Shown here: positions 1 through 9,427 of the stretch, one piece after another
Layout of the letters: each line of letters begins with the position of its first letter
How positions within the stretch are numbered: the first letter of the stretch is position 1
DNA from: a virus
Lineage: Duplodnaviria; Heunggongvirae; Uroviricota; Caudoviricetes
Virus record (IMG/VR): IMGVR_UViG_2563366799_000002
Direction: 5' to 3' (one strand)
DNA length: 9,427 nucleotides
Notes under the pieces: model-generated
Seen by the model: only the letters and a program-made list of their open reading frames with translations
What the model was told of the DNA's origin: nothing
Databases searched by the model: none
Program-made: the position numbers and the translations under genes

Positions 1-248
<248 letters not shown>

Positions 249-324
249 TAAGCTCCTGGGGATTCACTCGCTTGTCGCCTTCCTGCAACTCGAATTATTT
301 AGAGTATATCCATTTATTATCTTT

Positions 325-346
325 CTGCGCACTTCACGGTGCGCAG
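325..346. promoter_or_regulatory. Perfect 8-bp inverted repeat CTGCGCAC-N6-GTGCGCAG, 17 bp upstream of the ybhJ start
   Basis: Read directly: ctgcgcac ttcacg gtgcgcag at 325-346, followed by GGAG (352-355) and the ybhJ ATG at 363. It could be an operator or a 5' leader hairpin. No T-run follows, so an intrinsic terminator is unlikely. Confidence 0.3.
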
Positions 347-362
347 ATATCTGGAGCATTTG

Positions 363-2624
363 ATGATCAAGTTATCTGAAAAAGGCGTGTTTCTCGCCAG
401 TAATAACGAAATAATTGCCGAAGAACATTTCACCGGCGAAATTAAAAAAGAAGAAGCCCAAAAAGGCACTATTGCCTGGTCTATTCTCTCTTCTCATAAT
501 ACGTCCGGAAATATGGATAAACTTAAAATTAAGTTTGATTCATTAGCCTCTCACGATATTACCTTTGTTGGTATTGTACAGACCGCTAAAGCGTCCGGTA
601 TGGAACGTTTCCCGCTGCCGTATGTGCTGACCAACTGCCATAACTCACTTTGCGCCGTCGGCGGCACCATTAACGGTGATGACCATGTTTTTGGTTTATC
701 GGCGGCTCAGCGTTATGGCGGTATTTTTGTGCCTCCGCATATTGCGGTCATCCATCAATATATGCGTGAGATGATGGCAGGTGGCGGCAAAATGATCCTC
801 GGGTCAGACAGTCACACCCGTTACGGTGCATTAGGGACAATGGCAGTCGGTGAGGGCGGCGGCGAGTTGGTAAAACAATTGCTTAATGACACTTGGGATA
901 TCGACTATCCGGGAGTTGTTGCGGTGCATCTGACCGGAAAACCAGCGCCGTATGTGGGGCCGCAGGATGTGGCGCTGGCTATCATCGGTGCCGTGTTCAA
1001 AAACGGCTACGTCAAAAACAAAGTGATGGAATTCGTAGGTCCCGGCGTTGCTGCGCTCTCTACCGATTTCCGTAACAGCGTTGACGTTATGACCACTGAA
1101 ACGACCTGTTTAAGTTCTGTCTGGCAAACCGATGAAGAAGTCCATAACTGGCTGGCGCTCCACGGTCGCGGCCAGGATTACTGCCAGCTTAACCCTCAAC
1201 CGATGGCGTACTACGATGGCTGCATCAGCGTTGATTTAAGCGCCATCAAACCAATGATTGCGCTGCCGTTCCACCCGAGCAACGTGTATGAAATCGACAC
1301 GCTGAACCAGAACCTGACCGACATTCTGCGTGAGATTGAAATTGAGTCCGAGCGCGTGGCGCACGGTAAAGCCAAACTCTCGCTGCTGGATAAAGTGGAA
1401 AATGGTCGCCTGAAAGTGCAGCAGGGGATTATCGCGGGCTGTTCTGGCGGTAACTATGAAAACGTTATCGCCGCAGCAAATGCGCTGCGCGGTCAATCCT
1501 GTGGTAACGACACCTTCTCGCTGGCGGTTTACCCGTCATCACAGCCGGTGTTTATGGATCTCGCCAAAAAAGGTGTGGTAGCAGATTTGATTGGCGCAGG
1601 CGCAATCATCAGAACCGCGTTCTGCGGCCCATGCTTTGGCGCGGGCGATACGCCAATCAACAACGGTTTGAGTATTCGCCACACCACGCGTAACTTCCCG
1701 AATCGCGAAGGCTCTAAGCCAGCCAATGGGCAGATGTCAGCGGTGGCGTTGATGGACGCTCGTTCTATCGCTGCGACTGCGGCAAACGGTGGCTATTTAA
1801 CTTCTGCCAGCGAACTCGATTGCTGGGACAACGTGCCGGAGTACGCCTTCGATGTAACGCCGTATAAAAACCGTGTTTATCAGGGCTTTGTTAAAGGGGC
1901 AACTCAGCAACCGCTGATTTACGGACCGAACATTAAAGACTGGCCGGAATTAGGTGCGCTGACTGACAATATCGTCCTCAAAGTGTGCTCGAAGATCCTC
2001 GACGAAGTGACCACCACCGACGAACTGATCCCTTCCGGTGAAACCTCTTCTTATCGTTCAAATCCGATTGGTCTGGCGGAGTTTACCCTGTCACGCCGCG
2101 ATCCAGGTTATGTTGGCAGAAGTAAAGCGACTGCTGAGCTGGAAAATCAGCGTCTGGCGGGGAATGTCAGCGAGCTGACAGAGGTGTTTGCGCGCATTAA
2201 GCAGATTGCTGGTCAGGAGCATATTGATCCGCTGCAAACTGAAATTGGCAGCATGGTCTATGCGGTGAAACCAGGCGATGGTTCTGCGCGTGAACAGGCG
2301 GCGAGCTGCCAGCGTGTGATTGGCGGTCTGGCGAATATTGCCGAGGAGTACGCGACTAAACGCTACCGTTCTAACGTCATCAACTGGGGGATGTTACCGC
2401 TGCAGATGGCGGAAGTGCCAACCTTTGAAGTGGGGGATTACATTTACATCCCTGGCATTAAAGCGGCGCTGGATAATCCGGGTACGACGTTTAAAGGTTA
2501 TGTGATCCATGAAGATGCGCCGGTAACGGAAATTACGCTCTATATGGAAAGTCTGACTGCTGAAGAGCGCGAGATTATCAAGGCGGGTAGTTTGATTAAC
2601 TTCAATAAAAACCGTCAGATGTAA
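363..2624 (+). CDS. ybhJ: Aconitase-family protein YbhJ (putative hydratase/dehydratase)
   Basis: The long ORF 339..2624 matches E. coli YbhJ as I recall it from [31 protein letters not shown] onward, so the start is placed at the ATG at 363 (GGAG 7 nt upstream). Aconitase-type motifs are present (GSDSHT; CGPCFG Fe-S ligand region). Stop TAA at 2622-2624. Confidence 0.93.
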
Positions 2625-2629
2625 AAAGC

Positions 2630-2845
<216 letters not shown>

Positions 2846-2857
2846 AGTTAATAGCTC

Positions 2858-4141
2858 TTACTTCTTCGCCTCTGCAACCACTTTGCTACCCACGCCGCGA
2901 TTATTGTATTCCCACATGCGGTTGTAGTTAGTGTCATTCAGATTGCGCTGTATTTCGTCGCTATCGTCAACGCTGCCGGTATTACCCGCAAATGGACGAT
3001 TGGAAATCACCGCATCGCCCCACGGTTTAACCGTGTTAAAACCTTCGTTGATGGCGCTATCACGGATCACCACCTGACCGTTGGTATTGGCATCAACATC
3101 CAGCGAGCGGCCCAGTTGTGCCACGCCATCACCGGAAGCATTGAAACGGCTGTTTACGGCGAGGAAACCGTAATAGATGTTGGACAGCGTAGCCGGTGCA
3201 AACACATACGCTTCTTGCTGAGTACGTGAGTTCACCACGCGGAATTCGGTGTTATCGAACACCACTGCGCCGCGACCAGAAACGATATCCACATCCCCTT
3301 CAATATAGCTGTTGGTCACCAGCGTACGCGGCTGACGGTTGGTTTCCAGACGGTTCTGCACACCGCTGTTGGTGACAAAGAAGGTGTTCTGACGACCGAG
3401 AATGTTAACGTTGTTAATCTGTACCTGGTCACCATCAGTACGCAGTGCCACCGCCGGATGGTTACCTGCATCTACGCTATCGCCCAGCGTGTTTTCGATG
3501 GTCAGATTTTGCAGTTGCAGGCCATTGTTTTGTGACCAGAAGACCGCAGAGCAGAGAACACCGATACTGTCGCTGCGTTTGCTCTGGCAGCTATCGTACA
3601 TATACCACGCTGGTTTACCTGGCATATATTTGCCGCGCGGGTTGACGTCGTGACGCCAGTCGGTAGGGCTCATGCCACCATCAAGGGAAAGCCCAATCTT
3701 CACATCAATCGGTTTTTCACCTGTACCGTACAGAGTAATTCCACCCGGAGCGGCAGGGACATATACCGTTCCCTGATACTCACCAGGCATCACGGCAATA
3801 TACTGGCGCTTGTTGGTACGCTTGATAATTGCCGCATCTACCGCCGCCTGAATCGTGGTATGCGTTACACCTTGAGTGCCCGCCGGGCCGACAACAAATT
3901 CAGGTTGCGCAGGCAGGGTAATCGGGGAAGGATTCCACGCTGCAGCACCTGGTGTCAGGGATGCAAAATAGTGTTGAGCATCGAAATTCTGCGCTTCTTT
4001 TGCCGACAGAATCGGGCGAGAAGAGGTACCAGGCGCGGTTTGATCAGAAGGACGTTGATCGGGCGGGGTTGAGCTACAGGCGGTCAGCGTCACGCCAAAA
4101 GCCAATGCCAGCGCCAGACGGGAAACTGAAAATGTGTTCAC
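2858..4141 (-). CDS. ybhC: Outer-membrane lipoprotein YbhC (pectinesterase-fold, putative acyl-CoA thioesterase)
   Basis: 427-aa ORF with signal peptide and lipobox (MNTFSVSRLALALAFGVTLTAC SS), matching E. coli YbhC as I recall it. GTG start at 4141, stop TAA at 2858-2860. It is the gene that borders attB-lambda on the gal side. Confidence 0.93.
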   Translation of the reverse strand: MNTFSVSRLALALAFGVTLTACSSTPPDQRPSDQTAPGTSSRPILSAKEAQNFDAQHYFASLTPGAAAWNPSPITLPAQPEFVVGPAGTQGVTHTTIQAAVDAAIIKRTNKRQYIAVMPGEYQGTVYVPAAPGGITLYGTGEKPIDVKIGLSLDGGMSPTDWRHDVNPRGKYMPGKPAWYMYDSCQSKRSDSIGVLCSAVFWSQNNGLQLQNLTIENTLGDSVDAGNHPAVALRTDGDQVQINNVNILGRQNTFFVTNSGVQNRLETNRQPRTLVTNSYIEGDVDIVSGRGAVVFDNTEFRVVNSRTQQEAYVFAPATLSNIYYGFLAVNSRFNASGDGVAQLGRSLDVDANTNGQVVIRDSAINEGFNTVKPWGDAVISNRPFAGNTGSVDDSDEIQRNLNDTNYNRMWEYNNRGVGSKVVAEAKK

Positions 4142-4180
4142 AGGTTGCTCCGGGCTATGAAATAGAAAAATGAATCCGTT

Positions 4181-4280
4181 GAAGCCTGCTTTTTTATACT
4201 AAGTTGGCATTATAAAAAAGCATTGCTTATCAATTTGTTGCAACGAACAGGTCACTATCAGTCAAAATAAAATCATTATT
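4181..4280. other. Phage lambda attL (bacterial B arm - 15-bp core - phage P' arm)
   Basis: Core GCTTTTTTATACTAA at 4188-4202, with bacterial sequence to its left (tgaagcct) and the lambda P' arm to its right (gttggcattataaaaaagcattgcttatcaatttgttgcaacgaacaggtcactatcagtcaaaataaaatcattatttg). IHF H' site TATCAATTTGTTG at about 4227-4239. Int arm-type sites P'1 AGGTCACTAT (4249-4258), P'2 CAGTCAAAAT (4259-4268) and P'3 AAATCATTAT (4270-4279). Confidence 0.9.
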
Positions 4281-5346
4281 TGATTTCAATTTTGTCCCAC
4301 TCCCTGCCTCTGTCATCACGATACTGTGATGCCATGGTGTCCGACTTATGCCCGAGAAGATGTTGAGCAAACTTATCGCTTATCTGCTTCTCATAGAGTC
4401 TTGCAGACAAACTGCGCAACTCGTGAAAGGTAGGCGGATCCCCTTCGAAGGAAAGACCTGATGCTTTTCGTGCGCGCATAAAATACCTTGATACTGTGCC
4501 GGATGAAAGCGGTTCGCGACGAGTAGATGCAATTATGGTTTCTCCGCCAAGAATCTCTTTGCATTTATCAAGTGTTTCCTTCATTGATATTCCGAGAGCA
4601 TCAACATGCAATGCTGTTGGGATGGCAATTTTTACGCCTGTTTTGCTTTGCTCGACATAAAGATATCCATCTACGATATCAGACCACTTCATTTCGCATA
4701 AATCACCAACTCGTTGCCCGGTAACAACAGCCAGTTCCATTGCAAGTCTGAGCCAACATGGTGATGATTCTGCTGCTTGATAAATTTTCAGGTATTCGTC
4801 AGCCGTAAGTCTTGATCTCCTTACCTCTGATTTTGCTGCGCGAGTGGCAGCGACAGGGTTTGTTGTTATATGGCCTTCAGCTATTGCCTCTCGGAATGCA
4901 TCGCTCAGTGTTGATCTGATTAACTTGGCTGACGCCGCCTTGCCCTCGTTTATGTATCCATTGAGCATTGCCGCAATTTCTTTTGTGGTGATGTCTTCAA
5001 GTGGAGCATCAGGCAGACCCCTCCTTATTGCTTTAATTTTGCTCATGTAATTTATGAGTGTCTTCTGTTTGATTCCTCTGCTGGCCAGGATTTTTTCGTA
5101 GCGATCAAGCCATGAATGTAACGTAACGGAATTATCACTGTTGATTCTCGCTGTCAGAGGCTTGTGTTTGTGTCCTGAAAATAACTCAATGTTGGCCTGT
5201 ATAGCTTCAGTGATTGCGATTCGCCTGTCTCTGCCTAATCCAAACTCTTTACCCGTCCTTGGGTCCCTGTAGCAGTAATATCCATTGTTTCTTATATAAA
5301 GGTTAGGGGGTAAATCCCGGCGCTCATGACTTCGCCTTCTTCCCAT
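4276..5346 (-). CDS. int: Lambda-type integrase Int (tyrosine recombinase), apparently intact
   Basis: 356-aa ORF, 1071 nt, MGRRRSHERRDLPPNLYIRNNGYYCYRDPRTGKEF...QYRDDRGREWDKIEIK. Length, position relative to att and sequence match lambda Int as far as I can recall. The catalytic R..K..HxxR..H..Y context is present (HELRSL, GHKSDTMASQY). Confidence 0.95.
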   Translation of the reverse strand: MGRRRSHERRDLPPNLYIRNNGYYCYRDPRTGKEFGLGRDRRIAITEAIQANIELFSGHKHKPLTARINSDNSVTLHSWLDRYEKILASRGIKQKTLINYMSKIKAIRRGLPDAPLEDITTKEIAAMLNGYINEGKAASAKLIRSTLSDAFREAIAEGHITTNPVAATRAAKSEVRRSRLTADEYLKIYQAAESSPCWLRLAMELAVVTGQRVGDLCEMKWSDIVDGYLYVEQSKTGVKIAIPTALHVDALGISMKETLDKCKEILGGETIIASTRREPLSSGTVSRYFMRARKASGLSFEGDPPTFHELRSLSARLYEKQISDKFAQHLLGHKSDTMASQYRDDRGREWDKIEIK

Positions 5347-5542
5347 TTCTGATCCTCTTCAAAAGGCTACCTGTTACTGGTCGATTTAAGTCAACCTTTA
5401 CCGCTGATTCGTGGAACAGATACTCTCTTCCATCCTTAACCGGAGGAGGGAATATCCTGCATTCGCGCACCCATCGACGAACTGTTTCAAGGCTTCTTGG
5501 GCGTCGCTGGCGAGCGTTCCACTCCTGAAGTGTCAAGTACAT
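5324..5542 (-). CDS. xis: Lambda-type excisionase Xis
   Basis: 72-aa ORF MYLTLQEWNARQRRPRSLETVRRWVRECRIFPPPVKDGREYLFHESAVKVDLNRPVTGSLLKRIRNGKKAKS, matching lambda Xis. Its 3' end overlaps the int start by 23 nt as in lambda. Confidence 0.95.
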   Translation of the reverse strand: MYLTLQEWNARQRRPRSLETVRRWVRECRIFPPPVKDGREYLFHESAVKVDLNRPVTGSLLKRIRNGKKAKS

Positions 5543-5568
5543 CGCAAAGTCTCCGCAATTACACGCAA

Positions 5569-5592
5569 GAAAAAACCGCCATCAGGCGGCTT
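5569..5592 (-). terminator. Candidate intrinsic terminator hairpin (minus strand) between orf55 and xis
   Basis: Minus-strand reading AAG CCGCC TGAT GGCGG TTTTTTT: a 5-bp GC stem with 4-nt loop followed by a 7-T run. The stop codon of orf55 (TGA) sits in the loop. The stem is short, so its strength is uncertain. Confidence 0.45.
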
Positions 5593-5749
5593 GGTGTTCT
5601 TTCAGTTCTTCAATTCGAATATTGGTTACGTCTGCATGTGCTATCTGCGCCCACAGCATCCAGTGGTCATAGCAGTCGCTGATGTTCTCGGCTTCGATAA
5701 CTCTGTTGAATGGTTCTCCATTCCATTCACCTGTAACTCGGAAGTGCAT
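5582..5749 (-). CDS. Small lambda ORF (orf55-like hypothetical protein, 55 aa)
   Basis: Not in the ORF track (below its length cutoff). My own translation of the minus strand: MHFRVTGEWNGEPFNRVIEAENISDCYDHWMLWAQIAHADVTNIRIEELKEHQAA*. The 168-nt length and the 39-nt gap to xis match the small hypothetical ORF that follows xis in lambda, as I recall the map. Confidence 0.6.
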   Translation of the reverse strand: MHFRVTGEWNGEPFNRVIEAENISDCYDHWMLWAQIAHADVTNIRIEELKEHQAA

Positions 5750-5752
5750 TTA

Positions 5753-6226
5753 TCATCGCCATAAAACAAAACTCGCCGTAGCGAGTTCAGATAAACCATC
5801 CGGAATTACCGGAGAGTTGCCGGGTTCTTTAATGTGCAAGCGAGGCTCACCATCTTTTGGTTCAGGCCACTGGCGCTCCATGTTGATCTTCAATTTATCT
5901 TCCATAGCAGCGGTAATTTCAGCATCGCTGATGCCAGCACGGCGCTGTGCATCCCACAACAGGAAATGCATATCAGCCCACTCGCTGAGATCGTCTGGTT
6001 CGGCTGCGGCTTCCAGAGCCTCTTTTGAGAGGTGTTTCAGTGGACCAATGGGGCCAACGCAGCCAAATGTGGAGTCAGACCATTTGGCATGCTCGTGGCG
6101 AATCAGTTCGCGTTCCAGTGATGCCAGTGCAATTCGTGCCAGTTCCATTTGTTCGCCACGAGTAAGCCCGTTTTCAAGCGGATTTTTAATGAACAATTCA
6201 ATACGTTCTTTGGTAATAGTGGTCAT
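5753..6226 (-). CDS. Phage protein with MazG/HisE-like nucleotide pyrophosphohydrolase motif (157 aa); not a lambda gene
   Basis: ORF with an AGGA ribosome-binding site 7-8 nt upstream of its ATG and a stop 3 nt before the orf55 start. It contains the E-x2-E...E-x2-D pattern (KEALEAAAE...SEWADMHFLLW) typical of all-alpha NTP pyrophosphohydrolases. It occupies the position where lambda carries ea8.5/ea22 but does not resemble them. The function is a motif-based inference. Confidence 0.6.
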   Translation of the reverse strand: MTTITKERIELFIKNPLENGLTRGEQMELARIALASLERELIRHEHAKWSDSTFGCVGPIGPLKHLSKEALEAAAEPDDLSEWADMHFLLWDAQRRAGISDAEITAAMEDKLKINMERQWPEPKDGEPRLHIKEPGNSPVIPDGLSELATASFVLWR

Positions 6227-6236
6227 TTGTTAGTCC

Positions 6237-6517
6237 TTAAACTGCTAGTTGCAATTGCATTTCAAAGCGGTCGCGTTGTTCACAATACGCAAGAGAACCA
6301 GGGCTATTGTGTGCCTCAATCCGTTCTACCATTAATGCTGCGCGTGTCTCTTTACTTGCAGGTGCATAAGCCCCAGACCAGGCTTTATCAATACCGATGT
6401 TTCGAGCGACGTTCGTACTATCTGCGCTGGCTAAGGGTAATTTTGTGAATATCAGCGGATTTAACATGCGCAATCCATGTAGTTTCGTAACCGGCTGCCA
6501 GAAAAATGCATTCCGTG
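6237..6517 (-). pseudogene. Possible 3' remnant of an unknown gene in the non-lambda substitution
   Basis: Of the three minus-strand frames across the non-lambda segment, only one stays open from the exo junction (about 6517) to a TAA at 6237, just upstream of the next gene's ribosome-binding site ([93 protein letters not shown]). An internal ATG at 6473 would give the 78-aa ORF in the track. No family recognised. Confidence 0.3.
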
Positions 6518-6895
6518 GTTGCCGTCACTGCATAAACCATCGGGAGAGCAGGCGGTGCGCATACTTTCGTCGCGATAGATGATCGGGGATTCAGTAACAT
6601 TAACGCCGGAAGTGAACTCAAAGAGGGTTCTGGCGTCGTTCTCGTACTGTTTTCCCCAGGCCAGCGCCTTAGCGTTAACTTCCGGAGCCACACCGGTGCA
6701 AACCTCAGCAAGCAGGGTGTGGAAGTAGGACATTTTCATGTCAGGCCACTTCTTTCCTGAGCGGGGCTTTGCTATCACGTTGTGAACTTCTGAAGCGGTG
6801 ATGACGCCGAGCCGTAATTTGTGCCATGCATCATCCCCCTGTTCGACAGCTCTCACGTCGATCCCGGTACGCTGCAGGATAATGTCCGGTGTCAT
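6461..6895 (-). pseudogene. exo: Lambda exonuclease (Red alpha / Exo), truncated after codon 126 with an 18-codon foreign tail
   Basis: Residues 1-126 ([22 protein letters not shown]...[15 protein letters not shown]) match lambda Exo. After GACGGCAAC (about 6518) the sequence diverges and reads [18 protein letters not shown] instead of GLELKCPFTSRDF.... The C-terminal 100 residues of the 226-aa protein are absent, including the region I recall as carrying catalytic E129/K131. Confidence 0.85.
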
Positions 6896-7677
6896 GCTGC
6901 CACCTTCTGCTCAGTGGCTTTCTGTTTCAGGAATCCAAGAGCTTTCACTGCTTCGGCCTGTGTCAGTTCTGACGATGCTCGAATGTCGCGGCGAAATATC
7001 TGGGAACAGAGCGGCAATAAGTCGTCATCCCATGTTTTATCCAGGGCGATCAGCAGAGTGTTAATCTCCTGCATGGTTTCATCGTTAACCGGAGTGATAT
7101 CGCGTTCCGGCTGACGTTCTGCAGTGTATGCGGTATTTTCGACAATGCGCTCGGCTTCATCCTTGTCATAGATACCAGCAAATCCGAAGGCGAGACGGGC
7201 ACACTGAATCATGGCTTTATGCCGTAACATCCGTTTGGGATGCGACTGCCACGGCCCCGTGATTTCTCTGCCTTCGCGGGTTTTGAATGGTTCGCGGCGG
7301 CATTCATCCATCCATTCGGTAACGCAGATCGGATGATTGCGGTCCTTGCGGTAAATCCGGCATGTACAGGATTCATTGTCCTGCTCAAAGTCCATGCCAT
7401 CAAACTGCTGGTTTTCATTGATGATGCGGGACCAGCCATCAACGCCCACCACCGGAACGATGCCGTTCTGCTTGTCAGGAAAGGCGTAAATTTCTTTCGT
7501 CCACGGATTAAGGCCGTACTGGTTGGCGACGATCAGCAATGCGATGAACTGCGCATCGCTGGCATCGCCTTTAAATGCCGTCTGGCGAAGAGTGGTGATC
7601 AGTTCCTGTGGGTCGACAGAATCCATGCCGACACGTTCAGCCAGCTTCCCTGCCAGCGTTGCGAGTGCTGTACTCAT
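6892..7677 (-). CDS. bet: Lambda Red beta (Bet) single-strand annealing protein, full length
   Basis: 261-aa [69 protein letters not shown]...KATEQKVAA, matching lambda Bet. Its stop overlaps the exo ATG (ATGA) as in lambda. Confidence 0.95.
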
Positions 7678-7682
7678 CCGTT

Positions 7683-7793
7683 TTATACCTCTGAATCAAT
7701 ATCAACCTGGTGGTGAGCAATGGTTTCAACCATGTACCGGATGTGTTCTGCCATGCGCTCCTGAAACTCAACATCGTCATCAAACGCACGGGT
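7683..7793 (-). pseudogene. gam: Lambda gam, 3' remnant only (last ~35 codons)
   Basis: Minus-strand translation ...[36 protein letters not shown] equals the Gam C-terminus and lies 5 nt from the bet start as in lambda. Upstream of about 7794 the frame reads ...[12 protein letters not shown] and hits a stop, so there is no Gam N-terminus. Confidence 0.8.
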
Positions 7794-7822
7794 ATCTGGC
7801 TGAAAGAGGGGGTTATTAAGGC

Positions 7823-8185
7823 GTGAATACCTACAGCATCACATTACCCTGGCCTCCGAGCAATAATCGCTATTACCGCCATAATCGCGGACGCACGCAC
7901 ATCAGCGCAGAGGGGCAGGCATACCGCGATAACGTCGCCCGAATCATTAAAAACGCAATGCTAGATATCGGCCTGGCTATGCCTGTGAAAATCCGCATTG
8001 AGTGCCACATGCCGGATCGCCGTCGCCGTGACCTGGATAATCTGCAAAAAGCCGCTTTTGACGCACTCACTAAAGCAGGTTTCTGGCTGGATGATGCTCA
8101 GGTCGTTGATTACCGCGTTGTGAAGATGCCTGTTACCAAAGGTGGGAGGCTGGAACTGACCATCACCGAAATGGGGAATGAATGA
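7823..8185 (+). CDS. rusA: Holliday-junction resolvase RusA (lambdoid nin-region type)
   Basis: 120-aa ORF (GTG start) [26 protein letters not shown]...[12 protein letters not shown], matching the DLP12 RusA of E. coli as I recall it. Confidence 0.9.
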
Positions 8186-8322
8186 TGTTTGAGTTTAATA
8201 TGGCAGAACTTCTTCGCCACCGCTGGGGGCGTCTGCGCTTATATCGTTTCCCCGGTTCTGTTTTGACCGATTACCGAATACTGAAGAATTACGCCAAAAC
8301 ACTGACAGGAGCAGGAGTATGA
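8182..8322 (+). CDS. ylcG: Small ORF YlcG-like (46 aa) between rusA and Q
   Basis: My own translation: [46 protein letters not shown]. The start overlaps the rusA stop (ATGA). It corresponds to the small ylcG ORF between rusA and quuD in DLP12. Below the ORF-track cutoff. Confidence 0.55.
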
Positions 8323-8407
8323 AGTCAGAGATAACAATCAACTAATACTGTTTTGTTGATTTTTGCTTGTAATTGGCGTTCTGGTCTGAGTTTTGTGGAG
8401 TAAGTTG

Positions 8408-8785
8408 ATGCGTGATATTCAGATGGTTCTTGAGCGTTGGGGAGCGTGGGCGGCTAATAATCATGAAGATGTGACCTGGTCGTCCATTGCCGCCGGTTTT
8501 AAGGGATTAATTCCTTCAAAAGTAAAATCTCGCCCACAATGTTGTGACGATGACGCGATGATCATTTGCGGGTGCATGGCCCGTCTGAAAAAGAACAACA
8601 GCGATTTGCATGATTTATTGGTGGACTATTATGTCGGCGGCATGACTTTTATGGCGCTTGCACGTAAGCATGGGCGATCTGATTGTTGGGTTGGCAGGAT
8701 GCTTCAGAAAGCTGAGGGCGTAGTGGAGGGTATGCTGATGGTGTTGGTTCTCCGATTGGAGATGGATGCTGATTGTTCGAAATAA
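8408..8785 (+). CDS. Late-gene antiterminator Q (phage 82 / DLP12 QuuD type)
   Basis: [65 protein letters not shown]... with cysteine cluster. The start is placed at the ATG at 8408 (GGAG 8 nt upstream) rather than the TTG used by the ORF track. It follows rusA-ylcG as in DLP12. Confidence 0.85.
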
Positions 8786-8883
8786 TTAAAGGAAAAGTTG
8801 CTGTCTGATTGTCATTAGTCTAACATTTTAAATGTTGGAATCGCAACGTAGTTATTATCATATAACAGCTTGTTTCCTGATTT
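8786..8883 (+). promoter_or_regulatory. Candidate Q-dependent late promoter region (pR'-like) downstream of Q
   Basis: AT-rich 100 bp directly after Q, where lambdoid phages carry pR' and the Q-utilisation site. Possible hexamers: TTGCTG (8798-8803), 17 bp, TAACAT (8821-8826); or TTGGAA (8835-8840) with TATCAT (8856-8861). The assignment is positional and not certain. Confidence 0.35.
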
Positions 8884-8912
8884 AGCCAGCCTCCCCAAAG
8901 GCTGGTTTTTTT
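8884..8912 (+). terminator. Intrinsic terminator (tR'-like) on the plus strand
   Basis: AGCCAGCC tccccaaa GGCTGG followed by TTTTTTT (8906-8912): a GC-rich stem-loop with a U-run in the plus orientation only. Confidence 0.6.
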
Positions 8913-8940
8913 CTAATAAGTATTATTTCGGGTAGGGATT

Positions 8941-9145
8941 TTATTGTTTAACCCATAATAATTCATTGACATTGAATCCCAACTTTTGAGCGGTTCGCAC
9001 ATAGTCTGCTTTTACTTTATCTGGAATAGTTGGGGTCCTTGCCAGAATCCATAGGTATTCTCTGTTCGGACCACTGACAAGAGCATACTTATACTCATCA
9101 TCCAGTTTGATTACATTATAGCCACCATAGAAGGGGCCAAAAAAC
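8941..9145 (-). pseudogene. Bacterial lipocalin (Blc-family) gene, C-terminal ~68 codons only; 5' part removed by the IS1 insertion
   Basis: Minus-strand translation ...LPFFGPFYGGYNVIKLDDEYKYALVSGPNREYLWILARTPTIPDKVKADYVRTAQKLGFNVNELLWVKQ* aligns with the C-terminal third of E. coli Blc (SFFGPFYGGYNVIALDREYRHALVCGPDRDYLWILSRTPTISDEV...FIWVQQ, from memory) but is clearly divergent. The frame runs straight into the IS1 terminal repeat at 9146. The M in the ORF track is a TTG inside IS1. The segment is visibly AT-rich. Confidence 0.75.
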
Positions 9146-9427
9146 GGTAATGACTCCAACTTATTGATAGTGTTTTATGTTCAGATAATGCCCGATGACT
9201 TTGTCATGCAGCTCCACCGATTTTGAGAACGACAGCGACTTCCGTCCCAGCCGTGCCAGGTGCTGCCTCAGATTCAGGTTATGCCGCTCAATTCGCTGCG
9301 TATATCGCTTGCTGATTACGCGAAGCTTTCCCTTCAGGCGGGATTCATACAGCGGCCAGCCATCCGTCATCCATATCACCACGTCAAAGGGTGACAGCAG
9401 GCTCATAAGACGCCCCAGCGTCGCCAT
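9146..9427 (-). mobile_element. IS1 insertion sequence, terminal 282 bp (element continues beyond window end)
   Basis: GGTAATGACTCCAACTTATTGATAGTGT at 9146 onward is the IS1 terminal inverted repeat, followed by the insB 3' coding sequence. Confidence 0.9.
9161..9427 (-). CDS. insB: IS1 transposase InsB (InsAB'), C-terminal 88 codons (partial)
   Basis: Minus-strand [91 protein letters not shown] is the IS1 InsB C-terminus. The gene runs off the window edge. Confidence 0.9.

Follow-up and report, generated by a model that had tools for sequence, protein, structure and literature searches.

Several described elements of E. coli resemble the locus considered here. The closest are the prophages at attλ of strains ET490 (NZ_CP100947) and H6 (NZ_CP010170), in which a λ-type int-xis-red arm occurs together with a rusA-ylcG-Q-lipocalin module. 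Both keep gam, kil, a repressor gene, cro (and cII); ET490 additionally keeps O, P, ren, ybcN, ninE, ybcO, a full exo and ea genes, and the H6 prophage has a cII-to-rusA deletion of its own. A λ-type left arm and the rusA-ylcG-Q(-lipocalin) module are also found together in the viable phage mEp332, and the rusA-ylcG-Q-lipocalin module is carried by IdasGreatGrand and Lambda_ev087. The DLP12 prophage of strain K-12, located at argU with intD, displays the order rusA-ylcG-quuD-nmpC. Finally, λB is a 12.1-kb defective prophage at attλ of E. coli B (REL606, BL21); according to the literature, it fills attB in that lineage (PMC4395058). It shares with the present locus the ybhC-side attL and homologues of λ-type int, xis and orf55, but features ASCH and DUF4752 genes, a small terminase subunit, tail-fibre assembly and acyltransferase genes, and lacks bet, rusA and Q.

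The window analysed here, a stretch of 9,427 nucleotides, is one whole contig of the draft scaffold KE137211.1 (100% identical to positions 7469-16895 of L004), with IS5 and IS1 at its ends and runs of N on both sides. Its prophage segment (Table 1) very probably represents the left-hand and central portions of a lambdoid prophage that is cryptic, neither inducible nor replicating, and that arose from an ordinary mosaic parent through four deletions and an IS1-bounded insertion. On this same, very probable explanation, λ Int integrated the prophage at the canonical attλ site of the E. coli chromosome, next to ybhC; the second flank is presumably ybhB. A first-pass annotation had described a defective lambdoid prophage at attλ with a λ-like left arm and a DLP12-type rusA-ylcG-Q block, and this description stands: attL is exact, and the immunity and replication genes are missing.

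Table 1. Features of the prophage segment, with positions counted from the first nucleotide of the window. Δ, deletion relative to the ET490 prophage.
Feature	Position	Strand	Remarks
λ attL (B-O-P')	4181..4275	.	core 4188-4202; B arm left, P' arm with Int arm sites right
int, λ-type tyrosine integrase, intact, 356 aa	4276..5346	-	353/356 vs λ Int; Pfam Arm-DNA-bind_1, Phage_integrase
xis, excisionase, intact, 72 aa	5324..5542	-	71/72 vs λ Xis; PF07825, E 3.9e-41
orf55 homologue (lambdap35), intact, 55 aa	5582..5749	-	53/55 vs λ
dATP/dGTP pyrophosphohydrolase ORF (DUF550-type), 157 aa, non-λ b-region	5753..6226	-	PF04447, E 4.4e-42, profile positions 1-96/97
Deletion junction Δ1	5790..5795	.	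~805 bp lost, ea8.5-like gene included; microhomology GATAAA
78-aa ORF	6237..6473	-	fragment of longer ET490-type hypothetical gene, cut by Δ2
exo', truncated λ exonuclease, 144-aa ORF	6461..6895	-	codons 1-126/226 (6518-6895) λ exo, then 18-codon foreign tail
28-bp island from orf61 region	6494..6521	.	between Δ2 and Δ3; 28/28 vs ET490 (L014 36342-36369)
bet, Redβ single-strand annealing protein, intact, 261 aa	6892..7677	-	260/261 vs λ Bet; RecT family PF03837
gam', last 112 bp only (36 codons + stop)	7683..7794	-	λ Gam residues 103-138 at 100% (tblastn)
Deletion junction Δ4	7792..7794	.	~7136 bp lost; exact microhomology 2-3 bp (TA/GTA) within imperfect ~19-bp match
ybcO', last 10 codons of DUF1364 nin gene	7795..7826	+	overlaps rusA start; ET490 YbcO residues 87-96 at 100% (tblastn)
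rusA, Holliday-junction resolvase (predicted), intact, 120 aa	7823..8185	+	119/120 vs K-12 DLP12 RusA; PF05866, E 6.4e-23
ylcG, 46 aa	8182..8322	+	46/46 vs K-12 YlcG; PF26818 on record for product
Q antiterminator, DLP12/phage-21 family, intact, 125 aa	8408..8785	+	PF06530, E 2e-50, profile positions 1-118/118
Hairpin + T-run, intrinsic-terminator-like	8884..8917	+	9-pair stem then TTTTTCT; downstream of Q
Lipocalin (Blc-like) moron gene, 3' part, cut by IS1	8941..9145	-	99.6% identical to intact H6 'lipocalin family protein' gene
IS1, insB/IRR end, runs off contig	9146..9427	-	99.3-99.7% identical to annotated ET490 IS1A copies; DDE_Tnp_IS1 domain

The attachment site is a perfect λ attL, as had been claimed. 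The 15-bp common core GCTTTTTTATACTAA, located by sequence comparison at 4188-4202, is flanked on its left by a bacterial B arm identical to the K-12 attB side adjoining ybhC (200/200 bp) and on its right by the P' arm of λ attP (200/200 bp), with no match of the opposite arms around the core (11/40 and 10/40 identities only). An integrase with its arm-binding domain and an excisionase follow (PF09003, PF00589 and PF07825 matched). The block from 4188 to 5795, with orf55 at its end, corresponds to λ (J02459 / NC_001416) 27724-29331 at 98.8% identity and with no gaps, and exo'-bet-gam' is collinear with λ 31651-32927 (97.8%), where homology to λ stops within gam. The genes int, xis, orf55 and bet are all intact and of λ type, as annotated, but the exact λ spacing ascribed to them is not found: 722 bp of mostly non-λ b-region DNA replace λ 29332-31650 (2319 bp) between int-xis-orf55 and exo'-bet.

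This replacement DNA is of ET490 type. The pyrophosphohydrolase ORF, whose 3' end runs over Δ1, is 99.7% identical to ET490 (L014 37850-38560), and the 78-aa ORF next to it has no Pfam match. The small island between Δ2 and Δ3 lies within a slightly larger span (6491-6521) equivalent to λ 30974-31004 (30/31). A gene absent from the first-pass annotation is exo: with λ Exo as query, residues 1-126 were matched at 100% in the window (tblastn), and the YqaJ domain of the truncated product reaches only profile position 104 of 150.

In contrast to λ, the window lacks N, rex, cI, cro, cII, O, P, the λ-type nin genes and λ Q. Neither blastn nor tblastn gave a match in the window to N, rex, cI, cro, cII, O, P, λ Q or S/R/Rz of λ or ET490 type, in agreement with the earlier statement that immunity and replication genes are absent; the only λ proteins matched by tblastn are Int, Xis, orf55, Exo 1-126, Bet and Gam 103-138, and the ORFs between bet and rusA are all accounted for. 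Thus, neither the immunity region of a complete lambdoid prophage (repressor, cro, operators, N or an equivalent) nor its replication functions (O, P and origin) were found in the window, and the replication functions are also absent from the relatives L005-L010, which span the bet-rusA junction.

The window aligns with the ET490 prophage in five collinear blocks of 99.6-100% identity, split by ET490-only segments of 805, 1487, 650 and 7136 bp, i.e. about 10.1 kb retained in ET490 and missing here through four deletions (Δ1 to Δ4), with microhomologies of 2-6 bp at the junctions (GATAAA, GCTG, GTTG and (G)TA, respectively). Annotated in the ET490 7.1-kb interval are gam, kil, an S24 (cI-like) repressor gene, a cro-like gene, ydaT, O, P, ren, ybcN, ninE and ybcO; all of these are lost by Δ4 except for the end of gam and the last codons of ybcO. 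The direct gam-to-rusA join noted in the first-pass annotation corresponds to the 7.1-kb internal deletion Δ4. It does not involve a whole gam gene, however: only the final 36 codons of gam are left, and they adjoin the final 10 codons of ybcO, in front of rusA. This junction is spanned by at least eight independent assemblies, of isolates as well as metagenomes. Relatives L005-L009 span all four junctions, each in a single HSP with 0-2 gaps, and L010, L012 and L013 cover only those junctions that they reach, Δ4 in the case of L010. In all relatives carrying the deletions, the prophage part is essentially identical.

The parent would have combined a λ-like int-xis-red arm, a DLP12-type nin/Q region, lipocalin-ybgA-AraC morons and an essD/rrrD lysis cassette, as prophages that survive almost complete at attλ of ET490 and H6 still do; it is reconstructed from relatives, of which ET490 has rearrangements of its own (an IS1 inversion, an IS3 and frameshifts). 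Illegitimate recombination between the short microhomologies then very probably deleted four segments: one of about 0.8 kb in the b-region, two of about 1.5 and 0.65 kb that extend into exo, and one of about 7.1 kb that starts within gam and stops at the end of ybcO. Loss of the fourth segment would have taken all host-lethal and regulatory functions (kil, most of gam, repressor, cro, O, P and ren) and, assuming λ organisation, also the early promoters flanking the repressor gene. An IS1-bounded insertion would afterwards have split the lipocalin gene. The survival of this particular subset of genes likely reflects that loss of lethal, pL/pR-controlled genes was tolerated or favoured, with the remainder not yet decayed.

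It is tempting to see in the surviving genes a domesticated or mobile module under selection, in which Int, Xis and attL would serve excision, Bet and RusA recombination or repair, and Q the hijacking or feeding of superinfecting lambdoid phages. Indeed, all six ORFs are intact in a segment where exo, gam and the b-region are disrupted, and in L006 the same remnant (1 mismatch in 4.96 kb) stands beside ybhJ/ybhC alleles differing by 1.3-2.6%, which suggests spread or retention across backgrounds. Precedents may also be counted in favour of this idea: defective prophages give DNA to temperate phages via Redβ-type recombinases (PMC3945230), and cryptic prophages can help stress tolerance (PMC3105296). 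Nevertheless, we consider such domestication improbable. Promoter-like sites in front of rusA and bet do not exceed chance expectation, and the genes for the λ-type activators are gone; with Exo and Gam lost, Bet makes up no more than part of a Red system; intact ORFs are to be expected anyway in a prophage that decayed recently; and carriers are so nearly identical in the prophage part that purifying selection on the retained ORFs is not detectable. Since cII and N are certainly missing, the surviving int, xis, bet, rusA, ylcG and Q ORFs are without the activator and the antiterminator by which they are normally driven, and their early promoters have probably been lost as well. By analogy with λ regulation, the retained genes are for these reasons probably silent cargo of a cryptic prophage.

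The first-pass annotation had proposed a remnant of less than 5 kb, bounded by IS1, that joins a λ left arm to a nin-Q region of the DLP12 or phage 82 type; recombination with a resident DLP12 would be one route to such a fusion. The ybcO'-rusA-ylcG-Q block, with homology to DLP12 from 7783 onwards, does follow the DLP12 order, with protein identities to match (Table 1, and 105/125 between Q and QuuD); by its full-length PF05866 match and its near-identity to the characterised K-12 RusA, the predicted rusA product is assigned to the RusA resolvase family. Furthermore, relative L005 resembles DLP12 both in its Q allele and in having nmpC, lysis genes and bor after it. At the DNA level, however, the segment from rusA through Q to the lipocalin gene is 99.6-99.8% identical to attλ prophages of other E. 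coli, compared to 94.6% over 985 bp for K-12 DLP12, and was therefore not acquired from DLP12. BLASTN mapping against λ and DLP12 indeed recovers the two λ blocks, the DLP12 block and the gam'/rusA break, but this break is an internal deletion, and ET490 holds the full gam-rusA interval at the same locus. Nor is the fusion peculiar, as both modules coexist in viable mEp332 and in the fuller attλ prophages of H6 and ET490: the combination of a λ arm with rusA-Q is not special to this remnant, which is an ordinary cryptic prophage. Both DLP12 and the present element are defective lambdoid prophages interrupted by IS elements. DLP12 itself was considered as an identity for the locus and rejected, given the location at attλ next to ybhC with λ int, the lipocalin gene after Q in place of nmpC, and the DNA divergence.

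The proposed size of the remnant fares no better. The distance from the attL core to IS1 is indeed 4958 bp, but the prophage extends beyond IS1, which sits inside a moron gene and has the late region after it in the same scaffold. The element has the IS1 terminal inverted repeat (GGTAATGACTCC) and the insB frame, and the 5' half of the lipocalin gene lies across the gap in the same scaffold; an 8-9 bp direct duplication, CAAAAAAC(G), flanks the insertion within a single gene; ET490 has the same IS1/lipocalin junction. The next contig, placed by the depositor's scaffolding over a gap of 2455 N, continues from an IS1 end and the lipocalin 5' half to ybgA-like and AraC-like genes, holin, lysozyme, Rz and a DUF1398 gene, is 99.5% collinear with H6, and is still prophage about 7.4 kb past the window in the L004 scaffold. 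The prophage is therefore larger than 5 kb, and appears to be only that long since short-read assembly breaks at the IS1 insertion. On either side of the gap it is the insB end of IS1 that is seen, which means that more than one IS1 is present and that the gap holds more than a single copy. The reported absence of lysis genes accordingly holds for the window only. Lysis genes together with cI, cro, O and P, contiguous in the same strain, had been named as a sign of misassembly; the lysis genes are present in the same scaffold, but cI, cro, O and P are missing in at least eight independent assemblies, which shows a larger prophage and not a misassembly. Taken together, a short DLP12-derived fusion bounded by IS1 appears quite improbable.

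A chimeric origin of the gam'-rusA join and of the other junctions during assembly is hardly credible. The window is indeed a draft contig built from short reads, with repeats at its ends, and the gam'/rusA junction occurs in none of 5,426 complete E. coli genomes. However, L005-L010, L012 and L013 were independently assembled from other isolates or metagenomes and are collinear with the window, 163 blocks of public assemblies contain exactly the 144-aa exo' product, and the junction homologies are far under assembler k-mer sizes.

The Q protein of this cryptic prophage is nearly that of the H6 prophage (124/125). It belongs to the PF06530 family and is unrelated to λ Q, with 33/125 identities in a forced alignment only; a weak match to the 'Q protein' of PDB entries 6p18/6jnx was obtained (E 1.7e-8). 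Its ORF is open from a TTG at 8393, and the hairpin 3' of Q may possibly be an analogue of tR'.

The window very probably carries a recently decayed λ-type prophage at attλ. Over its full length the window matches positions 16895-7469 of scaffold KE137211.1 (assembly GCA_000408645.1) at 100% identity, and N-runs directly border it there on both sides; the window is thus one complete contig of a short-read draft, broken in repeats at both ends. Near-identical sequences occur in E. coli isolates; given these and the scaffold match, a Shigella origin, which the IS1 and IS5 copies had suggested, was rejected. The chromosomal neighbourhood of attλ is formed by ybhJ and ybhC, with the prophage segment coming next. 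The attL site is a textbook λ site, as the first-pass annotation had it: 200/200 positions on its left match the attB side of K-12 and 200/200 on its right the λ P' arm, and the reciprocal arms gave no match. A scan of the whole window returned no Rfam family at its gathering score.

Features of the contig, its prophage segment and the four deletions (Δ1-Δ4) relative to the prophage of E. coli ET490
Feature	Window position	Description
IS5 end	1-248	99.6% to K-12 IS5B
ybhJ	339-2624	+ strand
ybhC	2858-4141	- strand
attL core	4188-4202	15 bp, GCTTTTTTATACTAA
λ block 1	4188-5795	λ 27724-29331, 98.8%, gap-free (blastn)
int		353/356 identical to λ, intact
xis		71/72 to λ, intact
orf55		53/55 to λ, intact
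Δ1	5790-5795	805 bp lost; microhomology GATAAA; ea8.5-like gene removed
orf61-region island	6494-6521	28 bp, survives between Δ2 and Δ3
Δ2	~6497-6500	~1487 bp lost; microhomology GCTG; b-region removed
λ block 2	6518-7794	λ 31651-32927, 97.8%, gap-free (blastn)
Δ3	6518-6521	~650 bp lost; microhomology GTTG; 3' 100 codons of exo removed
exo'		codons 1-126 of 226, then an 18-codon foreign tail
bet		260/261 to λ, intact
gam'		last 36 codons only
Δ4	7792-7794	~7136 bp lost; (G)TA inside an imperfect ~19-bp match
ybcO'		last codons, in DLP12-matching stretch
rusA		119/120, in DLP12-matching stretch
ylcG		46/46, in DLP12-matching stretch
Q		PF06530; 105/125 identical to QuuD; unrelated to λ Q
IS1 end	9146-9427	insB/IRR

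The contig begins inside an IS5 copy inserted between ybhI and ybhJ. A second IS5-like end, 87.6% identical, lies about 3 kb further along the scaffold (19866-20049 of the extracted scaffold stretch, L004), where the ybhI product is shortened to 361 aa, compared with 477 aa in other strains. The ybhJ-ybhC intergenic region holds a REP/BIME-like palindromic repeat (2648-2842) as two tandem units of roughly 100 bp with 91% identity, which gives rise to spurious ORFs on both strands.

Aligned with the fuller related prophage at attλ in E. coli ET490 (NZ_CP100947), the window falls into five collinear blocks of 99.6-100% identity, separated by DNA found only in ET490. By their sequence, the four junctions are signatures of illegitimate, microhomology-mediated deletion. 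As annotated in ET490, the stretch lost in Δ4, the largest deletion, comprises the 5' part of gam, then kil, an S24 repressor, a cro-like gene, ydaT, O, P, ren, ybcN and ninE, and ybcO except for its last 10 codons. The early promoters would also fall inside this interval, presuming that ET490 follows a λ-type layout. Going by established λ biology, loss of the kil-to-P interval would have been tolerated or favoured, as its genes are lethal or destabilising once repression ends. The λ spacings described previously as exact apply within either λ block but fail from int to bet, as the two blocks are separated by 722 bp here and by 2319 bp in λ. Likewise, gam is not joined directly to rusA, which is preceded by only the last 36 codons of gam and the last 10 of ybcO. 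For annotation purposes, int, xis, bet, rusA, ylcG and Q count as intact prophage genes, and exo, gam, ybcO and the lipocalin gene as pseudogene fragments. A DUF550/dATP-dGTP pyrophosphohydrolase ORF (PF04447; 5753-6226, - strand) forms a single open frame of 157 aa with its 3' end fused across Δ1; in the near-identical ET490 copy, two indels split it into a pseudogene and a 206-aa ORF.

From position 7783 on, the window matches 573332-574315 of K-12, in the cryptic prophage DLP12, at 94.6% identity, and rusA-ylcG-Q is indeed of the DLP12 kind. The view that a λ left arm fused to a DLP12/82-type module makes a special mosaic did not survive comparison. In mEp332, a viable phage, the λ-type left arm (98.4%) occurs together with the rusA-ylcG-Q module (94.9%); IdasGreatGrand, Lambda_ev087 and similar phages carry rusA-ylcG-Q-lipocalin at 96-98.7%, and ET490 and E. 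coli H6 (NZ_CP010170) hold fuller prophages of the same type at the same ybhC-side attL. Judged from these alignments, the pairing is not peculiar to this remnant. Window 7792-9146 is 99.6% identical to H6, and 7783-9200 is matched at 99.8% in ten complete genomes; against the lower identity to DLP12, this indicates that the module is part of this attλ prophage lineage rather than a capture from DLP12.

The endpoint in gam invites a different reading. A metagenome contig (L011) represents a second deletion variant, which joins gam' to O within the iteron region; the left endpoints of the two deletions lie 1 nt apart (compared over window 7780-7800 and L011 2180-2200). L011 differs from the window by 17 mismatches in 6518-7794 and by none in 4188-6517. 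The gam endpoints could reflect a deletion hot spot or a two-step, stepwise history. Two deletions ending within 1 nt would suggest that the lethal kil-to-P interval was lost convergently, under selection; the right-hand partners of both resemble the gam motif CACGGGTAATGGC, however, which makes coincidence through microhomology plausible. In another contig (ENA ERZ27310365, compared over window 249-9280), the remnant shows 1 mismatch in 4.96 kb, while the adjacent ybhJ and ybhC differ from those of the window by 2.6% and 1.3%. This suggests either that the remnant resides in different chromosomal backgrounds or that the flank was replaced by recombination, and the identical remnant next to alleles differing by 1.3-2.6% is what would speak for spread between backgrounds. 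That CACGGGTAATGGC is a recurrent deletion hot spot, that the kil-to-P loss was convergent and selection-driven, and that Int/Xis-Bet-RusA-Q is kept as a working recombination and gene-donor module spreading between E. coli backgrounds is, taken together, quite improbable.

Decay remains the preferred account, and the retained genes would then be silent cargo. Their putative roles are site-specific excision (int and xis), single-strand annealing (bet), junction resolution (rusA) and late antitermination (Q). The prophage lacks their λ-type drivers, having no N or cII, and the deleted interval would have included pL and pR. With these drivers lost and no promoter signal above chance, we regard the genes as probably silent. 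A promoter created at a junction has no case, since a scan found 7 sites where 6.5 are expected by chance, none of them upstream of rusA or bet. A strong terminator-like hairpin after Q (8884-8917) may be a tR' analogue. A selection test on the retained ORFs had no power, as the encoded proteins show 100% identity among carriers. By analogy with DLP12 rusA in the rus suppressor literature, the genes could matter if an upstream insertion activates them. Superinfecting lambdoid phages could also still acquire alleles from them (PMC3945230).

Immunity and replication genes are gone from the window, as previously noted: a tblastn search with every early and late λ protein, and with the proteins for immunity, replication and lysis from ET490, matched only the retained genes and gene fragments. 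Lacking the repressor/cro switch, N and O/P, and with exo and gam broken, the element cannot by itself be induced, replicate or form particles. The reported absence of lysis genes is correct within the window but not for the strain. The IS1 splits a Blc-like lipocalin gene, a moron whose H6 copy is intact. Past a 2455-N gap in the source scaffold, the next contig opens with an IS1 end, after which come CAAAAAAC(G), a direct target duplication of 8-9 bp, and then the lipocalin gene's 5' half, ybgA-like and AraC-like genes, holin, lysozyme, Rz and a DUF1398 gene. This stretch aligns collinearly with H6 at 99.5%, and segments of ET490 match it at 100%. The earlier extent of less than 5 kb is thus due to a contig break, and contig ends in IS copies can shrink the apparent size of a prophage far below the real one. 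A satellite or PICI-like element was dropped as an explanation, there being no primase, replication or packaging-redirection gene and a prophage late region following in the scaffold.

Both IS1 ends at the gap (L004 4790-5013 and 7469-7750) are insB/IRR ends, mutually inverted, and the duplication lies outside both. In ET490 (L014 19249-22490), with flanks 100% identical, two inverted IS1 copies, IRR ends outward, surround a 1.7-kb ysgD-corA segment; the insert measures 3242 bp in all, compared with an estimated ~2961 bp in the window scaffold. The same-end inverted pair and the ET490 arrangement suggest that the gap probably conceals an IS1-corA-IS1 composite transposon that entered the prophage.

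An assembly artefact is ruled out by independently assembled, collinear contigs and by the odd 144-aa Exo product, found in 163 blocks of public assemblies: five contigs from other isolates and metagenomes (L005-L009) cross all four junctions in a single HSP with 0-2 gaps, and three others (L010, L012 and L013) span whichever junctions they reach, Δ4 in the case of L010. The gam'/rusA junction and the Δ1-Δ3 arrangement are absent from all 5,426 complete E. coli genomes in the collection. One of the contigs (L005, GCA_014409745.1) shares all four deletions and shows no other difference up to the equivalent of window 8393, from where it carries a QuuD-like Q allele, 12% different, then the nmpC porin gene, lysis genes and bor in DLP12 order; either the attλ remnant and DLP12 have truly recombined in this relative, or its assembly is chimeric via the shared rusA-ylcG repeat.

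Remnants of this kind are already known. The E. coli B lineage carries λB, a 12.1-kb defective prophage at attλ (PMC4395058), and DLP12, Rac and Qin are classic examples of cryptic lambdoid prophages that carry IS insertions and have lost internal DNA (PMC3105296, PMC6379469). REL606 shares the int-xis-orf55 start with the window but differs in its other content. The window prophage fits this pattern and nothing in it departs from it. Its significance beyond bookkeeping is small; it offers a clean, fully mapped case of the grounding of a λ-type prophage, in which microhomology deletions strip out the core of lethal and regulatory genes and the remainder is broken up by IS elements. In ET490 (L014 1-9000), a further integrative element, which carries an integrase, AlpA, a primase-like gene, ssb and capsid and decoration genes of its own, splits the major capsid gene of the related attλ prophage; it looks like a satellite or a second prophage inside the first.

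Follow-up and report, generated by a model that had tools for sequence, protein, structure and literature searches.

Site-specific excision of a lambda prophage by recombination between attL and attR requires Xis, and lambda Xis comes from the pL transcript, on which terminators are passed solely because N modifies RNA polymerase at nutL. The promoter pI is nearly inactive without CII, and since its transcript starts after the xis start codon, Int is made from it and Xis is not. These dependencies bear directly on defective prophages, which may lose regulatory inputs while keeping the recombination genes themselves.

Several groups of degraded prophages with such features have been described in Escherichia coli. 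The K-12 cryptic prophages DLP12, Rac, e14, CPS-53/KplE1 and CP4-57 are defective lambdoid remnants in which int, xis and both att sites persist; they excise infrequently and, for the most part, with no SOS induction (PMC3105296, PMC4632033). Excision was recorded for seven of the nine K-12 cryptic prophages, in four of them at less than 1 per 100,000 cells, and e14 alone responds to mitomycin C (PMC3105296); excision of Rac is regulated (PMC4632033). In O157 Sakai, prophage Sp7 has no repressor, no antirepressor and a fragmented replication gene, and lacks most morphogenesis genes, yet still circularises spontaneously; two other prophages of the same strain circularise without a functional excisionase, and interactions between prophages complement defects (PMC2669165). 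Finally, prophage remnants that carry dgcX have been described at the lambda attB (PMC4287979), among them those of O104:H4, ETEC E24377A and H10407, with a MASE4-GGDEF diguanylate cyclase gene at the attR end.

Here, we describe a 9,427-nucleotide stretch of DNA (hereafter the window) that includes the left end of a lambdoid prophage, one that is young, decayed by deletion and equipped with an HK97/lambda-type recombination module. The prophage is integrated in an E. coli chromosome (GCA_000408645.1) at the classical lambda attB, flanked by ybhC and ybhB. Relative to the module of lambda and HK97, the att core, the P' arm, the CII box of pI and the upstream terminator are the same as in lambda, whereas both inputs are cut: pI is deprived of CII, and pL, N and nutL, on which read-through into xis depends, are missing. 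The K-12 cryptic prophages use another attachment site and integrase type, whereas the present element combines the canonical lambda attB, a site that is empty in K-12, with a lambda-type Int; by annotation, the rusA-ylcG-Q-lysis block of DLP12 is similar to that of the remnant. The O157 Sakai defective prophages are likewise degraded, although their circularisation was shown by experiment while ours is a reading of sequence. With the dgcX remnants the element shares its chromosomal site, although the cyclase of the present lineage lies outside the window and is likened to DgcX by type. The window thus presents an ordinary cryptic prophage end, in a situation that is common, already known and well understood, and we propose that its int/xis module is structurally competent but transcriptionally stranded.

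Host setting

The window is a 100% match to scaffold KE137211.1 of GCA_000408645.1, where it stands in reverse orientation with runs of N bordering both sides. Every protein with exact window sequences is labelled Escherichia coli. A Shigella origin, which had been suspected from the dense IS elements and the lack of a matching complete E. coli genome, was rejected since the exact proteins all carry that label. What lies farther right was read from L016 (on JBEWRX010000002.1), a same-lineage assembly without gaps, which departs from the window sequence at 4 positions and shows 100% identity over 5 kb beyond the window's right edge.

The left part of the window is chromosomal. The end portion of an IS5 copy (positions 1 to ~249), inserted just upstream of ybhJ, is followed by ybhJ itself (339-2624, plus strand) and by ybhC (2858-4141, minus strand), the host gene on the gal side of the lambda attachment site, which was recognised by its ORF and is annotated as ybhC in matching genomes. 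The intergenic region between ybhJ and ybhC (2625-2857) contains REP-like palindromic repeat units, seen as near-duplicate short ORFs on both strands. On the other side of ybhJ, the ybhI gene that neighbours the IS5 copy, as read in the upstream sequence of L016 and of a second locus (L003), is shortened, with 361 aa vs 477. The int gene has the same orientation as ybhC. An Rfam scan of the whole window returned zero families.

Attachment site, integrase and excisionase

The attL site (B-O-P') occupies 4181-4279 on the plus strand and was delimited by a core match, by comparison of O and P' with lambda attP and by its bacterial B side. Its 15-bp core (GCTTTTTTATACTAA, 4188-4202) has 0 mismatches, against a chance expectation of 0.2 matches at up to 3 mismatches, and includes the 7-bp overlap TTTATAC at 4193-4199. 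The sequence of 4188-4279, comprising the core, the P' arm and the int stop codon, is 100% identical to lambda attP, while to the left of the core lies the bacterial B arm, contiguous with ybhC. We take the IHF H' core to lie at 4228-4240 and the arm-type sites P'1-P'3 to lie at ~4248-4279, overlapping the int stop codon, both placements being taken from the lambda att map. All components of a lambda attL are therefore present: the B arm, the 15-bp core, and the P' arm with H' and P'1-P'3.

The int gene (4276-5346, minus strand), defined by its ORF, Pfam and alignments, encodes a 356-aa lambda integrase of the HK97-type allele, bearing D133N. Three substitutions, D133N, H164P and I248V, separate it from lambda Int (99.2% identical), and D133N alone separates it from Int of the viable phage HK97 (99.7% identical). 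All six catalytic residues (R212, K235, H308, R311, H333 and Y342) are present at the lambda positions, Pfam recognises Arm-DNA-bind_1 (PF09003) at residues 1-69 as well as Phage_integrase (E = 3e-40), and the protein aligns over residues 1-356 with the solved lambda Int chains 5j0n and 1z1g. In catalytic residues, arm domain and length it is a lambda-type integrase, i.e. a heterobivalent tyrosine recombinase. D133N is absent from all phage records searched, yet common among prophages: the identical Int is encoded beside ybhC by several different prophages that keep cI, cro, cII and recombination genes, some of which also keep N, O and a replication helicase. D133N is therefore a common allele, and probably a neutral one.

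The xis gene (5324-5542, minus strand), identified by the same means, encodes 72 aa and overlaps int by 23 nt, as in lambda. Xis carries G59S relative to lambda Xis and is identical to the Xis proteins of HK97 and 434; it belongs to the Exc family (PF07825, E = 4e-41), and residues 1-72 match the solved Xis 1pm6. It is thus a full-length, 72-aa Exc-family protein, as expected of the lambda excisionase, a recombination directionality factor. The initial annotation had described Int and Xis as full-length and lambda-like and attL as intact; the lengths, catalytic residues, domains and structure matches bear out the former, and the exact core, the lambda P' arm and the B arm joined to ybhC bear out the latter.

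Extent of the decay

Homology to lambda extends over 4188-5795 (lambda 27724-29331), a 31-nt scrap of orf61, and 6518-7794 (lambda 31651-32927). Upstream of xis, and likewise on the minus strand, lie a 55-aa ORF equivalent to lambda lambdap35 (5582-5749; no Pfam match), a gene for a 157-aa MazG-like dATP/dGTP pyrophosphohydrolase (5753-6226; PF04447, E = 4e-42) and a 78-aa ORF (6237-6473); the terminator scan also picked out a second terminator-like hairpin at 5769-5788 on this strand. The MazG-like gene and the 78-aa ORF take the place of lambda ea8.5/ea22, lambda homology ending at 5795. Farther along the minus strand, exo (6461-6895) is truncated, its first 126 residues being the N-terminal lambda residues and its last 18 unrelated, whereas bet (6892-7677) is intact, with 261 aa and one substitution vs lambda. 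Only the last 112 nt of gam remain (7683-7794), the lambda alignment ending at 7794, which is lambda 32927. Bet is thus an orphan single-strand annealing protein, its partner exo having been cut to 126 residues and gam almost wholly deleted.

At about 7783-7795, the gam remnant is joined to the 3' end of ybcO through an imperfect microhomology, with breakpoints mapped against the less decayed prophages 1EC187 and H6. The deletion takes out kil, cIII, N, nutL, pL, cI, cro, cII, O, P and most of the nin region. The gam'-ybcO'/rusA junction occurs in 0 of 5,426 complete E. coli genomes, and a larger collection contains the remnant, its exo truncated in exactly this way, on 92 contigs from many assemblies, which marks the deletion as a lineage marker rather than a new kind of element. 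Beyond the junction, a surviving fragment of the right operon carries rusA (7823-8185), ylcG (8182-8322) and the Q antiterminator gene (8408-8785), all on the plus strand. A 3' fragment of a lipocalin gene follows (8941-9159, minus strand), cut by an IS1 copy that extends from ~9147 to the window end at 9427.

The retained ORFs int, xis, bet, rusA, ylcG and Q are intact and have 98-99% nucleotide identity to lambda. Damage in the remnant consists of deletions and IS elements only, with no point-mutational decay in retained ORFs. Since this holds for every one of them, the intactness of int and xis needs no special explanation: it reflects the youth of the remnant, in which decay ran via deletions and IS insertions. 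Selection for intact int and xis was considered and rejected on the same grounds.

The right part of the remnant and attR

In L016, the prophage continues to the right of the window with an IS1/corA-like/IS1 segment within the lipocalin gene, followed by ybgA, an AraC-type gene, the lysis cassette and genes for DUF1398 and DUF3950 proteins, and farther on by cosN, a truncated Nu1 fusion and a MASE4-GGDEF diguanylate cyclase gene, inside which the L016 locus ends. The remnant as a whole measures roughly 16.5 kb, and in L016 and around it is heavily loaded with IS1 and IS5. The IS1, corA-like transporter, IS1 composite spans L016 10754-13965, and in relatives (L011-L014, L018, L019) its IS1 copies have mediated several rearrangements and deletions. 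At L016 19298-20378, cosN (GGGCGGCGACCT) is kept and Nu1 is truncated, joined out of frame to a tail-fibre-assembly remnant. A search of complete E. coli genomes for the junction of this Nu1 fusion with the cyclase gene found none with the same architecture, and a homologue search with the lineage-specific fusion gave zero exact matches. The cyclase itself may be the dgcX described at the lambda attB.

The L016 gene table lacks cI, cro, cII, N, O, P and all head and tail genes. Taken together, the junction in the window and the genes of L016 identify a defective lambdoid prophage from which immunity, replication and morphogenesis genes are gone. The earlier statement that repressor and replication functions had been lost is confirmed by the gam'-ybcO' junction and by the absence of cI, cro, cII, O and P from L016.

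No second core was found within the window, and attR lies outside it, in agreement with the initial annotation, which had made excision hinge on an attR beyond the window. In every relative with its right end read, a core adjoins ybhB; it is exact in H6, 1EC187, L011 and L012 and has one mismatch in L034. In the four relatives with the exact core, the P arm is a nearly exact match to HK97 attP that takes in both arm sites (P1 and P2) and the sib/tI hairpin. The L034 element (CP095454.1) is a ~10-kb remnant between ybhB and ybhC that keeps int and xis, and its attR core carries a 1-nt change (ACTTTTTTATACTAA, L034 950-980). Separate tallies over the same 5,426 complete E. coli genomes gave 1,913 (~35%) with the ybhC-attL-int junction and 1,921 with the P-arm-core-ybhB junction. 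L016 keeps the cyclase gene, which in relatives lies ~0.65 kb from attR. Judged from these relatives, attR is very probably present in the source genome.

The same site in another genome illustrates a further role that had been suggested for the remnant, namely as an integration target. In CP148427.1 (loci L029 and L030), two prophages stand in tandem, each encoding the identical Int, and the second has, on its int-proximal side, a P-O-P' junction whose core is a variant (AACTTTTTATCCTAAG), as expected if a second phage integrates at the end of a resident one. The arrangement lends support to that suggestion.

Expression of int and xis

The sequence from xis upstream to 5640, which takes in the pI box and the terminator beyond it, is identical to lambda. 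The pI promoter region lies at 5537-5568 on the minus strand, and its CII box (TTGCGTGTAATTGC, 5555-5568) is intact as TTGC-N6-TTGC; at the same position, the record of phage 434 annotates a CII binding site and 'pI promoter; CII-controlled'. The claim that pL is gone and pI left is accordingly upheld by the deletion, which takes pL, and by this intact box.

Directly upstream of pI and xis, the terminator scan identified an intrinsic terminator on the minus strand (5569-5592), composed of GCCGCC-TGAT-GGCGG followed by a T run, with a folding energy of -16.1 kcal/mol (z = -2.7). Phages 434 and HK97 have a differing hairpin at exactly this position, with both arms changed; a terminator is annotated there in the 434 record and a putative terminator in that of HK97. 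The change of both arms at the same place looks like compensatory conservation and argues for a conserved function. The name lambda tL3 was not adopted for this terminator: a paper that employs the name states no coordinates for it, the lambda records carry no annotation there, and the assignment draws on those of 434 and HK97.

A minus-strand promoter scan upstream of xis gave zero matches at 9/12 or better. With looser settings, scanning 5543-9160 returned 12 weak promoter matches vs 12.6 +/- 3.8 in shuffled sequence, with zero between 5543 and 6898. Thus, the sequence offers neither route by which Xis and Int could be co-expressed, that is, pL with N and nutL, or another upstream promoter. 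Since Xis is reachable only from upstream, behind the terminator, and since N, nutL and pL are deleted and no promoter stands above chance, we infer that the module is transcriptionally stranded. Promoter prediction is weak evidence, and low-level transcription, transcription from non-sigma-70 promoters or read-out from IS1 (9147-9427) could reach xis; terminators leak. The initial annotation had also held that, with no cI, int and xis are released from prophage repression. The absence of cI stands, while the derepression does not: the promoter that cI controls is deleted as well, pI needs the deleted CII and yields no Xis, and xis lies behind a terminator.

Fate of the remnant

We consider it probable that the element is a stranded deletion remnant whose intact recombination module is stably carried, with excision that is at most rare and not inducible by DNA damage, and that becomes efficient only where Int and Xis are supplied in trans. 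A single illegitimate deletion fused the 3' end of gam to that of ybcO, removing pL, N with nutL, cI, cro, cII, O and P. The CII box of pI was thereby left without CII, at a promoter that in lambda gives Int and not Xis, while transcription of xis could come only from upstream, past an N-dependent terminator, with no recognisable promoter between that terminator and the IS1 at the window end. On these premises, the remnant would sit stably in the chromosome and excise very rarely at most, limited by the supply of Xis and within the low range of most K-12 cryptic prophages, and no response to DNA damage would be expected from the element itself. Efficient excision would be expected only if the proteins came from another phage, resident in the same cell or infecting it, with matching Int/Xis specificity (lambda, 434, HK97 or relatives), and the excised circle, being unable to replicate, would be lost.

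Along the lines of the initial annotation, the remnant itself, freed of cI, might make enough Int and Xis to excise at a readily detectable frequency as a non-replicating circle and so be disappearing from the population. We regard this as unlikely: although every cis- and trans-acting part visible in the window is intact, xis is without a promoter, an intact terminator stands directly upstream of it, and pI, besides requiring the deleted CII, yields no Xis. The 92 contigs on which the same remnant occurs with the exact truncated exo, across many assemblies, also suggest stable inheritance. Precedents nevertheless speak for self-excision, given that repressor-less degraded O157 prophages excise spontaneously (PMC2669165) and that excision products were obtained from seven of nine K-12 cryptic prophages (PMC3105296); because Sp7 and the excisionase-less O157 Sakai prophages circularise, spontaneous excision of the remnant could still be appreciable.

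A second set of alternatives departs from the stranded-remnant reading at other points. Were attR missing or damaged in the source genome, for example by IS1 or IS5, Int and Xis would be partnerless and the element locked in; attR does lie outside the window, both IS elements abound in the element, and one related remnant has the 1-nt change in its attR core. This we judge very unlikely, as attR stands beside ybhB in every relative with its right end read, the attL and attR junction counts are nearly equal, and L016 retains the dgcX-type gene found so close to attR in its relatives. Barely credible is domestication, in which the host would keep int and xis by selection for some use other than prophage excision: the two genes are indeed intact next to deleted neighbours, but this is not special among retained ORFs that all lack point-mutational decay, the same alleles occur in prophages with an immunity region, some with replication genes, and the promoter scans gave no expression signal.

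Implications

It is highly improbable that the ~16.5-kb remnant acts as a helper-dependent mobilisable island. The parts kept comprise attL, Int, Xis, Bet, RusA, Q, the lysis cassette and cosN, plus attR by inference from relatives, and the cargo would be the dgcX-type diguanylate cyclase, the corA-like transporter between two IS1 copies and the MazG-like enzyme. A lambda- or HK97-type phage would then excise the remnant in trans, and recombination via the 98-99% identical int-xis and bet segments, or co-packaging through cos, would spread the cargo among strains.

Under the stranded-remnant reading that we favour, the locus is a clean example of prophage decay via deletion and IS insertion in which the recombination module is preserved but its regulation is lost, with little import beyond annotation. 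The share of complete E. coli genomes with a lambda-type int beside ybhC, about 35%, is possibly useful as survey context. For the source strain, the lambda attB is occupied and the remnant confers no immunity, so that incoming lambda-type phages or lambda-att vectors would meet attL and attR instead of attB, and could excise the remnant or recombine with it.

Follow-up and report, generated by a model that had tools for sequence, protein, structure and literature searches.

The Red recombination genes of bacteriophage lambda lie in the order exo-bet-gam under the promoter pL. Red-beta (Bet) consists of an N-terminal DNA-binding domain (residues 1-177) and a C-terminal domain that binds Exo and SSB (residues 183-261) (PMC6393309), and the active site of lambda Exo is formed by E85, D119 and K131, the last being the catalytic base (reviewed in PMC7496540). 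Recombination of single-stranded oligonucleotides requires Beta alone (PMC3357384), so that the sufficiency of Beta for oligonucleotide recombineering, from which an earlier note on this locus had argued, is established. In Escherichia coli K-12, the recET genes of the Rac prophage are silent until sbcA mutations arise, and rusA of the DLP12 prophage is silent until IS2 or IS10 inserts (PMC10956419). Moreover, temperate phages are known to pick up DNA from defective prophages by means of Rad52-like recombinases (PMC3945230).

Here, we analyzed a stretch of 9,427 bases (hereafter, the window) that is 100% identical over its whole length to part of an E. coli draft scaffold (GCA_000408645.1, KE137211.1; L003). 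The window is a segment of the E. coli chromosome in which a defective lambdoid prophage, integrated at att-lambda beside ybhC, is represented by its early-left arm. With lambda Red it shares the gene order, the overlap between the bet stop and the exo start and, but for one nucleotide, the ribosome-binding site of bet. However, the window has lost pL, N, kil, cIII and the whole of the immunity and replication region, and on its nin/Q side it is DLP12- or phage-82-like (ybcO-rusA-ylcG-Q) and not lambda-like. Like the prophage of the window, Rac is defective and lambdoid and has a gene for a single-strand annealing protein (SSAP) of the RecT/Red-beta family (PF03837). The Rac gene is silent for want of an active promoter, as bet in the window probably is; unlike the window, Rac has kept the partner exonuclease RecE, and its activation has been demonstrated genetically. 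By analogy with recET, the bet gene of the window could be activated by mutation. DLP12 resembles the window in its promoterless rusA-ylcG-Q module, its defective state and the nearby IS elements, but it occupies another attachment site and has no red genes. In addition, the IS2 and IS10 insertions of DLP12 lie upstream of rusA, whereas the IS1 element of the window lies downstream of this gene and is therefore unable to drive it.

The prophages of strain ET490 (L001) and strain 38 (L002) and the DE3 prophage (L012) share with the window the site adjacent to ybhC, int and xis, and red DNA that is 97-99.8% identical. Strain 38 also has a large internal deletion of the immunity region, whereas ET490 and DE3 retain exo, bet, gam, kil and the repressor gene; ET490 additionally has O and P, and its early region is annotated as complete. 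Laboratory strains of the BL21(DE3) type have exo-bet-gam in the DE3 prophage. A match in E. coli B was dropped as a native comparator because it is this engineered prophage. Cryptic lambdoid prophages whose recombination gene is intact but, apparently, without a promoter are a well-known kind, and the locus adds one more. We assign a probability of roughly 0.8 to the reading that it is an ordinary decaying lambdoid prophage in which bet is intact by virtue of its position, has lost its promoter and is most probably silent or reached only by weak read-through from IS1.

Layout of the remnant and its host context

In the source scaffold, the contig that corresponds to the window is bounded by N-runs on both sides. 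One of them sits immediately before the window start, so the contig begins at a scaffold gap. The first feature is the left end of an insertion element (positions 1-248, minus strand), with the N-terminus of InsH reading out of the contig. We take this element to be IS5 from the InsH translation at 1-180; the identical gene in the scaffold has a weak Pfam match to DUF772, and homology between the window and the ybhI-ybhJ spacer of ET490 begins only at 249. In this part of the scaffold (16716-18799), the ybhI permease gene next to IS5 is shortened, encoding 361 rather than 477 amino acids. Additionally, a second copy of the ~185-bp IS-end sequence, 87.6% similar, was seen about 3 kb away. The host genes ybhJ (339-2624, plus strand) and ybhC (2858-4141, minus strand) follow. 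The spacer between them (2625-2857) contains REP-like repeats, tandem and partly inverted, with self-matches of about 100 nt at 91-92% identity, as seen in the comparison with ET490.

The prophage begins between ybhC and int with the lambda att core (attL), GCTTTTTTATACTAA, at 4188-4202 on the plus strand; it is an exact match where no chance match is expected. The adjacent int gene (4276-5346, minus strand) is intact and encodes 356 amino acids; Pfam integrase domains were found in the identical gene of the scaffold, and the relatives are annotated as tyrosine recombinases. The xis gene is also intact (5324-5542, minus strand; 72 amino acids; PF07825, Exc). Further along the minus strand, an ORF of 55 amino acids separates xis from the gene for a DUF550 dATP/dGTP pyrophosphohydrolase (5753-6226; 157 amino acids; PF04447, 142.7 bits), and an ORF of 78 amino acids separates the latter from the exo fragment. 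With the att core, int and xis beside ybhC, the window has the layout of an att-lambda prophage, as its relatives do, and the gene order agrees with that of lambda and of two E. coli prophages at att-lambda.

Beyond the red genes, the plus strand carries rusA, encoding a Holliday-junction resolvase (7823-8185; 120 amino acids; PF05866, 82.1 bits; so named in the relatives), ylcG (8182-8322; 46 amino acids; PF26818 on the identical scaffold gene) and the antiterminator gene Q (8393-8785; PF06530, 170 bits). A terminator scan placed a terminator-like hairpin after Q, at 8884-8907. A C-terminal fragment of a lipocalin gene (8941-9145, minus strand) covers profile positions 82-146 of 146 of PF08212 and is cut by IS1; its N-terminal part lies beyond IS1 and the gap in the scaffold. 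The right end of IS1 occupies 9146-9427 (minus strand) and was recognized by a match to the right inverted repeat (IRR, 9146-9174), by the InsB ORF (9161-9427; PF03400) and by the N-run; insB points toward bet, and the contig ends at the scaffold gap. The gene interrupted by IS1 is Blc-like, and a second, inverted IS1 right end lies about 2.9 kb further along the scaffold, past a gap of 2,455 Ns, which implies that the lipocalin gene harbors two or more copies of IS1, or else a composite structure. Within the 9,427-nt window, no repressor, cro, O or P gene was found, and gam runs straight into the 3′ end of ybcO and rusA, an arrangement at odds with an inducible, viable prophage. A search of the window against Rfam at gathering thresholds returned no RNA family.

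The bet gene and the two deletion junctions

The bet gene (6892-7677, minus strand) was identified as an ORF, by alignment with lambda Bet and by Pfam. Its product spans the full two-domain length of Red-beta, 261 amino acids, and is identical to lambda Bet at 260 of 261 positions over a gapless alignment, the sole change being A255T. It scored 115.6 bits against the RecT model (PF03837, cut-off 24 bits), with residues 24-183 covered. Bet of the ET490 prophage is the same protein, T255 included, and this exact protein was found on at least 1,000 contigs. The ribosome-binding region of bet, with the Shine-Dalgarno sequence GAGG inside the end of gam, is likewise identical to that of ET490 and departs from lambda at a single nucleotide (position -1). 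Given this near-identity, the product would be expected to possess the single-strand annealing and oligonucleotide recombination activities of lambda Bet.

On the downstream side of bet, exo has been reduced to a gene for 144 amino acids (exo′; 6461-6895, minus strand), made up of lambda Exo codons 1-126 (6518-6895) and 18 foreign codons. The first 126 residues are all identical to those of lambda Exo, the remaining 18 are unrelated to it, and phage homology ends at 6518; in Pfam, only profile positions 2-104 of 150 of YqaJ are covered. The fragment retains E85 and D119 but lacks K131 and the C-terminal 100 residues of the 226-residue lambda enzyme, and it therefore cannot be an active exonuclease. 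Thus, bet has no functional 5′-3′ exonuclease partner beside it, as the two-component (Exo plus Bet) Red system would demand.

A base-level comparison with the undeleted ET490 prophage resolved the end of exo into a double deletion: position 9156 of the ET490 locus is joined to 10634-10664, which is in turn joined to 11311. The middle piece appears in the window as a 20-nt filler (6498-6517) flanked by 4-nt microhomologies, GCTG (6494-6497) and GTTG (6518-6521). In the undeleted prophage, the sequence from which the filler was copied is some 650 bp distant, just past a homologue of orf63/DUF1382. Judged by their sequences, these joints are typical scars of illegitimate recombination. The double deletion would have taken the 3′ 100 codons of exo together with about 2 kb of downstream DNA.

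On the upstream side, gam has been reduced to its last 36 codons (7686-7793) and the stop codon (gam′; 7683-7793 in all, minus strand). The fragment is identical to lambda in 111 of 111 nt and corresponds to positions 63-98 of the 98-position Pfam Gam profile (PF06064); the start codon is missing, and a complete Gam ORF is absent, homology upstream ending at 7794. The junction itself (7783-7801) was delimited by alignment with gam of ET490 and with the ybcO-rusA region of strain 38. Homology to gam is clear up to 7794, and homology to ybcO/rusA holds from 7783 onward, which places the crossover within an imperfect microhomology, AACGCACGGGTA in gam versus AACGCAGGTTA where ybcO ends. The break in gam corresponds to lambda coordinate 32,927, and all the DNA from there to the 3′ end of ybcO, which lies just upstream of rusA, has been lost, pL included. 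A single deletion, estimated at about 10 kb by analogy with the lambda map, would fuse the 3′ end of ybcO to gam codon 103 (numbered as in the 138-codon lambda gene) and would remove kil, cIII, N, pL/oL, the repressor gene, cro, cII, O, P, ren and the nin genes up to ybcO.

The structural part of the earlier note stands up well. It had described a full-length bet of 261 codons, an exo cut after codon 126, a gam reduced to about its last 35 codons and a deletion of pL, and each of these descriptions agrees with the alignments. The span that it gave, 6461-7677, does contain exo′ and bet, whereas gam′ lies outside its end. Its expectation that the alignment would reveal the loss of the catalytic residues of Exo was right for K131 and wrong for E85 and D119. 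Finally, its proposal of an SSAP unaccompanied by the exonuclease or the RecBCD inhibitor can be upheld for this locus only; the strain as a whole, of which the window covers 9.4 kb, may well possess full Red or RecET sets elsewhere.

If the two junctions were mis-joins in a draft assembly, the true genome would have an intact red region. The fact that the contig is bounded by scaffold gaps and IS elements speaks for such an artifact. However, both junctions lie well within the contig and were reproduced exactly, together with an identical bet, in six further independent assemblies (NCBI, ENA), and the exact 144-amino-acid Exo′ fusion product is present on 92 contigs (NCBI, ENA and Logan assemblies), all labeled E. 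coli. We consequently give the artifact practically no chance; the arrangement is a real feature of a lineage.

As a result of the large deletion, bet and rusA, an annealase gene and a Holliday-junction resolvase gene, now stand head-to-head 145 bp apart, both with their phage promoters removed. The early promoter of rusA, pR, is gone, while its ribosome-binding site, GAGGGGG, is retained right at the junction.

Transcription of bet

The only known promoter of bet, pL, has been deleted, and we searched for a substitute. A scan for sigma-70-like consensus sites found none on the minus strand between 7678 and 8922; its six sites in total fall within the shuffle expectation of 3.9 ± 1.8. A relaxed scan of the bet strand over the 1.48 kb preceding the gene (7678-9160) found nothing above chance: the best score was 9.0, compared with a mean maximum of 9.11 in shuffled sequences, 80% of which equaled or exceeded it, consensus scans of this type being blind to weak, non-sigma-70 or activator-dependent promoters. 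As no promoter-like site upstream of bet exceeds chance, the default expectation is silence, as for Rac recET and DLP12 rusA.

The sole visible source of transcription is IS1, which lies about 1.5 kb upstream on the bet strand and from which read-through is conceivable. A terminator scan of the bet strand from IS1 to bet found no convincing terminator, and the T-run of the hairpin (8884-8907) lies on the opposite strand. Nevertheless, transcripts from IS1 would be expected to terminate within the roughly 1.25 kb of untranslated RNA antisense to Q, ylcG and rusA. To judge from the sequence, bet is most probably transcriptionally silent or reached only by weak read-through from IS1.

These data bear directly on the proposal of the earlier note that the host may carry a chromosomal SSAP. 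Developed further, such a reading would have Bet expressed, through read-through from IS1 or from an unrecognized promoter, and Bet would carry out RecA-independent annealing in the absence of Exo and Gam, which would increase recombination with oligonucleotides or other single-stranded DNA. In its favor, bet has kept an undamaged reading frame and ribosome-binding site, both matching exactly those of a functional-looking allele, Beta by itself suffices for oligonucleotide recombination (PMC3357384), and insB is directed at bet across an interval where no convincing terminator was found. However, no promoter-like site beats chance, and on general grounds a long untranslated antisense RNA favors Rho-dependent termination. 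Furthermore, recombineering at high efficiency requires strong, induced expression. Weighing these points, we consider expression of Bet to this effect unlikely, and a silent or nearly silent bet in a decaying prophage remains our preferred reading.

Distribution, exchange and decay of the remnant

As a rule, E. coli carries an SSAP gene in its chromosome, and in this respect the strain is not peculiar. Among 5,426 complete E. coli genomes, 3,141 (58%) have a chromosomal bet at 80% or more of its length, and the gam-bet stretch is uninterrupted in 3,170, including nearly all of the genomes with bet. By contrast, neither the exo′ junction nor the gam/ybcO junction occurs in any of these complete genomes, and the exact gam/rusA junction is absent from the GTDB species-representative genomes, in which E. 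coli is represented by other strains.

We then asked whether bet has been maintained. Relative to lambda, the synonymous and nonsynonymous changes number 10 and 0 in exo′ and 15 and 1 in bet, and gam′ has no differences at all. As exo′ and gam′ are as free of damaging point mutations as bet, the intact state of bet is no evidence of selection; the changes relative to lambda reflect divergence among working phages and not decay after inactivation. Across the six assemblies with both junctions, the aligned parts of the remnant between attL and IS1 show 0-1 differences, dead gene pieces and spacers counted in, with the exception of a replaced Q gene in one of them (L004). The sole recurrent difference is a synonymous SNP in exo codon 62 that is private to the window. 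Purifying selection on bet was considered and rejected, since the dead flanks are equally clean and the entire remnant is invariant. Furthermore, in the related prophage that strain 38 has at this site, the result was the opposite one, namely a truncated bet fused to P beside an intact exo, which indicates that the outcome of decay is haphazard.

In two assemblies (L005 and L008), the remnant (4142-9145) is identical to that of the window although the flanks differ, by up to 2.6% in ybhJ and 1.4% in ybhC. An identical remnant beside diverged flanks shows either recent spread or movement between backgrounds or replacement of the flank by recombination, and it leaves room for a benefit to the host. 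Domestication would mean that bet, perhaps together with rusA, has been selected as a host module for recombination or repair while the rest of the prophage decayed. The adjacency of two intact recombination genes is in keeping with this idea, as is the presence of the remnant on 92 contigs, backgrounds with diverged flanks among them. However, bet is no more invariant than exo′, gam′ and the intergenic DNA, so there is no selective signal specific to bet; both bet and rusA have lost their promoters; the related prophage of strain 38 retained exo and had bet partly deleted; and the arrangement occurs in 0 of 5,426 complete genomes. Domestication therefore appears very improbable. The significance that the earlier note had implied for an orphan bet found no support: there is no promoter-like site better than chance and no signal of retention, and bet itself is carried by more than half of the complete genomes.

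Two assemblies bear traces of exchange with other lambdoid elements. In L004, Q is 11.7% divergent (window 8393-8767) and everything to the left of Q is identical. The divergence that starts at Q indicates a mosaic exchange point between ylcG and Q. Beyond Q the two also part: L004 continues with a porin gene, lysis genes and bor, the window with the lipocalin gene and IS1. In L010, differences are confined to the bet-gam′ region (14 plus 2, ~1.8%), and int through exo′ is essentially identical to the window. L010 is a single metagenome contig that shares the exo junction with the window and whose bet-gam′ allele carries T255S. Its gam is broken at the same base (window 7794; ~2190 in L010) but is fused to the middle of O, followed by P; the O breakpoint is at lambda ~39,119, just past iteron 4 of ori. 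A gam-O junction of this type is absent from the 5,426 complete E. coli genomes. The breakpoint shared by L010 and the window could have arisen by sequential deletions from one point, by two events at the GGTA microhomology or as a contig artifact. A recurrent deletion hot spot at 7794 in gam was also considered and gained no support, as the stretch is unbroken in 3,170 of the 3,189 genomes that have it.

The replacements in L004 and L010 look like visible exchange with lambdoid elements, which fits the acquisition of defective-prophage DNA by temperate phages (PMC3945230). A bolder version of this idea holds that read-through from IS1 or a cryptic promoter yields low, constitutive Bet, that Bet then anneals DNA independently of Exo and Gam, that the uptake of single-stranded DNA or oligonucleotides or the mosaicism of phages is thereby increased, and that the two replacements are the footprints of this activity. 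We regard this chain of events as quite improbable.

Overall, after analyzing these data, we propose that an ordinary lambdoid prophage has been decaying at this site through microhomology-mediated deletions and IS insertions rather than through point mutation, and that bet, lying between the two breaks, would have survived by position. The role of the remnant is probably passive, in that it would offer homologous DNA for recombination with infecting or resident lambdoid phages. The locus also carries a caution: an intact ORF in a young remnant is not evidence of function or of selection. If Bet is nonetheless expressed, oligonucleotide editing would be slightly easier in this lineage, and its recombination with phages perhaps freer; this would be a modest practical point and a case of a prophage remnant that shapes genome plasticity. 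In either case, the locus provides a clear, base-resolved example of lambdoid prophage decay, in which the lethal, immunity and replication block has been lost by microhomology-mediated deletions and the DNA between the breakpoints has been left intact.

Follow-up and report, generated by a model that had tools for sequence, protein, structure and literature searches.

A 7.1-kb internal deletion fuses gam to ybcO in a decaying lambda-like prophage and uses a gam breakpoint shared with other junctions

The stretch of DNA analysed here (the window, 9,427 nucleotides) is a piece of the Escherichia coli chromosome at the lambda attachment site, carrying a decaying lambda-like prophage. Its features are as follows.

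1–248: IS5 end, recognised from sequence.
339–2624, plus strand: ybhJ, from annotated matches in 1,194 complete genomes.
2858–4141, minus strand: ybhC, from annotated matches in 1,194 complete genomes.
4276–5346, minus strand: lambda-type integrase, 356 aa, with an Arm-DNA-bind_1 domain (Pfam).
5324–5542, minus strand: excisionase (Pfam).
5753–6226, minus strand: dATP/dGTP pyrophosphohydrolase gene (Pfam).
6461–6895, minus strand: exo', truncated lambda exonuclease gene, 144-aa ORF (Pfam YqaJ, positions 2–104 of 150).
6892–7677, minus strand: bet, intact, RecT-family single-strand annealing protein of 261 aa (Pfam RecT, 2.7e-33).
7683–7794, minus strand: gam', 3' remnant of 36 codons plus the stop and 1 nt (alignment and Pfam).
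7710–7826, plus strand: chimeric 38-aa ORF with a GTG start (ORF list).
7781–7801: zone of patchy parental similarity around the crossover (alignment).
7793–7794: crossover TA dinucleotide, common to both parents (three-way alignment with strain ET490).
7795–7826, plus strand: ybcO' (DUF1364), final 32 bp including the TGA stop at 7824–7826 (ET490 annotation mapped onto the window).
7823–8185, plus strand: rusA, intact Holliday-junction resolvase gene, 120 aa, GTG start (Pfam PF05866, 6.4e-23).
8182–8322, plus strand: ylcG, 46 aa (annotation under the match; PF26818 in relatives).
8393–8785, plus strand: Q-family antiterminator gene (Pfam Phage_antitermQ, 2e-50; annotated as 125 aa in relatives).
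8941–9427: lipocalin gene fragment just past Q, and the IS1 that cuts it (9147–9427) (annotated match).

The Bet protein has an identical copy listed in 72,617 blocks of an assembly collection. RusA covers positions 1–123 of 124 in PF05866, a full-length domain; the gene call agrees with the RefSeq annotation in ET490 and many other genomes. The exo' ORF is composite, in that about 126 leading codons derive from exo and the remainder is read-through beyond a second deletion junction at ~6518; exo in ET490 encodes 226 aa, against 144 in the window. Exact copies of the 144-aa protein occur on 92 contigs, which their sources label E. coli. Upstream of ybhJ, a human gut metagenome contig with the same prophage (L002) carries in its final 50 bases an IS5-like end in the opposite orientation and ~50 bp further in, at TTAG (window 297–300), where ET490 is without IS5. 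The IS5 ends of the window and L002 look like two independent insertions.

A sequence-only reading of this DNA had placed gam homology from 7683 to an abrupt end at about 7793, and alignment now fixes that end at 7794. Compared with the intact bet-gam of ET490, the gam side is identical by sensitive alignment at 95 of 95 positions through 7794, where the match stops, while the ybcO-rusA side matches the ET490 prophage at 110 of 111 positions from 7790, with its sole mismatch at 7792. By megablast, exo-bet-gam homology to phage genomes reaches 7801 and ybcO-rusA homology to E. coli begins at 7783; the two flank alignments overlap by 19 bp (7783–7801) because the parents share patchy similarity, not identity, across this interval. 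At the crossover gam reads AACGCACGGGTA-ATGGCT and ybcO reads AACACA-GGTTATCTGGCT, and the product is CACGGG-TA-TCTGGCT. Since G7792 is specific to gam and T7795 to ybcO, the crossover lies within the TA at 7793–7794. Microhomology, which the sequence-only reading had proposed to look for, is present at the breakpoint as this TA, an exact match embedded in patchy similarity of ~14 of 19 positions.

What remains of gam does not encode a functional protein. The Gam profile PF06064 is matched at positions 63–98 of 98 only (E 5e-20), and translation of the minus strand from 7826 to 7683 yields 11 residues followed by 36, of which only the final 36 match Pfam Gam. Both the full-length domain and the start codon are absent, no ORF of at least 30 aa exists in the gam' frame, and the single internal ATG, the only start codon present, would yield 23 aa. 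About 80 bp into the retained remnant, the plus-strand sequence CCTGGTGG (7706–7713) matches 7 of the 8 positions of the Chi octamer GCTGGTGG.

The rusA GTG follows the end of gam homology by exactly 28 bp (7795–7822), close to the 30 bp first estimated. That estimate had also been taken as the spacer between bet and rusA, which is in fact 145 bp from the bet ATG (7677) to the rusA GTG (7823) and comprises 5 bp of intergenic DNA, the 112-bp gam remnant and 28 bp of ybcO remnant. The ybcO TGA stop overlaps the rusA GTG start. The 38-aa chimeric ORF reads antisense through gam', enters the ybcO frame and terminates at the ybcO stop codon, overlapping the start of rusA; nothing in the sequence points to its expression.

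Two mechanisms of junction formation were rejected on the local sequence. IS-mediated adjacent deletion fails as there is no insertion-sequence end at the junction; gam' abuts ybcO' directly, with no insertion-sequence or foreign DNA in between, and the nearest insertion sequences are the IS5 at 1–248 and the IS1 at 9147–9427. For Int recombination at a secondary att site, we took the att core to be GCTTTTTTATACTAA. Intact gam has GCTTTTTT beginning 5 bp to the right of the breakpoint, and the product retains the ybcO-specific TC right after the TA, which places the crossover outside the T run and excludes this route.

To define what was lost, we used the closest undeleted relative, E. coli ET490 (NZ_CP100947.1), as the reference. 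The ET490 prophage is the same element and likewise lies by ybhC, in the order ybhJ-ybhC-int-xis...exo-bet-gam. The window flanks are collinear with it and in the same orientation (window 6518–7801 at 99.6% identity and 7783–9427 at 99.7%), and in ET490 they are separated by 7,135 bp that are missing from the window. This bears out the earlier proposal that a single junction stands in place of everything from mid-gam through the nin region, and the gene content of ET490 likewise sustains the claim that the whole control and replication core has gone. The left part of the missing interval holds the first 185 bp of gam, a kil-type division inhibitor gene and an S24-peptidase repressor gene; its control genes further include a cro-position HTH gene and a YdaT-domain gene; its replication genes are O and P, with a degenerate ren (ren') and three further ORFs; and its right part holds ybcN, ninE and all of ybcO except the final 32 bp. 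The junction is confirmed as a real, base-precise internal prophage deletion of 7.1 kb.

We searched for carriers of the junction with an exact 25-mer spanning it. Two contigs from human gut metagenomes contain the 25-mer, namely L002 (99.9% identical over 8.9 kb) and L003, as do 6 of the 8 contexts retrieved through the exo' protein (L004–L008 and L010, from NCBI and ENA assemblies); L004, a scaffold of GCA_000408645.1, is 100% identical to window 461–9427. Such recurrence in at least eight independent assemblies or metagenomes indicates that the junction is no one-off artefact. A search of 5,426 complete E. coli genomes did not find it, which implies a low population frequency or restriction to certain lineages. 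The species-representative genomes contained no match to the junction 32-mer or to a degenerate pattern, and a plasmid collection did not contain the junction.

These data bear on the possibility that no deletion took place, and that gam is instead frameshifted or diverged, or the contig an assembly chimera. Alignment at the DNA level rules out a frameshift: from 7795 onward the window is 100% identical to ybcO-rusA, gam continues in no other frame, and the rusA side is not lambda gam-side sequence, so both findings that the sequence-only reading had said would overturn it did not materialise. A chimera is contradicted by the at least eight independent assemblies or metagenomes, and the parents share only 2 bp at the crossover, far too few to mislead a k-mer assembler. 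We consider this explanation refuted, its probability being negligible.

The carriers differ in ways that inform the history of the deletion. Downstream of Q, one type has the IS1-truncated cargo seen in the window; L010 (824–3582) has a full lipocalin-DUF523/DUF1722-AraC cargo followed by a holin gene; and L005 (734–3915) has a different Q allele followed by porin-holin-lysozyme-Rz-Bor. In L007 the prophage is identical save for 1 SNP, while ybhJ/ybhC differ at 76 positions, or ~2.5% (window 461–4141); either this remnant or the DNA beside it has passed from one host background to another through recombination. Taken together, the differing right arms and the L007 host flank indicate that the deletion is older than these differences and has been inherited, moved by recombination, or both. 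L003 is distinct, carrying the window junction on a bet haplotype like that of two contigs described below (L132 and L065), at a contig coverage of 1.7x. The best match to its rusA allele in complete E. coli genomes is 94% over 83% of the query, and its ends (1–173 and 1411–1460) match nothing among the sequences compared. L003 could be a second occurrence of the junction or a recombinant, and it may also be chimeric or derive from another enterobacterium.

A different origin for the junction is recombination between the att-lambda prophage and DLP12 at argU, which would imply a large chromosomal rearrangement. The sequence-only reading had named DLP12 as the comparison for the ybcO-rusA junction, and ybcO-rusA-ylcG-Q is indeed the classic DLP12 gene order. 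Exchange between prophages is also known in this family, as one contig (L009) has an att-lambda left arm and, from the exo/bet boundary onward, matches the DLP12-like contig L132. The rusA module is nonetheless the right arm of the same att-lambda prophage. ET490 and its relatives hold the same rusA-ylcG-Q-lipocalin'-IS1 block, 99.7% identical and in the same orientation, 7.1 kb from gam and inside the prophage by ybhC, and relatives continue from it into Q, cargo and lysis genes. The window integrase is moreover of the 356-aa lambda type, not the 387-aa DLP12-like type of L132, and a simple internal deletion accounts for everything. The DLP12 explanation is largely refuted by ET490, and we judge it very improbable.

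This prophage carries at least four internal deletions, the one at the gam'-ybcO' junction among them. Relative to ET490, the window has lost 805 bp at a 6-bp GATAAA repeat (window 5790–5795), as well as 1,487 bp (at approximately GCTG) and 650 bp (at GTTG) on either side of a 31-bp island at 6491–6521. The latter two deletions truncate exo to the 144-aa ORF, and the exo junction is absent from complete E. coli genomes. These three further microhomology scars support a microhomology-associated origin for the gam'-ybcO' deletion as well.

The position of the breakpoint within gam recurs. Three junction types break gam within 1 bp of one another (window 7793–7795). In the iteron type, seen in L009 (reverse complement ~5428), gam' ends GGGTAA, 1 bp from the window breakpoint, and is joined to the third origin iteron inside O (repeats of TTTACCCGAATCAGGTAAA), with a GGTAA overlap and 3,222 bp deleted. 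L009 was retrieved through the exo' protein and is without the window junction. The iteron junction also occurs in the IMG/VR contig L132 (reverse complement ~7642), which is DLP12-like, with a 387-aa integrase ORF, ybcK, intact exo, P and an ORF homologous to the 508-aa large serine recombinase ORF of L065. L065 itself, found with a search pattern ending at the gam site, has the third type: at 2532 gam' ends GGGTA and gives way, across a CGGGTA overlap, to sequence from inside IS2 orfB, the IS2 matches beginning exactly at the junction at 100% identity and being followed by ybcK-ybcL-ybcM-ybcN. Neither the iteron nor the IS2 junction is present in complete E. coli genomes.

Haplotypes of bet-gam' separate the first two types. 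The window and L132 differ at 20 of 900 positions, and both haplotypes recur almost unchanged in relatives whose gam is intact: in ET490 and L110, with 2 of 900 differences from the window, and in L102, with 0 of 900 from L132. L132 and L102 also share a T SNP 9 bp from the junction that is missing in the window. The window and iteron types are therefore independent events, and the haplotypes together with the T/C SNP rule out that the window junction was derived from the gam'-iteron one in a later step. L009 was rejected as an independent example within the exo' lineage. Over 4.5 kb its att-lambda left arm differs from the window by only 2 SNPs, but rightward of the exo/bet boundary (the bet-gam'-O'-P arm) it is 99.6% identical to L132. 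This identifies it as an inter-prophage recombinant rather than a separate case, and shows that lambdoid prophages resident in one host exchange DNA. L065 may be independent or may be a secondary deletion of the iteron type. The gam spot is the breakpoint of at least one, and probably two, other independent deletions.

Reuse of the gam breakpoint is real, and the quality of the homology does not explain it. As a control we scored 24-mers across exo-gam-kil, any of which can be paired with a sequence in the 6.8 kb downstream at a score of 10 +/- 1, whereas the real junction pairs score only 7 and 9; exceptional homology was accordingly rejected as the cause of site choice. In view of this reuse, a wholly random illegitimate event may not account for everything, and the alternative is that deletions begin preferentially at the gam site (…CACGGGTA|ATGGC…), with short homology guiding only the choice of partner. 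Initiation could be a site-specific break, a replication pause or a recombinase pseudo-site; any of these would refine how the deletion formed while leaving the deletion itself in place. In addition to the three types within 1 bp, the independence of two of them on distinct haplotypes and the failure of homology to account for the site, this alternative draws on the surrounding sequence. In 120 IMG/VR loci that share the 23 bases on the left of the site, the 185 bp of gam on its right contain no further breakpoint and show only one T-run length variant, and complete IMG/VR scans found no junction at offsets -2, -1, +2 or +3, the +2 hits being SNP alleles of intact gam. Set against this, there are only three types, the third came from a pattern ending at the site and is possibly secondary to the iteron type, and truncated or chimeric Gam proteins with other breakpoints (residues ~8, ~21 and ~81, among the best 120 of 382 hits) show that the site is not exclusive. 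The sole local structure is a hairpin, AACGCACGGG / CCCGTG(G)CGTT, with a 10-bp bulged stem and a 19-nt loop whose stem-loop boundary lies at the breakpoint; its predicted folding does not surpass that of shuffled sequence (z = -1.2), and it was rejected as the cause. The target of a site-specific recombinase, for example the large serine recombinase YbcK, would have dyad-symmetric half-sites about a central dinucleotide that the partner sites share. A common TA could serve as the crossover point in all three junction types, and their partners share a loose GG-TA-(W)NGGC pattern. Inspection by eye shows no dyad symmetry of this kind, and the similarity scores stay within background. Literature searches returned nothing informative on a published hotspot in gam. 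On balance, we regard a preferred initiation point as possible rather than probable.

A stronger form of this idea, which we think somewhat unlikely, is that gam codons 61/62 (…CACGGGTA|ATGGCTTTTTTG…) are a genuine fragile site, favoured as the starting point of deletions that disarm lambdoid prophages. There, perhaps where stem meets loop in the small hairpin, a fixed DNA end or pause would arise and be joined to any downstream sequence offering GGTA-type microhomology; a topoisomerase site or an origin-protein half-site could serve the same role. TTACCCG, on the coding strand at the gam site, matches the left half of this phage's iterons. Were the site fragile in this sense, the route to a harmless prophage would be partly pre-set by sequence. 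For now, breakpoint reuse is a modest curiosity.

Our overall account, which we hold with high confidence, is one microhomology-associated deletion in an att-lambda prophage, part of ordinary decay, that likely leaves bet and rusA silent. In this account, a single deletion, probably intramolecular, illegitimate and homology-independent, joined the 112 bp at the 3' end of gam to the terminal 32 bp of ybcO, and the 2-bp overlap within patchy similarity would be the signature of RecA-independent short-homology illegitimate recombination. The event took out both early promoter/operator regions, the repressor, cro and the cII-position gene, together with O, P, the origin, kil and most of the nin region. 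Loss of the repressor, early promoters, origin, O, P and kil makes the prophage non-inducible, non-replicating and non-killing, as follows from established lambda biology, and the deletion may have carried a selective advantage. It is a step in ordinary prophage decay, later inherited and spread among E. coli lineages.

The intact bet and rusA-ylcG-Q ORFs would have lost the promoters that normally drive them, and through that loss they are most likely silent unless transcribed from outside, as is known for rusA in K-12. A crude consensus scan found no promoter-like site in 7678–7822, and its one weak site, inside rusA, equals shuffle expectation. By analogy with the quiescent K-12 gene, rusA in the window is probably silent.

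The junction is textbook prophage decay and alters no concept. It shows, to the base, the one-step conversion of an inducible lambda-like prophage into a harmless remnant, and it offers a naturally occurring rusA allele stripped of nearly all its original upstream sequence, a useful object for asking if remnants of this kind are really silent. Its novelty is modest and lies in the recurrent gam breakpoint; if confirmed, that reuse would point to a sequence-determined weak spot in the lambdoid red-gam region.

Defective or 'grounded' lambdoid prophages arising from internal deletions are a well-known class (review PMC6379469). The window element resembles DLP12, Rac and Qin in having lost immunity, replication and lethal genes while keeping scattered intact ones (recombination, Q, cargo), in the insertion sequences at its edges, and in its spread by vertical inheritance and recombination. 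It differs in lying at the lambda attachment site by ybhC rather than at argU, ttcA or ydfJ, in its lambda-type integrase, and in a gam'-ybcO' junction found in none of the 5,426 complete E. coli genomes. Identity with DLP12 itself was rejected, given the flanking ybhJ-ybhC and the 356-aa integrase with its lambda arm-binding domain.

A second parallel is the rusA of K-12, which is quiescent until IS2 or IS10 inserts upstream, yielding the rus suppressors of ruv (PMC1636454). The DLP12 copy in K-12 and the window share an intact rusA cut off from its early promoter, the same ybcO-rusA-ylcG-Q order and the same stop/start overlap. In the window, however, only 32 bp of ybcO lie upstream, followed by antisense gam and bet and no nin region, and there is no upstream insertion sequence or promoter-like site.

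The junction itself most resembles the joints recovered in the lambda Spi- / lambda bio assay for short-homology-dependent illegitimate recombination (PMC5823372), with a few bp of identity in patchy similarity and one end in the red-gam region. Whereas those joints link phage to bacterial DNA under laboratory selection, the window carries a natural intra-prophage deletion that keeps bet.

Follow-up and report, generated by a model that had tools for sequence, protein, structure and literature searches.

The window, by which we mean the whole 9,427-nucleotide stretch of DNA that was analyzed, is identical at 9,427 of 9,427 bases to part of NCBI scaffold KE137211.1 (assembly GCA_000408645.1; locus L009, 7469-16895), where runs of N border it on both sides (L009 5014-7468 and 16896-17525). 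It opens in chromosomal DNA with an aconitase-family gene (339-2624) and a pectinesterase-family gene (2858-4141) that is ybhC-like by annotation in relatives. The lambda att core GCTTTTTTATACTAA follows at 4188, which puts the prophage at the attachment site of lambda, beside ybhC. The prophage genes include a lambda-type integrase (4276-5346, minus strand) followed by an excisionase, a truncated exonuclease (6461-6895, minus strand), bet (6892-7677, minus strand), and rusA (7823-8185), after which come ylcG and then the antiterminator Q gene on the plus strand (8408-8785). The product of the latter, 125 amino acids by annotation in relatives, matches Pfam Phage_antitermQ with an E value of 2e-50 and is labeled “antiterminator Q family protein” in genomes whose DNA is nearly identical; the mechanical open reading frame starts at a TTG at 8393. 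Within the chromosomal part, the spacer between the aconitase-family and ybhC-like genes (2639-2842) holds two tandem repeat pairs, one of 74 nucleotides at 89% identity and one of 35 nucleotides at 91%, which look like chromosomal REP/BIME elements and are crossed by long spurious open reading frames. A search of the window against Rfam at gathering thresholds gave no match.

Compared with the related prophage of strain 2EC1, the prophage in the window is missing 8.4 kb, extending from within gam to within ybcO and joined via a 19-nucleotide shared stretch at 7783-7801. The missing segment includes the repressor, cro, O, and P genes of the immunity and replication region, and the prophage is therefore defective. 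The exonuclease has 144 amino acids versus 226 in 2EC1, and similarity to 2EC1 stops at window position 6518. A public collection contains an identical truncated exonuclease protein in 163 blocks, indicating that the defective prophage is widespread; an exact match to this protein also led to scaffold KE137211.1. When the whole prophage arrangement was sought in complete E. coli genomes, no record covered at least 80% of it.

An AT-rich spacer of 155 nucleotides separates Q from a lipocalin gene fragment. Within the region 8700-9200, the sole terminator-like site (0.3 expected from shuffled sequences) is an intrinsic terminator on the Q strand at 8884-8914, composed of the stem AGCCAGCC/GGCTGGTT (8884-8907) and a T run, with a hairpin folding energy of -14.9 kcal/mol (z = -3.2). 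Judged by its position, this terminator is probably tR'. We also considered whether it acts on both strands and rejected this, as the minus-strand hairpin is followed by CTAAATCAGG, with no T run. The lipocalin fragment lies 27 bases past this strong terminator. A sequence-only reading of the region had correctly located it after Q, which ends at 8785, and a late-type terminator at 8884-8907. As a point absent from that reading, the lipocalin occupies the strand opposite to Q and is thus convergent with late transcription, which would read it antisense; it accordingly lies outside the late operon. Simple scans revealed no terminator belonging to the lipocalin itself. Scans for a sigma-70 consensus near the lipocalin in the window, and upstream of the gene in the intact locus L001, returned weak 9-of-12 matches only and no convincing minus-strand promoter.

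The fragment is the 3' part of a phage Blc-type lipocalin gene at 8941-9145 on the minus strand, comprising the third base of codon 107 and codons 108 to 174, with its stop codon at 8941-8943. The minus strand of 8941-9144 forms a stop-free frame of 67 codons plus the stop, translated as FFGPFYGGYNVIKLDDEYKYALVSGPNREYLWILARTPTIPDKVKADYVRTAQKLGFNVNELLWVKQ. This translation matches Pfam PF08212 Lipocalin_2 with an E value of 2.4e-17 and a score of 63.7 bits, where 24 is the cut-off; the match spans positions 83-146 of the 146-position profile, the C-terminal part, and 42 of the 67 residues of the fragment are identical to K-12 Blc. It also aligns to positions 108-174 of NCBIfam NF007786, “outer membrane lipoprotein Blc,” at 120 bits, which falls below the cut-off of 267 because only one third of the protein is present. 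These results confirm the earlier identification of the C-terminal third of a Blc-like lipocalin (67 of 174 residues, about 38% of the protein). The AT-richness proposed for it was likewise borne out, with 39.0% GC in the fragment versus 49.5% in the window. The whole lipocalin gene has 43.8% GC (GC3 40%), in comparison with 53.4% for K-12 blc and 48 to 53% for the neighbors Q, rusA, and bet. Lacking a promoter, a start codon, and a signal peptide, the fragment is a pseudogene piece; genomes that share its junction label it “lipocalin family protein, incomplete, missing N-terminus.”

Directly abutting the fragment is an IS1 end on the minus strand (9146-9427), made up of the right terminal repeat IRR at 9146-9168 and the 3' part of insB at 9161-9427. 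The minus strand of 9161-9427 matches Pfam DDE_Tnp_IS1 with an E value of 8.9e-47, and complete genomes with the identical junction have an annotated IS1A transposase there. The lipocalin frame is cut exactly where the terminal repeat GGTAATGACTCCAACTTATTGAT starts at 9146, as had been noted from the letters. The last eight bases before it (9138-9145; CAAAAAAC on the plus strand and GTTTTTTG on the gene strand) are one copy of an 8-bp target-site duplication. Since the ends of the window coincide with the N runs of the scaffold, the apparent truncation of IS1 at the window edge is an assembly artifact and not biology, and only the 3' lipocalin piece is visible in the window because the contig stops at an assembly gap within IS1.

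The scaffold continues beyond this gap, which is written as 2455 N, a size that is an estimate. On its far side are 224 bases of IS1 and then the 5' part of the lipocalin gene, codons 1 to 109 in 328 nucleotides, ending in GTTTCGTTTTTTG directly followed by GGTAATGACTCC. The final eight bases of this half, next to GGTAATGACTCC, are GTTTTTTG, and the same 8 bp are found at both outer junctions in KE137211.1 and in 2EC1. The two halves overlap by these 8 bp, and removal of one copy restores a 525-nucleotide gene that is identical to the intact allele of FDAARGOS_497 (L001). As neither half shows any further change, the inactivation is recent. With the break falling between codons 107 and 110 and an IS1-supplied TAA ending the 5' piece after residue 110, the open reading frame is not intact in this genome. 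The split at residues 109/110 is almost the same as the cut in an engineered split Blc (PDB 6ukl and 6vri), a match that is probably a coincidence.

From the window alone, IS1 had been thought to have removed the 5' part of the gene and whatever lay beyond it. An IS1-mediated deletion of the 5' part and adjacent phage genes has a precedent in the relative TC24, where the left junction is identical but the IS1-corA-IS1 unit abuts the right end of the prophage, with the att core and ybhB-bioA next in line. TC24 lacks the 5' part of the lipocalin as well as the lysis and structural genes, its right IS1 having caused a deletion that extends to the end of the prophage near ybhB. In the 100%-identical scaffold KE137211.1, however, the far side of the gap has the 328-nucleotide 5' part, a second IS1 end, the 8-bp duplication, and intact genes for YbgA, HTH, holin, lysozyme, and spanin, which makes a deletion very unlikely here. 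The check proposed earlier, to look across the other IS1 end for the 5' half and a target duplication, could be made in the scaffold and returned both, with a duplication of 8 bp. Insertion rather than deletion split the lipocalin, with the join across the gap depending on the scaffolding by the assembler.

The earlier choice between a simple insertion and a deletion was settled only in part, as insertion holds and insertion of one single IS1 copy is very unlikely. A lone IS1 does occur at nearly the same place in strains 027_SK3 and ABW_S38, where it lies 1 bp offset, shows one IRR and one IRL end, and interrupts the lipocalin of a Qin-like prophage. In contrast, both IS1 ends that touch the lipocalin halves in KE137211.1 are IRR (GGTAATGACTCC), which one IS1 cannot supply, so that the gap would have to hold at least two inverted IS1 copies. 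Furthermore, the gap and the sequenced IS1 parts add up to about 2.96 kb and exceed the 0.77 kb of a single IS1, and strains with the identical junction have two inverted IS1 copies around corA. Considering these data, we rate a single-copy insertion as very improbable, on a par with deletion.

The exact lipocalin/IS1 junction is found in 10 complete E. coli genomes. 2EC1 and NCTC9080 share an insert of 3.2 kb, made up of IS1, a gene fragment, ysgD, corA, and an inverted IS1, with the same 8-bp flanks. The insert of 2EC1 (L002 12547-15787) has about 1.7 kb of housekeeping DNA between its IS1 copies, and the insert is also present in loci L006 and L008. Cargo of corA and ysgD was seen in 2EC1, NCTC9080, and TC24. 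Together, these observations give us high confidence that the fragment in the window is the 3' third of a common lambdoid blc moron, recently inactivated by an insert bounded by two IS1 copies and flanked by an 8-bp duplication. The element, bounded by inverted IS1 copies with their IRR ends outward, would have entered between codons 107 and 110, and it would carry about 1.7 kb of chromosomal DNA (corA and ysgD), as it does in complete genomes with the identical junction. Since the interior of the insert is a run of N in this genome, its corA cargo is presumed from the other strains. The terminal repeat, InsB, the 8-bp duplication in an A-rich target, and, in the probable arrangement, two inverted copies moving a chromosomal segment are shared with IS1 and IS1-bounded composites in general. 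Unlike in the usual composites, the cargo in relatives (corA and ysgD) is housekeeping DNA and not a resistance gene.

The lipocalin gene is a repeated target of IS1, which occupies at least three positions in or near it in complete genomes. The IS1 of 027_SK3 (L007 6545-7320), which has the same orientation as the insertion in the window, and that of ABW_S38 represent an independent hit. In still other genomes, IS1 lies in or beside the lipocalin gene at distances of about 200 and 400 bp. IS1 prefers AT-rich targets, and the repeated hits agree with this preference.

An insertion of this kind might still allow the 3' fragment to make a product. A 72-amino-acid open reading frame does exist mechanically at 8941-9159, with a TTG start inside the IS1 end, and could be read by outward transcription from IS1; moreover, an engineered Blc split at 109/110 reassembles in solved structures (6ukl and 6vri). 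However, this frame has no signal peptide, and no recognizable promoter or ribosome-binding context, and it covers just a third of a beta-barrel. For the engineered split to reassemble, the two pieces have to share a compartment; here the signal peptide is on the N-terminal piece only, and the examined genomes with this junction annotate the 3' piece as a pseudogene. We thus consider a product of the 3' fragment to be extremely unlikely and treat the fragment as the remnant of a gene inactivated by the IS1-bounded insert.

The intact gene has 525 nucleotides and encodes 174 amino acids. The protein starts with MKLWPVLTGIALSFTLIAC-KAPTPP, which comprises a lipoprotein signal peptide with the lipobox L-I-A-C19, and this region aligns residue by residue with the ...FLVVAC18-SSPTPP of Blc. 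In the gene rebuilt from the two halves, signal peptide and lipobox are situated outside the window, beyond the assembly gap. At full length, the rebuilt protein scores 316.1 bits against NF007786, above the cut-off of 267 that the fragment did not reach. A sequence comparison of the full-length protein with the solved Blc structure 3mbt gave an E value of 3.5e-69 over residues 20-174 without gaps, matches to solved Blc structures being at about 1e-68, and the protein is accordingly predicted to adopt the lipocalin beta-barrel fold. The product would be exported and then lipidated at Cys19. By the Lol sorting rule, residue +2 decides outer membrane sorting, with Asp not permitting it. Since residue +2 of the phage protein is Lys rather than Asp, the product would probably be sorted to the outer membrane. 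Its 60% identity to Blc suggests that it would bind lysophospholipids or fatty acids as Blc does. Expression in the lysogen may occur from a putative promoter of its own in the 193-nucleotide region shared with the YbgA-family gene, antisense to late transcription. The corresponding protein family in PHROGs (PHROG 2809, a lipocalin family of the same length) is labeled “unknown function” there. We searched the literature and found no experiment on a phage-borne lipocalin, the only mention being a descriptive one in PMC6969025.

With E. coli Blc (b4149; structures 1QWD, 2ACO, and 3MBT), the phage protein shares family, length, and the layout of signal peptide and lipobox. The phage gene differs from b4149 in being a separate locus with a GC content of 43.8% rather than 53.4%, and of the Blc-like protein the window holds residues 108 to 174 only. 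Across the full gene, the phage and K-12 proteins align gap-free along all 174 residues at 60% identity, and the DNA is 58.6% identical, in line with the divergence from chromosomal Blc that was claimed for the fragment. A rearranged host chromosomal blc locus, an origin that has the shared family and nothing else in its favor, would be expected to preserve the identity to the host's own gene. These levels of identity are far too low for that, the flanking genes (Q and rusA) are those of a phage, and the identical gene is found in the same slot of isolated phages. An origin from host blc therefore has almost nothing to recommend it, and the assignment of the fragment to phage cargo stands.

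The phage lipocalin is highly abundant. A 360-base segment, from the end of Q up to the IS1 junction, is present in 1131 of 5426 complete E. coli genomes, with a lipocalin or Blc annotated in every one of the E. coli matches listed. The lipocalin also occurs in 19 phage records, of which 12 are lambdoid phages with 97 to 99% identity, and at least 129 IMG/VR viral contigs encode it. Isolated phages that have it include IdasGreatGrand and Lambda_1H12, the latter with the annotation “Lipocalin Blc.” In addition, for a set of 19 temperate Lambdaviruses of infant stools, Mathieu et al. (2020; PMC6969025) named blc, “a bacterial lipocalin,” among the morons that more than 50% of these phages carry. 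The gene interrupted in the window, the blc moron of these Lambdaviruses, gp65 of Lambda_1H12 (NC_049947), and PHROG 2809 are the same gene, with 97 to 100% protein identity. Given this abundance across E. coli genomes, IMG/VR contigs, and isolated phages and the listing as a moron in PMC6969025, the suggestion that a lipocalin would be an unusual prophage cargo is not supported.

The context of the phage lipocalin is also highly conserved. In all 80 of the IMG/VR loci examined, Q is convergent beyond the lipocalin stop codon, at a distance of 161 to 164 nucleotides in 79 and of 1485 nucleotides in one. In 78 of these loci, the divergent upstream neighbor is a YbgA-family gene, 193 to 198 nucleotides away, and the remaining two stop short of that point. 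This YbgA-family neighbor combines DUF523 and DUF1722 in the phage. The module runs in the order Q, terminator, lipocalin on the opposite strand, YbgA-family gene, AraC-type HTH gene, holin, endolysin, and spanin, and the lipocalin, YbgA, and HTH genes are found between Q and holin in L001, L004, L005, and the scaffold of the window itself (L009). Full-length relatives in other prophages and phages thus do adjoin Q, as the sequence-only reading had asked, though in convergent orientation. The blc moron of Lambdaviruses fills the same slot, with Q on one side and the YbgA-family gene on the other, and is likewise upstream of the lysis cassette. Relative to that moron, the copy studied here is split by an IS1-bounded insert and resides in a defective prophage.

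The slot following Q and the terminator is a swappable site for antisense cargo, since it holds the lipocalin here and a porin in a sister prophage. In the latter (L010 4672-5769), a 365-amino-acid Porin_1 gene, antisense between Q and holin, replaces the lipocalin, YbgA, and HTH genes. The sister prophage shares a backbone of int, bet, truncated exonuclease, and rusA with the prophage of the window. A slot filled differently in relatives and a deviant base composition are both traits of lambdoid morons, and the lipocalin locus shows the two of them. A further example is nmpC, the porin gene of the cryptic prophage DLP12, a moron that runs antisense between Q and the lysis genes and is interrupted by IS5 in K-12. 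The lipocalin shares with nmpC the slot, the antisense orientation after Q, and inactivation by an insertion sequence; it differs from nmpC in protein family and in the insertion sequence involved.

The nearest relatives of the lipocalin outside the phage cluster are Blc or lipocalin proteins of Cedecea, Scandinavium, Pantoea, Serratia rubidaea, and Klebsiella, which are 75 to 82% identical to it and were drawn from roughly 8000 homologues. The relatives examined in Cedecea and Scandinavium, two in number (L097 and L098, around 4001-4531), have a chromosomal, nonphage setting. They adjoin a MerR-type regulator and a cluster of SnoaL, SDR, amine oxidase, and DUF1365 genes. The phage lipocalin is thus nearer to the Blc proteins of Cedecea, Scandinavium, Pantoea, and Klebsiella (75 to 82%) than to that of E. 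coli (60%), and these identities, as distinct from a tree, suggest that the phage may have captured its blc gene from another enterobacterial genus.

The invariant antisense placement at Q and the terminator and the coinheritance with YbgA-family and AraC-type genes raise the idea that the phage Blc clade is not a passive copy of a host gene and has a phage-specific role in outer membrane lipid homeostasis of the lysogen, in superinfection, or in lysis. We regard such a role as unlikely. The literature we searched held no test of function for this gene, which is present in about a fifth of complete E. coli genomes. Of the earlier interpretation as a whole, the Blc-like identity, the status as phage cargo, and the interruption by IS1 have been upheld, and the unusual nature of the cargo and the removal of the 5' part have been set aside. 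The fragment in the window is a pseudogene member of the Blc family and a case of the lambdoid blc moron that has already been described. The significance of these findings extends little beyond correct annotation, in which the fragment is a pseudogene piece of a common lambdoid blc moron and the edge of the window is a gap of the assembly within IS1; the interruption by IS1 is an ordinary event and nothing new in kind. If a phage-specific role proved true, the repeated IS1 hits in or near the lipocalin gene would represent selection for its loss in some lineages and not a preference of IS1 for AT-rich targets.
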